Assembly (NCBI GenBank): GCA_965225855.1
Contig: CBDDCK010000001.1
Location: 64,001-128,000, forward strand
Direction: 5' to 3'
Source of the DNA: Spirochaetia bacterium
Lineage (GTDB): Bacteria > Spirochaetota > Spirochaetia > SP-2023
Length of the DNA: 64,000 nt
Below the pieces are notes generated by a model. The model was not told the DNA's origin. It searched no databases and saw only the letters and a program-made list of their open reading frames with translations. Numbering within the stretch: the first letter of the stretch is position 1; every line of letters starts with the position of its first letter. Positions 1-64,000 of this stretch are shown here, piece after piece. A program made the translations under genes and the position numbers.

Positions 1-253
1 TGTTTGTATAAACAATCGCCGTGTGAATATTCCTTCTGTAACGCTTCGCGAAGGTGATATTATTAGCATGAAAAATAGCGATGTTTCGCGCAAATTAGTT
101 CGTGAAGCAATGGCAAATAGCTCTAGTAGCATTCCGGCTTGGTTGGAATTGAAGGTTGATGATTTGTGTTGTACGGTTAAGCGTGAACCAACACGCAAGG
201 ATATTCTTAGCATTGCCAACGAGCAAATGATTGTTGAATATTATTCCCGTTAA
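1..253 (+). CDS. rpsD: 30S ribosomal protein S4, 3' part (gene starts before the window)
   Basis: Translation ...RRVNIPSVTLREGDII...PAWLEL...ANEQMIVEYYSR matches the S4 RNA-binding domain and the conserved C-terminal NEQLIVEYYSR motif. Confidence 0.93.
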   Translation, partial: VCINNRRVNIPSVTLREGDIISMKNSDVSRKLVREAMANSSSSIPAWLELKVDDLCCTVKREPTRKDILSIANEQMIVEYYSR

Positions 254-262
254 TGATTTTGT

Positions 263-316
263 AGACCCAGGAATATAGTCTTGCTGTAAGGGCTGTATTC
301 CTAGGTTTTGGTTTTT
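263..316 (+). terminator. Probable intrinsic terminator of rpsD
   Basis: Stem AGGAATATAGTCTT (269-282) / AGGGCTGTATTCCT (289-302) with several G-U pairs, followed by T-rich sequence. Confidence 0.5.
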
Positions 317-486
317 AGTGAAGTTTTCATTTTTATATGGTAGTACGGGGTTGCTTGAGCTTTGCGCTGACCTTCCTTGCCTAAGTAAGAAAATTGTTTG
401 AATGGGATACTTTGGATTTTTAGCTAATTCTATGATATTTATCAATAAGCATTGTTTTTATTGATATTATAATCTATTTTTATTCT

Positions 487-2013
487 ATGAATGATAAAAC
501 TATTTTCCCTATATTTTTAGCTTCGTTGTTTCTTTTCTTGTTATTGAGTTGCTCCAGCACTGATGAACATGATCGTGCTGAATTGGTTGCTGAAGTTCCT
601 TTTTTACATATACCACCTTTGCTGGATACAGCCAAAGGTAAGGTTACTTTGCGTGCTCAAAAAGGGGAGCATCAAATAATTCCCGGTATTTTCAGTTCTA
701 GTATGGGTTATAATGGTTGGTTTTTAGGGCCAGCTATATTATTGCACAAAGGTAAACAGGCCCAAATTGAAGTGGTGAATGAGCTAGGGGAAGGAACTAC
801 TCTTCATTCTCATGGGGCTATTATTCCTGGTTCAGCAGATGGGGGCCCCAGTAAAATTATTGAAGCTGGTACTTCTTGGTTGCTCGAATTTACCGTCGAT
901 CAGCCGGCAGCAACGCTTTGGTTTCATCCCCATAAAATGGGGAGCACGGCTGCGCAAGTTTGGCAAGGTTTGGCTGGCCTATATATCGTCAGTGATCGAG
1001 ACATTGAAAACCTGCCTCTACCGAAGGATTATGGTAGAGATGATATTCCTATTGTGATTCAAGAACGTTACCTTGATGATCATGGCGAAATGTTGCCTTA
1101 TGAGGACGTTGCTTCTAATCATATGGCGGTGATGAATGGTGTGGGCGGTAATGCGATTTTGATTAATGGGCAGCTGCAGCCCAAATTAGACGCCGCTAGT
1201 GGTTGGTTGCGCCTACGCCTTTTAAATAGTTCTAATGCTAGCAGTTACCGTTTTAGTTTCTACAATCAGCAGCAGAAAAAGCCTATAAATTTTTATCGGA
1301 TTGCCACAGAACAAGGGCTTTTAAATAAGCCGGAAAAGCGAATGCACTTGGACTTGGCAACGGGTAGTCGCACGGAAGTTATGCTTGAATTGCCAAAACA
1401 AGCAGACACGATTCAGCTAGAATTGGCATTGTGGGATCGCAATCTCGATGCGCCCAGTCGGAATCGCTACCCCGTTATGAATATCGAAGTGAATCCCAAA
1501 CAAACGGCCAAAGGCCAATTGCCGGAAATACTGCATGATTCAGATGGTTCAGAACAACAGCAACGCATGATAGAATTGCAAACGATAGCAAACCAGCTCG
1601 CAGAAGCAAGCGAACAAAAAACCACACAACGGAATTTTGAGCTTCAAATGATGAACGGCTCAATGATGTCTCGAGATGGCGCATCACCATATAGTATTAA
1701 CGGCGATGCTTTTCAGGCAAATGCCATTAATTTTGATGTTTCTAAAGGCCGCTATGAAGTTTGGCGATTCACTACCGATATGCTTGGCCATCCGGTTCAC
1801 ATCCACGGTGTACAGTTTCGCATCTTAAAATCTGCCTGGCAACCACAAGGTAGCTCTGGTTGGCATGATACATTTACGATTCAAACGGAAGGCGAAGCAA
1901 TAGTTCTTCTTCGTTTTCCTGAAAATGCCGATGAGGAAAACCCTTACATGCTCCACTGCCACATGTTGGAACATGAAGAAGCGGGCATGATGGCTGCGTT
2001 TACTGTCAGCTAG
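487..2013 (+). CDS. Multicopper oxidase (CueO/SufI family), lipoprotein
   Basis: Copper motifs LHSHG, WFHPH, HPVHIHG and HCHMLEHEEAGMM; N-terminal lipobox LLLSC; no twin-arginine signal. Confidence 0.92.
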   Translation: MNDKTIFPIFLASLFLFLLLSCSSTDEHDRAELVAEVPFLHIPPLLDTAKGKVTLRAQKGEHQIIPGIFSSSMGYNGWFLGPAILLHKGKQAQIEVVNELGEGTTLHSHGAIIPGSADGGPSKIIEAGTSWLLEFTVDQPAATLWFHPHKMGSTAAQVWQGLAGLYIVSDRDIENLPLPKDYGRDDIPIVIQERYLDDHGEMLPYEDVASNHMAVMNGVGGNAILINGQLQPKLDAASGWLRLRLLNSSNASSYRFSFYNQQQKKPINFYRIATEQGLLNKPEKRMHLDLATGSRTEVMLELPKQADTIQLELALWDRNLDAPSRNRYPVMNIEVNPKQTAKGQLPEILHDSDGSEQQQRMIELQTIANQLAEASEQKTTQRNFELQMMNGSMMSRDGASPYSINGDAFQANAINFDVSKGRYEVWRFTTDMLGHPVHIHGVQFRILKSAWQPQGSSGWHDTFTIQTEGEAIVLLRFPENADEENPYMLHCHMLEHEEAGMMAAFTVS

Positions 2014-2032
2014 TTATCAAATTTTGATTAGC

Positions 2033-2164
2033 TTATTGGCAAGCTTCACAATCAGGGTCGCTTAGCACACAAAGTCGCACCTCCTGATTGTGTTCCAGCA
2101 TGTTTTCGCTCATAATGAAATCTTCCTCTTGCTGCTCAAGATCATCCCAATCCAACATGTTCAT
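2033..2164 (-). CDS. Unannotated 43-aa peptide carrying an NrdA-type C-terminal redox-cysteine tail (MNMLDWDDLEQQEEDFIMSENMLEHNQEVRLCVLSDPDCEACQ)
   Basis: Hand translation: ATG at 2164-2162, TAA at 2035-2033, RBS-like GAGGGG at 2179-2174; ends in C-x3-DPDCEACQ, typical of NrdA C-termini. Confidence 0.75.
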   Translation of the reverse strand: MNMLDWDDLEQQEEDFIMSENMLEHNQEVRLCVLSDPDCEACQ

Positions 2165-2243
2165 TTTTTATTTCCCCTCACTTTACTTTTTTATATTCTT
2201 CGACTGTTAGCTAGAGCTTCTCAAATATTTTTTGTATAAAATT

Positions 2244-4586
2244 TTAATTCCCCCCTATAGATATTGATTTTTCTGTAGATGTTGCACCTAGTCCGCGTAA
2301 ATAATACGTTGTTTTTAAGCCACGTAACCAAGCTATACGATAGGTTATATCAATTTTTTTTCCGTTAGCCTGCCCCATATAAATATTGAGAGACTGGGCT
2401 TGGTCAATCCATTTTTGCCTGCGGGCTGCAGCTTCTATTGTCCAGCGTGGGTCTAATTCAAAAGCGGTTAAATATCTTTGTTTAAGTTCTTCGGGAATAG
2501 ACTCGATATGCTGCACGCTGCCACCTGAACGTTTGAGCTTTTCCAGTAGCTCATTGGTCCACAAGCCCAAGGCACGCAATTCTGCCACTAAATAACGGTT
2601 AATGATGGTAAATTCTCCCGACAAGTTGGACTTGACGTAGACATTTTGAAAAGTGGGCTCTATAGATTGGCTAACTCCGACAATATTGGATATTGTTGCT
2701 GTAGGGGCAATTGCCATCACGTTAGAATTTCGCATACCTTCACGTACTTTTTGCCGCAATTCAGACCAATCCAAATTTTGACTGCGGTCGAGTTCTAAAT
2801 AATCCTCACCACGATTTTGGGCTAGTAATTCAATACTGTCAATAGGCAGTATACCTTGGTGCCATAGTGAATTGACAAAAGTTTTATAGCTCCCTCGCTC
2901 TTTGGCCAAATTGTGTGAAGCTTCAATCGCATAGTAGGAAATCCATTCAACAGAATTATCGGCAAATTGAACTGCCTCCTCCGAGCTAAAAGAAATACCC
3001 AATTTATACAGTGCATCTTGAAAACCCATCATGCCCAGACCGACTGGACGGTGTTGCATATTACTTTGGCGGGCTTTGTCTACAGCGTAATAATTAATAT
3101 CAATTACATTGTCTAACATTCGCATGGCCGTGCGAATAGTTTGCCGCAGCTTATTTTTTTGCAACTCGCCATTTTCAATATGCGCTGCCAAATTGATAGA
3201 ACCCAAATTACAAACCGCTATTTCTTTGTCGTTGGTATTTAAGGTAATTTCTGTACAAAGATTTGATGAATGCACTTGGCCAACGTGTTGTTGTGGGTTG
3301 CGCAAGTTGCAAGGGTCTTTAAAAGTCATCCATGGGTGCCCCGTTTCAAATAACATGGATAGGATTTTGCGCCACAAGGTTACAGCTTCCAACTTTTTGT
3401 GCCATAATTTTCCATCTACAGCCAACACTTGGTATTCTGCGTATCGCTCTTCAAATGCACGACCGTAAAGGTCGTGTAGGTCGCTGACATCGGAAGGGGA
3501 AAATAAAAACCACGGGCCGTTTTCTAATACTCGTTTTACTAGCAAATCTGGTACCCAAATTGCGGTATTCATATCGTGGGTACGGCGGCGTTCGTCTCCA
3601 GTATTTTTGCGCAGCTCTATAAACTCTTCAATATCCAAATGCCAAACTTCTAAGTAAGCGCAAGTGGCTCCTTTGCGCTTCCCACCTTGGTTTACAGCTA
3701 CCGCTGTATCGTTTACGACTTTTAAAAACGGAACAACCCCTTGGCTTTTACCATTGGTTCCTTTGATATGCGACCCCATAGCCCTAACGGGCGTCCAATC
3801 GTTGCCCAAGCCGCCAGCCCATTTCGATAACATAGCGTTGTCATGGATTGCATTAAAAATACCGTCCAGATCATCGGGTACGGTAGTTAAATAACAAGAT
3901 GATAATTGAGAATGCAGAGTACCTGAATTAAACAAAGTTGGGGTTGAGGTCATATAGTCAAAACTAGAAATTAAATTATAAAACTCAATAGCCCTTTGTG
4001 TGGGTTGCTGTTCTTGCAAAGCAAGCCCCATGGCCACACGCATAAAAAATATTTGGGGCAGCTCTAAGCGAACATTGTCTTGATTTAAGAAATAACGGTC
4101 GTAGAGAGTTTGCAATCCGATATATTGAAATTGCAGATCACGTTCTGGTTTTAGGGCATCGGCGAGTGTTTCTAAGTCAAAACGAGTTGCCATTTCTGGT
4201 GTTAGCAATTCCGCTTCAATACCTTTTGGGATATATACGAGGAAAATTTGTCTATAAATATCTTTTAAATTTTGTTGATTGGAAAGGTCTATATCTTGGA
4301 TATGATAAGCTTTGCGAATGTCTTCTGAAAATAATTTGTACAGCAGCAACCTAGCCGCAACATAACTATAATTGGGTTCCCGCTCAACTAATGTGCGGCT
4401 ATTGATTAGCAAGGCCGTATGCAATTCTGATTGGGTAATGCCTTTGTATAGACTGCGCAGCGTGTTGTTTAGAATTTCTTGGCCATCAACTCTGGCCACA
4501 TCTTGCACTGCATAGTGAATGATTTCCTGTATTAGATTTGTGTCAAAAGATTGATTTTCTCTTAATAGAGATTTGTCTACAAGCAT
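2244..4586 (-). CDS. nrdA: Ribonucleoside-diphosphate reductase class Ia alpha subunit, lacking the C-terminal cysteine tail
   Basis: TPTLFNSG, QLSSCYL, SSNLCTEI (radical Cys), VCNLGS, APTATIS and KTTYYLR motifs; N-terminus resembles a single degenerate ATP-cone; ends ATSTEKSISIGGN with no Cys pair. Confidence 0.95.
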   Translation of the reverse strand: MLVDKSLLRENQSFDTNLIQEIIHYAVQDVARVDGQEILNNTLRSLYKGITQSELHTALLINSRTLVEREPNYSYVAARLLLYKLFSEDIRKAYHIQDIDLSNQQNLKDIYRQIFLVYIPKGIEAELLTPEMATRFDLETLADALKPERDLQFQYIGLQTLYDRYFLNQDNVRLELPQIFFMRVAMGLALQEQQPTQRAIEFYNLISSFDYMTSTPTLFNSGTLHSQLSSCYLTTVPDDLDGIFNAIHDNAMLSKWAGGLGNDWTPVRAMGSHIKGTNGKSQGVVPFLKVVNDTAVAVNQGGKRKGATCAYLEVWHLDIEEFIELRKNTGDERRRTHDMNTAIWVPDLLVKRVLENGPWFLFSPSDVSDLHDLYGRAFEERYAEYQVLAVDGKLWHKKLEAVTLWRKILSMLFETGHPWMTFKDPCNLRNPQQHVGQVHSSNLCTEITLNTNDKEIAVCNLGSINLAAHIENGELQKNKLRQTIRTAMRMLDNVIDINYYAVDKARQSNMQHRPVGLGMMGFQDALYKLGISFSSEEAVQFADNSVEWISYYAIEASHNLAKERGSYKTFVNSLWHQGILPIDSIELLAQNRGEDYLELDRSQNLDWSELRQKVREGMRNSNVMAIAPTATISNIVGVSQSIEPTFQNVYVKSNLSGEFTIINRYLVAELRALGLWTNELLEKLKRSGGSVQHIESIPEELKQRYLTAFELDPRWTIEAAARRQKWIDQAQSLNIYMGQANGKKIDITYRIAWLRGLKTTYYLRGLGATSTEKSISIGGN

Positions 4587-4680
4587 AACCGTCCCCCCCT
4601 AAATTACCTTGATTAAAAATTTTTTGACTGCATTATCCAAATCCAATCGCTACTTTTTTATTCACAACGATAAAACCACA

Positions 4681-4739
4681 ACCACAATATATTGTGGTTT
4701 CTCTACCATTTATTGGGTAAAACATACAACATATTGCGC
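4681..4739. promoter_or_regulatory. Tandem NrdR boxes upstream of nrdA
   Basis: Perfect palindrome ACCACAATATATTGTGGT (4681-4698), plus CCATTTATTG (4706-4715) and CAACATATTG (4727-4736); centres 21 bp apart; fits the NrdR consensus acaCwAtATaTwGtgt. Confidence 0.85.
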
Positions 4740-4969
4740 TACTATGATAAGAATCGTGGGTAAACTGTCAAGCAATCAAGACGGAAAATCCCATAAAAAC
4801 TATAATTGACTTAAAACAATATAATTAAGATTTTTATAGTTTTTATTATATTTAAATTAAAATAGATACTTTAAATAACTTCATTTAAATCATAGAATAT
4901 TCTCCATTTAATTTAGAGAAATTTTTGAGTCATAAATTTTTTTATTTGCGCTAGATTGAGGAGGTTATT

Positions 4970-5716
4970 TTGTTTGGCTTTGTTAGGGATTTTTTTCATA
5001 TTTTTGTAAATAACGATAAGATAAAAAAGCAGCAAAAACAATTATGCCTGAAAATTTTATTTTGTTTGTTGTTAGGGTTTCATTTCCAGCAGCCATTAAC
5101 TGCTAGAAAAATTCCGAATAAAACGGTAGAGAAAGCTGCTAGAAGCGCGTCCAGCTTACTATCCTTACAGCGTAGCCCATTTTTTGATTCTTTAGGGATT
5201 CAACTAGGCGTAGCCTATGGCCACAATGAAGTAAAAAATTTAAAATCTTGGAGGGGCTTGATCTTTGGTGGTGGTATTGTTAGCGATCTCCATATTTTCC
5301 GTGAGACTTGGCTAAAAATGGGTTTGGGTTTGAATTTACAAGCAGAATTTTATTTTTTGCCGGAAAATGAAAAACCTTTTTATTTAGCTGAAGAGGGTTA
5401 TTTGCGTTTGTTGTCCCTGCGTTTTGAAAATCGCTTGAGTTTTTTTCCAGTAGATTTTTTATATTTTGGGCCCGGGGTGGCATTATCGGTAAACCTAACA
5501 GGTTCATTGGGTGATGCTGAACGCGGGGAAATCAAAACATATGAGAGCTTCCTAATACCCTATATTACATTTCATGTTGGCTATAAACATCGAAAACCTA
5601 TTTTGCAAAGCATTCGGTGGGCTGTTGGACTAGATGGCAGGATTACTGTAAATAATGAAGCCCATTTTGAATTGGGTGCTCGAATCAGTTTTACCTATCA
5701 ATTTAGCAAAAAATGA
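4970..5716 (+). CDS. Hypothetical protein, probable outer-membrane beta-barrel
   Basis: GAGGAGG RBS before the TTG; signal-like hydrophobic segment; amphipathic strands; C-terminal strand GARISFTYQF. Confidence 0.6.
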   Translation: MFGFVRDFFHIFVNNDKIKKQQKQLCLKILFCLLLGFHFQQPLTARKIPNKTVEKAARSASSLLSLQRSPFFDSLGIQLGVAYGHNEVKNLKSWRGLIFGGGIVSDLHIFRETWLKMGLGLNLQAEFYFLPENEKPFYLAEEGYLRLLSLRFENRLSFFPVDFLYFGPGVALSVNLTGSLGDAERGEIKTYESFLIPYITFHVGYKHRKPILQSIRWAVGLDGRITVNNEAHFELGARISFTYQFSKK

Positions 5717-6756
5717 GAATTTTTATGCCCGTAGTATTAGCAAATTATACAAATTTATTTTGTAAAAAAATTTTTTACTGGTTTGGTGTTTTCTTGCTGT
5801 TGATTCTATTTTTCAGTTGTTCGCAAGAGGGCTCTCCGTTTACTGTAGATGCGGCTAACCATTCTCCCTTTGGGGTTCATACACGCCAAATTTTGAACAG
5901 CTTGCGCTATTTGCCAGATGACCCTGCTGATATGAGTGCTAGCGACCTCAAATTTTTCCGCAACAAGCCTTGGGTTGTGATAGAGGCCATCAGTTCAAAA
6001 TTTACACCTAAATACGGTAAGGCTAACGATTTTTACCAAGATTTTGACATCCGCATGAGCCACATGAAATATTTGATACACACAAGGGCCTTTGCCGACG
6101 AGATAGTAGAACGAGGTTTTGCCATGTCTGAGAAAAAGTCTAGGCCCTTTGCTCTCAAAGAACAAGAGCTTCGCTCCTCTATATATCGCAAGCTGGATAC
6201 TGAATTTCACATTCATCCGCTAGAAATACTTTTGCTATTGCGCAATATGCATTACAAGCTACGAGTTGCAAATAAGGCTAACTACCATGCTCATACGTAT
6301 AGAGCACTTCTTGGCAAAATGGGGCGCTTTGAGCCTAAAATCCCCTTTACGGGTTGGGACCCGATTAAAGGATTTGGCACTCGGGGCGCAGCACGGCAAT
6401 ACTCTAAAATCCCCTTTACAGGTTGGGACCCGATTAAAGATGGTGGCTTTAAACCAGAGCAAATTGTTTGGCTCAACAGTACAAAAGTTATTCCAGATCT
6501 TATGATTCATGAAATATTGCATAACTGGGGCTATAACCATACGCCTCTAAATCAAGACCTTGATGCTCCTTATAGGGTCCAACTTGCTATCCTTAAGATT
6601 TATATTGTTGATAACCCCCCCAGAAAAAAACTTTATGAACAGCACAGTAAAAGCGGAAAGTTACCGACCATTTTTAATGTCAAAAAAACAGCAAAATTGA
6701 CTACGAAATATGACCAACCCAAGCCAAAGCCAAAGTCAAAAAACAGGCAAAATTGA
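5713..6756 (+). CDS. Putative lipoprotein zinc metalloprotease (metzincin-like)
   Basis: Lipobox LFFSC; HEILHNWGYNH fits HEXXHXXGXXH; ATGA overlap with the upstream gene. Confidence 0.7.
   Translation: MRIFMPVVLANYTNLFCKKIFYWFGVFLLLILFFSCSQEGSPFTVDAANHSPFGVHTRQILNSLRYLPDDPADMSASDLKFFRNKPWVVIEAISSKFTPKYGKANDFYQDFDIRMSHMKYLIHTRAFADEIVERGFAMSEKKSRPFALKEQELRSSIYRKLDTEFHIHPLEILLLLRNMHYKLRVANKANYHAHTYRALLGKMGRFEPKIPFTGWDPIKGFGTRGAARQYSKIPFTGWDPIKDGGFKPEQIVWLNSTKVIPDLMIHEILHNWGYNHTPLNQDLDAPYRVQLAILKIYIVDNPPRKKLYEQHSKSGKLPTIFNVKKTAKLTTKYDQPKPKPKSKNRQN
6335..6439 (+). repeat. Two 36-bp direct repeats (one mismatch) separated by 33 bp, in frame within the metalloprotease gene
   Basis: CTAAAATCCCCTTTAC(G/A)GGTTGGGACCCGATTAAAG at 6335-6370 and 6404-6439; encodes KIPFTGWDPIK twice. 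Confidence 0.9.
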
Positions 6757-6793
6757 CTACGGAACATGACAGGCCCTAAAATTTTAACTCTAT

Positions 6794-7610
6794 TTAGAAG
6801 AGTTGATGGTCTTTAGTCCAATCTCGGCTTTCAAACCAATAGAGGCTTTTTTCTTCTAAAAATTTATTGCGCCAATTTTCTTCTATCCAACTATTTACAT
6901 AGTCGAGTAGTTTGGGATCGACATTTTTAGGCAATGCAAAGGCTACGTCATCTTTTTGCAAATTACGGCCCCATTCTGGTATGTACAATAATTCTGGTGC
7001 CGATTCTAAATGTGCTACAGCTTCAATGCTGGTGGTAATAAAAGCATCGGCCTGACCGTTGAGCAAATCTTGGATAGAAAGCCCATCATCATCAAAAGAT
7101 TTTAACTGTGCTTTGGGGAATAGCTTTCGGGTCAATGATATGGGCGTGGAACCTGTACGGCCGACAAAGCGATAGTCTTCACTGTTTAAACTTTCTAGCG
7201 AAGTAGCATTTATATTTTTGTTGAGCAATAAAAAAAATTTGACATATTCATATGGTTTAGAAAATGTTACTTGTTTTGCTCGTTCAGGGGTTATCGACAT
7301 TCCGCCGATGATAATATCAAATTTACCAAGGAGTAGAGCAGGGATAATACCAGCCCATGCGGTTGGAACTAATTCTAACTCAAGGTTCATATCTTTAGCT
7401 AATTTTGTCGCCACATCTATTTCAAAGCCAATCCATTGGCCATCGCTATTTTGCATCGCCCATGGATTAAAGGAAGAAAGCCCCACTTTTAGGACCTCTC
7501 TGGCACGGATTTTTTCTAATCCAGATTCAGGTGTTTTCTTCTGGGCACAACTGGGCCAATAATACGGTTATAGCAATGCATAATGTTGCGTAGCGAAAAT
7601 GTGAAAACAT
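6794..7610 (-). CDS. Polar amino-acid ABC transporter substrate-binding lipoprotein, with a 1-nt frameshift near 7553
   Basis: SBP_bac_3 motifs (GFEIDVA, WAGIIPALLLGKFDII, TPERAKQVTFSKPY). ATG at 7610 with GGGAG RBS gives a signal peptide that is out of frame by one base. Confidence 0.85.
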
Positions 7611-7657
7611 AACAATGAACTCCCTGTGTTGTCTATAAAATTTGAATTTTAAAAAAA

Positions 7658-8641
7658 TTAACGAATTTGGTAGTGTTTTACAAAACGGCTAGCGATATAT
7701 GAGCACAAGCTGGTAAGCAAAAAATAAAGTAATAGCATAATAATGGAACTTTCCACAAAGGCCCTAGTTGTCGTTATGATTTGTCTACTGCGAAATGTTA
7801 GCTCTTGAATGGAAATTAGCGAAACAATAGATGAATCTTTAATAGCTGAAACAAACTGGTTTGTCAATGCCGGCAGCTGGGCTCGGAAAATTTGAGGAAG
7901 AATGACCAATAGGTAATTTTGCCACGGAGTAAGCCCCAAAGAAAAAGCCGCATCATGCTGGCTCTTTGGTATGGCTTGAATCCCCGCCCGTATAATTTCG
8001 GCAATATAGGAACCTTGGTAAATTCCGAGTATCGTAATTGCGGAAAAGAAATTGCCCAATATTAAATTGTTTTGGCCACTGCCCATATCAAAGAAAAAGC
8101 CAAGCCAACTACGCATGTTTGCTGAAGCATTGCGGCTAAGCGATTCCAATCCCAACCAATCGATTAGCGGGGAGGCAAAGAAAAAGTAAAAAATGGTTAC
8201 AATTACTAATGGTGGAATATTGCGAATAAGCTCGACATAAAATTGGCCTAATAAACGGAGAAAGCCTAATTTTTGCACCTGTAATATTCCTACTGGTACA
8301 CCAATGATAATTCCAGTAATGATGCTATACAGTGCTAGTTTTATAGTACTCAACAAACCTTCTAAAATAGGCCCTGCTTGCAGTTTGCCATTGGAATCGC
8401 TCAAGAAAAAAAATTGAAAAACGCGCTGCCAATTCCAATGGTATTGCAGCTCACTTTTTGCTTCTTCAAAGTAACGCGAGAAATTAAATACAATCAAAAA
8501 AAGTAATAACCATACCAGTAGATCGCGCCAACCCAAACTTAGTGAAGAAAATGGAGTAGCAAAGCTGTGCTTGATTTTTGCCGAATACCCAATAGGCTTT
8601 ATGAGTGGTTTCATAGGTGGCTTTTTTGGAAAGTTAAACAT
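7658..8641 (-). CDS. Amino-acid ABC transporter permease (HisM/GlnP family)
   Basis: YVELIRNIPPLV, AEIIRAGIQAIPKSQ and IKDSSIVS motifs; likely start ATG 8641 after GGAGGA. Confidence 0.9.
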   Translation of the reverse strand: MFNFPKKPPMKPLIKPIGYSAKIKHSFATPFSSLSLGWRDLLVWLLLFLIVFNFSRYFEEAKSELQYHWNWQRVFQFFFLSDSNGKLQAGPILEGLLSTIKLALYSIITGIIIGVPVGILQVQKLGFLRLLGQFYVELIRNIPPLVIVTIFYFFFASPLIDWLGLESLSRNASANMRSWLGFFFDMGSGQNNLILGNFFSAITILGIYQGSYIAEIIRAGIQAIPKSQHDAAFSLGLTPWQNYLLVILPQIFRAQLPALTNQFVSAIKDSSIVSLISIQELTFRSRQIITTTRAFVESSIIMLLLYFLLTSLCSYIASRFVKHYQIR

Positions 8642-9395
8642 GTTCCTCCGAATAGAAAATAAATTCCTTCGCTCGTTCTGTGCTCGGTTGTGTAAAAAAT
8701 TTTTCGGCAGGGCTATCTTCAACGATTTGGCTCTGATCCATAAAAATTATACGGCTGGCAGCTTCACGGGCAAAATGCATTTCGTGAGTGACAACAAGCA
8801 TTGTCGTTTTGTTTTGCGCCAAATCGCGCATAACTTTTAAAACCTCAGCAACTCGTTCGGGGTCTAGAGAAGAAGTTGGTTCATCGAACAGCATCAACTT
8901 AGGTTCCATTACCAAAGCGCGTGCTATGGCCACGCGTTGTTGTTGGCCTCCAGAAAGCTCGCTGGGATAAGAATTTATTTTATCATAGATCTCCACTTCT
9001 TTAAGCCATTGCTCGGTGCAATTGTTGGCTTCATCTTTAGACCTTTTGCGTACATGGCGCTGTGCTAAGTTTAAATTCCCCCGCACTGTAAGGTGTGGGA
9101 ATAAATTAAATTGTTGAAAAACCATGCCAATATCTTGGCGCAGCTTGCGTTGGATACGTTGGCTACAGCCTACCAGCTCTTGCCCTGCAATTTGAATACT
9201 GCCAGAGCTGCAATGTTCCAGTGCATTTAAACAATAGAGCAAGGTAGATTTGCCCGAACCAGAAGAACCAATGATTGCCAGTACTTCGCCTTTTTCTACG
9301 GTAAAATTAATGTTTTCAAGAGCTTGCACCGGTGGGTGGCGATGTGAGTAGAAAGTTTTACATAGTTGCTGAACTTTGAGTAGAGGATTGGGCAT
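8634..9395 (-). CDS. Amino-acid ABC transporter ATP-binding protein (GlnQ family)
   Basis: Walker [36 protein letters not shown] and VTHEM; likely start ATG 9395. Confidence 0.93.
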
Positions 9396-9409
9396 AAAAA
9401 GAATCTTTG

Positions 9410-10264
9410 CTACCTTTGTGATATTTTTTGTTCCAATGATTTGACTGCGATGGAAAGCGCAAAGGTCATAGTAAAATAAATGACTGTAACTCCCAGCCAA
9501 GGTTCAAAAGGGAGAAAGGTTTGTTCTTGTATACTTTGGGCACTACGCGATAATTCAAAAACACCAATGGCACTGGCTAGTGCTGAATCTTTAATTAAAC
9601 TAACCCCTTGATTTGCTAAAACGGGCAGAGCATTGCGTATGGCTTGGGGCTGAATCACCAAAAGTTGCGTTTGCAGATGGCTTAGCCCTAAAGCTGTCGC
9701 TGCTCGATTTTGACTCATTTTGATATTTTCAATGGCATTGCGAATAATTTCTCCAGTATAAGCACCTTCAAACAGGCTTAAAACCAGCAAAGCCGTTAGA
9801 AACGAGCTTAGACCAAATAAGGGGGAAAGCATAAAATAGCCTACATATAACTGTACTAACAATGGGGTATTGCGTATCAATAAAATATAGGTTTGGGCGA
9901 ATAACCTAGCACTCGGTACAGAAGAAAGTCGTAGTAAAGCGGTGAGATAGCCAATGATCAGAGTAAGAATTAAAGCTATGGCAGAGAGTTTTAAAGTTTG
10001 CAATAACCCCCAAAAGAAAGGGCCTGGGGCTTCTTTACTCCAAAAGTAACTAGGAATTTGCCGCCACTGAATGCGAATCGGTAGCTGGGCGATTAACACC
10101 ATACCCAATAACAGGAAAATCCCGCTAACGAATAAAAATTCTAGGGTAAAACTCAGAATGGGTTGCTTCCTCTCCCAACTAAGCCATTGCTGGTAAAAGG
10201 AAATTTTATGATGGCTTTTCGTATTCATATTCATAAGCGGGAAGGTTGGAGGAAAATGGCGCAA
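9410..10264 (-). CDS. Amino-acid ABC transporter permease
   Basis: IRNTPLLVQL, GAYTGEIIR and IKDSALAS motifs; start codon uncertain. Confidence 0.9.
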   Translation of the reverse strand: MRHFPPTFPLMNMNTKSHHKISFYQQWLSWERKQPILSFTLEFLFVSGIFLLLGMVLIAQLPIRIQWRQIPSYFWSKEAPGPFFWGLLQTLKLSAIALILTLIIGYLTALLRLSSVPSARLFAQTYILLIRNTPLLVQLYVGYFMLSPLFGLSSFLTALLVLSLFEGAYTGEIIRNAIENIKMSQNRAATALGLSHLQTQLLVIQPQAIRNALPVLANQGVSLIKDSALASAIGVFELSRSAQSIQEQTFLPFEPWLGVTVIYFTMTFALSIAVKSLEQKISQR

Positions 10265-10596
10265 GAATGTTTTTGTACCACAATAGGCTACGAAAGGCTA
10301 TCAATGGAATTTATATGCTTCATTGTATCAAAATGCTACCATTCGATCAAGGAGATTAACTAATTTAAGGCATAAAATTTTTGTGATGTTTGGCTGTAGG
10401 TGATCCGGAACATGATAACTGAACGGGATAAGACGCGATAACTCGGGATTTTTTTGGGGACAAATGGAAGGTAAAAATTGGCTTACTTTCCAAAATAAAA
10501 AGGTAAAAAATTTTTGTTTTTTGGCATATGGGTCATTGTCGGCAGTAATTGGGCAACAATATGCTTTCAAAATATCATGGTAACGGGCCACGGTCT

Positions 10597-10663
10597 CAAA
10601 AAGCTAGTAAGGTTTCTGAAAAAAGCTAGTAAGGTTTTGACTGAAAACCTTACTAGCTTTTTT
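10597..10663. repeat. Long inverted repeat with a duplicated arm
   Basis: AAAAAAGCTAGTAAGGTTTT (10619-10638), GACTG, AAAACCTTACTAGCTTTTTT (10644-10663); the left arm also occurs as a direct copy at about 10597-10615. Confidence 0.85.
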
Positions 10664-10844
10664 GATTGGCAACCTAGGGATTTTCCAACAAACCCGATCA
10701 ACACTGTATAGCCAAAGTTGTTTGCTTGAAGAGCCCCAGCTAAATAAAGAGAAGCCCATATAGCCCAAGCTAAAGTACCCAAACACAAAAAAAGTGCCCC
10801 AAACACAAAAAAAGCACAAAAAAACTTACAAAAAGCCTTATAAA

Positions 10845-10938
10845 GGCCTTGACGCAACACCCCCCCTAGCAAAATGGGGCGCTGTACACTAGCCCGTATG
10901 GGTTGGTTAATCTTTACCCATTTTTGGAGGTATTGCTT
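10845..10938 (+). promoter_or_regulatory. Conserved leader/promoter of surface lipoprotein copy 1
   Basis: TTGACG (10849-10854), C7 tract (10860-10866), hairpin-forming leader and GGAGG RBS; identical to the reverse complement of 54318-54410 except for the C-tract length. Confidence 0.7.
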
Positions 10939-12759
10939 ATGTATAAGCTCAAACTACTTTTATTGCCTGTAGCCTGGCTACTGGCCTTTATGGCCTTTGC
11001 CTGCGCCCCACCCGATGACAACGATGACAATGGTGCGCCGTCTTCTGGGCCGACTATCAATAACGCCATCTACGACTTTGCTACGGCTCTGTTAACCGTA
11101 CAAGGTACTGACTTAAGTCCTACAGAAGCGCAAATCCAAACCATCGTAGTAGATGGTGTAGCCTTAAGTTCCTATACTGCAGATGCTAAACCCACTGGGC
11201 CAGATAGTAGCGGTCTTGCAGAAGGTAAGTACCGTATGAAAAGCGATGGCACAGCGCTTTGGCTTAGACTTACCAATCAACATAAATCTACTCTGAATGG
11301 CAAGGTGGGTAGCAATGGTCTAAAAAAAGGGTTGCTTAGCGTTGGCTCTGGTGCTTGGGCGGGTTTAAATACAGCCAAAGACTTAACCGTTAGGAATATA
11401 CCCGATAAGCAGTCTAAAGTATCCGATGACAATCAGCCATCTAAGCAAACTGAAGAAGCTGAACAAGACGAACAAGCTGAAGAAGTCGAACAAGCTGAAG
11501 ATAAGCAGTCGCCTGAACTACCCGAAGCCGAACAAACCGAAGAAGTCGAACAAACCGAAGAAGTCGAACAAGCTGAAGATAAGCAGTCGCCTAAGCAACC
11601 TAAAGACGAACAAGTCGAACAAGCTGAAGAAGAGTCGCCTGAACTACCCGAAGCTGCAATTACCCGTGCAACCTACAATGTTATTTTAGGCTTGTTAGTG
11701 ATTACAGGTACTAATTTACCAGCAGCAGTTGCAAGATGGGACTTTAGCAAATTGACGCTTGTATCCGGTGATGGTACTAATAGATACACATTACCCCGGC
11801 CAGAAAAAGAAGCCGTAGGTTTTGAAAGTAGAAACAGAGCCATAGGTTCTAATGCAAGTACAACAGGCTTACAGATTACTTTAATTGGTAGTGTAAAAGC
11901 GGAAGCCGAGAAGATACTGGTTAACGATGGTGTTCGTGATGCTAATGGTGCATACAACCTGGAAGCAGCAGCAGGATTTGCAGGTGGTAGCGCTGAAGAC
12001 ACAACCAACTCGATTACCGTTAGCGGGTATACAGCCAGCATCACCGAAGTAGACTACAATGCTAATACAGGCGAGTTATCTATTAGAGGTATCAAGTTAC
12101 CGAGAGCAGTTGCAGACTGGGACTTTAGCAAATTGACGCTTGTATCCGGTGATGGTAGTAAGAGATACCCATTACCCCGGCACGAAACTGCAGGTGAAAA
12201 CACAGCCACAGGTTCTCGTGCAGGTACAACCTACTTAAGTATTACTTTAAGCGGTAGTGTAAAAGCGGAAGCCGAGAAGATACTGGTTAAGGAAGGTGTT
12301 CGTGATGCTAATGGTGCATACAACCTGGAAGCAGCAGCAGAATTTTTACCTGGTAGCGCAGAAGACCTAACCAACCCGATTACCGTTAGCGGGTATACAG
12401 CCAGCATCAGCTCCGTAACCTACGATGCTTATTTAGGCGAGTTAACTATTAGAGGTATCAGGTTACCGAGAGCAGTTACAGACTGGGACTTTAGCAAATT
12501 GACGATTGTATCCGGTGATGGTAGTAAGAGATACCCATTACCCCGGCACTCAACTGCAGGTGCAAACAGAGCCACAGGTTCTCGTGCAGATGCAACAAGA
12601 TTAACGATTACTTTAAGCGGTAATGTAAAAGCCAAAGTCAATGTTATACTGGTTAAGATTGGTAAAAGTGATAATGCTGGTGCATATAACCTGGAAGCAG
12701 CAGCAGAATTTGTATCTGGTAGTCCAGAAGACCTAACCACTAGTATTAATGTTATATAA
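10939..12759 (+). CDS. Modular repeat surface lipoprotein, copy 1 (domain A, acidic linker, three B domains)
   Basis: ATG 10939 after GGAGG; lipobox FMAFAC; domain A about 11050-11403; E/Q-rich linker 11404-11655; about 122-aa B repeats at about 11656, 12031 and 12397 with the WDFSKLTLVSGDG core; paralog of 52626-54317. Confidence 0.85.
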   Translation: MYKLKLLLLPVAWLLAFMAFACAPPDDNDDNGAPSSGPTINNAIYDFATALLTVQGTDLSPTEAQIQTIVVDGVALSSYTADAKPTGPDSSGLAEGKYRMKSDGTALWLRLTNQHKSTLNGKVGSNGLKKGLLSVGSGAWAGLNTAKDLTVRNIPDKQSKVSDDNQPSKQTEEAEQDEQAEEVEQAEDKQSPELPEAEQTEEVEQTEEVEQAEDKQSPKQPKDEQVEQAEEESPELPEAAITRATYNVILGLLVITGTNLPAAVARWDFSKLTLVSGDGTNRYTLPRPEKEAVGFESRNRAIGSNASTTGLQITLIGSVKAEAEKILVNDGVRDANGAYNLEAAAGFAGGSAEDTTNSITVSGYTASITEVDYNANTGELSIRGIKLPRAVADWDFSKLTLVSGDGSKRYPLPRHETAGENTATGSRAGTTYLSITLSGSVKAEAEKILVKEGVRDANGAYNLEAAAEFLPGSAEDLTNPITVSGYTASISSVTYDAYLGELTIRGIRLPRAVTDWDFSKLTIVSGDGSKRYPLPRHSTAGANRATGSRADATRLTITLSGNVKAKVNVILVKIGKSDNAGAYNLEAAAEFVSGSPEDLTTSINVI

Positions 12760-12824
12760 GGTAGGGTTTGGTTTAACTGCGCTTGCATTGGCCTATTGTT
12801 AGCCCTTAGAGAATATGCTTAGTG

Positions 12825-12869
12825 GGCAAGCAAGGTTTGGGCTTTAGGCCAAGCTTTGCTTGCCTTTTT
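12825..12869 (+). terminator. Intrinsic terminator of lipoprotein copy 1
   Basis: GGCAAGCAAGGTTTGG ... CCAAGCTTTGCTTGCC followed by TTTTT. Confidence 0.75.
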
Positions 12870-13008
12870 GGGGTTTTGAACGTTTTTGCCCTACTTCATG
12901 TCTCGTATCAGATTGCCCCTATCTGTCCTGGTAAGATAAGAACTTTCATTTGTAGTATCTGTTTCCCCCTCTTTAACACAGAGGGGATTTTCATGTTTAT
13001 GATAACTG

Positions 13009-14367
13009 TCATTTTTTCATTAGGTTACTTTGTTGGGCATACCATGCTGCCCCACATGCAGCTTCTTCTGGCACATCTGAAATAATCAGTCTGGACTCAA
13101 AAACTTTTTCAATCATCTGAACAACAATCGGATTCCGGCGGATTGCATTGCCGGAACCAACAATATGCGAATAAATTTTATCTGTACCCGACAAACCGCT
13201 AGCCTGCCATAGAGTGTATAATTCTTGTACCATGGCTTCTATAAAACCATAGAGAAAAGGAACAACTCGGAAATTCTCCGCTCCAATATTGAGAATCGCT
13301 CCCCTTATACTCGGTTGTTCTCGAGTTCCATAAAAATATGGCTCAACTTTAAGCCGGTGCTCTGGCAACTCTTCTATTTTATTCCATTGGCAAGTTTGTT
13401 CATAAATTATCTGATAGATTTCTTTTTTGTGTACTTTATGGCCAAAAAATGCCAAAACTTCCTTAAAAAATTCTGCCAAAAGATCCAAAGATTTTCCACC
13501 AGAAAGTGTCGCACCTACAGCCAATTGGCCAGAAGGATAAGGTCGAAGCTCCATACCTTGTAAACTTTTTCTCGGTGGTTCTAAATTTTCCAACAAAAAA
13601 GAAATCTGCCCACTGGTTCCCAAATTCAACAATAAATTCGCATTTTGTTGATGTTGCATCGCACCATAAAAACTAGCTTGATTATCCCCTAAAGATTGAA
13701 ACACAGGAATATCTTCTTGGTCCGTCCCCACTTGATGGTGAAAGGGCACCAGCCGAGGCAAAAAGTCGCTACTATGCCACAGTTTTTTAATATCCTTAAA
13801 AAGGAATACTCGATTTTTTACGTCATATAGACCAAAACTAGCCGCTTCGCTTGGGTCTATACAAACTTGCGAACTGCAACAGAGCTTCATCGTTAAGTAG
13901 CCACCAATGGAGACGATACGACAGGCACTTTCTGGAACTAACTTTTTATAATAGTTGTAGTAATGAGTGGCTAACGCATAACCGGGAAAAATATTATGAC
14001 CCGTCTTTTCCTGTATCAAATGTTGCACTGTAACAGAGCTATCTTGCTCCAAAGGTATTGCAGCTCGGCTATCTTGCCAAGTAAATAACGGGCTACAGGC
14101 GTTGCCCTCTCTGGTAACATACAGAAAGCCGTGCATCTGGCCACTAATTCCAATAGATATAATTGGCTCATTTATTTGTTGTTTTAGTTGGTCAATAACT
14201 CTAAAAGCAGTTTCTAAAATTATGTTGGGGTCTTGCAAATGTTCCCAAGAATGAATGCTAGGTAATATTGCTTTACTATTTTCAGAAAGTACTTTTACCA
14301 ATTTATCATCAAAAAGCAACACGCCAGCAATTTTGGTTGTGCCAATATCTATACCCAACAAATACAT
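13009..14367 (-). CDS. FGGY-family carbohydrate kinase (sedoheptulokinase-like)
   Basis: GIDIGTTKI, ISGQMHG, TWQDSR, LGDNQASF, NLGTSGQIS and EEAACGAA motifs. Confidence 0.85.
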   Translation of the reverse strand: MYLLGIDIGTTKIAGVLLFDDKLVKVLSENSKAILPSIHSWEHLQDPNIILETAFRVIDQLKQQINEPIISIGISGQMHGFLYVTREGNACSPLFTWQDSRAAIPLEQDSSVTVQHLIQEKTGHNIFPGYALATHYYNYYKKLVPESACRIVSIGGYLTMKLCCSSQVCIDPSEAASFGLYDVKNRVFLFKDIKKLWHSSDFLPRLVPFHHQVGTDQEDIPVFQSLGDNQASFYGAMQHQQNANLLLNLGTSGQISFLLENLEPPRKSLQGMELRPYPSGQLAVGATLSGGKSLDLLAEFFKEVLAFFGHKVHKKEIYQIIYEQTCQWNKIEELPEHRLKVEPYFYGTREQPSIRGAILNIGAENFRVVPFLYGFIEAMVQELYTLWQASGLSGTDKIYSHIVGSGNAIRRNPIVVQMIEKVFESRLIISDVPEEAACGAAWYAQQSNLMKK

Positions 14368-14455
14368 TCGTCAACTGCTCCTAGGTAATCATTACGGTAA
14401 ATCGGACAAACCCCAAAATTCATAATTTCATGGCAACATAATCCATAAAATTATG

Positions 14456-15118
14456 TTATACAAAGTGGCCTAATTTATGGTAGTCTTCAACGATAGGAAA
14501 TAGAATATCTTCATCTTCTTCAATTACAGGAAAACGTCTGGTTTTATTGTCGCAAAACACATTGTCGGCATTATCGTCATTGACGGTACTAACTTCGCCT
14601 ATCAATGCCACATGCTCTAACGGCCCAAATTTATGGGTATACAATGGCGGTAATGTCAAACTTTGACCACTGTGTAAAAGAAGCTGTTCTTTGCTTTTCA
14701 ATGTACGCTCTATACTGTCGACTGCTATAGTTACGGGCATATCTGGTTGTTTCTCATGATAAATTTGAAAAACTATATCATGCCTGCCACGATTAATAAT
14801 ATCTTCTGTTTTCTGAATATGATGATGGTACGGACATACTTGGCCAGGCTGCATTACAATAATTTTTTCACAATAGGCTCTTGGGGTATTTTGTATTCCA
14901 TTACGTATAGTAAACAAAACCAGACCATCTGTAGCAAAATTGTGGCCGCTGTCAGTAACATCCCAACCTAAGCAGCGCGCAAATATCTCCCGGCAATATT
15001 CACTATTATTACGCCAGTCTTGCCAAGACCATTTAGCCCATTCCGGCAGGTAAAATTGAGAACAATCTAAAAATTTAATGGTTTCCGTTAAAATACGATT
15101 AATCTCGCTGCGTTTCAT
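14456..15118 (-). CDS. D-lyxose/D-mannose family sugar isomerase (cupin)
   Basis: MKRSEIN start, LGWDVTD, LFTIRNG, YCEKI, PYHHH..KTEDIINRG and GEVSTVNDDNADN. Confidence 0.88.
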   Translation of the reverse strand: MKRSEINRILTETIKFLDCSQFYLPEWAKWSWQDWRNNSEYCREIFARCLGWDVTDSGHNFATDGLVLFTIRNGIQNTPRAYCEKIIVMQPGQVCPYHHHIQKTEDIINRGRHDIVFQIYHEKQPDMPVTIAVDSIERTLKSKEQLLLHSGQSLTLPPLYTHKFGPLEHVALIGEVSTVNDDNADNVFCDNKTRRFPVIEEDEDILFPIVEDYHKLGHFV

Positions 15119-15129
15119 TTTTATACAAA

Positions 15130-15310
15130 GCTCCTGATTTTTGATAAAATTTTGTAATACCTCCGATGGTTCTGCACTCGCCGGTATTGATTATATTCTG
15201 TAAACTAAGCTGAGCTGCAGCATGCCCTAACTGCAATGTAGCAAAAAGAATTATATTCTTGATGAACTCCATATAAAAAAGCCACAGTAAAAAGCATCTC
15301 CCAAAAGCGG
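15130..15310 (-). pseudogene. Remnant of the C-terminus of a PfkB-family sugar kinase
   Basis: With small frameshifts in T-runs it reads GDAFYCGFLYGVHQEYNS..TLQLGHAAAQLSLQ, resembling the PfkB GAGDAF..GFLYG...A..AA signature; no intact ORF. Confidence 0.55.
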
Positions 15311-15424
15311 ACTCTAAAAGAAGGGCAACATCTTGAATCAGACTCTGATTTTTCCAAAAATATCAAGAAAATGCACTTTTACAAAGGCTACAATAACAGG
15401 CGATTGGAAAGATTTCCAAGATTT

Positions 15425-16369
15425 TTAAGCGACCCCCTTGTTTCGTAGTTTATCGACAATAACCGCAATCACAATAACGAAACCTTTTACTACAGATTGC
15501 CAAAAATCAGATACCTGCATCAAAGTTAGACCATTGTCCAAAACGCCAATAATTAGAGCTCCCACTAGAGTCCCGCCAATACCGCCAATACCGCCAACAA
15601 AACTCGTGCCTCCAAGAATTACCGCAGCAATAGCATCTAATTCTGCTCCATTACCTAAAAAGCCATTAGCACTGTATAAACGACTAGAAATCATAACTCC
15701 TGCAAGTCCGGCACAAAGCCCACTAATCATATATACAATAACTAATACTTTTTTTACTGGAATGCCAGTCAAGCGGGCGGCTTCTATATTGCCGCCAATA
15801 GAATACACCCATATACCAAAAACAGTTTTTCGCAGGATAAACCAAAAAGCAACGACTAATAGCAATGAAATAATAATCAGCCAGGAAACCCCCAATATTT
15901 TAGAATTAGCAATCCAAGCAAAATTTAAGTTGTTATTGATTACCGTTGTTCCGTTGGCTAACAAAAATGCAGCTCCTCTATAAGAAGTCAAACCACCAAG
16001 AGTCACAATAAAGGGAGATAACTTAACATATGCGATTAATATTCCAACTATAACACCAATTACCCCGCCAAGACCAATCGCAACTAAGGGAGCTAACGGG
16101 GTTACCGTGGATGTCAACATGGCCATAACCGCAGTCATGGCCATTAAAGACCCTACAGATAAGTCAATCCCTCCGGTTAAAATTACAATTGTCATTCCAC
16201 TGGCAAGAACAATATTAATGGCTGTCTGGATAAATACATTTTCAATATTATTCACAAACAGAAAATTTTCATTCATAAGGCTGAATAATAATGAGATTAA
16301 CAATAAAACCGGAAACATTCCCATTTTTTTTAGGACACCCACAATATTATCTTGATTCATTATTTTCAT
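15425..16369 (-). CDS. Sugar ABC transporter permease (RbsC family)
   Basis: GMTIVILTGGIDLSVGS, PFIVTLG, GGNIEAARLTGI and ELDAIAAVILGGTS. Confidence 0.93.
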   Translation of the reverse strand: MKIMNQDNIVGVLKKMGMFPVLLLISLLFSLMNENFLFVNNIENVFIQTAINIVLASGMTIVILTGGIDLSVGSLMAMTAVMAMLTSTVTPLAPLVAIGLGGVIGVIVGILIAYVKLSPFIVTLGGLTSYRGAAFLLANGTTVINNNLNFAWIANSKILGVSWLIIISLLLVVAFWFILRKTVFGIWVYSIGGNIEAARLTGIPVKKVLVIVYMISGLCAGLAGVMISSRLYSANGFLGNGAELDAIAAVILGGTSFVGGIGGIGGTLVGALIIGVLDNGLTLMQVSDFWQSVVKGFVIVIAVIVDKLRNKGVA

Positions 16370-17876
16370 AACTTGATCCTTGGTTACCAGTAGTACACAA
16401 ATGCATTATATATTCCTGCTTGAAATTCTCTTTCTTATTAATATCCCCAACTATTTGTCCTTCCCGCATTACTAATATCCTCTCTGAAAGATGTAATATT
16501 TCTGGCAATTCACTAGAAATAAAGATAACCAGAGTATTAACTTGAACAATTTTCCGAATCATTTTATAGATTTCTTGCTTTGCCCCTACATCTATCCCTC
16601 TGGTTGGTTCATCTAATATGAGAATATCCGGCTTTATATTCAGCCATCTGGAAAACAATATTTTTTGTTGATTCCCACCAGAAAGATCGCGCGGGTTTTT
16701 TTCTAAAGTGGTTCTAATGTTTAAATCACTTATATTTCTTTTTGCCATTGCCGTATTCTTAACTTGATTCAAAAAAAGTCTCATATAAGAATGAGCTACT
16801 TGCTTATTTTGAACTAAATTTTCCACCGTAGTCATATCTAAAAATAAGCCCTGTATTTTTCGGTCTTCAGGTACCATACCGATTTTATATCCCATGGCAT
16901 CAATCGGTGAAGAAATTTGTAAAAGATTTCCATCAAGACATATTTTTCCGCTTTTCTTTTTATCTGCGCCAAAAATTAATCTGGCCAGCTCGCTCCTTCC
17001 GGCACCAACTAAACCAAATAAACCAATTAACATTCCCGATGATAATTTTAAATTAACATTCTGAATAAAACCTTTTGCATCACATAGATTTTCTAACTCT
17101 AAAGTAAATTTCTTACCTTGGGAGAATGATTGATTTTTAGCATCTTCATAAAATGAAGATAAACTCCGCCCAACCATCATATTAATAATATGATTGACAT
17201 CGGTTACACCGGCCTCACCGATGTATTCCCCATCTCGCAGCACCGCAACTCTGTTTGCAATTTGCTGAATTTCGTCCATCTTATGGCTAATGTATATAAT
17301 GGTTATCCCATGTTCCCGTAACTTCCTAATGAGTCGGAACAAGTTTTCAACCTCCTTATTGCTAAGAGAGGCAGTGGGTTCGTCCATTATAATGAGACTG
17401 CTATTGTGAGAAATGATTCGTGCAATTTCTACTAATTGTTGTTGAGCGACACTCAGCTCGCCAGCGATTTCGTAAGAAGAAAAATTGGCATTTAGATTTT
17501 CTAGTAATTGATCTGCGACCTCATACATTTTCTTCCTATTTAAAATCCCCAAATAACTTCGTTCCTGCCCCATAAAAATGTTTTCCATAACGCTGATATT
17601 AGGCGCAATGCTTAATTCTTGATAGACGAGCGAAACACCAACAGCTTTAGCATAAGCCAAATGAAACATTTCATACGGCTTACCTTTAAAAATCACCTGC
17701 CCTGCATCCGGTGGATAAAGCCCAGCAACAACCTTCATCAAGGTACTCTTGCCAGCCCCATTTTCACCGGACAAGGCAAGCACTTCCCCTTTGTAAACAT
17801 CAAAAGAAACATTGTTTAAAACCCGAACTTTACCAAAACTTTTGGATATATTGCGAATACTTAACAACTTTTCCAC
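16347..17876 (-). CDS. Sugar ABC transporter ATP-binding protein (RbsA family)
   Basis: Two ABC domains: GENGAGKSTL, MDEPTASL, LSGGNQQK and LDEPTRGIDVGAK. Confidence 0.95.
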   Translation of the reverse strand: MEKLLSIRNISKSFGKVRVLNNVSFDVYKGEVLALSGENGAGKSTLMKVVAGLYPPDAGQVIFKGKPYEMFHLAYAKAVGVSLVYQELSIAPNISVMENIFMGQERSYLGILNRKKMYEVADQLLENLNANFSSYEIAGELSVAQQQLVEIARIISHNSSLIIMDEPTASLSNKEVENLFRLIRKLREHGITIIYISHKMDEIQQIANRVAVLRDGEYIGEAGVTDVNHIINMMVGRSLSSFYEDAKNQSFSQGKKFTLELENLCDAKGFIQNVNLKLSSGMLIGLFGLVGAGRSELARLIFGADKKKSGKICLDGNLLQISSPIDAMGYKIGMVPEDRKIQGLFLDMTTVENLVQNKQVAHSYMRLFLNQVKNTAMAKRNISDLNIRTTLEKNPRDLSGGNQQKILFSRWLNIKPDILILDEPTRGIDVGAKQEIYKMIRKIVQVNTLVIFISSELPEILHLSERILVMREGQIVGDINKKENFKQEYIMHLCTTGNQGSSYENNESR

Positions 17877-17925
17877 ATGGCTATCCTCCTTCTTTTCACA
17901 AACAGAACCGACAAAAACAAAAGTA

Positions 17926-17944
17926 GGGCGAAATATTTTCGCCC
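17926..17944. terminator. Intergenic stem-loop between the sugar SBP and ATPase genes
   Basis: GGGCGAAA-TAT-TTTCGCCC; the position is typical of elements that stabilise SBP mRNA or attenuate read-through. Confidence 0.5.
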
Positions 17945-17977
17945 GCCCTTATGAAATTAAGTTATTCTCAAACTATT

Positions 17978-18946
17978 TTATTTGGGAACAACCCAGCCTT
18001 TGTGCGAAGAGACATTACCTTTTGTAATTAGGGTAACGGGTATTTTAATCAGTTTTTTTTCTGGCTTTTTGCCATTCATAACCAAATTATAACCGATCTC
18101 CACTGCTTTTTCCGTCATAAAATTTGGGTCCTGCGCCGCAGAAGCTAGGAAAATAGAGGTGGGGTCTTTTAACGCAACCAGAGCATCGGGAGAACCATCA
18201 ACACCAACAACAAACATTTCATCTTCTCGGCCAGCCTGCTTAACGGCCAATTCCGCCCCGATTCCCGTTGGATCATTGATAGCAAATATCGCATCAATTT
18301 TTTGGAACGATGTCAATAAATCGGTCATAACTTTCAAGCCACCCTCACGGCTGCCACCAGCATTTTGGTTATCCGAAAGAATTTTAATATCGGGATATTT
18401 GGCAAAAACATCTTTTGCTCCTTTAACTCGATCGATAACTGAACTTACCGGCGGGCCATTGATAATAACCACATTCCCTTTACCATCCAGCTTATCTACA
18501 AGAAATTGCGCCGGTATCATACCAGCTTGGTAATTATCGGAAGTTACCGTGGCGTCTACACCGCCATCTGCGCCAACGTCTACAGCAATCACAACAATAC
18601 CGGCTGCTTTTGCTTTTCTGACTGCTGGGGCAATACCGGCTGTATCCGCCGAACCAAGAACGATCAATTTTGTACCGTTAGCAATGAAATTATCAATCTG
18701 CGAGACTTGTTTGCTCAAATCATAACCGCTAGAAAGTACGGTAAGTGAGCCTTTCTCATTGGTAAGCTCCTTAATCTTGGCTCTAGCTCCCTCTCCCATA
18801 GTATAAAAGAAAGGATTTGCCAGATCGCCTACCGTAAGCCCGACTTTAAATCCAGACGAAGAGCTGCTAGAGCCTTTCGCTAAAATATTACCAACAGTAT
18901 AAATGCATAAAATGCTCGCCAGCAATGCAATAAAAATTTTTCTCAT
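17978..18946 (-). CDS. Sugar ABC transporter substrate-binding protein (RbsB family)
   Basis: Signal peptide from ATG 18946 (GGAGGA RBS); LANPFF, SDNYQAG, FAINDPTGIGA and VGVDGS. Confidence 0.93.
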   Translation of the reverse strand: MRKIFIALLASILCIYTVGNILAKGSSSSSSGFKVGLTVGDLANPFFYTMGEGARAKIKELTNEKGSLTVLSSGYDLSKQVSQIDNFIANGTKLIVLGSADTAGIAPAVRKAKAAGIVVIAVDVGADGGVDATVTSDNYQAGMIPAQFLVDKLDGKGNVVIINGPPVSSVIDRVKGAKDVFAKYPDIKILSDNQNAGGSREGGLKVMTDLLTSFQKIDAIFAINDPTGIGAELAVKQAGREDEMFVVGVDGSPDALVALKDPTSIFLASAAQDPNFMTEKAVEIGYNLVMNGKKPEKKLIKIPVTLITKGNVSSHKGWVVPK

Positions 18947-19232
18947 GGTTATTGTCCTCCATATTCCCAATCAAAATAAAAATACTCCGAAAAAAATATC
19001 AGAGCTTTGTAAGTCCAGAATGTATATAATGGGTTTTTCAGTTTGTCAAGTTTTATTTTTCAGTCAAATTGATTATATTTACGGTAAAAATAATTTGCCT
19101 ATAGTTTTTTACTGTAATCCATTGATTGACTATAGAAAATATTTCCGTTATTATTCTGCGCCATTTCTGGTATATTATAAGGGCTGAATTGTGTTTGCCC
19201 AATCTTTAATACCTGTTACTATGGAGTTTTCA

Positions 19233-19550
19233 ATGTATGCATTAATTGCAATAAAAGGCAAACAATATAAAGCTGTAAAAGGTGAAACCTTGCGAGTCGA
19301 TCTTTTTGCTGAAGAAGTTGGCACGAGCTTAGAATGTGATAAAGTTATGCTGATTTCTGATGGAAAAAAGAGTGTAGTTGGCCAACCTTATATTCAAGGA
19401 GCTAGTGTAAAGCTGTCTTTAGGTGAAGCCATAAAAGGGAAAAAAATTCGGGTCTTCAAATATAAGCGGCGCAAAAAATACCGTCTAACTAAGGGGCATC
19501 GTCAGCAATATAGTTTAGTAACGGTTGAGGATATTCAAGGAAGTACTTAG
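19233..19550 (+). CDS. rplU: 50S ribosomal protein L21
   Basis: MYALIAIKGKQYK...FKYKRRKKY...GHRQQYS; start ATG 19233 after GGAG. Confidence 0.96.
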   Translation: MYALIAIKGKQYKAVKGETLRVDLFAEEVGTSLECDKVMLISDGKKSVVGQPYIQGASVKLSLGEAIKGKKIRVFKYKRRKKYRLTKGHRQQYSLVTVEDIQGST

Positions 19551-19885
19551 TGAAGGCCGATCTTCATTGGCAAGCGGCTATAGTTACTAAAATTGTCGTT
19601 TTAGGTCATGCGCCTGTAAATGAACTATGTGTCGCCATGAGTTGTTTGTTGCGTAGTTGCGCCCAAGCTATGGAAAATTTGCAGACTACAAATGACTTAG
19701 ATTGGGTTTTGACGTTACCTCAAGAAGGGCAATTTGCTTGGCAATTATACAGTTGGCATAAACGATTATCCCCTGTTTTAGAGGGCATTTCGTTAGTGCT
19801 AGCTAATGGAGTTCGCAGTTTAGCCGAGGATTATCCTGTACTAGAATTATCTGAACAAAAATCACAGTTTGTTTACAATTTATAA
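19550..19885 (+). CDS. prp: Ribosomal-processing cysteine protease Prp (YsxB)
   Basis: Lies between rplU and rpmA; GHA...LC.AMS catalytic His/Cys motif. Confidence 0.75.
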   Translation: MKADLHWQAAIVTKIVVLGHAPVNELCVAMSCLLRSCAQAMENLQTTNDLDWVLTLPQEGQFAWQLYSWHKRLSPVLEGISLVLANGVRSLAEDYPVLELSEQKSQFVYNL

Positions 19886-19915
19886 ACATGTACTTCACAA
19901 TTGAGGAGGAAAATT

Positions 19916-20170
19916 ATGGCACATAAAAAAGGGGGCGGTAGCTCCAAAAACGGTAGAGATTCTGAATCGAAGCGTCTGGGTGTAAAGCGTTTTGGTGGCC
20001 AACTGGTGAAAGCTGGAGAAATTATTGTGCGCCAGCATGGTACGAAATTCCACCCGGGTAGAAATGTAGGGCTCGGTCGCGATCATACTTTATTTGCTTT
20101 GGTCGAAGGAAATATTCGTTTCCATTTCAATTTAGGTAAAAAACGAGTTTCTGTTGAATCTGTAACTTAA
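19916..20170 (+). CDS. rpmA: 50S ribosomal protein L27
   Basis: [34 protein letters not shown] before ATG 19916. Confidence 0.97.
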
Positions 20171-20310
20171 AAGACTACAATAGTATTTTTTATGATTGCT
20201 AGAGGCTTATCTGAATCATTAGAACAAATATAAAAACGAGAGTATTATCGAATCCCAAATTATATTTGTTTCTTTTTTGTTTTACATAGAAGTGGATTAG
20301 GTTCTGAATA

Positions 20311-21321
20311 ATGGGGCGTTCTTTTGTTGATTCAGTACCTTTAATTCTTGTTGCCGGAAAAGGTGGCAGTGGTGCTGTATCTTTCCTGCGGGAGATATGC
20401 CGGCCTAAAGGTGGCCCAGATGGTGGTGATGGTGGTGATGGTGGTGATGTTATCATTACTATTTCTAACAATTTAAATACTTTGTCTCATTTAACAGGTT
20501 TGAAAGATGTGCATGCTGGGAATGGCAAACGGGGTGAAGGTGCTTGTCGTGCTGGGCGTAGTGGTGAAGATGTGATCATTCGTGTCCCTCCCGGGACACT
20601 CATTTATAATGCAGAAACTGGCGAGCTTGTTTGCGACACGATTGATATACCGCCCAGCCAAAGTTATCGGCTTTTGCGTGGTGGGCGTGGGGGCAAAGGG
20701 AATCATCATTTTAAGGGTCCACGTCAACAGTTGCCGCGTTTTGCCCAAGTAGGAGGAGAGGGAGAAGAAGGTTATTTCCGTTTAAATTTACGTCTAATTG
20801 CAGATATTGGCTTAGTCGGCTTCCCGAATGCTGGTAAATCTTCATTGCAAAATTTGTTGACCAATGCCCATGCCAAAGTTGGAGTCTACCCCTTTACGAC
20901 CACCGTACCCAATCTCGGAGTGTTAAAAGTTTTTGATGAAGACCTAGTGATTGCAGATATTCCCGGGATTATCGAAGGTGCAGCGACAGGTAGTGGTTTA
21001 GGGTTCCAATTTCTCAACCATATTGCACGAGCTGCGGCTTTGTTGTTTGTCGTAGATACTGCCGAGCCCAATTGCCCAAACACGGTAGTCCAGCTCCGTA
21101 AAGAACTTGCGGATTATGACCAGCAATTCCAAACCAATTTAAAACAAAAAAAATGGGCTATATTGGCGAATAAAATAGATATACCGGAAGCGATAGAGCA
21201 ATTGAATCTCTTACATAAAGCTTACTCCGATGTTGAAATATTAGCAGCTTCTTGCCTTGAGCCTAAGTACATACCAGAATTGCAACAATTTTTACTGCGC
21301 CTAAAGAATTTGCGTTTATAG
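20311..21321 (+). CDS. obgE: GTPase ObgE/CgtA
   Basis: Gly-rich Obg fold (GGPDGGDGGDGG), GFPNAGKSS, YPFTT, ADIPG and NKID. Confidence 0.95.
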   Translation: MGRSFVDSVPLILVAGKGGSGAVSFLREICRPKGGPDGGDGGDGGDVIITISNNLNTLSHLTGLKDVHAGNGKRGEGACRAGRSGEDVIIRVPPGTLIYNAETGELVCDTIDIPPSQSYRLLRGGRGGKGNHHFKGPRQQLPRFAQVGGEGEEGYFRLNLRLIADIGLVGFPNAGKSSLQNLLTNAHAKVGVYPFTTTVPNLGVLKVFDEDLVIADIPGIIEGAATGSGLGFQFLNHIARAAALLFVVDTAEPNCPNTVVQLRKELADYDQQFQTNLKQKKWAILANKIDIPEAIEQLNLLHKAYSDVEILAASCLEPKYIPELQQFLLRLKNLRL

Positions 21322-21342
21322 ATTTTAAGGCCAAGCCCAAAT

Positions 21343-22032
21343 ATGCAACTCGATGAATTACAAGCTATTCTACACTATCAGCATGTTCCGTTGTTTTTTG
21401 GAGGTAGCTTTAACCCTTTTCACCGAGGCCATAAAGCCATTATCATGGCCTTGTGCCGATATTTCCCCACTTGTCCCATCACATTGGTACCGAATAGAAT
21501 ATCTCCACTTAAATCACAGGAGATTATTTTGCCCAGCCAAAAAATGGCCATGATGCAAGCTGTAATGCAAGATTTATACCAAGAATCAGCGCAGGAATTT
21601 ACGGCGAAAAATTTGCGGCTAGAACTTTGTGAATTGTTGCGCGATGGTGCTTCCTATACTGCTGATACAATCCGCTACCAACTACAGAATAACCAGATGC
21701 AAACCGCTTCACCCAAGTTATGCCTGCTTGTCATGGGTTGGGACAGTTTATGTACTATAACTTACTGGAAAGACTGGCTTTATTTGCTGGAAACTTGTAT
21801 TATACTGGTTTTTAGTCGCAAATCAGCAGATATGGAGCGAATCCCTTGCGATATTTTATCTCAAACGAAATATATGCTGTTGGAACTTGATGAACCTTAT
21901 TCTTCTTCTGCTATTCGCAACCAATTGAAACAGCGACCCAAAAAATTATCAACAAGCCAAAAGGTCGAATGGGAAAATTTACTAGGGGTCAATCAATTTA
22001 GCTATATACAACAGCAAGGACTTTACCTGTAG
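21343..22032 (+). CDS. nadD: Nicotinate-nucleotide adenylyltransferase
   Basis: FGGSFNPFHRGH, SYTADT, MGWDS and SSSAIR; conserved position after obgE. Confidence 0.88.
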   Translation: MQLDELQAILHYQHVPLFFGGSFNPFHRGHKAIIMALCRYFPTCPITLVPNRISPLKSQEIILPSQKMAMMQAVMQDLYQESAQEFTAKNLRLELCELLRDGASYTADTIRYQLQNNQMQTASPKLCLLVMGWDSLCTITYWKDWLYLLETCIILVFSRKSADMERIPCDILSQTKYMLLELDEPYSSSAIRNQLKQRPKKLSTSQKVEWENLLGVNQFSYIQQQGLYL

Positions 22033-22086
22033 ATAGTAAATTATACTACTGCCTGGAAAGAATGAAAAGTTTAGGAGCGAAAATAT

Positions 22087-22704
22087 ATGATTAGCCAGCA
22101 AGTGATAGCCGTACAAGAATATTGCGCTAAAAATCTAAGTCTTGTACGCTACCAACATTTGGAACGAGTTCACGCAACAATGCAGCATATCAATACGCTC
22201 CACAATTTAAACATAGACGAAGAACCACTGGCTTTAGCAAGTTTTGGCCACGATATTGCCCGTGAGCTACCTGAACCAATTTTGGCGTTATTGTTGCAGC
22301 AATCAGGTATACCGTTAGAACCTTGGGAAGAGCAGTATAAATTATTGTGTCACACAAGAATTGGAAGTCTACTACTGCAAAAATTTTTTGGTATTATCAA
22401 TAAAGAAGTACTACAAGCAATTGAATGTCATACCTTAGGTTCTAAAGGTCTATCTCTTTTAGCCAAACTGCTGTATATTTCGGATTTTTTAGAACCGCAA
22501 AGACCATACCTAATGCATGGTGAGCGCGAAAATTATTTATCTATGGAATTTGATTTAGCTGTTTATACTGTTTGTTATCAAAGAGCCTGTTTTAACCGCG
22601 ATAGGGGGAAACCTGTATTCCCGCCTACTTTGGCTATGCTCGAAGAATACGAACAACAATTGGCAATCCCGCCCAGTCAACACTTTGTTTTGCATAATGA
22701 ATAG
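22087..22704 (+). CDS. yqeK: HD-domain Ap4A hydrolase YqeK
   Basis: RYQHLERV, HDIARE, AIECHTLG and LYISDFLEPQR; follows nadD. Confidence 0.82.
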   Translation: MISQQVIAVQEYCAKNLSLVRYQHLERVHATMQHINTLHNLNIDEEPLALASFGHDIARELPEPILALLLQQSGIPLEPWEEQYKLLCHTRIGSLLLQKFFGIINKEVLQAIECHTLGSKGLSLLAKLLYISDFLEPQRPYLMHGERENYLSMEFDLAVYTVCYQRACFNRDRGKPVFPPTLAMLEEYEQQLAIPPSQHFVLHNE

Positions 22705-22732
22705 TTACTGTTTTTTGACTTTTGCTTTTTAT

Positions 22733-24028
22733 ATGTCTAATAACGCAATATACGAAAATAATGAAAATAAAAAAATTATTGGTCGCTTGTATGGCGGGGT
22801 ATTTCTGCTTTTAATCGTGATTTTATTGACGGTTCTTTTTACTTTAACGCGTACAGACATTGTAACGAATAGCGTATTAAAAAAAGAAAATCTGTCATTT
22901 TTGCTACTAATCAGTGATGATGATGGCCCTATCATAACAGAGGCTATACTCTACAATGCAGAAACGAAGCGTTTAGCATTGATTGATATACCCTATGAAG
23001 CAGGGGATTCACTTCCAGAGCTCAAGCGATCGGATCGTTATAGTGTGTTCTACCAAGAGGGAAATTTAGCGCGCTATCAGAGTAGTATTGAAAAGCTGCT
23101 CAATTTAAATTTTCTATTTATTCTGGATTTACACGTTAACCAATTGGTGAAACTGGTTGATCTGCTGGAAGGCATCAGCCTCTATCTTTTTGCGCCGATA
23201 AATCACATTAACCCAATTAGCAAAAAGCATTATATCTACAATGCAGGTGAGCAAAATTTGGACGGCGATCAATCTCGGGACTTTCTCTATGCTAGTAAGG
23301 CAAATACGATTGAGTACAACCAATTTTTACAGCAAAGTGAGAATGATGAGAATTTGCAGCCTAAAACGGAAAAAAGAAAGAAGATTATTCTTCAGCAGAA
23401 AAACTTGCGTTATATCCGTGAATTGTTATTAAGTATTATTACAACGATTAAAAAATTTGATTCCGAGCGCGAGAATTATATTCGATTGATTTATAGTTAT
23501 TTCCAAACAGACATTAGTAGGCGTACGTTTCGCAAGCTATTATTGTACATGAGTGAAATAGATGTCGAATCTGCCGAAATAATTTTTCAAGATTATTTAG
23601 GGAAAGAACGCTTGGTACAAGGAAAGCAAATTAATTTTCCGGTTTATGATGGCCAGGTTATACGGTCGCAGGTGGTGCGTATTTCGACACAATTGCATAC
23701 AGCAGATAAGATTGTCGAGAACAAATACCCTGTTCGGGTAGAAGTATTAAATGGGACCAATATTGTGGGGTTAGCTTCACGAACAGCAGCTTTGTATAGT
23801 CAAGAAGGTTTTGACGTGGTGAATATTGGTAACGCCGATCGTGCTGACTATGAGAAGAGTATCATTATTAATTTGCATAGTGATAATTTAGATGATGTCC
23901 AGCGCGTAGCAAAATTGATTGATGTGGAAAATATTATTTTGCAGCCGCTGCCGGGAGGCGAACAAGCAGAAGCGGAAGTTCGTATTGTATTGGGGAAAAA
24001 TTTTGATGAAAACCGAATTATACAATGA
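22733..24028 (+). CDS. LCP-family protein with LytR C-terminal domain
   Basis: N-terminal TM helix; LVDLLEGI; C-terminal VEVLNGTNIVGLA...GNAD...IVLGKNF. Confidence 0.8.
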   Translation: MSNNAIYENNENKKIIGRLYGGVFLLLIVILLTVLFTLTRTDIVTNSVLKKENLSFLLLISDDDGPIITEAILYNAETKRLALIDIPYEAGDSLPELKRSDRYSVFYQEGNLARYQSSIEKLLNLNFLFILDLHVNQLVKLVDLLEGISLYLFAPINHINPISKKHYIYNAGEQNLDGDQSRDFLYASKANTIEYNQFLQQSENDENLQPKTEKRKKIILQQKNLRYIRELLLSIITTIKKFDSERENYIRLIYSYFQTDISRRTFRKLLLYMSEIDVESAEIIFQDYLGKERLVQGKQINFPVYDGQVIRSQVVRISTQLHTADKIVENKYPVRVEVLNGTNIVGLASRTAALYSQEGFDVVNIGNADRADYEKSIIINLHSDNLDDVQRVAKLIDVENIILQPLPGGEQAEAEVRIVLGKNFDENRIIQ

Positions 24029-24398
24029 TATATTGCAATTGGGCCATTTATTACAGGAATGGAGGGGTGAGAATACCATTGCCTTGCATTTGGAGCCTTC
24101 GGTTTCTTGGGCGAAATATTGTCTAATTTCAACTTGCAATAGTTTAACTCATATGCAAGGCATCTTAAATAATTTGCGTTCTGTTCTACACGATGAAATG
24201 TCTATGTTCAAGCTTGCATATCATTTGCCCCGAAATTTGGAAAATTTTTCATGGCTTCCTATTGATTTAGGACCTGTAGTTGTGCACTTAATGAGTGATG
24301 AAGCGCGTACATTTTATGAGCTTGAAAAACTTTGGCCTGTAGCAGAAATTATCGAATTTAACCCAATCAATGTTGGAAAAAACGAAGGCAAAACTTAA
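24006..24398 (+). CDS. rsfS: Ribosome silencing factor
   Basis: WLPIDLGPVVVHLMSDEARTFYELEKLW motif; likely start ATG 24006. Confidence 0.88.
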   Translation: MKTELYNDILQLGHLLQEWRGENTIALHLEPSVSWAKYCLISTCNSLTHMQGILNNLRSVLHDEMSMFKLAYHLPRNLENFSWLPIDLGPVVVHLMSDEARTFYELEKLWPVAEIIEFNPINVGKNEGKT

Positions 24399-24576
24399 AC
24401 ACAAATATTCTTCATTGAATGAAAATCTATGTTGGGCATTAATTCTAAATTTTCCATACTTACTTTGATTAAATTATTGAAAACTTTAGTTAAACAATAT
24501 CTAAGTTTGATTTTTAATAGACACTAGCTAAATTTATAATTACAATAGCTATTTATATTTAGCTTTACGAGGCATC

Positions 24577-25221
24577 ATGAAAAAAATTGATTTACTGGCA
24601 AAAATACTGATAGCCATGGTTTTGGGCGTTATCGTAGGCTTGCTTATGCAAAATATTCCAGATATTGCGCAAACCTGTTGGAAGTTTGTTTATCAATTTA
24701 ATCAAAATGGTAATTATGCCGTTGGCTTTTTCTTCACTTATACTAGGGGTTTCCAGTATTGGGGATTTAAAAGTATTACAGCGAATTGGCACCAAGACTT
24801 TAGCTTATTACATGATTAATACGGCAATTGCAGTGCTTATAGGTTTACTTTTAGGGGCGATTATTAATCCTGGAGAAGGGTTAAATATTCCTGCAAATGC
24901 TAAAGTTGCCAAAAAAGAAGTGCCGGCCATAGCAACTACACTGTTTAATATTGTTCCTTCCAATCCCCTCAAAGGTTTGGTCAACGGCAATATTTTTCAG
25001 GTGATTGCGTTTGCCCTTTGTTTGGGAATTTTCTTCCACGTCTTTTTTATATATCCTTCAGCGGTGTATTTTTTTGCAAAAATAAAGCCTTTAAAATTTT
25101 TACAGGCGATCAGCTCTGCGGTGGTAACAGCTTTTACTACAACTAGTTATTCTGCGACTTTGCCCGTTTCTATGAAGTCTGTTCGCAGAAAATTTGGTGT
25201 TTCTAACAAAATATCCAGTTG
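24577..25221 (+). pseudogene. Dicarboxylate/amino acid:cation symporter (DAACS, GltP-like) pseudogene
   Basis: KILIAMVLG, then a frameshift at about 24675 into KPVGSLFINLIKMVIMPL, NIVPSNP and AFTTTSYSATLPV; the central helices are missing and the gene is truncated at GVSNKISS. Confidence 0.85.
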
Positions 25222-26564
25222 CAAAGTAATTTGTAGTACCTTAATTTTTATTGTGCTTAGTGCTTTCGCTCCCCTTCAAGGGCAACCTGCGGGGGAGTTT
25301 GAGGAAGATTCTCTTTCTTTTCATACATTGAAAAATTTACAATTACAACAAGATATTAAAATTTCGCTATATCATATATTTTATAACATTTCTAGTTTCA
25401 ATTCCAATGCTGCATATGGCCTAATTCCTTGGGAAGGATATAGCTTACAAGCTAAAGAAATCATTGATTCAGCACAATCTATAGGAATTCGTTTACTTCA
25501 TGAAGGGCACGATCTTTTAGGACTTACTCAAGTTTCCCGCTGGAAGGGTCGGCTCTGGTACTGGCTACTTGCTGGGCATGTAGATACCCGCTTACAGCTG
25601 GCTACTTCCATTGTGTTTGGCCATGAGATGATTCATTTACAAGAGGGCTTTGCCAATGGCGCGGCAACGGGCACTTTAGTAGCTTCGTTTACCGGCCAGC
25701 CCATTGGAATATGGCGGGCCTATGCCGGTGCAATACTTAGCCCCCTAGTACATGCCGTAGCTGCGTGGTCGCAGTTTGAGTCAAGTTATGCAAGTATGGG
25801 CCAGCCGGCTAATATTCCTACTTGGATTAGTTTTGAGGAAAGCAATTGATCTAGCTTGGAAACCACAAAGTGTTTTTGGAGCTGGGGGTTTTTTCGCAAA
25901 CAGTCTTCACGCTGTGGGCTATGCTGGGGTTGATGCTTTGATACCTGCTGAACTGGACATTGACTCGTTCGCAAAGGATTTGTCCCAGCGCAGTGGCAAA
26001 TTTGTCTCCAGTGGGCAGATTTTTGTTGTTTCTATAGTATCCATATTGTCCTCACCTTCCTTATGGGGATATATCTATGGTTTAATAGAATATATTGCCA
26101 GTAGCAAGATGGAAGTACATATGCCAGCGATCCGCTTGAACAATACCCTTATATCTTGGAATGTAGCAGCTTATTACAATGATAATTCGGTAAGCCTCAA
26201 TCCAGTATTGTTGGCCCGTTTGAACCAAAACTTACTCGTGGGTACTGGGCTGGAATTGGGCGTTCTCGGACAGCCGGAGCTCGACTTGTTCTTGTATCTC
26301 CGCACTGGGATTGTAGAAAACTTGGTACTTTCTACTCAATTTGCTGTTTCCCTGATAAGTGCGGGCCGATGGCTGACTAGGCTTGGCTTATTTGTCTACC
26401 CGGCCATAAGCTACCAGATAGGTCGAATCCTAGCCCGCAATGGCCAGCTGGAAGTAAAGCTCAATGCAGGAATGATGCTTTCGGCAGGCCAAACACTGCT
26501 TGCACAGCGGCTTAATCCATATAATTCGATTGCTTATAGTCTAAGTATATCTATGACGTTGTAA
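25222..26564 (+). pseudogene. Hypothetical exported/outer-membrane protein, fused in frame to the DAACS remnant and frameshifted near 25840
   Basis: Signal-like segment IFIVLSAFAPLQG and HEMIH; continues in ORF 25776-26564 with beta-strand-like sequence ending YSLSISMTL. Confidence 0.5.
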
Positions 26565-26565
26565 T

Positions 26566-26609
26566 GACCAAACAAGCAGATAAAACCTGCTTAGGTTTGC
26601 TTGTTGGTC
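26566..26609. terminator. Stem-loop after the 26564 stop
   Basis: GACCAAACAAGCA ... TGCTTGTTGGTC with inner AAACCT/AGGTTT. Confidence 0.55.
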
Positions 26610-26960
26610 TATAAGCCTTTCTATATCCAATAAATGCTCCCATTCATCGAATAGAATGTTTATCCTAGGACAAATAGTGATCATCTTGTGGTTCTAGCAT
26701 AGATTATCACTTAGGTCTAACCATGGGTCATAATTCAGTTATTAAGATAACCCTATCTTTAAGCTTCACTTTTTGCTTGGTATCGCTGATATTTTATTCT
26801 ACTAATAAGACTATGCAATATACCCATAGTAACCCGATAAACACTAATTAGTCCTACCAGAGAATCCCTTGTTAGCCTAGGAAGTGAACCTAAGTAGGGC
26901 CTTGATCGATAATATCTAAGATAAATAAGAGACTTACTTGCCTTTGGGCTGGGCTACTAC

Positions 26961-28043
26961 TTAACCAAAATCACTGTAGTTTAGGCTAGCCATCTTGCGT
27001 ATCACTCGTAATTTTGCACTGCGTTCAGAAGCCAATTGTGTGTTGTAAGGGGCTTGAACTGCTTTTTTATAAACCCATTGGCCTTGGCCCTGTTCCTGCC
27101 AAAGGCGGAATTGCTGTTTAACCAAACGGTCTTCCAGTGAATGGAAGGTAATAACCGCTAGCAAGCCGTAGGGTTTCAATTGCTCAAATGCCGATGGCAA
27201 ACTGCGTTCTAGCTTTTCTAGCTCATTGTTCACAGCAATACGTAAAGCTTGGAAGACTTTGGTCGCCGGATGTATTTTGTGCTTCCTACCTTGGCTTTTT
27301 GGCTCTTGATTACGATTATTGCTGCTGGAATACTTTGTATTTGCGGGGCTAAGCTGCCAAATGAAATCGGCCAGAGCCCTCGCCTTATAGAGCTGGCGGG
27401 CATGGCGTTGCTCGACAATGGCACGGGCTAGTTGCTGGCCATTATGCAATTCACCGTAGCGATAGAATATATTGGCTAATTCGCTTTGGCTCATCTTTTG
27501 CAACAATTGAGCAGCACTGGCCCCGCCCTGCTGGGGATTGAGCCGCATATCCAAAACCTCATCTGGGTCTTGTGGTCTGAAGCTAAAACCACGCGCACTA
27601 TTGTAATGGAATAACGATATACCTAAATCAAAGAGAATTAAGTCCGCTTGTAGATAACCACTGGCTAACGTGCTAAAATAATCGCTAAAACACTGTTGCT
27701 GAAATTGGCAACGGTGGTTGGATGCATCGGTGCCCAGTGTCTGCTGCAAAAAATAACGGGCACGCGCTAACATTGAAGGGTCGGCATCAATACCGAGTAA
27801 GTAGGCTTGGGGTTGTTGTTCTAGCAGTAGGCGTGCATGGCCTGCTTCCCCCAAAGTGGCATCTACATAGAGCAGAGGCCTAGTTTCCCCCCAAAGCTGC
27901 ACGGCGGCAAGCCGGCCATTATTGCGGTATCTATTGGTTTGCAGTGGCTTTTCGTCCTGCCTTGGGTTAAAATAAGCTTGCCATAAAGCAGCTACTTGTT
28001 GGGCTAAAACAGGCTTATGCTCTTCGTTCAAAGTGAAGACCAT
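26961..28043 (-). CDS. rsmH: 16S rRNA m4C1402 methyltransferase
   Basis: HKPVL, VDATLGEAGHA, DLGIS, LDMRL, HPATKVFQALRIAVNNEL, TFHSLEDRLVK and RSAKLR. Confidence 0.93.
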   Translation of the reverse strand: MVFTLNEEHKPVLAQQVAALWQAYFNPRQDEKPLQTNRYRNNGRLAAVQLWGETRPLLYVDATLGEAGHARLLLEQQPQAYLLGIDADPSMLARARYFLQQTLGTDASNHRCQFQQQCFSDYFSTLASGYLQADLILFDLGISLFHYNSARGFSFRPQDPDEVLDMRLNPQQGGASAAQLLQKMSQSELANIFYRYGELHNGQQLARAIVEQRHARQLYKARALADFIWQLSPANTKYSSSNNRNQEPKSQGRKHKIHPATKVFQALRIAVNNELEKLERSLPSAFEQLKPYGLLAVITFHSLEDRLVKQQFRLWQEQGQGQWVYKKAVQAPYNTQLASERSAKLRVIRKMASLNYSDFG

Positions 28044-28104
28044 GTAAGCTGCCTCGCGTTTTATTTGCGGGGCCAGCTTGCTCGTTTCGCATTCCTTGGC
28101 ACAT

Positions 28105-29574
28105 TTAGCAGGGAATCCCTTCTAACAGAAACTCTTCATCGGAATTATTATGTAAGTCCTCTTCGTTTGAGCTTGGCTGGTTCTCACTCCGTTGCAAACG
28201 TACTTGCACCAAGTCGCCCGGTTGCCAACTACTATCGACTGGTGCTGCGATTTTGGTTCGCACATAGTTTTCACTGTAGCCCAGCCAATAACCTTTATGC
28301 AATTCTTCCAGCAATATTTTGGCTTTTCGGTTTAGGCAATGCTCTAAGTACTGCCTCTGTAGCTCTTTGGCCAAAGTTTGTAGCCGTTGCATTCGTTGCT
28401 TGACAATGCTTTCTTGCACTTTGGGCATGGTAAAAGCATCGGTGTCTGGACGTGGTGAGTAACTAAAGCTATGTACTGCTGCAAATCGATTATTGCGGAG
28501 CAGCTGGTACGTCGCTTCAAAATCTTCTTCCCGTTCGCCGGGAAAGCCCACGATCACATCGCAAGAAAAGTAGGCTTGTGGCCGTAATTCTTTCAGTCGT
28601 GCTATATAGTTGAGTTGTTGGTTTGCCGTATAACCTCGGCGCATTTGGCGTAAGACATGTTCAGAACCAGATTGAATAGAAATATGAAAATGGGGGCAAA
28701 CACGCTGCGCAGCAAAAGCACAGAATAATTGCTGCGACCGTATACTTTTTATATTTTCTGGCTCTATGGAAGAGAGACGCAAGCGAATTGTTTCCGTTTG
28801 CCCAAGCAATTCTTGCAGTAGCTCTCCGAGGAAATAATGGCTACCAGTGTTTTTATGTTGGTAATGGTACGAATTGATATGAACGCCAGTAATTACAGCT
28901 TCGGTATAACCTTCCCTTTCCAGTTGTTGAAGCTGCTGTACAAGCAGGGGCATAGCTAATGAGCGCGAAGGCCCGCGCGCAATCCGTATACGACAAAAAC
29001 TACACGTGCGGTTGCAGCCATCTTGGATTTTGAGGAAGTACCGCTGCCTTGTTTTATGTGTTGTCGTCTTCTGGAGCGATATGTTTTTTTGCACAGAAGA
29101 AGGTACAACGTTAGGCAGTAGAACTTCAGGAAAGTCTGTTTGGCGGGCTACTCCAGATTGCAGCTGCCGGCCACCCTTTGCCAGTTGTGTGGCAATGCCA
29201 TCACGCAATAAGTGTAGCAATTCTTCATTATTAGCCAAAGGTTGCTTGGCTAGAGTAATACAAAGTTGGGCAGGCTGGTCGGGCAAAGCGCATACACGCG
29301 GCCCCAATGCTTCGATTTTCTGGCGTTCCAATACGGCATAACAGCCCGCTGCTAAAATCACAGCCAAGGGCCAATCGCGCTGAACTTGGCGAATTAAACG
29401 GCGGGCCTTTTGTTCCCCTTTACTGGTAACGGTGCAAGTATTGATTAAATACAGGTCGGCTCCAGAATCCCAAGGGACAATTTCATAACCGGAATCTGCC
29501 AAAATCTTTAGAGCAGAATCGGTTTCACTTTGGTTTAGTTTACAGCCAAAAGTATAAGAACTAATTCTAAGCAT
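28105..29574 (-). CDS. mtaB: tRNA t6A37 methylthiotransferase (MtaB)
   Basis: TFGCKLNQSET, INTCTVT, radical-SAM motif QDGCNRTCSFC and IVGFPGE. Confidence 0.9.
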   Translation of the reverse strand: MLRISSYTFGCKLNQSETDSALKILADSGYEIVPWDSGADLYLINTCTVTSKGEQKARRLIRQVQRDWPLAVILAAGCYAVLERQKIEALGPRVCALPDQPAQLCITLAKQPLANNEELLHLLRDGIATQLAKGGRQLQSGVARQTDFPEVLLPNVVPSSVQKNISLQKTTTHKTRQRYFLKIQDGCNRTCSFCRIRIARGPSRSLAMPLLVQQLQQLEREGYTEAVITGVHINSYHYQHKNTGSHYFLGELLQELLGQTETIRLRLSSIEPENIKSIRSQQLFCAFAAQRVCPHFHISIQSGSEHVLRQMRRGYTANQQLNYIARLKELRPQAYFSCDVIVGFPGEREEDFEATYQLLRNNRFAAVHSFSYSPRPDTDAFTMPKVQESIVKQRMQRLQTLAKELQRQYLEHCLNRKAKILLEELHKGYWLGYSENYVRTKIAAPVDSSWQPGDLVQVRLQRSENQPSSNEEDLHNNSDEEFLLEGIPC

Positions 29575-29941
29575 AATCAGCTGCGCAGCCTGTTGGGCTC
29601 ATAATGCTGCGGCCTTCAAAAAAACTGCCGGGCTCAATATTTAATTTTGGTGTATTAATATCGCCAGTTACTCTAGCACTATTTTCAATGCGCACATCTT
29701 GAGAACAATGAAGGTCGCCAATAATAACACCTTGGACACGGATGCGGTTAGCTTTGATATTGCCACGAATTTCGGAATTTTTTTCCAAAATAATTTCCGA
29801 TTGCGACTCCAATGAACCTTGAATTTTGCCTTTAATTAAAACATTTTCTGGAAAATGGACTTCCCCTTTTATCACAACATCTTGTTGTAAAAGATTGGAA
29901 AATTTCTTTTCATCAATTTTTTTGGAATGGATTTCTGCCAT
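29567..29941 (-). CDS. Bactofilin (polymer-forming cytoskeletal protein)
   Basis: Beta-helix repeats IKGKIQG, IRGNIKA and VTGDINT; IEPGSFFEGRSIM. Confidence 0.88.
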   Translation of the reverse strand: MAEIHSKKIDEKKFSNLLQQDVVIKGEVHFPENVLIKGKIQGSLESQSEIILEKNSEIRGNIKANRIRVQGVIIGDLHCSQDVRIENSARVTGDINTPKLNIEPGSFFEGRSIMSPTGCAADYA

Positions 29942-29943
29942 CG

Positions 29944-30783
29944 TTATTTCCTTTTGAGTGCATTATATACGTTATCAATTGCCTGTTGTAATTCACAACG
30001 CATTGTCGGAGTATAGCTGTTTTGCCATTGAAGGTCGAGAAAAAGTTGCCAAGTGTCATGGCAGGTTTGGGTGCGCAATTGACAAAGTGCTTGGTAACCT
30101 GCGGTTGCAATTGGGCTTTGCTGTAAATCCAAAGCTTCCAATATCCGCCCTAATAAATGGGTCAAGCCTTGGGTGCGAGCAGCCTCACGATCATGCTCAT
30201 CGGGGCTTAAAACCACATTACGCAGCCCTAATGTCGCAAAACACTGCTGCCAAAATTGTAATTCTTGTTTTATCAAATTTTGCGGGCAAAGAACCAAAGG
30301 CAATCCCACAATAGAGTTACTTGCAGAATCTGGGCCAAACATGGGATGCAAACCAAGTATGCGGAAATTTGTTTGGTCTAAATCATCAATAGCCTGATTG
30401 AGCCAAGCCATAGGTTGCATTTTTACCGAACAAGTATCCATCAACCACAGGGGCCGATTTTTTGGCCGACTATGGTTATTGGCTATTGCAGCAAGACAGG
30501 GTCTTAGCTCAGCTAACGTTTTTTGCAAAGCAGAAATGGGCACGCAGAAAAATAACACATCACAGCCCTCTATTGCTTGGAATAAAGATTCTTGATCGGA
30601 TAACGGAATAAATGCGCTAGACTTATCAAATTCATCTTGTTTAAAGGCTGGAGCTGCTAATGGATTAGAATCATAACCTTGTACTCGGCCCAGTTGGCTC
30701 ATATAATTAGACCACAAACAGCCAAAACGCCCCAAGCCCAGAATTACGATTTCCAAGCTAAACTTGTTTTTTGGCTTATTCAT
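29944..30783 (-). CDS. tyrA: Prephenate/arogenate dehydrogenase
   Basis: GLGRFG, DTCSVK, HPMFGPDS and EHDREAARTQGLTH. Confidence 0.85.
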   Translation of the reverse strand: MNKPKNKFSLEIVILGLGRFGCLWSNYMSQLGRVQGYDSNPLAAPAFKQDEFDKSSAFIPLSDQESLFQAIEGCDVLFFCVPISALQKTLAELRPCLAAIANNHSRPKNRPLWLMDTCSVKMQPMAWLNQAIDDLDQTNFRILGLHPMFGPDSASNSIVGLPLVLCPQNLIKQELQFWQQCFATLGLRNVVLSPDEHDREAARTQGLTHLLGRILEALDLQQSPIATAGYQALCQLRTQTCHDTWQLFLDLQWQNSYTPTMRCELQQAIDNVYNALKRK

Positions 30784-31342
30784 TGCTCAAACGTTTATTC
30801 AATTTTTGGACTACAGCTTCCGTAATGTCAATACTTACATCTAGCCAAATAATATTTTTACTATTTTTATCCATAATAATGGAATAGCCTTGTTCCCTAG
30901 CTACTTGAGCTATAACGTCTGCGAGCATTTGTTGCATATGATTATTGTTATTATCTACTGAATAGCGGGCTTGTTCTTGTAAACTGGAGATAGCTTGGTT
31001 TTGGCTTTCAACATATTTACGCCCATATTCGCGCAGCTTTTTCATTTCATTTTGCAGCCGCCGAGCTTGGCCATTTTTATTTTCTTCTTGCGCTCTAGTA
31101 AATTCTTTCTGTAATTCCAAAAGCTGTTCTTTTAGCCGTTCCATTTCGCTCTTTGTTTCCGTTTTCAGTTGCTCAATACGCTGTTGTTCATTGCTTTGAT
31201 TGGGGAATTTTTTGAAGATAACTTGGTAGTCCAATACCGCCACGCGAGTAATTTCTTGTGCTTGCAATGTTGCTGTTGTTGATCGTAAATTTAAAAAAAA
31301 TGCAACCAAAGTAAGGCACAAAAGTAAAAAATAAAAACGCAT
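30776..31342 (-). CDS. skp: OmpH/Skp periplasmic chaperone
   Basis: Signal peptide, RVAVLD, coiled coil, VAREQGYSIIMD and DITEAV; follows bamA. Confidence 0.88.
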   Translation of the reverse strand: MRFYFLLLCLTLVAFFLNLRSTTATLQAQEITRVAVLDYQVIFKKFPNQSNEQQRIEQLKTETKSEMERLKEQLLELQKEFTRAQEENKNGQARRLQNEMKKLREYGRKYVESQNQAISSLQEQARYSVDNNNNHMQQMLADVIAQVAREQGYSIIMDKNSKNIIWLDVSIDITEAVVQKLNKRLSNE

Positions 31343-31384
31343 ATGAACAAACTCCTATATTACAAAAATTAAAATTGCAAATAA

Positions 31385-34153
31385 CTAAAACTGAATGTTG
31401 AAAACAAAACTAAAAGCCCAGCCATTGGTCATAACGTTATTTTTCGGCTCTGGGTTACCGTTTATCTTACCGTTCTCAGTGCGGAAACTTTTTGTGATGT
31501 AAATAGCTAATGGCAATTGCGGAATTGTCAAACGTGGCCCAAAACCCAAGGTAAAGCGAAAATCATCTATGCTTGTGTGGCGGATTTTGTCAAGGCTGCG
31601 CCACACAAGCAGGGCATCAAAAAATAGATCAATCGTCAAAATACTCGGCAGCAATGGGTAGCGTAGTTCAGCAGTATTACGCCAAAGAGCAATTCCATAG
31701 TCATAAGACCAACTACCGCGGTTTAGCGTGGTATAACGCAGTAATTGACTACCATAAAATTGAGCATCGGGTTTTTCTGCGTTTGGCGATGGGTGTTCTA
31801 GCAAAATATGGAACGATGTTCCCAAGTAAAAAATCAAGCGAAAAACATAGTTATTGTTTTTCGCATATATCTCTATTAAGGACAAATATAAATCCATTGA
31901 GCTGCGACTTTTCAGATAATAGATATTTTCATGAGTAGGAATTAGCCCTGCGATGATAAAGCGCTGCGCCAAGGATATGCCCCGATTAGGTTCTGAAGGT
32001 AAATCTGTGGTACTCCATCGCAACCCTAAATGAAAGGTATCACTGAACAGCCATGTTTGGTAATTTGCGCGCGTTCGGTCGTTGAAAGGCCGAAACACAT
32101 TGTTGTCGTAATCAACATAACTTAAGTTGGTACTATAGCCATTGCTAAATGTTAAACGACTGTACTGATTTAAAATGGGGATACGCCAAATCAAACTACT
32201 ATTTAAGCCTAAGCTAATATTACTGGTTTCTTTACTCATACCAAAATCTTGCAGAGCCCTAGATACGATAGTAGCACTGGCTTTGCCAAATTCATCATCG
32301 TTTAAGAAAGGGTCGCGAACACCATTGCCATCTAAATCCTGCGCGATACCCTCTGTTTTGCTATGGGTAAACCCTAGAGAAGCACTAATGCCTAAATTAG
32401 TACCAAACACACGGGAATTGCCAAAGCTCAATTGCACTTTTTGGAGATTGACCCCCATCTCCAAATTGGTGGCCAATGAATAACCACGCCCCAAAAAATT
32501 CTGTTCCCCAAGTTGAAGTGTTCCGCTAATAGGGAAAGACCCTTTGACCGCAGAAGGGGCAATGCGCACACCCGCAGAAATATTTAATGTTTGCCCCTCG
32601 GTAACATGCAAAATAATGCGTAGCAGACCAGGGGAAGAACCTTGGAGAATTTCCGGTTCTACAGATTCAAAAAATCGTGTATAGGCTAAGCTTTCAAGGC
32701 CCCTTCGCAGCTCTGCACTGTTAAAAATATCGCCTGGTTGCAGCGGAATTTCGCGCAATATAACATAGTCTTTGGTAAGAGTATTTCCTTTTATTTCAAT
32801 AGATTCAATACGATTGCGCACTTTGCTTTCGATAATTTGAATTTCATAGGACACTTTTTGCTGAAGAGTATCTTTTTTCTCGCGCGGGACAATTTGCGTT
32901 TGGGCGTAGCCAAGGGAAATATATTTTTGCTGTAGCGCCGCAATACTGGCATTAAATACGGAAGAATTAAAAGGTTGACCCTTTTCTAAAGTAAAAAGTT
33001 GTAACAATTCATCATTATTGTACAATTCATTACCGCTAATGGTAACGCCGTCATACTGATATTGCCGACCTTCTTCAATATGGTATACCAGCTTTAAGTA
33101 TTTGGTGCTGGCAATTTTCCGCTCCATATTTTTGGAAACTTTGAGCTTCCTGCGGCTCACCCGAAATAAAATTTCTTCCACGCGGATAATGCGCATATCT
33201 AAGTAGCCTTCAGAACGATAAAAAGCTTCATAAATAGCACGGTCATCTTCAATATCGCGAGCTACGTAATCTTTTGAAAAAAAGAAAATATCTGCTTTAT
33301 AATTAATAGGTTGGCTTGCAAGACCACGGGCACTGAACAATTTGGTTTTGCTATAACTACTACCGATAAAATCGACACCGGTTATACGCAGCCGCTCACC
33401 TTCATTGATAAAAAAGGTGATAATAATCGAATTAGCCCTGCTTGGGTCGTTCTGAACAGCACTGCTAACTGTGGTATTAAGTGCGCCTTTATTGAAATAA
33501 GCAGCTTCAATTCGCCGTTCATCAGCACGGAGGATCGCCTGATCATAAAAACTTTCCCGTTCTTGCAACTGAATTGCTTCGTTGATTTTGTCACGGCTTA
33601 GTAGAGAACTGCGTCCTTCAAAAACAATGCGAGATATTCTTTTTTTCTCTTCGACTTCAATATACAGGCGCACTTCATTAGAGCCCATTTTTTGGTATTT
33701 TAATTCCACATTGGAAAAATATTCTAGATTAAAAGCATCGACAATGGTATTGCTAATAACATCAGGGCTTAATTCTTTGTTTAAATTATTTTGGCGTAAT
33801 ACTTTTATGTCTCTTTCTTGCACGTTGATAAGCCCGGAGAATACTACTTGACGAATGAGCATGCCGATAAATTCATCGGGTTCAGCAATGATTTTTCCCT
33901 CTTTTTCCTTAGGTTCCTCGTGTTGTTTTGGGGCGGCAGGTTGTTCTTGAGTTTTGTCTTGGGCTGCGATAGACCCAGGGAATATTAGCAGGAACGCAAT
34001 TAGGAAACTGTAAAAAAATTGTAAACTTACATTCATATCTAAAGTTGGGCTCAAGCTTATTTGGTTCATTTCACTACGCTTTGTTGCCCATGCTGCGCGA
34101 AAATGAAAAGTTGTAGTGAATTTTGTTGCTTGATTTTCGCTTGGTTCTGCCAA
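31385..34153 (-). CDS. bamA: Outer membrane protein assembly factor BamA
   Basis: POTRA repeats (GNTLTKDYVILRE), EQNFLGRG, AELRYP and terminal Phe; true start probably near 34036-34069. Confidence 0.9.
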   Translation of the reverse strand: MAEPSENQATKFTTTFHFRAAWATKRSEMNQISLSPTLDMNVSLQFFYSFLIAFLLIFPGSIAAQDKTQEQPAAPKQHEEPKEKEGKIIAEPDEFIGMLIRQVVFSGLINVQERDIKVLRQNNLNKELSPDVISNTIVDAFNLEYFSNVELKYQKMGSNEVRLYIEVEEKKRISRIVFEGRSSLLSRDKINEAIQLQERESFYDQAILRADERRIEAAYFNKGALNTTVSSAVQNDPSRANSIIITFFINEGERLRITGVDFIGSSYSKTKLFSARGLASQPINYKADIFFFSKDYVARDIEDDRAIYEAFYRSEGYLDMRIIRVEEILFRVSRRKLKVSKNMERKIASTKYLKLVYHIEEGRQYQYDGVTISGNELYNNDELLQLFTLEKGQPFNSSVFNASIAALQQKYISLGYAQTQIVPREKKDTLQQKVSYEIQIIESKVRNRIESIEIKGNTLTKDYVILREIPLQPGDIFNSAELRRGLESLAYTRFFESVEPEILQGSSPGLLRIILHVTEGQTLNISAGVRIAPSAVKGSFPISGTLQLGEQNFLGRGYSLATNLEMGVNLQKVQLSFGNSRVFGTNLGISASLGFTHSKTEGIAQDLDGNGVRDPFLNDDEFGKASATIVSRALQDFGMSKETSNISLGLNSSLIWRIPILNQYSRLTFSNGYSTNLSYVDYDNNVFRPFNDRTRANYQTWLFSDTFHLGLRWSTTDLPSEPNRGISLAQRFIIAGLIPTHENIYYLKSRSSMDLYLSLIEIYAKNNNYVFRLIFYLGTSFHILLEHPSPNAEKPDAQFYGSQLLRYTTLNRGSWSYDYGIALWRNTAELRYPLLPSILTIDLFFDALLVWRSLDKIRHTSIDDFRFTLGFGPRLTIPQLPLAIYITKSFRTENGKINGNPEPKNNVMTNGWAFSFVFNIQF

Positions 34154-34321
34154 TTATGCTTGAGGTTGTTTTGGTTTTTTGGGCTATATTCTTTAGCATT
34201 TTTTCGCATTCTTCTTCCTGCTGAATTCAATATATAATTAAGATTTGTTTGCTATATCTTTATTGAGCAAGGTGAATAGCCAAGTGAATAAAGGGAGAAT
34301 CTTAATTGTATTCTTGGCTCT

Positions 34322-37300
34322 TTACCCATCTTCATAAGCTATCCAGTCATAAAGAACATTTTTTCGGTCGCGTTTGAATGTTGCCAAACGCCTGCGGCTA
34401 AGAAATTTACTTAAAGACCATTCCAATAATAAGCTGGTATCTGTAATAAAATAGTCATTGTAGTGGGCCATGCCTATATCCCAAGTAATATCAAGTAATG
34501 GTGTGTTGAATTTTAGACCAAGGCCAGGGATAACCTGTAGACCATTGCGAGAAAATAAAACCTGTTTAGTGTCCTGGGGCTTGTACAAAAGGTCAATATT
34601 CAAAGACAATAAAATCGTATTATTGCGGTCTATGTACATACCAAAAGATAACTGGGTATTATCCAAATATTTTACCCAATTTGAAGAATCAGATGCTGTT
34701 ATATGAATATTGCTATACGACCTTCGCCCTAAGCTATAGTCCGTTATAAAATAATCGCCTAGCAAATTGCCAAGTAAATCGGTTTGAAAATTGACCTTAT
34801 CGAGTTTGAATTCTTTGCGAACAAAATCTTCGATTGGCTTGAGTACGACACTGCTGCCAAAATAGGAAAGGACTTGTGAAAATAGCTGATTTTGTTGCAA
34901 GGTTTGGTCTGCGGCCCAATTGGTACCGCCAGAGCTTAGTTGAGCTGCAACTAAGTAGCGCAATTGTTGTTCAGGCAGGGGGGGCTGCGAATACAATTTG
35001 GGGCTCCAGTTCTGTTCAGACAAATTGGCTAGGTCGCCTTGGTAGTCTATATTGATCTGAATATCTTGCCCTTGCTGATCGTAAGTATAGAGATTGAAAA
35101 ATAATTTAATGTCGGGCGAGAATTGTTCAAAAGTTTCATCAAAAATAAGCTCGCCTTTACGCAGGGTTATTTGGCTACCCAGCAAGTATAATTCGCCATC
35201 ATATAGCGTAATGCGGCCTTTGATACTATTTTGCTGGCTATTACTGTCATACAAAATTTGCAATTCATCGCTGGGGTTTAGTTGCGTATTAAAAATTGCA
35301 CTGTTTTTTTGGGGGTAGACTAAGTAAGCAGAACGCCCAACTTTGGCACGAATATTTAGGGTAAAATCGTAATTTTCATTACTTTGATTATTTGGGTCAT
35401 TTTGGCTTTCTGCTTCAATGCTGTTGTATTGCGAGCTACCTTGCATCAATAAGTGATTAAATTCGAGGTCAGTATTTAGGTTTGTTCCCTGCTCATTGCC
35501 TTCGAGAATGGCAAAGCCTTTGGTATTGGCCTCATACTTTATACCATATGCATCGTAGAAAATGGGGATTCCATTTTTACCTTCAATTTGCAAACCCAGA
35601 TAGTAGCGGTTTATTTTTAGAGTTTGGTGCCTTAGATAGGCTTCTTCATAACCATTGCCGTAGATAACGCCATCGTCGACAAAGGCAATTTGGAACGGCT
35701 TGGCCATGATGATATGGCCTTCGGCTATCAGTTCCATATTTAGCGTTGGCCAATGGCTAGGGAAATAGGGTGAGCGCAAGCGAATATTTTGCAACTGCAG
35801 TGAGCCGTCGATAGCTGGGTCAAAAATATTGCCGTACAGTTTTAAGGAACCGAAAATTCGGCCTTGTTCAAATCGTACTACGGGCTCCTTCATCACCGCA
35901 TCGCGTGGGATGAAAATATTGAGTAGCTTTGGGGCTATGGATAAGTTTTCAATTTGAGCTTCAATATTCCCCCGACTACTAGCCCCTTCGGCCCGAAATG
36001 AAATAGGGTATATGCGCCCAACATTCAGCCAGAATTTTTGGCTTTGAATGCCTATTTCTAAATCCTCGGAGCGGCGGCGGGTTAAATAGAGTTCGCCGAC
36101 TGGCGGGCCTTCAGTTTGAACTATGCGTGGTTTTACAAACATTTCAAAACCCGGAAAAATAGATTTTACATTCACTTGGTTACGCAAATTTTTGGTGATG
36201 GCAGATATGGAGCTTTGGGCCTGATTTGTTGGTTCAGATGAGTAGAGGTGCACGGGATAGCTATAAAGTTTGCCTTGCCAACATATTAGCTCGGTATCGC
36301 TAGTCGATGCTAACTGGCTAAAGGAGTTGCGCTCCAGTGATAGAGCTAGCGAGCTCTGGTAATAATTGCCTTTACCTAGCTGGATATTATAGTTGAGCAG
36401 CCCAGCTAATTTTTGCTTTGTATAATTTTGAGTACTTTGGAAACTCACAAAACTTCTTTCTAAAAATATTTGGCCCCATTTCCCTCGGATATTGGAAAAT
36501 AGCCAAAGCCCTATATCGGTTGGAATGGGAGCATCACTTCGGTTCCATAAAATTTCCGAGCCCAGTTCTAAATTGTTGCCACCGTAACTAGCGTTATCCA
36601 ATTGCCATTGGCCTTGGATATTTTGGAGATCGAACGTAAATGGTTTTAAATTTTCAGCCTCATTTTTGGCCTTAACCTTTAGGGAGTTGGAGAACAGACT
36701 TTGAATATCACCATCAATCAAGCCGTTGCCTACAGCGGAAAATTTTAACATTCCTTGTTCTAAGCTGGTATAATTTTTGCCTTGGAGCAAACTAAGTAGT
36801 CGAGTAAAACGGCTAATATCCAATTGGCCATGCCCTTGGGCATGAAATTGTTGCCCTTGTGTATGGAAATTAATGGCAAGGCTCTCTTCTGCGCTATTTT
36901 GATTTTGCACTGTGCTGCCTTGAGTTATATTTAATTGGCTTGCTTTTGTGCGGAAACCTTGCAAACTAACAGAGCCTTCCCAATAGCCAACTGAGCCAAT
37001 TGAGGTGTTTTTTTCTGCCTCCAAATCAAGATTTTCCTTCCAAGATGAAGGTAGAGGAAGGCTGGGAGGTTGTATTTTTGAGAATGAAATTTCGGTTTTA
37101 TCGTAAGGCCTTGAGGGCTGTGGCATTGTTTTGGGGTTAGAAACTTCCGTTTTAGGTTGTATTGTTTTTTGAGTAGTTAAATCAGCTGGAACACTAGAGA
37201 AAATAAGCGATGTGGCAGGCAATATGGGAGCTAAGGGACGGATAAATACCAAACTACCTTGGCCTTGAAGCTGGCGTTGCGGTTCTAACAGCGCCAGCCG

Positions 37301-40300
37301 TTGGAATTGAAATTCGCCAGGTCGCAAAAAGCCGATGAATTGTAGTTCGCCACCTTGCGAAAAATATTCTCCTGCTGGGACTTCCAAACGAAATTGCGAA
37401 ACATCAACTTGCCAATTGCTTTGTTGGGGGTAAAATCCTGCTGCTTTCAAGCTGAGTAAACTGTGCCCTGTAAATTGTTTTTCCGTGTCAAGGGTCTCGG
37501 TTGTGGTGCGAGTAAGGCCTCCATTTAATAGATTCAAGCGGGGCAGTGTCGGCAGGGGGATTTGCTGAAAAGCTACTTGATATTTTGAATAATCAAAATA
37601 CGCATAAAGCTGATAATCGCCTTCTAACAACCAAGCTTGCTGCCGTGGTTTGCTTTTTGGTGTGTCTTTTGGCTCGATGATTTTTTGCGTTTCCATAGAG
37701 CGCGTTTGCGGAAGCAAGATTTGTTTAATGTTGTAATTTACGTCATGCTCTTGTAATTTGAGCAGCCCATTGCCATTTTTCGCAAGAATATCCCAACGAA
37801 AATTATTGTCGATTTTTAAAGTATCCCAACGCAATTTAAGGTTTTCCAAATTTATCTGCTTAGAGTCGGCCATCGCTTGGAGCAAAATTTGCTGTTGGGT
37901 ATGCGCTCCTTCGACCTGCAATTCATCAAGCCAGAGTTCAAAATTTTGGCTATCATCGTTAAATAGTCGGGCATTTAGTTTAAGGAGGGAAGCATTCATA
38001 CCCGGAAAAAATAATTCTGTAAAAGAAGGCAGGTCTTCGCCGAGTAAAGTCGATAGCAAAACTGGGCCATCTTTGAACTTTTTCTTTTGGTTATCCCATT
38101 TTAGGCTATTGAGTTCTAGCATGATTTGGCTTTGCTTTTTTATAGAGGCGTTCAAAGCCAAAATAGGTTGTAAATAAAAAGGCGCTGTACTGTGCTCTCT
38201 ATCCAATATATTTTGCTGTAGGTTTTGGCTTGAATCGCTTGGATATAAAGGCGTGCCATAGTAAAAGGGCTCTGGATTATTTTTTGCATCAAGTGTACTG
38301 GCTGTACCGAAATGTTTACTTTTACTATGCCGAAGCTGGTTTTGGTTTAACGGAATATGAAGTTGGGCATTGGCATAATAATTTCCTTGGTCATAGGTTA
38401 TTAAACTGCGCAATTGGGGCTGTGCCCAAGGTGGCAGTCCCATAGATAATTGCCGTTCTGGGCTGGTTGCATTGGCTCGTTCTTTTGAAATTTTTGTTAG
38501 CAACGATTTTACATCAAGCAAGGGCAAAGTGCTATTTTCTGGTAGACCAAAGCCAATAAAGTGGCTTTGCAAAGTATCAATCAATAAGCGTTCTTGTTGA
38601 AGACGGCGCAAAAGAAAACGGCCTCTATAGCCTATTTCTGCATGTTTCCATTGAAAATTCAGTAAACCATCGGGCAGTAGCGTATGGTAGGGTAGGCTTC
38701 CACTAAACTGCGCTTCCCAGTTTTTTTGCCAAATTCGGGAATTGTGCGCTATCAAGCCATCTAAATTACCTTCACCATTAAATGCTATGGAAATTTGTGG
38801 TAGCCAGATACTCAATTGAGCTTGGTAATCCAGCGTAAATGGATTCGATTTTTTGAATAGATTGATTTGCATTTGGCTTTGGCCAGTGATTCGGGCTTTA
38901 AACAATGGGGTTTTAGCGGCCAAGCGGTTATATGTAGGGTAGCTTAAATAATGGCCCAGAGTGAAATTATTGGCCCAGAGTTTTAAATCTACGGTTTGTT
39001 GTTTCAAAAAATATGTAAGTTGCCAATTTAGCGTGCGAATTTTTGATAGAGCTTGAAATTTGAGAGCCGTAGGCTGATATTCAATTTGAAATTCCATCGG
39101 TTGGAAGCTACCATAATCACTATGAAGTTCCGGCAATTGAAAAATCAAATAAGCTTGGCTAAGGTTATAGGCTAAGCCCCCTCGTGCATGGAGCTGCCCC
39201 CAAAAAGCCAGATTTTTTGCGTGATTATTGCGATGTATATTGCCACGAAATTTCCCTTGCAGTTCAAACAGGTAGTTTCTTGGGTTCTTTTGGGAAATTT
39301 TTGTAGTATTTTGTTCTAACTCGGAATGGCTGTCAGGAAATTTTTCTTTTTTGTACCATAAAGGTTGATAGTTCCATGGTAATATCGTAACGATGCGATT
39401 CCATAAATTCTTTAACCATGGATATTTATACAGGCTGCCAGCGAAAAATAATATTTGTTCTTGCAGGGCGGGATTTTTCCAAATATTAGACGTGTCTGGC
39501 TGGAATAAAATACGAATATCTTCACCTTCAAAAAATTGTTGCCAAAAATCAAATTCTAGCTGCAAAGAATGTATTTCAATGGGAAAAACGCGTAGTAATT
39601 GTAGGAAATCTTGCCAGATAAATTCTTGATTTTCGGTGGTTGACTGGTCATCTTCTTGGAACTTTTTGGGGAAATTCTGTAGATCATTGAGCTGGCTGGT
39701 GTAAATCTTTAGGTCTACGGCCCCTAGTGAAAGTTTTGTGATGTGCTGCAGCAGGCCCAACAATTTTAAGCTAGGTTCTATTTGTTTGTTGAATATTGGG
39801 CTTAGTGGCTCTGTCAAACTTTCGTTTTGTTGTATATTGCTTTCTAGGCTTTGTTTTGTTTGTGTATTCTTGTGTATTTTTTTGGGATAGAGCTGTTGCC
39901 ACACATTATTTAACAAAGGCCATAATTCAAATCTTAGTTGCAAGTTATCTACTTGGAGATAGAGTTGAGTCAATGTTTGATAATTTTCAGGGGGCTTTTC
40001 AAGGCCGGGTTGCGCTACCGCTTTTTTGTTTTTTGGGTGGTTATGGGCGTTGATTTCTGCTATGGAACGGTGAGGCATCTGCTTTAAAAAAGCTGGCAAA
40101 AATTGCAGTTTAGATTCTCGTATATCTAGTGGCCCTTGATTGGGCACTTGGTTGGGAATATTGAGGCGAACTTGTATATCGCTTAGCTGAATTTGTTGGA
40201 GTAAATTCAACCTCAAAGAGCGAAAACGAATATGAATGTTATGTTGTTGCTCCAGCATTAAAAACACAGCTTTTAGTTCCCGCTGTATTTTGGTTTGCCA

Positions 40301-40540
40301 TTCTTGAGTTGAAATGAGTAGCCAAAAAACTAGCAGCAAGGCACTAAAACAGCTCAATGAAAAATAGAAATAAAAACACTGACGCAAAAATAAGTAGCGG
40401 CGAAAATGGCGATAGTTTCTGCGGTAATGCTTTATTAGCTTGGAGTTACGCAATAAAAATTGCATAAGCAATAAAGGGTGTTGCAAACCAATTGCCAGTA
40501 GCTTATAGGGCCTAGTGCGATGTTTGAGCCATTTCATCAT
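34322..40540 (-). CDS. tamB: TamB/AsmA-like translocation and assembly protein, unusually long (2072 aa)
   Basis: N-terminal TM helix, long beta-rich body, TamB-like C-terminal region; directly upstream of bamA as in other spirochaetes. Confidence 0.7.
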   Translation of the reverse strand: MMKWLKHRTRPYKLLAIGLQHPLLLMQFLLRNSKLIKHYRRNYRHFRRYLFLRQCFYFYFSLSCFSALLLVFWLLISTQEWQTKIQRELKAVFLMLEQQHNIHIRFRSLRLNLLQQIQLSDIQVRLNIPNQVPNQGPLDIRESKLQFLPAFLKQMPHRSIAEINAHNHPKNKKAVAQPGLEKPPENYQTLTQLYLQVDNLQLRFELWPLLNNVWQQLYPKKIHKNTQTKQSLESNIQQNESLTEPLSPIFNKQIEPSLKLLGLLQHITKLSLGAVDLKIYTSQLNDLQNFPKKFQEDDQSTTENQEFIWQDFLQLLRVFPIEIHSLQLEFDFWQQFFEGEDIRILFQPDTSNIWKNPALQEQILFFAGSLYKYPWLKNLWNRIVTILPWNYQPLWYKKEKFPDSHSELEQNTTKISQKNPRNYLFELQGKFRGNIHRNNHAKNLAFWGQLHARGGLAYNLSQAYLIFQLPELHSDYGSFQPMEFQIEYQPTALKFQALSKIRTLNWQLTYFLKQQTVDLKLWANNFTLGHYLSYPTYNRLAAKTPLFKARITGQSQMQINLFKKSNPFTLDYQAQLSIWLPQISIAFNGEGNLDGLIAHNSRIWQKNWEAQFSGSLPYHTLLPDGLLNFQWKHAEIGYRGRFLLRRLQQERLLIDTLQSHFIGFGLPENSTLPLLDVKSLLTKISKERANATSPERQLSMGLPPWAQPQLRSLITYDQGNYYANAQLHIPLNQNQLRHSKSKHFGTASTLDAKNNPEPFYYGTPLYPSDSSQNLQQNILDREHSTAPFYLQPILALNASIKKQSQIMLELNSLKWDNQKKKFKDGPVLLSTLLGEDLPSFTELFFPGMNASLLKLNARLFNDDSQNFELWLDELQVEGAHTQQQILLQAMADSKQINLENLKLRWDTLKIDNNFRWDILAKNGNGLLKLQEHDVNYNIKQILLPQTRSMETQKIIEPKDTPKSKPRQQAWLLEGDYQLYAYFDYSKYQVAFQQIPLPTLPRLNLLNGGLTRTTTETLDTEKQFTGHSLLSLKAAGFYPQQSNWQVDVSQFRLEVPAGEYFSQGGELQFIGFLRPGEFQFQRLALLEPQRQLQGQGSLVFIRPLAPILPATSLIFSSVPADLTTQKTIQPKTEVSNPKTMPQPSRPYDKTEISFSKIQPPSLPLPSSWKENLDLEAEKNTSIGSVGYWEGSVSLQGFRTKASQLNITQGSTVQNQNSAEESLAINFHTQGQQFHAQGHGQLDISRFTRLLSLLQGKNYTSLEQGMLKFSAVGNGLIDGDIQSLFSNSLKVKAKNEAENLKPFTFDLQNIQGQWQLDNASYGGNNLELGSEILWNRSDAPIPTDIGLWLFSNIRGKWGQIFLERSFVSFQSTQNYTKQKLAGLLNYNIQLGKGNYYQSSLALSLERNSFSQLASTSDTELICWQGKLYSYPVHLYSSEPTNQAQSSISAITKNLRNQVNVKSIFPGFEMFVKPRIVQTEGPPVGELYLTRRRSEDLEIGIQSQKFWLNVGRIYPISFRAEGASSRGNIEAQIENLSIAPKLLNIFIPRDAVMKEPVVRFEQGRIFGSLKLYGNIFDPAIDGSLQLQNIRLRSPYFPSHWPTLNMELIAEGHIIMAKPFQIAFVDDGVIYGNGYEEAYLRHQTLKINRYYLGLQIEGKNGIPIFYDAYGIKYEANTKGFAILEGNEQGTNLNTDLEFNHLLMQGSSQYNSIEAESQNDPNNQSNENYDFTLNIRAKVGRSAYLVYPQKNSAIFNTQLNPSDELQILYDSNSQQNSIKGRITLYDGELYLLGSQITLRKGELIFDETFEQFSPDIKLFFNLYTYDQQGQDIQINIDYQGDLANLSEQNWSPKLYSQPPLPEQQLRYLVAAQLSSGGTNWAADQTLQQNQLFSQVLSYFGSSVVLKPIEDFVRKEFKLDKVNFQTDLLGNLLGDYFITDYSLGRRSYSNIHITASDSSNWVKYLDNTQLSFGMYIDRNNTILLSLNIDLLYKPQDTKQVLFSRNGLQVIPGLGLKFNTPLLDITWDIGMAHYNDYFITDTSLLLEWSLSKFLSRRRLATFKRDRKNVLYDWIAYEDG

Positions 40541-40546
40541 TCGCGC

Positions 40547-42136
40547 CTAAAATTCCTGTTCATTGGCAGATTCTGTTTGTGTTGGTAACTTTGTTGCCGA
40601 TTCGGATTGTTCTTTTACGGGAGCTGCTGATATTTGATTTATTTTTTGGGGAGTTTCGGTTTGATTAATTGGTGGGCTTTTTGGTATTTCTTCCAGCCTT
40701 CCTTCAAAAGTTTTTCCTGGGATTGGTATCGAAGAATTTAAGGGGGGCTGTGTTTCTGTTGTATTTTGGGGAATTAAATTTTCAGCAGGGTTTTCGATTG
40801 GCATTTTGTTGATTTGAATTTTTGAGGGAGGCGGTTCTACTGGCTGAATTTTCCGGCTGGGTGCTAAGTTGGTTGTTGATTTGGGTGCGCCCGGTATTTG
40901 GGGATTGGCAGAATTATTTTTACTAAAATGAAAACTCAATTTCCCTTTATGCAGCCATTGAGAATTAGAATTATGTGGCGAAGCAGGCTCAAAAATGAAT
41001 TGTCCAATTTTTTCCAACAGAAAGGAATTGATTTGCCAATTATAAGCTTTGAGCTGCGTCCCTGCAAAACTAACGCTGACAACTTTACCGCTGGCATCAA
41101 TTTGGAAGATAACCTCTACGGTTTGCTCTTCAATACCTTGCAACATACTTGCTGGGAATTCTAGCTTAGGCATATGGAGTAGGCTGCGCTGGCTTTGCCC
41201 CAGCCATTCCAATTTCCAGCTCAAATTCCGCCCGTTATCTAAAGGGATATTTAGTAGCTGGGCTCCCGGTGGTAAAATGGGTTCTGTTGTGCTTTTCGTT
41301 TTATTGGCAATACGATCGAGAATACTACCTTGAGTAAGGCCTTGAAGATTTGGACTATTGCTTATATTGTTTGCTAAGTTATTGACTGCTTGGTTGTTTT
41401 CATCTGGGGCTGTCTGTGTAGGCTGTATTGCAGGTTTCATGTCGTCCTCTATTTTTCGGAGCCTACGGCCTGGCAGGTAATCTAAGATGTCTATTGGATT
41501 TTCAGTGCTACTTTGCTTCTTTAGCCTACTACCAGGCAAAAATTTTAAAATATCTTGCTCATAGGTCAGGAGCTTGGGAAGGATTTTTTCTGCCGTTTGC
41601 CAATCCGAGGTGTCCACAAGATTTGTGTCCATTTCTGTTGCTTCTATTTCTTGGGTTTGCAATATTTCTGGATTCTGCTCTTCTGTTAAAGTATCAACAG
41701 ATATATCTTCTGTTTCAAATTCCGCTTTGGGCATATTATTTGGAACGGCTTCCCATTCTGCAATGGGTTTGGTCGCAAGCTTTCGGTTTAGCTCCGTTGG
41801 CTTTGATGGCCCTAACCAAAATTGTACAATAGGGTGCTTCTTTTTTGTGGTGGTGTTGCCAAAAAATACTTGCGCTGTAGCCGCTGGCTTTGTTGTTTGT
41901 TCTTCCACTGAAGCTGAAAATGGCAGAGTTTCAACCGTTTTTTGCATTTTGCTTTCCGTTTTTTTTACTTGGCTTGGTTGTGGGTGCATAAAGTTTTGTT
42001 GCGTTTTCCCAAAAAACAACCAAAGTACAATAAGGCCAATATGAACAAAGCTAACCGTAGCAAATATTTCAGAGCGCAAGATTTTCCCTTCCCAAAGTTT
42101 TGCTTTTGATGGTTTAAAATTGTGCTTGCTTCGCAC
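40547..42136 (-). CDS. TonB-like energy transducer
   Basis: TM anchor with S..H (VSFVHIG), long disordered linker, TonB-C-like RSLLHMPKLEFP...VEVIFQIDASGKVVSV, Pro-rich tail; follows exbD. Confidence 0.6.
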   Translation of the reverse strand: MRSKHNFKPSKAKLWEGKILRSEIFATVSFVHIGLIVLWLFFGKTQQNFMHPQPSQVKKTESKMQKTVETLPFSASVEEQTTKPAATAQVFFGNTTTKKKHPIVQFWLGPSKPTELNRKLATKPIAEWEAVPNNMPKAEFETEDISVDTLTEEQNPEILQTQEIEATEMDTNLVDTSDWQTAEKILPKLLTYEQDILKFLPGSRLKKQSSTENPIDILDYLPGRRLRKIEDDMKPAIQPTQTAPDENNQAVNNLANNISNSPNLQGLTQGSILDRIANKTKSTTEPILPPGAQLLNIPLDNGRNLSWKLEWLGQSQRSLLHMPKLEFPASMLQGIEEQTVEVIFQIDASGKVVSVSFAGTQLKAYNWQINSFLLEKIGQFIFEPASPHNSNSQWLHKGKLSFHFSKNNSANPQIPGAPKSTTNLAPSRKIQPVEPPPSKIQINKMPIENPAENLIPQNTTETQPPLNSSIPIPGKTFEGRLEEIPKSPPINQTETPQKINQISAAPVKEQSESATKLPTQTESANEQEF

Positions 42137-42674
42137 TCACATCGAGATCGAGAGGTAGGCCCCAAGGATAGAGTATATTGCAAATGGCAATCACCCGCCC
42201 ATAATCCAATTTTCGGTCAGCACGTAATCGTATGCGACTAACTTGCGAAAAAATTTGTTGTGAATTTTGCAGGTGTTCTAATTGTCGTTGCAAAGCTTGA
42301 AAAACAGTCTCTACTGAAATAGTTCCCCCCGAGTTTGATTGCGAATTGGCATTATGGTTCAATTTTGTGATAGAGCCTATTGCACTGCGCCATTCTTGGA
42401 TAATACTTAAACCGTTTTGCAGTTGGATACGGTAATCCAGATCGGGGCGAACGACCAGCACTAAAATATTATCGTTTTGCTCTGCGGGAGCATTTGAGGA
42501 ATTATTTGGGGGAGCCGCCGGCATAGAAGGGGGGCTAACTTCCAGACTGCGCTGGGTTGGACTATTATTAACCATAAAAAATATTAATACCAGAAACATT
42601 ATATCTATTAGGGGGGTTAACATGGGCCCTCGATCGAGTAAGTTGTTTAAAAGGCTTCGTTTACGTATAGCCAT
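42114..42674 (-). CDS. exbD: ExbD/TolR biopolymer transport protein
   Basis: LTPLIDIMFLVLIFFMV and LRADRKLDYGRVI. Confidence 0.88.
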   Translation of the reverse strand: MAIRKRSLLNNLLDRGPMLTPLIDIMFLVLIFFMVNNSPTQRSLEVSPPSMPAAPPNNSSNAPAEQNDNILVLVVRPDLDYRIQLQNGLSIIQEWRSAIGSITKLNHNANSQSNSGGTISVETVFQALQRQLEHLQNSQQIFSQVSRIRLRADRKLDYGRVIAICNILYPWGLPLDLDVSAKQAQF

Positions 42675-44612
42675 TTATGCATCATTTCCGCTTTTAAGCG
42701 GCTCGTCATTATATTGCATTTTTGTCGGTAGTATTGAATTTTGTTGTGGCAGTTTGCTAAATAGCTGTTGTTTTTCCGTCTCCAAAGTTGTTTCTGGACT
42801 TTTGAGGGGCTTGGGATTTTTGCTATCATCTTCTTCCAGCCCAATTTGTGAATACTCTTCCACGTTTGTTTGTTCCATATTTGGGCCATCATTGGCATTT
42901 TTTGGGATATTTGCTGTGTTTGAGCTTTGCTTTATGCTTTCTAGGGAAGCGGATATTTGGCCAATTGAGCTGCGCATTTTTTCCAGTTGCCGTATTCGGC
43001 TGCGCTCTCGCTCAAGTTGTAATTCCGCTAGGCGAGTGGCAAAAATATTGTCTTTGGAATTTGGGGAAGTTAGAAGGCTTACGGTTTCACTATTGGAGGC
43101 GATTCCATTTATTTCTCTTCTGATTTGTTCAGACTTTTGTTGCTTGGGGGCTGGGTTTGTAATTATAGAGGTCGAGACTTGGTTTTCTGGCGTTTGTGTT
43201 TTTTGAGCTTTTGTTTGTACTTGCTTTAGTTGATTGAAATTTTCTTGCTCTTCAGGTTTTTCTCTGAGCTCTTCTTCTGTTATTGCTTCCAGAATTTCTT
43301 TAAGGGGGGGATTAGAGACTTGGTTTTCTGGATTTAGCGAGTCCTCTTGATTTTTGCTCCCATCGAAATTGAAATTAGAATTTTTCCCCTCCACCATAGG
43401 AATCGTCATGGGAATCACAATAGGTTGATTAGATTTGTATTCTGGCATAGGCTTTAGCTGGTCATTTTTGGGCGAAGGATTTTGATTTGATTTCAAGCTA
43501 GTATTTGGGGTTGGAGTTTGGAATATTTGAGCAACGGCCAATTGTTCTGTTGCCAATTTTATTTGCTCTGCTTGTTCTTTGTCCTTGAGAATTGCATTTT
43601 CAATTTTTTCTTCCTGTTGATCGGATATTATCGGTGCTTGTTGGGCATTCTGGTTGATTTCCTGTTTTTGTATTGGTGTTTGTTTTTCAGACAATGCCGA
43701 TGATGAAGGTACTCGCATTTCCTCTTCGATTTTATTAGGTTTTGGAAAATTTTCTTGAAAATTATGAGAACCCCTAAACTGATCTGGGTTTCCGTTAATC
43801 GTAGAATATTGCACAGAGTGCGTTGGAGTTGCATGTTTAGGTATTTGCTTGGCAGGTAGAACATTAGCCGAAGAAAGTATTTGGGAAGGTATTTGAGTTT
43901 GTTGTTCTAAAGCCCGATTTTGATGCATAAACAGCAATATATCATGGCCAATTTGTTCTAGTGTTGCCACGCGCTGGGCACTAGAATTTAAGAATAATTG
44001 TTGACCAATAATTGCTGGAATAGCAACAATTAAACCACCTGCAGTGGTTACCAACGCCTGGGAAATACCTTGGGCTAGCTGGGTATTTTGTTCAAGGGCC
44101 CCATTTTGAAAGGCATAAATCATTCCTGTAACGGTACCTAGCAAACCTAAAAGGGTTGATACATTGGCAATTAAGTGGAACAAACTGCAGTGTTTTTCGA
44201 GCCGCTGGCCTAATTCCTCAATACCAATTTCTAGCCACTGCTCCAGACGGTGGATTTGATTATCAGTGGGAGGTGCGATTATTTCAAACCAAGTTCTGGC
44301 CTCGCTAGCTTCAACTTGTGGCGTGTATAATGAAAAAGTATCATGCTTGATGAAGTAAAAGCTTTTTCGCAATAAAATTGCTTCAGGTCCGTACTCGGTT
44401 TCCAAAAGTAGGCCTAGTTCTTTGAGCTGGCCATCTTTGAGTAGCAAGCGTATTTGCTCTGGTAATTTGTGATTGTGCCATCGCCAACTTTTTAGTAATA
44501 GTAGTTTTTCTATTATCAAGCTAAGCGAACAGATAGAAAGCAGCAATAATAAAGCAAAAAAAGGCGCATTGAGAATCCAGAATTGGGGATTATCAGTGAG
44601 GGTAGGTATCAT
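42675..44612 (-). CDS. exbB: ExbB/TolQ/MotA proton channel with a long low-complexity C-terminal extension
   Basis: IANVSTLLGLLGTVTGMI and GISQALVTTAGGLIVAIPA; about 400-aa Q/N/E/P-rich tail. Confidence 0.85.
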   Translation of the reverse strand: MIPTLTDNPQFWILNAPFFALLLLLSICSLSLIIEKLLLLKSWRWHNHKLPEQIRLLLKDGQLKELGLLLETEYGPEAILLRKSFYFIKHDTFSLYTPQVEASEARTWFEIIAPPTDNQIHRLEQWLEIGIEELGQRLEKHCSLFHLIANVSTLLGLLGTVTGMIYAFQNGALEQNTQLAQGISQALVTTAGGLIVAIPAIIGQQLFLNSSAQRVATLEQIGHDILLFMHQNRALEQQTQIPSQILSSANVLPAKQIPKHATPTHSVQYSTINGNPDQFRGSHNFQENFPKPNKIEEEMRVPSSSALSEKQTPIQKQEINQNAQQAPIISDQQEEKIENAILKDKEQAEQIKLATEQLAVAQIFQTPTPNTSLKSNQNPSPKNDQLKPMPEYKSNQPIVIPMTIPMVEGKNSNFNFDGSKNQEDSLNPENQVSNPPLKEILEAITEEELREKPEEQENFNQLKQVQTKAQKTQTPENQVSTSIITNPAPKQQKSEQIRREINGIASNSETVSLLTSPNSKDNIFATRLAELQLERERSRIRQLEKMRSSIGQISASLESIKQSSNTANIPKNANDGPNMEQTNVEEYSQIGLEEDDSKNPKPLKSPETTLETEKQQLFSKLPQQNSILPTKMQYNDEPLKSGNDA

Positions 44613-44616
44613 TGAA

Positions 44617-45048
44617 TTATTGAGCAGGAATTGGAACTAGAGTTTCGTCCAATAAAATATTTGTCGTTGCGGGTAGAATACGCTTATTTGCATCGAGTAA
44701 GCGAGAAGCTTTGCCTTGCTGTTTTTGTTCATTCAGTATTTGGTTTGTTGCAGTAGGCCTTTGGGTTTGTTCATCAAGAAGACTTATATCGTACCAATCC
44801 AGCGAGCTATCACGCGTTTGGAGATACCGATTATTGCGATCGTAAAGCGGTAGATTCGGTAAACTAAGGCGATCGTTTTGTCTAACAGCACTGGGAGGTA
44901 GACTCACCTGAAAACTATAATTGAGGCTTGCGTTATTTTGGCTATCTTGAGCATCATTTGGTTGTAGGCTCCCTGCTAGAAGCAATAGTAAGCCTGCACT
45001 TGTAATGATGGTCCAACGAGACTTATGTGAAAAATATTTAGTTTGCAT
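44617..45048 (-). CDS. Hypothetical exported protein
   Basis: 143-aa ORF with signal-like N-terminus, 4 bp upstream of exbB. Confidence 0.6.
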   Translation of the reverse strand: MQTKYFSHKSRWTIITSAGLLLLLAGSLQPNDAQDSQNNASLNYSFQVSLPPSAVRQNDRLSLPNLPLYDRNNRYLQTRDSSLDWYDISLLDEQTQRPTATNQILNEQKQQGKASRLLDANKRILPATTNILLDETLVPIPAQ

Positions 45049-45209
45049 GATTCTATTCTAGCAAGATATTTTGCCGGGGACAATTCAAAACAGCCGAGAA
45101 ATTTATAAGCTGCTACCTTGTATCATTATTTTATTTTCAGTATAGTATATACTCTTGAAATAACGGTATCTTGGCGGATTTTGCTGAGATATTTGTGGGG
45201 GTCCTAAAA

Positions 45210-45473
45210 ATGGATAAAGATACTAAAATAAAAATTATTACTGAATACGGTAAAAATGCCTTAGATACAGGTTCTGCTGAAGTCCAAATAGCCTTGTTGA
45301 CATACCGGATCAATGAGTTGCAAGAGCATTTTGCCCAACACAAAAAGGATCATGCCTCTCGCAGGGGACTACTAAAAATGGTTGGTGATCGGCGCCGTTT
45401 GCTGCGCTATTTAGAACGGAATAATTTAAAGAGCTACCGCGAATTACTCAAAAAACTCGGTTTGCGTCGCTAA
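45210..45473 (+). CDS. rpsO: 30S ribosomal protein S15
   Basis: [29 protein letters not shown] and LGLRR; likely start ATG 45210. Confidence 0.97.
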
Positions 45474-45551
45474 CACAATTTTTTTGAGTAGTATGAGTTT
45501 TCCCAATATATCAATTATATATATTGCGAAAGCTGTAACTCGGGATATTCA

Positions 45552-45832
45552 ATGACGATTCGCTTACCGGCTGTGGGTAAGCTGGCTAAAAAATATTTGA
45601 AAGTTCGCAATCTTTAGCCTCCCGATTTGAAGCATTGAAAACGTAAGGTGTATCGCATTTTACTTTTGTTGTGGGTGGTTCTGAAGGTCTAAGCCCAATA
45701 GTTTTAAAACGAGCAAATATGCAATTAGCATTTTCGCCATTGACCTTTCCACACCGGCTTTTTCGTTTAATTCTTTGCGAGCAAATTTATCGCTGCCTAA
45801 AAATTCATAGCGGACAAATTTACCAAAAATGA
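45552..45832 (+). pseudogene. rlmH: 23S rRNA m3Psi1915 methyltransferase pseudogene
   Basis: MTIRLPAVGKLAKKYLK, then a frameshift with internal deletion, an in-frame TAA, then FVVGGSEGLS...AFSPLTFPHRLFRLILCEQIYR...YQK (RlmH C-terminus). Confidence 0.88.
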
Positions 45833-45998
45833 AAATTGTTTAATACTATTTTTATCCTTAAGACAGATAATGAGATAATAAAAAAAGTTTTCTTTATTTT
45901 TAGATTATGCTATAGTCTGCGATTCACTAAAGTACATACTTGAAAATGAGTGAATGATTTTTATAAATTCAAAATATTTGGTTAGGAAGTCATAATTT

Positions 45999-47162
45999 AT
46001 GACAAATAAATATATTTTTACATCGGAATCGGTGAGCGAAGGACACCCGGATAAAGTTGCCGATCAAATTTCTGATGCAATTTTAGATGCGTCTTTGGCT
46101 AGTGATGCTGACAGTCGTGTTGCCTGCGAAACATATACGACTACAGGTATGGTTCTCGTTGGTGGAGAAATTACTACGAATACTTATGTTGATATTCAAA
46201 GTTTGGCGCGCAAAGTGGTAAAGGATATTGGCTACACTAAGTCGGAATACGGTTTAGACTGGGAGTCGATGGCGGTTATCAATGTGATTCATTCTCAATC
46301 ACCGGATATAGCCCAAGGTGTTTCTGGTAGTAGCGGGCTCTATGATGGTAAGCAAGGAGCAGGCGACCAAGGTATGATGTTTGGTTATGCTTGTCGTGAA
46401 ACACCAGAATTAATGCCTGCGCCAATTCTTTATTCCCATAAGTTACTACAAAAAGCCGCAGAGCTACGTAAAAATGGTCAGTTATCTTGGCTGCGTCCAG
46501 ATGCCAAAAGCCAAGTGTCCTTGGAATATGAAAATGGAAAACCTATACGTGTTGATTCTGTCGTAATGTCGCATCAACACGATGAAGAAATTGAGCACGA
46601 TCAAATTTCTAAAGTTTTAAAAAAAGAAGTGATTAGAGCCGTTTTGGGGCCAAGTGGTTTGTTAGATGATCAAACGAAATTCTATATCAATCCTACAGGG
46701 CGTTTTGTGATTGGTGGGCCTCATGGTGATGCTGGGTTGACTGGGCGCAAAATTATTGTTGATACATATGGTGGTATGGGGAGGCATGGCGGCGGTGCTT
46801 TTTCCGGAAAAGACCCTTCTAAAGTTGATCGGTCTGCGGCTTATATGGCTCGTTATATTGCCAAGCATGTTGTTGCTGCTGAACTGGCCGATCGTTGTGA
46901 AGTTGAGCTATCTTATGCGATTGGTGTACCTTTTCCAATTTCGGTAACGGTTACTACATTTGATACTGGCAAAGCTTCGGAAGAGCGCATTAGTGGTGCA
47001 CTGCAAAAAGTGTTTGATTTGAGCCCTGGGGGCATTATTCGTACACTGAATTTGAAACGCCCTATTTATGGACTGACTTCTAGTTATGGGCATTTTGGTC
47101 GCGATGAATTTCCATGGGAAAAAATAGATAAAATTGCTGAATTGCAAAAAGCCGTTGGTTAA
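45999..47162 (+). CDS. metK: S-adenosylmethionine synthetase
   Basis: [33 protein letters not shown] and [16 protein letters not shown]. Confidence 0.98.
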
Positions 47163-47221
47163 GTAGGGCTAAACTTTTTGTTTTCGTGGAATTGGTAATT
47201 TAATTATATCTGTGAGGAAAT

Positions 47222-47953
47222 ATGTCAGGTCATAGTAAATGGTCTACTATCAAACACAAAAAAGGTGCAGTCGATGCTAAGCGTGGTAAACTGTTTACAA
47301 AACTGATTAAGGAAATTACCGTTGCAGCACGCATTGGGGGAGGCGATGCCGAAAGTAATCCACGGTTGCGTGCTGCTTTAATTAAAGCACGCAGTTCTAA
47401 TATGCCAAAAGACAATATTGACCGGGCGATAAAAAAAGGCTCTGGTGAATTGGAAGGTGAAGAATATTTAGAATTGCAATATGAAGCTTATGCCCCGGGC
47501 GGTGTTGGACTTTTGATAGAAGCTTTGACCGAGAGTAAAAACCGTACTGCTGCGGATATACGTTCAATCTTAAATAAAGGGAATGGTTCTTTGACAACGG
47601 CTGGAGCTGTGTCTTTTCAATTTCATCGCAAGGGTGTTATTGCTTTTGATGTGGAACAAATTGATTTTGAACAGTTGTTTGAAATAGCGTTGGAATCTGG
47701 GGCTGAAGATGTTCTTGATTCTGGTGAAGTCCATACAGCGACTTTTGATTTTGAAAATGTTTTGAAAGCTCTGGAAGAAAAAGGGTTTTCCCATCTTTTT
47801 GCTGAAATTCAATGGGTAGCCGAAAACTGCTTGACATTAGGTACGGAAGAAACCAAAAAAGTTTTAAATTTAATTGAGCATTTAGAAGACTGCGATGACG
47901 TTCAGAGTGTCGCTAGCAATCTCTATATTCCTAGCGAATTTAATTTTAATTGA
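47222..47953 (+). CDS. yebC: YebC/PmpR family protein
   Basis: MSGHSKWSTIKHKK, NPRLR, NMPKDNIDRAIKK and LEDCDDVQ. Confidence 0.95.
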   Translation: MSGHSKWSTIKHKKGAVDAKRGKLFTKLIKEITVAARIGGGDAESNPRLRAALIKARSSNMPKDNIDRAIKKGSGELEGEEYLELQYEAYAPGGVGLLIEALTESKNRTAADIRSILNKGNGSLTTAGAVSFQFHRKGVIAFDVEQIDFEQLFEIALESGAEDVLDSGEVHTATFDFENVLKALEEKGFSHLFAEIQWVAENCLTLGTEETKKVLNLIEHLEDCDDVQSVASNLYIPSEFNFN

Positions 47954-47971
47954 TTTTGCTTTGATTTTCTT

Positions 47972-48301
47972 TTAAGAGAGAAGCTCTTCGATTTCTTTTT
48001 GGGCGGCTGTTTTTTCTTGTACACCCGTTTTCTTTATCGCTTTGCGAACAATAGAATCCAGTTTTTTGGCGGGAAAAGCAGATTTTATTTCTTCAATCAG
48101 TTCTAATATTTCAATGCTATGACTGATATTATAAATCTTTAACTCATCGTGAAAAAACAAAGATTCTAGCTGATCGATATACTCCCCCACACTGCGGGAA
48201 GGGCCTCCCATTTCTTTTGAAGTTTTCCGTTCTAAAACTTCTTCTTTTTTTCTGGCTTTTTTTACTTCGCGATCGCGCTTTTCGAGCTCTGTTCTTCTCA
48301 T
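47972..48301 (-). CDS. Hypothetical protein
   Basis: 109-aa charged ORF with GGAGG RBS. Confidence 0.7.
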   Translation of the reverse strand: MRRTELEKRDREVKKARKKEEVLERKTSKEMGGPSRSVGEYIDQLESLFFHDELKIYNISHSIEILELIEEIKSAFPAKKLDSIVRKAIKKTGVQEKTAAQKEIEELLS

Positions 48302-48343
48302 TATTTACCTCCTAAATCCTGTCTGCTCAAAAGTATAAAATTT

Positions 48344-49570
48344 TTATTTATCTTTGTAATGCTCTTGAATTTGCTCAATGATAGGATAAATTTCAAAAAA
48401 TATATCGACAACTTCAGGGTCAAATTTTGTACTGGAGCAGTTTTTGATCTCTGTTATCACATCTTCTTTGGACCATGAATTTTTATATACTCGTGCAGAA
48501 GAAAGCGCATCAAAAACATCGCATAATGATACAATTCGGGCTTCGAGCGGGATTTCTTCTTTTTTCAATCCTTTGTTTTTCCCGTTTTTATCTAGGGCTA
48601 ATGGTCTCCAAGTATTCTCATCTACCCAACCTGGGTAGCCTGTTCCGTCCCAATTTTCATGATGGCGCAAGACAATATCCCTTGCCACAATATCTAATCG
48701 AGATTCTTTATTGCGGAATAATTCTGCTCCTATAATCGTGTGGGCTTGCATCACACGGAATTCTTCAACGGTAAAACGGGCAGGTTTTTTGAGGATAGTG
48801 TCTGAAACACCCACTTTTCCCACATCGTGCAACATTGCTGCCATGCGCAAATTATCACAATTATGCAGTATATCATCTAAACTGAAATCTCTGTGTCTGG
48901 CCCAAACCTTATAGATTTCTACGGCAAATGTCGCCACACGGTTTACGTGAGGCCCCGTCTCCTTTGGGTCGCGCAAACTGGCCATGTTAATCATTCGCAT
49001 TAACATAGCACGAGTCATTTTGGCACGCTGTAAGGCTATTGTTGCTACCGCTGCATAGTGGCTCAAAAACGATTCATCATTTTTATGGAACGCAATGGTC
49101 TCCTGCGTTTTCTCATCTTTGGCATTGATCAATTGCAATACACCCAAAATTTCATTCTGGTTGGTTATTAGCGGGAAGCAAATACTGGATTTTGTGTAGT
49201 AGCCTGTATCTTTGTCAAAACGGCTGCTAAAACTATAGGGAGCATTAGCGGGGATATTGTACATATCTTGAATATTTACTATTACCCCTCTGTTGGCTAC
49301 ATAGCCAGAAATCGTTTTGTCATTGATTTCTAACGATATATTTAAATATTTGGGCCGTTGGTTTTCTGATTGATTTTTGTCTAGTGTCTCATTTTGCGCA
49401 CTACGAATCACAAGCGAACTATCTTTTACTGTATAAATAGAACCAGCATCGGCATTTACTGCTTTTCTGGCTTCATATAGGACCTGATCAAGCAGAAACT
49501 CTATGTCTTGCGTCCTATTTAATTTTTGATCAATTTCCAAAATCAGCTTTAATTTTTTATCTGCAGTCAT
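48344..49570 (-). CDS. GAF plus HD-GYP c-di-GMP phosphodiesterase
   Basis: GAF (ADAGSIY...GVLQLINA); RDPKETGPHVNRV, LHDVGK, HHENWDGTGYP and DVFDAL. Confidence 0.9.
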   Translation of the reverse strand: MTADKKLKLILEIDQKLNRTQDIEFLLDQVLYEARKAVNADAGSIYTVKDSSLVIRSAQNETLDKNQSENQRPKYLNISLEINDKTISGYVANRGVIVNIQDMYNIPANAPYSFSSRFDKDTGYYTKSSICFPLITNQNEILGVLQLINAKDEKTQETIAFHKNDESFLSHYAAVATIALQRAKMTRAMLMRMINMASLRDPKETGPHVNRVATFAVEIYKVWARHRDFSLDDILHNCDNLRMAAMLHDVGKVGVSDTILKKPARFTVEEFRVMQAHTIIGAELFRNKESRLDIVARDIVLRHHENWDGTGYPGWVDENTWRPLALDKNGKNKGLKKEEIPLEARIVSLCDVFDALSSARVYKNSWSKEDVITEIKNCSSTKFDPEVVDIFFEIYPIIEQIQEHYKDK

Positions 49571-49747
49571 TTTTTACAATTCCTTATTTTAAAATAACAG
49601 TTATATTAGCAAATTATGAAAATGCTGGGTAAATTTTATTAAAAAAATCAAATATTTTCAAGAGAGCATGATATTGAGTTAGCAGACAAAATCAATAAAA
49701 AACGGTAGAATCGATTCTACAAAATTTGTACAGAAGGAAATTTTTGA

Positions 49748-50377
49748 ATGAAGATAATGCTTTTAGGTACGCCTGGTTCTGGTAAGGGAACTTTGGCACA
49801 AAGCCTTAGTATCAAAATTGGTATTCCCCATATTTCTACTGGTGATATATTTCGCATTGCTATTCGGAATGAAACGCAGCTAGGGCTGGAAGTGAAAGCG
49901 ATACTAGCTAATGGAGGATTAGTTCCCGATGAATTGACTTGTAATATAGTTTTTGAACGTTTGGCAAATTTGGAGACTCAAGGTTTTATTTTAGATGGTT
50001 TTCCGCGAACAATACCTCAAGCGCAAGCGTTTGATCAAAAAATAGCATTAGATGCCGTTGTTCTTTTGGAATTAGATGAAGCAAGTAATATTAAGCGTTT
50101 GACCGAGCGTATGATTTGTCCCGGTTGTGGGGAAGTTTACCATTTGGAATTTCGTCCGCCCAAAGTAAAAGGTGCCTGCGATAAATGTGATGCGATACCG
50201 GCTCAGCGGCCAGATGACCATATTGATGTGGTATATAAACGCTTGGCAGAATATCATAGCCAAACAGAACCTTTGATCGAACATTATCATGCTAAGCAGA
50301 AAATTACTCGGTTTAATGCCCTGCAAAATCCGGAAGTTTTACTCTGTGAAGTGCAAAGTTTTTTGCAGAAACGATAA
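49748..50377 (+). CDS. adk: Adenylate kinase
   Basis: GTPGSGKGT, HISTGDIFR, LDGFPRT and zinc-lid CPGC...CDKC. Confidence 0.96.
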   Translation: MKIMLLGTPGSGKGTLAQSLSIKIGIPHISTGDIFRIAIRNETQLGLEVKAILANGGLVPDELTCNIVFERLANLETQGFILDGFPRTIPQAQAFDQKIALDAVVLLELDEASNIKRLTERMICPGCGEVYHLEFRPPKVKGACDKCDAIPAQRPDDHIDVVYKRLAEYHSQTEPLIEHYHAKQKITRFNALQNPEVLLCEVQSFLQKR

Positions 50378-50408
50378 ATTTATTAGTTTAAGCCATTAAT
50401 AAATTTAT

Positions 50409-52010
50409 ATGAGGGGAAACTTGTCCAATACGGCTAGTGATAAGCTACTGCGGCAGGATTTACAAACACAACTCAATGCTTGCCTAATTCGCTTGGAACA
50501 TGATATTAGTCAGCGGCTGGGGCAGTGTACTCTACAGAGATTGGAACATAATGGTTTGGATTTGTTGCGTAGTGGCAAAGATCTACTGCTTGAGTTCGTA
50601 AATCAGGTTCATTTAGCCTTTCGCTTTGAAGAAGAAAGTTACTCGCTTGAGTTTCAATGGCAAGCCCATGACTATCGCAATGCTGACCGTCCGAGCTACG
50701 TTCGAGATGGTTATATTTATTTGCACTTATCAGAACGCAATATTCTCCGGCGCTTCCTGCGGCAAAAAACTTGCTATAAAGCTATGTTGGAGTTGTTGGC
50801 AGACCATATTGTCCGCTATATAGAGAAGGTCTATTATCGGATAGAGCAACACTGGCAAGAGTTTCAGAGCCATTTTATGGTGTTGGCAGAGCACTCTGAA
50901 GATATAATAGAGAGCTATGGGCCAGTTGAAGAAGCCTACAATGTTTCTCTTGATACCGGGCGTATAGAAAACCCTTCAATGGTTGAGAGTCCAGAGAATA
51001 CCGCCAGCCAAATTGCCCAGCGGCACCGTCGTATTAAACAGTTGCAGACAATTGCTAGGAACTTCTGGCAGGATAACTTTGCCTACGCTTTGGCTTTATT
51101 GCGCCTCGATTTGCCCAATTGGGAGAATAAGGCGCAAAGGTCAAGATTAGATATCTCAGATAATCAAGGGGCCAAGGAACCGACTATTGTTTTTAAGCCT
51201 TGTTATATAACGCTTTTAAAAGAACTGGAGCTGCGTTGTAATTTAGTCTCACAACGCCAAGATTTGTTTGAGCGTTTGCGCAAGATTTTGGAACAGAGTT
51301 TTCATGATTTTCCGCTGGAGACTGCCCATAATAGCCATAGCGAAGTGCGATATGCTGAATATTTGGGCGAGGATATTCGTCCTGATGAGTGGCTCGAACT
51401 CCATTTGTGGAATGCTACGGATATATGGTTACAGCAGTGGGCTAATTTGAATGAACAATCATTGATTGGTTTATCGCAGCAGGTGCGTGATTTTTTTAGT
51501 CGGGTGGAAAAGATTACTCGTTTCCAGTGGTTTGGCAATGGCGTTGCTATGGCTGTTGGGGGTGTTAGTCGTTTGGTGTCCAGAAGCTTTGCTAAGGCAG
51601 GCAAGAAGCAGAGTTTAGCTGCCATATTCAGTGGAAAAGAGCTAACGGAACAACAAGGTAATATTGCGATTGCCGAGCTGCTACAGCAATCTGTGGATAG
51701 CTTGAACCCGCTCAATCAATTTGGCCCTAATCGGGGCTATGAACTCCGCCTATTATTGGAGTTATTGCACAGGGCTGAACTGGCTTTGCACTATCAACGA
51801 AAGCTTAGTGCAAAGCATTATGCCCTACTCAATCGTTTACCTCGGCTGCGCCGAGAGCTGTTGCGGTTTTGCCAAAAGCCATCTTATAGCCAATCTGGCA
51901 TACAAATCACCGCTTTTTATCGCACTGTCTCCAAACGGAGCGAAACATTCTTGCGTGTAGAGAAGATTTTAAAAGACTTTTGTAGCAATTATAGTTTGCA
52001 GAAACTGTAA
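50409..52010 (+). CDS. Hypothetical protein, predicted helical
   Basis: 533-aa open frame downstream of adk; no motif recognised. Confidence 0.65.
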   Translation: MRGNLSNTASDKLLRQDLQTQLNACLIRLEHDISQRLGQCTLQRLEHNGLDLLRSGKDLLLEFVNQVHLAFRFEEESYSLEFQWQAHDYRNADRPSYVRDGYIYLHLSERNILRRFLRQKTCYKAMLELLADHIVRYIEKVYYRIEQHWQEFQSHFMVLAEHSEDIIESYGPVEEAYNVSLDTGRIENPSMVESPENTASQIAQRHRRIKQLQTIARNFWQDNFAYALALLRLDLPNWENKAQRSRLDISDNQGAKEPTIVFKPCYITLLKELELRCNLVSQRQDLFERLRKILEQSFHDFPLETAHNSHSEVRYAEYLGEDIRPDEWLELHLWNATDIWLQQWANLNEQSLIGLSQQVRDFFSRVEKITRFQWFGNGVAMAVGGVSRLVSRSFAKAGKKQSLAAIFSGKELTEQQGNIAIAELLQQSVDSLNPLNQFGPNRGYELRLLLELLHRAELALHYQRKLSAKHYALLNRLPRLRRELLRFCQKPSYSQSGIQITAFYRTVSKRSETFLRVEKILKDFCSNYSLQKL

Positions 52011-52223
52011 GCTATGGGTATGGAAATATAGGGTTTACAAATTTGAACAAGGTCCAACTTTGTTGTTGCAGCTTTTACACTCATTCTTTAGTCAATCCAG
52101 TAAACTGTGCAGCTTGATCTGTGCTAAGACCAAGCGCCCACCGAACGAATGGGAATCTCCAAACAAAGCCCAACCGAAATAACTATTTGGGATTGATTGC
52201 CTTACCTTACTGACTATTTATTG

Positions 52224-52589
52224 TATGGCTAGCAATCCACTACCCACTTGGTAGTGGATTGCTAGCCATAGTACCCACCAAAAAGGCAAGCAAGGCTTGG
52301 CCAAAGTTTATCTTGTTACAAAAAATTCTTGTTAGTTATTAAGAAATTCTCTTGTTAGGCATTAAGAGACTCTCTTAATGGTTATGGCAACCTTTGGTAA
52401 ATTCTTATTGACATTGGCTTGCTTATTTTTATGGTTTTTAGTGCCTTGCTATGATATAGCTTTCCGCCTTGGATCAAGGCCTTGATCTAAGGCGGAAAGA
52501 TGTATTGCACCAATGCGGAACAATACTTTATACCAAGGCTATAATTGGTAAAAGCAGCCTTGATAAAAAAACTTACCAAGGCTGCTTTT
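52224..52589. repeat. Cluster of long palindromes downstream of lipoprotein copy 2
   Basis: 21-bp perfect arms 52224-52244/52250-52270; loop-less 40-bp palindrome 52460-52499 (one mismatch); 13-bp arms 52550-52562/52577-52589. Confidence 0.9.
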
Positions 52590-52625
52590 GGCCAACCAAG
52601 CATTGCTTACAGCAACAACCAAACC

Positions 52626-54317
52626 TTACTTAAAATTAAAAACTTGAATAGCATTGTTTAGGTCTTCTGCGCTACCACCTGCAAAGCCTGCTGCTGCTTC
52701 CAGGTTGTATGCACCATTATTATCACTTTTACCCCCCTTAACCAGTCCCTTAACCAGTATAGCATTGGCTTTGGCTTTTAAATTACCACTTAAAGTAATT
52801 GTTAAGCCTGTTGCACTTGCGTAAGAACCTGTGGCTCTGTTTGCACCTACAGTTGAGTGCCGTGGTAATGTGAATCTATTACTACTACCATCACCGGATA
52901 CAAGCGTCAATTTGCTAAAGTCCCATCCTGCAACTGCTCTCGGTAACTTGACACCTACAATCAATAACTGGCCACTACTAGCAAAGTAGTTTACGGCGGT
53001 GATGCTGGCTACATACCCCCTAACGGTAATCGGGTTATTGCTTGTGTCTTCTGCGCTACCACCTGCAAAGCCTGCTGCTGCTTCCAGGTTATATGCACCA
53101 TTAGCATCACGAACACCACCCTTAACCAGTATCTTCTCGGCTTCCGCTTTTACACTACCGCTTAAAATCATCCTTAAGTAGATTGTACCTGCACGAGAAC
53201 CTGTGGCTGTGTTTTCACCTGCAGTTGAGTGCCGGGGTAATGTGTATCTCTTACTACCATCACCGGATACAAGCGTCAATTTGCTAAAGTCCCATCCTGC
53301 AACTGCTCTCGGTAACTTGATACCACTAATATATAACTGGCCTGTATTAGCATAGTAGGTTGCACTGGTAATTGTGGGTGCGGGGTTTCCACTAACGGCC
53401 AAGGCTTTGGCTGTATCTAAACCCGCCCAAGTACCAGTGCTAGTAAGCAACCCATCTTTTAGACCATTGCTATCCATACCTGTCTTGCCATTCAGAGTAG
53501 CTTTATGTTGATCGGTAAGGTAAAGCCAAAGCGCTGTGCCATCGCTTTTCATGCGGTACTTACCTTTTACAAGACCGCTACTATCTGCCCCAGTGGCTGT
53601 GCCATCTGCAGTATAAGAATTTAAGGCTAAGCCATCTACCGTGATAGTTTGGATTTGGGCTTGGGTCGCAGTTGTAGCACTTAAGTGAGTACCTTGTAAA
53701 GTTAGCAGAGCCGTGCCAACATGGTAGCTTGCACCGGTAATTGCGGCTTTAGGCGACTGCTCTTCAGCTTGTTCGGCTTGCTTAGGCAACTGCTTATCTT
53801 CAGTTTCGGTCTTAGACTGCTGATCTTCGGCTTGCTTAGGCAACTGCTTATCGGGTACATTACTAACGTCCAAGTCTTTAGGTGTATTTAAACCCGCCCA
53901 AGTACCAGTGCTAGTAAGCAACCCTTTTTTTAGACCATCGTTATTCATACCGGGCTTGCCATTCAGAGTAGCTTTATGTTGATCGGTAAGTTTCAGCCAA
54001 AGCGCTGTGCCATCGCTATGCAGGCGGTACTTACCTTTTGCAAGACCGCTACTATTTACCCCAGTGGGTTTGGCATCTGCAGAATAGGAACTGAAGTCTA
54101 CGCCATATACTTTGATGGTTTGGATTTGCGCTTCTGTAGGACTTAAGTCAGTACCTTGTACGGTTAACAGAGCCGTAGCAAAGTCGTAGATGGCCTTATT
54201 AATAGTCGGCCCAGACGGCCCAGAAGATCGATCATCGTCATCGGGTGGGGCGCAGGCCAAGGCCATAAAGGCCAGTAGCAATGCTAATGGCAATAAAAAT
54301 AGTTTGAGCTTATACAT
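52626..54317 (-). CDS. Modular repeat surface lipoprotein, copy 2 (domain A, linker, domain A, two B domains)
   Basis: ATG 54317 after GGAGG; lipobox FMALAC; long near-identical DNA blocks shared with 10939-12759. Confidence 0.85.
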   Translation of the reverse strand: MYKLKLFLLPLALLLAFMALACAPPDDDDRSSGPSGPTINKAIYDFATALLTVQGTDLSPTEAQIQTIKVYGVDFSSYSADAKPTGVNSSGLAKGKYRLHSDGTALWLKLTDQHKATLNGKPGMNNDGLKKGLLTSTGTWAGLNTPKDLDVSNVPDKQLPKQAEDQQSKTETEDKQLPKQAEQAEEQSPKAAITGASYHVGTALLTLQGTHLSATTATQAQIQTITVDGLALNSYTADGTATGADSSGLVKGKYRMKSDGTALWLYLTDQHKATLNGKTGMDSNGLKDGLLTSTGTWAGLDTAKALAVSGNPAPTITSATYYANTGQLYISGIKLPRAVAGWDFSKLTLVSGDGSKRYTLPRHSTAGENTATGSRAGTIYLRMILSGSVKAEAEKILVKGGVRDANGAYNLEAAAGFAGGSAEDTSNNPITVRGYVASITAVNYFASSGQLLIVGVKLPRAVAGWDFSKLTLVSGDGSSNRFTLPRHSTVGANRATGSYASATGLTITLSGNLKAKANAILVKGLVKGGKSDNNGAYNLEAAAGFAGGSAEDLNNAIQVFNFK

Positions 54318-54410
54318 AAGCAATACCTCCAAAAATGGGTAAAGATTAACCAACCCATACGGGCTAGTGTACAGCGCCCCATTTTGCTAGGGGGGTGTTG
54401 CGTCAAGGCC
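54318..54410 (-). promoter_or_regulatory. Conserved leader/promoter of lipoprotein copy 2
   Basis: Reverse complement of 10845-10938 with a C6 rather than C7 tract (G at 54390-54395). Confidence 0.7.
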
Positions 54411-54656
54411 CATATAAGATTTTTGTAAGTTTTTTTACAAGTTTTTTTGTGTTAGGGTACTTTTTTTGTATTAGTGTTGTTTTTTAGTGTTGGTTGGGGG
54501 TTCAAAATCCATGCCAATCCATTTGCATTCCATATTATCGGAATCTATGAACCATCAAAGCAACCAATCCATAGTTATAGACGCAACAAGTCGATAATTA
54601 TGGACCGACCTAGTCCATAATTGTTACTTTTCAAAAGTACATAATTAGGGCATGGT

Positions 54657-55085
54657 TTGGTTTTTATTGTGAAGGTTTGGGGGGTGGATTATCAAGCCCC
54701 GCATTTAAGCATAAAGCCCATGGGGGATACAGGTGCTTTGCCTAATTTAATAGCAGGAAATACGAAAGACATACATATTTTATTTTATGATATTTCAGAA
54801 GATGGTTACGATGGCAATAAAGAAAGGGTTGTTGGTTATTTTAATTCTAGCGATAATAAGATAAAAGCTGGTAATAGTAATCAAAAGTTAGTTTTAAATC
54901 TTGACTTACTGTATTATTCTAATATTAAAAATAAAGAGTTTTTTTACTCTGTAGTTATTCACGAGCTACAGCATATGATCGAGTTTTATCGAAAGACATT
55001 GCTTAAAGTTAAAGATGCCAACAAGAAAACTGAATATTGATTAAATTAAATGATTTCTCAGATGGCTGTTGATTTAGTTTGTTAT
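54657..55085 (+). pseudogene. Peptidase M30-like (hyicolysin-type) metalloprotease fragment
   Basis: IHILFYDI, VVGYF, SNQK and IHELQHMI, then EY*LN*MISQMAVDL, matching WLNE..S.MAED with two nonsense codons; both ends missing. Confidence 0.7.
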
Positions 55086-55134
55086 TAGTTGTATGATGAT
55101 GCTCTTAGTTGTTATAATTCTATTAGTACCTTTG

Positions 55135-55381
55135 GTGAATTTTTATTTTTTATTGGTTCTGTTTATATTTTTTATTGGTTTTGAGCTGTACTTCATATAT
55201 TACAGTAACTGGCAAAGTTGGTATTCGAGGGAATGAACCTTTTGCTTATCTAAGCATTGCCAGTGAAGAATCTGAATATGAAATAAAAGGGTCATTAGCC
55301 ACCAAAATTGAAAATAATTTACAAGGCCAAACTATAACTGTAAAAATAAATAAAAGAATTTATATTTCATTGATTCAATAA
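55135..55381 (+). CDS. Small putative lipoprotein, possibly frameshifted in its signal peptide
   Basis: LVLSC lipobox then VTGKVGIRGNEPFAYL; a GTG at 55135 would give a full signal peptide if the T-run at 55168-55173 were one base shorter. Confidence 0.45.
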
Positions 55382-55404
55382 ACTTATATCTATGAGATTG
55401 CGCC

Positions 55405-56518
55405 ATGCTTAATGAATGGAAAACACCAATAAAAAAATTATCTGCCAGAATCTTTGATACTTGGAGGCGACTTTGACCCGGTAAAAATTGAGAATCAAAT
55501 TACAGAATTAGAAACGATTACCAACGATCCTAATTTTTGGAATCAGCCAAGTCAGGCTGAAAATATCTTTAGTAAGTTGAAAAATCTGCGTGAACGTTAC
55601 CAAAGCTGGCAAAATTTAATTTCCCAAACAGAAGATTTAAATATTCTGTTAGATATGGCAATAGAAGAAAATGATGAATCCCAAGAAGCGGAAATTAAAA
55701 ATATATTTTCTGAATTAGAAGAACGCTATGATATTCTTTCTACTGTAGTGTTAATGGGTGAAGAAGGGGATATTCTTGCAGCCTTTTTAACTATTCATTC
55801 TGGTGCTGGTGGTACGGAAGCTTGCGATTGGGCTTCCATGCTCTACCGTATGTATAGCCGTTGGGTTGAACAACATGGCTTCAAGTTGAGCTTGATTGAT
55901 CACCAAGTAGCTGAAGGTGGCATTAAATCTATAACAGTTCAAATTGACGGAGAATATGTGGCAGGAATGCTCAAAAGTGAAAATGGAATTCATCGTCTTG
56001 TACGAATTTCGCCCTTTGATTCTAACGCTCGCCGCCATACTTCTTTTGCATCGGTTTACGTTTCTCCCGTGCTCGATGATTCGATTGATATTGAAATTGC
56101 AGCAGAAGATTTGCGTATTGATACCTACCGTGCTGGTGGTGCGGGTGGCCAGCATGTAAACAAAACCGATAGTGCAGTACGCATTACTCATTTCCCTTCA
56201 AGAATTGTCGTGCAATGTCAAAATGAACGTAGTCAACATAAAAATAAAGATATGGCTATGAAAATGCTGCGTTCGCGCGTTTACGAATATCGCCGTTTAC
56301 AGCAAGAAGAAGAACGCCAAAAAAATGCTGCAGAAAAAAAGGATATTGGCTGGGGCTCGCAAATTCGCAGTTATGTTTTTCAACCATATACCATGGTCAA
56401 AGATTTGCGTACTCGCTATGAAACCGGCAACATTCAAGCGGTTATGGACGGGGCCATTGATCCTTTTATCCAGTCTTACTTGCGTTGGGTTGCCGAGCAG
56501 TTTCATTCAAATACATGA
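55405..56518 (+). CDS. prfB: Peptide chain release factor 2 with programmed +1 frameshift
   Basis: ATG 55405, 23 codons to CTT TGA C (55471-55477); SPF and GGQ motifs (RISPFD, GAGGQHVN). Confidence 0.97.
55463..55477 (+). promoter_or_regulatory. prfB +1 ribosomal frameshift signal
   Basis: GGAGG-CGA-CTT-TGA-C: internal Shine-Dalgarno 3 nt before the slippery CTT TGA C. Confidence 0.95.
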
Positions 56519-58062
56519 ACCAAAACTTTTCTATTTTTTTATTGCAGGTTTTATTGGTTATAAACTTAATCATGATGCCTGCAGCTCTCATCGCTCAAAG
56601 TAAAGATACCGAATTACCCAATATCAATATTGGTAAAACCAAATGGAAAGTTTTATTCCAAAGCTTTGCCAATGAATTAAAAGGCCCTTACAGTAACCAA
56701 ATTGCAAAGATTATGCCCTTTTTAGCGAAATCTTTGGCTAAGTTCGATCGGCATGTTTTAGCAGAAAATACCAAAAACAATCTACGGGAACATGCCATTC
56801 AAAAAGAGCTATATCAACATTATGAAGCTTATAATAACTTGATTGATAAGCGCGATCGTCAAGTGATTAATGCTACACTAAAAAGCCGTTCCCGCTTTCA
56901 TCAAATTACTGCTGAAGGAAATGATGAGAGGGAAATCAACAAAAAAAGCCGTTTAATAAAACGTATCCAGAATATAAAAAGGAACTCAATAGCTGTTCCC
57001 AACTCTTTACCATTAGAATTTGTGGATAAAAGTACCCAGCCTTACGAAGCACCCGGCATTGTTCTGCTGAAAGAAGATTTTGATATGATACTCTGGGGTG
57101 AATCTCGCGGTAGTAATAATGTTTTTGAAGTAAAGATTTGGGCTTATATTGCCAACTCTAAAAGTAAAAAACTCCTCTGGAAAGGAATTATTGGGGCAAG
57201 TAACTATCAACAATCCTTAGAGATGATTCGAGCCAGAGCATCATCACTATTATTAGGACGACTTTGGGCAGCATTAAAAATTGATATAGACACCAGTAAT
57301 AATTCCGATGCCAAAATTTACTTAGATGGAAAGCTGGAAGGTGAAAATAGTTTAGTGGTTTATGGTTTGCAGCCAAAACAAACATATGAATTAGAAATCA
57401 TTGCCAACGGTTTACAGGGAAAGCATTTGTTTTTGGAATTGGAGCCGGGTAAGTTAAACCATTTTCAATTTAAGCTAGATATTGAAGTCCCAGAACAATA
57501 TATCCATGTTGATGCTTCGAGCTCTGCAGACGTCTACTTAGGAGTACGCTACTTGGGAATTACACCATTAAAGGTGCGTGTACCGGCTTATGAAACCTTG
57601 TTGATTCTAGTTGCCGAAGGAAAAAGCACTATTAATTACAATTTGAATAAGCAACAAACCGATGATTTATTTTTTGAAATGGAAGTAGCACCTAAATTGA
57701 CCTTGCAACAACAACATAGGAAATTAAGGACTCGCTTTTATTGGTCCAGTGCCTTATTTACATTATCTTTGGCTGTGCCATTAATTGCATCGGGTATTGG
57801 TTATGTAAACTATGGTCTATATATAAATAACAAAAACAATATTGATAGCATTGATTACCAACAAGCTATGTATATTGCTAGTGGCATAGCTATAGCCGGT
57901 GGAGTTCTTAGTGGCATATTATTAGGCTTAAATATCGCAGACTTCATACGCTATACAAAAGCTTCCAAAGCCTTAGCTACCACAGAATTTACCCCGCGCA
58001 AAGTTTTACCAGAGGAAGCCAAAGTAAAAAAAGAAAAAACAAAATATTATAGAAAAAACTGA
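56515..58062 (+). CDS. PEGA-domain-like membrane protein
   Basis: Signal peptide; DAKIYLDGK and ADVYLGVRYLGITPL PEGA-like motifs; two C-terminal TM helices; ATGA overlap with prfB. Confidence 0.7.
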   Translation: MNQNFSIFLLQVLLVINLIMMPAALIAQSKDTELPNINIGKTKWKVLFQSFANELKGPYSNQIAKIMPFLAKSLAKFDRHVLAENTKNNLREHAIQKELYQHYEAYNNLIDKRDRQVINATLKSRSRFHQITAEGNDEREINKKSRLIKRIQNIKRNSIAVPNSLPLEFVDKSTQPYEAPGIVLLKEDFDMILWGESRGSNNVFEVKIWAYIANSKSKKLLWKGIIGASNYQQSLEMIRARASSLLLGRLWAALKIDIDTSNNSDAKIYLDGKLEGENSLVVYGLQPKQTYELEIIANGLQGKHLFLELEPGKLNHFQFKLDIEVPEQYIHVDASSSADVYLGVRYLGITPLKVRVPAYETLLILVAEGKSTINYNLNKQQTDDLFFEMEVAPKLTLQQQHRKLRTRFYWSSALFTLSLAVPLIASGIGYVNYGLYINNKNNIDSIDYQQAMYIASGIAIAGGVLSGILLGLNIADFIRYTKASKALATTEFTPRKVLPEEAKVKKEKTKYYRKN

Positions 58063-58291
58063 TCGAATACAATCTGAACAAGCAGAGATAGATAATACCA
58101 AGTAATTTATTAAATAGTTTTATTCCGTAAATATCATATAAATAAACTGAATATATCTAATAATTGTTATTTCTATTATTTATAATGAATATGATTTATT
58201 ATCAAAATTATATTAAAGTAGTCAAAATATTTTCCAAAAAATATTGAACAATATAGTTGAATACAATACAGAATGTTGGAAATATAATCTT

Positions 58292-59524
58292 ATGAAATAT
58301 ATGAATACATTATATACCAATGATAATTTATTTATATTATATGGAATGAATACTAATTCTGTAGACTTGATTTATCTCGATCCACCATTTAATAGTAAGA
58401 CAATTTATTCTGCACCAATAGGTTCAAAATCTGCTGGAATTAGTTTTAAGGACATGTGGACTTGGGAAGATGTAAATGAATCCTATTTAGATAAATTAGT
58501 AGAACAATATGCTTCATTAGTGCAATATATCCAATCCATACAAATAATTCACTCTAAAGCCATGATGGCCTATATAACTTTTATGACTCAAAGAATTATA
58601 GAATTATATAGGATATTGAAAGATACCGGTAGCATCTATCTACATGTAGACCCTACAGCTAGCCACTATCTAAAAATAGTATTAGACCAAATATTTGGTA
58701 AACATAATTTTCGCAATGAAATAGTTTGGTGTTATCGAGGTGCAAGTTACGCCAAAAAGGACTTTGGCAAACGGCATGACATTATCTATAGATACTCTAA
58801 AAGCAATACTTATATCTTTAATTTAGATTCCGTAAGGGAACCTTATGCCGAGACTACCAAACAAAGGTTTCAACATTATATAGGAAATAAACGAAAAACT
58901 GGTAATTTTGGCATACAAACATTAAATCCATTGGGCAAACAACCCGATGATTGGTGGCCAATACAACCGTTAGCCCCATCATCAAAAGAACGTACCGGCT
59001 ATCCCACCCAAAAACCTTTAGCTTTGCTACATAAAATCATCAAAGCCAGTAGTAATGAAGATGATATTGTGCTGGACCCTTTTTGTGGCTGTGCTACTAC
59101 TTGTGTTGCTGCCGAACAATTACATAGAAAATGGATAGGTATTGATATAGAAGAAAAGGCAACCGATATACTTATCGATCGGCTTAGTGATCAATCAGGG
59201 TTGTTTAAAAATTTCATTCATAGAGTGGATATTCCGAAAAGAACCGACTTACAACAACAAGCCATAACCATAACTATAAAAGAGCAACTTTATAAACAGC
59301 AACACAGTAAGTGCAAAGCTTGTAATACCGAGTTTGAAATAAGAAATTTGGAAGTTGATCATATTATACCCAGAGCCAAAGGTGGCGGTAATTATTACGA
59401 AAACTATCAATTACTTTGTAGTAGCTGTAATGGTATTAAAGGCAATCGGCCTATGGAATACCTACGAATGAAGTTAAAAGCAAAAGAACAAATACTAAGA
59501 AAAACAATTCGATTTGGCGATTGA
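58292..59524 (+). CDS. N4/N6 DNA methyltransferase (beta class) fused to a C-terminal HNH endonuclease
   Basis: IYLDPPF (motif IV) precedes YPTQKP and LDPFCGCATT (motif I); C-terminal CKAC...VDHIIPRAKGG...ENYQLLCSSCNGIKG; start 58292 or 58301. Confidence 0.9.
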   Translation: MKYMNTLYTNDNLFILYGMNTNSVDLIYLDPPFNSKTIYSAPIGSKSAGISFKDMWTWEDVNESYLDKLVEQYASLVQYIQSIQIIHSKAMMAYITFMTQRIIELYRILKDTGSIYLHVDPTASHYLKIVLDQIFGKHNFRNEIVWCYRGASYAKKDFGKRHDIIYRYSKSNTYIFNLDSVREPYAETTKQRFQHYIGNKRKTGNFGIQTLNPLGKQPDDWWPIQPLAPSSKERTGYPTQKPLALLHKIIKASSNEDDIVLDPFCGCATTCVAAEQLHRKWIGIDIEEKATDILIDRLSDQSGLFKNFIHRVDIPKRTDLQQQAITITIKEQLYKQQHSKCKACNTEFEIRNLEVDHIIPRAKGGGNYYENYQLLCSSCNGIKGNRPMEYLRMKLKAKEQILRKTIRFGD

Positions 59525-59730
59525 TACTTTATTATCTAGTACAAAATCTACTGCTCCAAATTTTATTCAATAAGCATAAATAGATAACCCTAACTATAAT
59601 AAATTAAATTACCATTTTATTTATATGATATAAACAAAATGGTAGATACTATAAAAACAAATATGAATATAATAATTTACAATAGACGAATTAAATTCTT
59701 ATAAAAATAAATAAATTGTTTATCTCTAAC

Positions 59731-60837
59731 TTAAAGATAGTTATCTCTACTGGCAAACTTTAATAAAAATCGAGGCATAGGCTGTTTCTTCCCTCGAACA
59801 TTTATGGAAAGACCTAGTTTTTTGAATATTGGAATGCGATAAGTTTCTACAAACTCTATTAAACTACCGTCAGGGTCTTCCAAATAGGCGAAACGTCCAG
59901 ATGCAGTCTTTCCGATTGCAAACCCATCTTCAGTATCTACCGTAAAGGCAAAACCTAAATTACTACAATAATCCTTTAAATCAGGCATATTCATAACATC
60001 AAAACCTAAATGGATTAAGCCGGGGTCTCCCCAATAGCGGTTATTATATAAGTGGCGCTCGGTATCTAAGCCCAGGCCTTGTTTTACGGTATCACTAAAT
60101 GGCTTATCTGTAACTTCAATTAACTCAATTTCACCAGTTCCAAACAGTTCAGCATATAAACCAGATTCGGGTATTGCTCGTTTCAACATCACTCTACGAA
60201 ACTTGCCCCTATTATCTTTGTTTAAACTGTGGAAACCAAACCAATCTTGCCATTCATCTTGTCTATCTTGGACAACATGACTATAACCCAACACACTACG
60301 ATAAAAGTTTAAGGAACGTTCCATATCCGTAACCCCTACCATCACACCACAAACCCCAGCACAAAATGGTTGTTTACTTTCACGCAAGGTTTTAGATTTA
60401 TCCTCAACCAATTGAAAGTATGTACCAAATACGGCAAAGTAACAACAGAGTTCGCCGGTAGGTCGTTCGGTTATGTCTCCAATTAGTTCCAAACTTGGTT
60501 CAGGGTTTGCTCGCAAGGTAGCCACAATTTGTTCTATCCCCTGGCAACGCAATTTGCAGACCAAAAAACCGATACTTTGTAAGCTCATATTGCTAGGTTG
60601 CGGTAGCGGGGTACGGCTAATATGTTGCCAAATTTCCAAACCACTGCCACCATGTGAATTTAATACCAATGCAGCATCTCTTTGACAAACTTGCCCACCA
60701 GTGTAATGGCTCATAAAAGTGGCTTGGTTTTTATCATTAAAAATTACGGTGCGGAAACCCAATACATTGGCAAACCAATCTAAAGCATTTTTTTTATCTT
60801 GAACGCCCAAACCTAATTGTTGAATCGCATTAATCAT
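59731..60837 (-). CDS. VOC/glyoxalase family protein (two domains)
   Basis: IQQLGLGV, VGVTDMERSLNFYRSVLG and AYLEDPDGSLIEFVE. Confidence 0.85.
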   Translation of the reverse strand: MINAIQQLGLGVQDKKNALDWFANVLGFRTVIFNDKNQATFMSHYTGGQVCQRDAALVLNSHGGSGLEIWQHISRTPLPQPSNMSLQSIGFLVCKLRCQGIEQIVATLRANPEPSLELIGDITERPTGELCCYFAVFGTYFQLVEDKSKTLRESKQPFCAGVCGVMVGVTDMERSLNFYRSVLGYSHVVQDRQDEWQDWFGFHSLNKDNRGKFRRVMLKRAIPESGLYAELFGTGEIELIEVTDKPFSDTVKQGLGLDTERHLYNNRYWGDPGLIHLGFDVMNMPDLKDYCSNLGFAFTVDTEDGFAIGKTASGRFAYLEDPDGSLIEFVETYRIPIFKKLGLSINVRGKKQPMPRFLLKFASRDNYL

Positions 60838-61028
60838 AATTTCCCCTAAATGGAAAGTATTTTATTGTGCACGGATTTTAATTATTTTAAGTTATAAGAC
60901 CTATAAAAGAATCCATAAATAATTTTGCTAAAAGCCTATTTTATATAGCTTGATTCCCCATATAGTCTAGTAATTGAAAATAGCAATCTATTATCCGACA
61001 TTTCAAATATATATTAAAGGAGTTCTTT

Positions 61029-62462
61029 ATGAGTTTTCATTCGGGCTTGCATTTACAACAAACGCAAACAATGAAGCAAAAAATGCGCTTAAACCAATTT
61101 CAGCAGCAATCATTACATTTCCTACAAACCGACATTGTCCATCTACTATCGGAAGTGGAAGAATTAAAAGAACAATACCCGGAATTGCAATGGAAAGACG
61201 GTATTTCTAAAGAATGGGAGCAAGGCAATGTAGTTTTAAACCAACGGAAACGCTACCCTGGGGAATGGCGTTTAGAACAACAATGGCAAAATGGCCGTTT
61301 TCTCTCTATCGATCAATTAGCCGAAAGCAGTGATGCAAAGCAACAAATGCTTGAAAATTATCAAGAAAGTGATCAAAGCCTTTGCTTGCGCACCGTTCTG
61401 CGTGAGCAAATATATTTGTGGAATTTAAAAACCATAGAAAAGGAATTTTGTGAGTTCGTGCTACAAAATTTAGATGAACGTGGTTTAAACTATGAAAACC
61501 CTATATTGATTGCAAGTAGTTTTTTCACTGGTAGCCGGGCTATACCAAAGAGTAGGCTTGTACAATTATTAAAGAAAATTCAACAATTAGAGCCCATAGG
61601 TTGCGCATGTGATTCCCCGCTACAAAGTTTAATCGTACAAACCCAATTATATTTTCCAAATTCAAAACTATTATCTGTACTGCAGAGCTTACCTAGTTTA
61701 GAAATGCTTGGTGGCTTAGAAGACTTTTTAGCATACTTAAAACAACAAGGTTTTGATAAAACAGAAGCCAACGAAATATTATATAATCTACGTAAACTAG
61801 AGCCATATCCGGCTAGGGGCTATCAAGTTTCCAACAATTCACAAAGTTTTCGCATTTATCCGGAAATCCAAGTTCACATAGAAAAGAATAGCCGAAGAAT
61901 GGAAGTTGAGCTTTTGAACAGCATTGGCGCTAAGTTAGAAATTAGAGAACCCAAAAATAGAAGCACCTCTGCCCAAAGTAACCATAAAGATAAAGAACAG
62001 GCTGCCTTATTATTGCAACAACTTTTGCGCCGAGAAGAAACATTATTGCGTATTGGTCAAAGTATCTTTGAGCAGCAGTGGCAATTTGTAGAAGGTGGCA
62101 TAAAATATCTGCGTGCCATGACCTTAGAGATGATAGCAGCAGATTTAGATTTGCATATTTCTACTATATCGCGTTGTATTCAAAATAAATATTGTAAGAC
62201 CCCTTGGGGTACGTATCCTTTGCGTTTTTTCTTAAGTCAAGGTGCAAGAAATGGTCAATCAAGGGAACAAATAAAAGAAAGAATAGTAGAAATTATTCAA
62301 GAATATGCTCTCAATGTATCAAATAAAAATTTGAATACAACCAAAGGAAAAAAACTTAGTGACAGTGAATTAAGTAGACGTTTTAAAAAAATAGGCATAG
62401 ATATTGCACGCAGAACCGTAACAAAATATAGGGCCGAATTACTTAGTGAAGGGCGTTTATAG
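61029..62462 (+). CDS. rpoN: RNA polymerase sigma-54 factor
   Basis: Q-rich region I, IQQLEPIG, LHISTISR and RpoN box ARRTVTKYR. Confidence 0.92.
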   Translation: MSFHSGLHLQQTQTMKQKMRLNQFQQQSLHFLQTDIVHLLSEVEELKEQYPELQWKDGISKEWEQGNVVLNQRKRYPGEWRLEQQWQNGRFLSIDQLAESSDAKQQMLENYQESDQSLCLRTVLREQIYLWNLKTIEKEFCEFVLQNLDERGLNYENPILIASSFFTGSRAIPKSRLVQLLKKIQQLEPIGCACDSPLQSLIVQTQLYFPNSKLLSVLQSLPSLEMLGGLEDFLAYLKQQGFDKTEANEILYNLRKLEPYPARGYQVSNNSQSFRIYPEIQVHIEKNSRRMEVELLNSIGAKLEIREPKNRSTSAQSNHKDKEQAALLLQQLLRREETLLRIGQSIFEQQWQFVEGGIKYLRAMTLEMIAADLDLHISTISRCIQNKYCKTPWGTYPLRFFLSQGARNGQSREQIKERIVEIIQEYALNVSNKNLNTTKGKKLSDSELSRRFKKIGIDIARRTVTKYRAELLSEGRL

Positions 62463-62575
62463 TTGTGAAATAACTACAATAAAAATATTGTGCCCCAATT
62501 TAAAATTTGTTATACTGCTGCCCCAATTGTGGCTATGCTAGTCTTAACTTTATATACCTAAGGAGATACCTCTGA

Positions 62576-62905
62576 ATGAACTTTCAGCTTAAGGGTGCTG
62601 GATTTCATGTGAGTGACCATAACACAGAGTTTATAAACTCTATGTTGCATCGCATTGAGAAATTTGAAGAGCATATTGAAGATTTAACCATTACTATACA
62701 TAGAGAGGCTGAACATCTCCACAATCTAACTGCTGATGTTCATTTCCACTGGAAAACAAAATTTCATCTATCGCATACAAGCCGCGAGCTTTATCCGGGC
62801 TTAGAACATTTGTTTGAAGAATTGACAAAAAAATGCCGTCGTGAACATTCAAGGTATGTCGATCATCATCGAGGAGAGAGTAAAAAGCACAATCCGCATT
62901 TTTAA
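62576..62905 (+). CDS. hpf: Ribosome hibernation promoting factor (HPF/RaiA)
   Basis: Follows rpoN; HPF-like fold pattern (VHFHW...LYPGLEHLFEEL); AGGAG RBS. Confidence 0.75.
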   Translation: MNFQLKGAGFHVSDHNTEFINSMLHRIEKFEEHIEDLTITIHREAEHLHNLTADVHFHWKTKFHLSHTSRELYPGLEHLFEELTKKCRREHSRYVDHHRGESKKHNPHF

Positions 62906-62986
62906 TTTTTTACTTTTAATAAAAGCAGTTATAAACTATATTTAGGTTTTAATATCTATTGTTTGGTAAATACTGCTGGAGATATA

Positions 62987-63244
62987 ATGGAAAAAACGAT
63001 CCGAGTAACTAATGCTTCAGGGATTCATGCATCGCCGTCTGCTCAAATTGTGCAAACCGTCATGCAGTACAATTCCACTGTTTCGTTAGTTTATCGCGAT
63101 AAAGTTGTCGATGCTCGTTCTATATTGGGGATACTTTCGCTTGGTTTAAATCAAGGGGTAGAATTTGTTTTGCGGGCAGAAGGCGAAGATGCTGCAGCTA
63201 TATTGGATGCATTAGAAAAGCTGTTTGCAGAAGAATTCCGTTAA
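62987..63244 (+). CDS. ptsH: Phosphocarrier protein HPr
   Basis: GIHASPS (His15) and VDARSILGILSLG (Ser46); start ATG 62987 after GGAG. Confidence 0.9.
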   Translation: MEKTIRVTNASGIHASPSAQIVQTVMQYNSTVSLVYRDKVVDARSILGILSLGLNQGVEFVLRAEGEDAAAILDALEKLFAEEFR

Positions 63245-63257
63245 TCAATTATTCGCA

Positions 63258-64000
63258 ATGCCATTATTCTTGTATTTAGGCCCAGAAGAATTTCGCAAGC
63301 GTGATATGATGTCTGACCTTTTAAAAAAAAAGGGAATCGCATTAAAAGAATTACAAAGTTATCATGCTTTTAGTGTAAACTTAGATGAATTGCAAAATTT
63401 ATTGCTTTCTCCTCCACTGTTTGGCGATGCTGCTCCTGTTTTATTGACAGATATTGATTTGTTGAGCACGAAAGCGCAGAAGCATTTGGCAGAGCTTTGT
63501 GAGCTTTGCCGTAAATCTGAAAATGAGTCTTTGTTATTTTTTCTTTTTAGTAAAGAATATAAAATTTCGGCAGCTTTGGACAAAGTTTTTCCAAAGAACG
63601 AGCAAAAAGTTTTTTGGGAATTGAGTGAATCTGAAAAGAAAAATCATATACTTACTTTTTGCCGTATCAATGGCAAAGAGATTGAGCCCTTAGCGATAGA
63701 TATTTTGTTTGAGAGAATTTCCTCTGACGTTGTAATGTTGGAGCAAACATTAGCAACCGTTTTTTTGTATTTAGGGCAAAGTGTTGCTCAAATTAGCGAA
63801 GATTTGTTGAATCAAATTTTTGCTCAAAGCCGCGAGGCTACGGTATATGATCTATTCCATTATATGGTAGAGCGAGATTTAGGCCGTAGTTTACAAATAG
63901 TAGATGGTCTATTATTACAAGGTGCTTCTAAAGCAGTTTCTTTGATAACGCAGCTACTGTATCAATGGGATAAATTATTGCAAGTTAAAGAACGAATGCG
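63258..64000 (+). CDS. holA: DNA polymerase III delta subunit, 5' part (runs off the window)
   Basis: MPLFLYLGPEEFRK, LLSPPLFGD, FWELSESEK and ATVYDLF; frame stays open to the window end. Confidence 0.75.
   Translation, partial: MPLFLYLGPEEFRKRDMMSDLLKKKGIALKELQSYHAFSVNLDELQNLLLSPPLFGDAAPVLLTDIDLLSTKAQKHLAELCELCRKSENESLLFFLFSKEYKISAALDKVFPKNEQKVFWELSESEKKNHILTFCRINGKEIEPLAIDILFERISSDVVMLEQTLATVFLYLGQSVAQISEDLLNQIFAQSREATVYDLFHYMVERDLGRSLQIVDGLLLQGASKAVSLITQLLYQWDKLLQVKERM

Follow-up and report, generated by a model that had tools for sequence, protein, structure and literature searches.

Class I ribonucleotide reductases leave a disulfide in the active site of the α subunit at each turnover; a cysteine pair in the C-terminal tail of α reduces this disulfide and is then recharged by thioredoxin or glutaredoxin (PMC11903788). 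A tethered, disordered tail makes this re-reduction half-cycle hard to study, and the same source lists the dynamics of the tail among the questions still to be answered. The locus described here raises the question of whether the tail has to be part of α at all. In a 64,000-nucleotide stretch of a spirochaete genome (Spirochaetia bacterium, assembly GCA_965225855.1; hereafter the window), the gene for a class I α subunit ends without the tail cysteines, and a short open reading frame that encodes them follows on the same strand. An earlier note, made from the letters of the window, proposed that the tail is made as a separate peptide that acts in trans. Here, we describe a comparative sequence analysis of this locus. 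We present evidence that supports a separate peptide, whose activity is predicted, and we weigh this reading against other explanations of the split.

Results

An α subunit that lacks its C-terminal cysteines

The nrdA gene occupies positions 2244 to 4586 of the window on the minus strand and encodes a 780-residue α subunit of the Pseudomonas type (NrdAz), its coordinates and C-terminal end being as first reported. The class I profile NF005544 is the best model for the protein (1365 bits; cut-off, 965), the NrdJ_Z model scores 409 bits, and the Pfam matches are PF02867 and PF00317. NrdA is the only PF02867 match in the genome, in which we found neither another ribonucleotide reductase α subunit nor NrdD. 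The best fit to a class I model and the presence of a Tyr-Tyr relay and of NrdB place the enzyme outside class II, in which a B12-dependent α works without β. The active-site motifs are intact, as had been claimed: C231, N442, C444, E446, C459, Y761 and Y762 are invariant across 39 aligned sequences, and the thiyl cysteine, redox cysteine pair, Asn/Glu residues and Tyr-Tyr relay of the class Ia core are all present.

The covalent C-terminal cysteine pair typical of class Ia is missing from NrdA and its motif sits in a separate ORF; the complete cysteine set of the 780 residues (231, 309, 426, 444 and 459) bears out this part of the earlier note. Alignment with P. aeruginosa NrdA (5im3_A; 1162 bits) covers residues 161 to 918 of 963, and the last 45 residues of that protein thus have no counterpart here. 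The ATP cone, a trait of class Ia NrdAz proteins, was likewise not detected: the alignment begins at 5im3_A residue 161, and PF03477 gave no match in NrdA at E-values up to 1.

A separate gene for the redox tail

The peptide gene (positions 2033 to 2164, minus strand) starts 79 nt 3′ of nrdA and encodes 43 residues, with a possible alternative start at Met3 (2158). Our check of the sequence agrees with the ribosome-binding site proposed for it, GAGGGG (2174 to 2179, minus strand), 9 nt 5′ of the ATG. With the anti-Shine-Dalgarno sequence that we assumed, its duplex energy is -8.4, a strength reached by 1.6% of 1500 random ATGs on contig C5; for the sites of the genus-mates' peptide genes, calculated in the same way, 1.1-4.8% of random ATGs are as strong. 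The peptide is acidic, as noted previously (13 Asp or Glu against 1 Lys or Arg in 43 residues), and ends in the redox motif C-x6-C-x2-C-Q-stop (Cys32, Cys39 and Cys42; positions 2033 to 2071, minus strand), which is also the end of the fused NrdAz tails. The fused counterpart occurs in 109 of the 120 homologues listed and in 76 of the 78 readable proteobacterial loci returned by a P0027 query (80 loci, of which 2 lack the motif and 2 are cut by contig ends). Within the genome the pattern C-x6-C-[ED]-x-C-Q-stop occurs once, at the peptide ORF; this uniqueness, together with the same arrangement in three of three genus-mates, argues that an ORF bearing the tail motif is not there by chance. Pfam and NCBIfam searches with the peptide gave no match, the ESM Atlas returned only unnamed clusters (0.90-0.92, with recognition below the mark), and a predicted α-peptide complex, at 0.30 against a mark of 0.32, speaks neither for nor against the proposed role.

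The two genes are separated by a non-coding spacer of 79 nt (2165 to 2243, minus strand). Its three minus-strand frames contain 2, 3 and 2 stops, so that, as argued before, no single sequencing error can join the ORFs. Misassembly, which the earlier note had raised as a concern, is countered by a run from another study (X4), in which one contig spans positions 1804 to 2700 with 10 substitutions and no gaps; run X5, which leaves 2017 to 2202 uncovered, and run X1, which covers the stretch in three pieces, were not used. No terminator-like site was called in the spacer. A candidate σ70-like promoter (4744 to 4771, minus strand), which would serve nrdA and probably the peptide gene, matches the consensus at 11 of 12 positions (mean after shuffling, 8.2), more than any other of the 14 sites found. 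Also 5′ of nrdA is an NrdR-box-like palindrome (4683 to 4696), the one site of the genome that fits the consensus that we assumed without mismatch; by the same consensus, all three genus-mates have matches with 0-2 mismatches at the start of nrdA. All four genomes of the genus encode nrdR, thioredoxin and glutaredoxins.

Distribution and conservation of the split

A contiguous NrdA was looked for in the genus-mates and none was found: nrdA (79-81% protein identity) is split in all four genomes of the genus, and the adjacent accessions P0007 and P0143 form a fifth pair. The genus peptides share 16 invariant columns, among them the three cysteines and the terminal C-E-A-C-Q. For the peptide gene, pN is 0.21-0.29 and pS 0.71-1.02; with pN/pS of 0.20-0.41 for the peptide and 0.13-0.19 for nrdA, both ORFs are, by the pattern of substitution, under purifying selection. 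In a quick NrdA tree, eight tail-less sequences group as one clade (SH-aLRT 100) amid fused gammaproteobacterial NrdAs; the tree made for NrdB was likewise a quick one. The search from P0027, aimed at a tail-less donor lineage, returned loci that were fused wherever they could be read, and P0027 itself represents a separate loss on a Pseudomonadaceae-related branch of the NrdA tree.

Across the 61 genomes of the class that have this type of α, the tail is fused in 51, absent in 7 and unresolved in 3, and the free peptide is found in 7/7 tail-less genomes versus 4/51 fused ones. The tail-less genomes fall in two separate lineages. In the second, family f6, three of three genomes are tail-less and have a free peptide; the f6 α (2 of the 3 being in the tree) is placed elsewhere on the NrdA tree, and the peptide gene lies far from nrdA; in G009 and G136 the two are on separate contigs. 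Related genomes cannot be counted separately, so that the co-occurrence amounts to only two independent origins. A different situation holds in genus g74, in which four of five genomes combine one α, its fused tail intact, with a free peptide; hence a free peptide need not be there to replace a lost tail. The peptides of G009 and G046 have a cysteine spacing of x8, for which reason the x6 pattern missed them and a looser one found them. Further pattern matches in G250, G116, G009:C7 and G165:C5 were discarded, having no start codon or lying inside other genes; three matches ending in TGG were left out of the pattern reading.

Intact peptide copies with ribosome sites are also present in Mu-like prophage regions of G001, and a prophage of G046 carries one between recombination and replication genes. 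A PHROG search with the two prophage copies gave no match, a tblastn search of GenBank phages with the G001 prophage peptide found nothing, and the pattern matches in viral contigs were fused tails in 12 of 12 cases. As the viral searches yielded no free tails, the evidence for phage carriage comes from prophage regions in two genomes.

NrdB and the L-x-W-D motif

The observation that no nrdB is adjacent holds for this genome, whose single nrdB is on contig C5 (G000:C5:887383-888270), but not for G001 and G003, in which nrdB directly follows the peptide gene. The NrdB encoded here is 44-46% identical to those of the genus-mates, which are 82-83% identical among themselves, and forms a very long branch in the quick NrdB tree; 5′ of its gene no match to the assumed NrdR-box consensus was found. 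It nevertheless scores 387 with NF005550, above the cut-off of 309, and aligns with its genus-mates at the motifs for the metal ligands, the radical tyrosine and the C-terminus. This divergent, unlinked β thus has the Asp first ligand and the radical Tyr of class Ia, given the roles that we take these residues to have in NrdB. The earlier note would have taken a genome lacking nrdB as a sign of a dead system, which is not the case here.

The peptide begins with the motif M-L-[DN]-W-D (2144 to 2158, minus strand), in which M, L, W and D are invariant in all four genus peptides. Its proposed resemblance to the N-terminus of NrdB is confirmed by a like motif at the start of 54 of 55 NrdB proteins; L-x-W-[DE] also ends the NrdB C-terminus in 43 of the 55, and W-[DE] occurs in 0/61 and 0/50 distinct fused tails. 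The f6 peptides have kept the cysteines and have no tryptophan, an acidic D-F-hydrophobic stretch being the only common part, which indicates that L-x-W-D is not needed in every lineage. From these likenesses it is possible, although somewhat doubtful, that the L-x-W-D of the peptide serves as a docking tag that binds α at the cleft for the NrdB C-terminus.

Discussion

The genus-wide split, selection at the protein level, separate ribosome sites and co-occurrence in a second lineage together favour a separate peptide, which probably re-reduces the active site of α in trans. Turnover would leave a disulfide between C231 and C459 of this α, and the C-x2-C of the peptide (Cys39/Cys42) would reach into the active site as a freely diffusing arm, to be recharged by glutaredoxin or thioredoxin of the cell. 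With less assurance, L-x-W-D may stand in for the lost covalent tether by binding α. The operon may have been acquired from a gammaproteobacterium; a tandem duplication over the nrdA-nrdB junction could then have placed a copy of the tail behind the ribosome site and initial codons of NrdB, with loss of the fused tail afterwards. Points that weigh against the reading in trans are that the co-occurrence has two independent origins, that g74 genomes keep both forms of tail, and that the NrdB encoded here is so divergent.

The peptide might instead be a real product whose main role is regulatory: as a redox sensor or a mimic of the NrdB end it would tune α-β assembly, and α would receive its electrons straight from glutaredoxin, glutathione or another thiol. 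Re-reduction that bypasses the tail is chemically feasible, as small dithiols have access to the active site and can reduce it in the absence of a tail (PMC4078304); this, too, weighs against the reading in trans. A regulator would also accord with the L-x-W-[DE] that the peptide shares with NrdB ends, with free peptides beside fused tails in g74 and with peptides in prophages; moreover, PF03477 is found in 0/10 entries of the tail-less clade and in 110/110 others among the homologues listed, and an α without an ATP cone may need other activity control. We consider this explanation unlikely, however, since invariant cysteines and an invariant C-E-A-C-Q end are what a redox arm would be expected to have, none of the 7 tail-less genomes has dispensed with the peptide, and the f6 peptides retain the cysteines without the tryptophan motif.

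Less probable still is that the peptide carries a metal or cluster for assembly of the NrdB cofactor rather than shuttling a disulfide. The same C-x6-C-x2-C is present in fused NrdAz tails, and loss of the α tail goes together with presence of the peptide; H25, which with the three invariant cysteines and many acidic residues might suggest a ligand set, is invariant in the four genus peptides but missing from the G001 prophage copy. In favour of such a carrier, nrdA and nrdB flank the peptide gene in G001 and G003.

Marginally less credible again is a joining of α and tail during expression, by ribosomal bypass, frameshifting with read-through or RNA splicing, into an ordinary fused protein. 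The tail ORF does lie just 3′ of nrdA, on the same strand and in the ancestral order, in four of four genus genomes. Yet the spacers differ in length (79, 133, 111 and 105 nt) and frame (1, 1, 0 and 0), no sequence block or fold common to the four was found, and a search of the spacer against Rfam gave no match at E-values up to 1. Bypassing of the T4 gene 60 type calls for a conserved gap whose take-off and landing codons match, whereas just two of the four genomes have a landing codon that repeats the final codon of nrdA. A separate Shine-Dalgarno site precedes each of the two ORFs, and the f6, g74 and prophage copies have no neighbouring nrdA to be joined to. Least probable, and largely refuted, is that the split reflects an error of sequencing or assembly, or that nrdA is decaying as part of a dead system: although the assembly is 94% complete and NrdB is highly divergent and unlinked, an independent contig crosses the junction without gaps, three other species have the same split, both ORFs are under purifying selection, NrdB passes its profile cut-off and aligns at motifs of presumed function, and no alternative reductase was found in the genome.

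Action of the peptide in trans would mean that class I enzymes can do without the covalent tether, and would assign a function to small unannotated proteins, prophage genes included. A natural tail-less α with a 43-residue arm would make re-reduction titratable, with binding, rates and trapped complexes accessible through a synthetic peptide. Tail-less NrdAs in databases should be examined for a remote peptide before being called truncated or dead. It is also possible, although on balance doubtful, that free tails are repeatedly evolved, unrecognised redox microproteins that dock on α by a β-end tag, replace or supplement the covalent arm and offer new control where the ATP cone has been lost; temperate phages may carry them in replication modules and so raise host dNTP output without a reductase of their own.

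Comparison with known systems

The fused tail of P. aeruginosa NrdA (5im3_A) follows the same catalytic core and has the same C-x6-C-x2-C-Q end; the tail described here differs in being encoded by a gene of its own, which has a separate ribosome site and adds an L-x-W-D start, and α has no detectable ATP cone. A literature search for a free class I tail found no paper, and the nearest known cases are the split class II NrdJa/NrdJb and the mobE-split NrdA. In P. aeruginosa, NrdJb supplies the C-terminal cysteines in trans (PMC4520616), a precedent for such action, so that there, as here at the gene level in four of four genomes, the catalytic and thiol-disulfide-exchange parts are separate polypeptides. 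That enzyme is of class II and B12-dependent. The peptide gene, unlike that for NrdJb, may be located at a distance from nrdA or within a prophage. The free tails here have 41-50 residues, whereas NrdJb is a subunit of considerable size.

The earlier note knew of no split in class I. One is in print: in phage Aeh1, insertion of the homing endonuclease gene mobE fragments NrdA into NrdA-a and NrdA-b, which form a composite active site (PMC3045599). That split came about through endonuclease insertion and does not detach a redox tail. Both cases present a class I α as two polypeptides, and the new terminal sequences of the phage fragments are described there as interaction tags. Here, in contrast, the active site is undivided, the redox tail alone has been split off, the break falls after the catalytic core, and no endonuclease gene is found in the 79-133 nt genus spacers, nor is there an intron or intein.

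Zhang et al. are said to have reported in 2007 that the C-terminal arm of eukaryotic R1 acts on the neighbouring subunit. The yeast tail enters the active site of the neighbouring subunit (PMC3618301), which is a second precedent for action in trans. The free peptide would resemble this arm in serving the active site of another chain and would differ from it in that the eukaryotic arm stays covalently tethered within the α dimer.

The redox tail of NrdA is encoded by a separate open reading frame

The nrdA gene (4586-2244, minus strand) encodes a class I ribonucleotide reductase alpha subunit of 780 residues (NF005544, 1365 bits against a cut-off of 965) that aligns over residues 161-918 of the 963 of Pseudomonas aeruginosa NrdA (5im3_A). 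An earlier note had described an enzyme that keeps its active site and lacks C-terminal cysteines; indeed, C231, N442, C444, E446, C459, Y761 and Y762 are invariant in an alignment of 39 sequences, and C459 is the last cysteine of the protein. Among the matches listed, 109 of 120 NrdA homologues carry the fused cysteine pair at the C-terminal end. So do 76 of the proteobacterial loci, where 78 could be read and contig ends interrupt the remaining two. Here the tail is encoded by an ORF of its own, 43 codons long (MNMLDWDDLEQQEEDFIMSENMLEHNQEVRLCVLSDPDCEACQ; 2164-2033, minus strand); the 79 nt between nrdA and this ORF hold 2, 3 and 2 stops in the three frames. The Shine-Dalgarno site proposed for this ORF is equalled or exceeded at only 1.6% of 1500 random ATGs, when scored with what we take to be the anti-Shine-Dalgarno sequence.

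A CueO-like multicopper oxidase gene with a lipoprotein-like start (487-2013, plus strand) converges on the peptide gene, ending 19 nt from its stop, and is not its neighbor in the genus-mates. Elsewhere in the window, an orphan 347-aa ORF (5713-6756, plus strand) shows an HEILH metallopeptidase-like motif and internally duplicates a stretch of about 12 residues; its Pfam matches are all below cut-off. A 618-aa lipoprotein-like ORF (10903-12759, plus strand) contains three longer repeated domains as well as acidic repeats of low complexity, and a 728-aa paralogue of it (L041:10627-12813) lies near nrdB on another contig, C5.

The split is conserved within the genus

In all three genus-mates (G001, G002 and G003), NrdA shows 79-81% identity and a distinct ORF encoding 46-49 residues comes after nrdA. 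Like that of the source genome (G000), these NrdAs stop 19-30 residues past the beginning of the YYLR motif. Among the four peptides, 16 columns, located at both ends, are invariant. The spacer of G002 (L039:9773-9883; fold -25.8 kcal/mol) contains a GC-rich hairpin directly past the nrdA stop, absent from the other three spacers, that reads C-x-x-C in the nrdA frame. In the databases, Candidatus Haliotispira prima is the NCBI organism name for one tail-less homologue (P0005) and one peptide (P0129), and P0007 and P0143 form a further pair with adjacent accessions.

A quick tree was built from 46 of the 59 candidate NrdA rows. In it, eight tail-less alphas group as a single clade (SH-aLRT 100) amid gammaproteobacterial sequences and away from other spirochaete alphas, a placement that points to a single horizontal import and a single split. 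PF03477 is absent from all 10 entries of the tail-less clade and present in the other 110 of the 120 homologues listed. On a Pseudomonadaceae-related branch, a tail-less NrdA that has the ATP cone (P0027, P0127, P0128) shows one and the same end across three members of its cluster; this is possibly a further independent split.

A second tail-less lineage encodes a free peptide

Of the class, 401 genomes were sampled, and 61 have this type of alpha. Their C-termini are fused in 51 (including G005, read from two overlapping contig ends), tail-less in seven and undecidable in three owing to contig ends or Ns. The seven comprise the four genomes of the genus and all three of a second family, f6 (G009, G046 and G136), whose alphas, two of three being in the tree, sit apart from the genus clade. 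In f6, nrdB lies directly behind nrdA, and a free peptide with the terminus C-x8-C-E-S-C-Q is encoded in every genome well away from nrdA, on a different contig in G136 and, in G009 and G046, after a gene that by eye is CRP-like. These peptides (L280:1495-1647, L294:1471-1620 and L310) are tryptophan-free, and in two genomes the start overlaps the stop of the CRP-like gene.

When all 61 genomes were scanned for C-E-x-C-Q-stop and the extra matches read, a free peptide turned up in all 7 tail-less genomes and in 4 of the 51 fused ones; since this co-occurrence represents only two independent origins, we claim no statistical test. The four fused genomes belong to one genus (g74, four of five genomes) and encode a peptide of 45-47 residues in addition to a single fused alpha. 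A W-[ED]-D-W-D motif occurs in the free peptides of g74 (L242, L244, L247, L248) and of L146, L147, L171, L182 and L193, all from genomes that have a fused tail too. Among 80 metagenome matches listed, 5 are of free-peptide type, 74 fused and 1 cut. A profile run against 1.84 billion representatives gave 32 matches, 31 of them 29-89 residues long; none has genomic context, and several probably derive from fused alphas cut at contig edges.

Prophages also carry the peptide. G001 has two intact, identical 41-residue copies with a ribosome site (L239:2914-3039 and L241:2914-3039), directly behind a Mu Gam-like gene and adjoining portal and terminase or head genes, and three decayed copies without a start (L237, L238, L240). 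G046 has a second copy (L309:7614-7823) in a prophage that also encodes RecE-like, repressor and tail proteins; this copy precedes the gene for a replication initiator. Twelve of 12 viral-contig matches were fused, adding no phage copies, and GenBank phages gave no match to the free peptide.

NrdB and the origin of the peptide

G000 has one alpha and one beta, the nrdB missing from the nrdA locus being located on C5; in this 94% complete genome, NrdD had no match. All four genus genomes encode thioredoxin, glutaredoxins and NrdR, and the sole perfect match to the presumed NrdR-box consensus (4683-4696) sits between a promoter-like site and nrdA. The gene order is nrdA-peptide-nrdB in G001 and G003, and nrdB is about 28 kb off in G002. 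The G000 NrdB shares 44-46% identity with those of its genus-mates, versus 82-83% among the latter, and forms a very long branch, its key motifs nonetheless aligning; it may have been replaced or be fast-evolving, and this divergence counts against a simple picture. Encoded at L041:7273-8484, unlinked from nrdA, the protein lacks an N-terminal L-x-W-D and is about 45% identical to the phage-record sequence that matches it best.

The likeness of the peptide start to that of NrdB holds in proteobacterial loci, where 54 of 55 NrdBs begin M-[LI]-[SNT]-[WF]-[DE]; the C-terminus is L-x-W-[DE] in 43 of 55 and L-x-W in 11 more. Within the genus, L-x-W-D ends all four NrdBs, and the full start motif occurs in one NrdB versus four of four peptides. 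None of the distinct fused tails compared, 61 from proteobacteria and 50 from spirochaetes, contains W-[DE], indicating that the motif was gained rather than inherited with the tail. A docking role for it is plausible; the f6 peptides lack its tryptophan, which counts against a general one. We infer an origin by tandem duplication spanning the nrdA-nrdB junction, which would yield the observed order, the start motif and the ribosome site in one step. Such local copies do arise, as in G165, where a short tail-end duplicate without a start codon (L246:1906-1956) lies 95 nt behind a fused nrdA. In another genome (L207, G384:C286), a remnant with a tail-like end immediately 5' of a short nrdB-like fragment is apparently a collapsed nrdAB operon.

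Function of the free peptide

As judged from these genomes, the class I redox tail has been detached repeatedly in evolution, and the detachment is real and conserved. The peptide is likely a redox arm working in trans. A regulatory role, with alpha re-reduced independently of a tail, is improbable, though chemically feasible, as small dithiols can stand in for the tail in vitro (PMC4078304). That the peptide is instead a metal carrier is quite doubtful. Joining of alpha and tail during expression seems slightly less credible still: the genus spacers (79, 133, 111 and 105 nt) place the peptide in two different frames, have no common sequence block, common fold or Rfam match, and offer an identical bypass landing codon in just two of four genomes. 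Artefact or decay is the least credible reading, the peptide genes having a pN of 0.21-0.29 at a saturated pS of 0.71-1.02 (pN/pS 0.20-0.41, versus 0.13-0.19 for nrdA). Four sequencing runs were compared over 1800-2700; X3, possibly the assembly's own source, covers the region entirely. In X4, which comes from a different study, one contig reaches from 1804 to 2700 with 10 substitutions and 0 gaps; the substitution at 2160 matches the Asn2-to-Ser variant P0001. The split is not an artefact.

Comparison with known split reductases

Much about reductase C-termini is described as unknown in PMC9669993; the available text of that source does not mention a detached class I tail, and the available portions of PMC9221315 and PMC2795772 hold nothing relevant. 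The earlier remark that no such split was known in class I stands only for the free tail, on which no paper was found among those listed in the literature searched (subscription journals mostly outside its scope). A split class I alpha is known, the mobE-fragmented NrdA-a/NrdA-b, which differs in stemming from an endonuclease insertion and forming a composite active site (PMC3045599). In yeast the tail is still tethered, yet acts on the adjacent subunit (PMC3618301). The split class II NrdJa/NrdJb works in the way proposed for the free peptide but is a B12 enzyme, unlike the class I alpha described here (PMC4520616).
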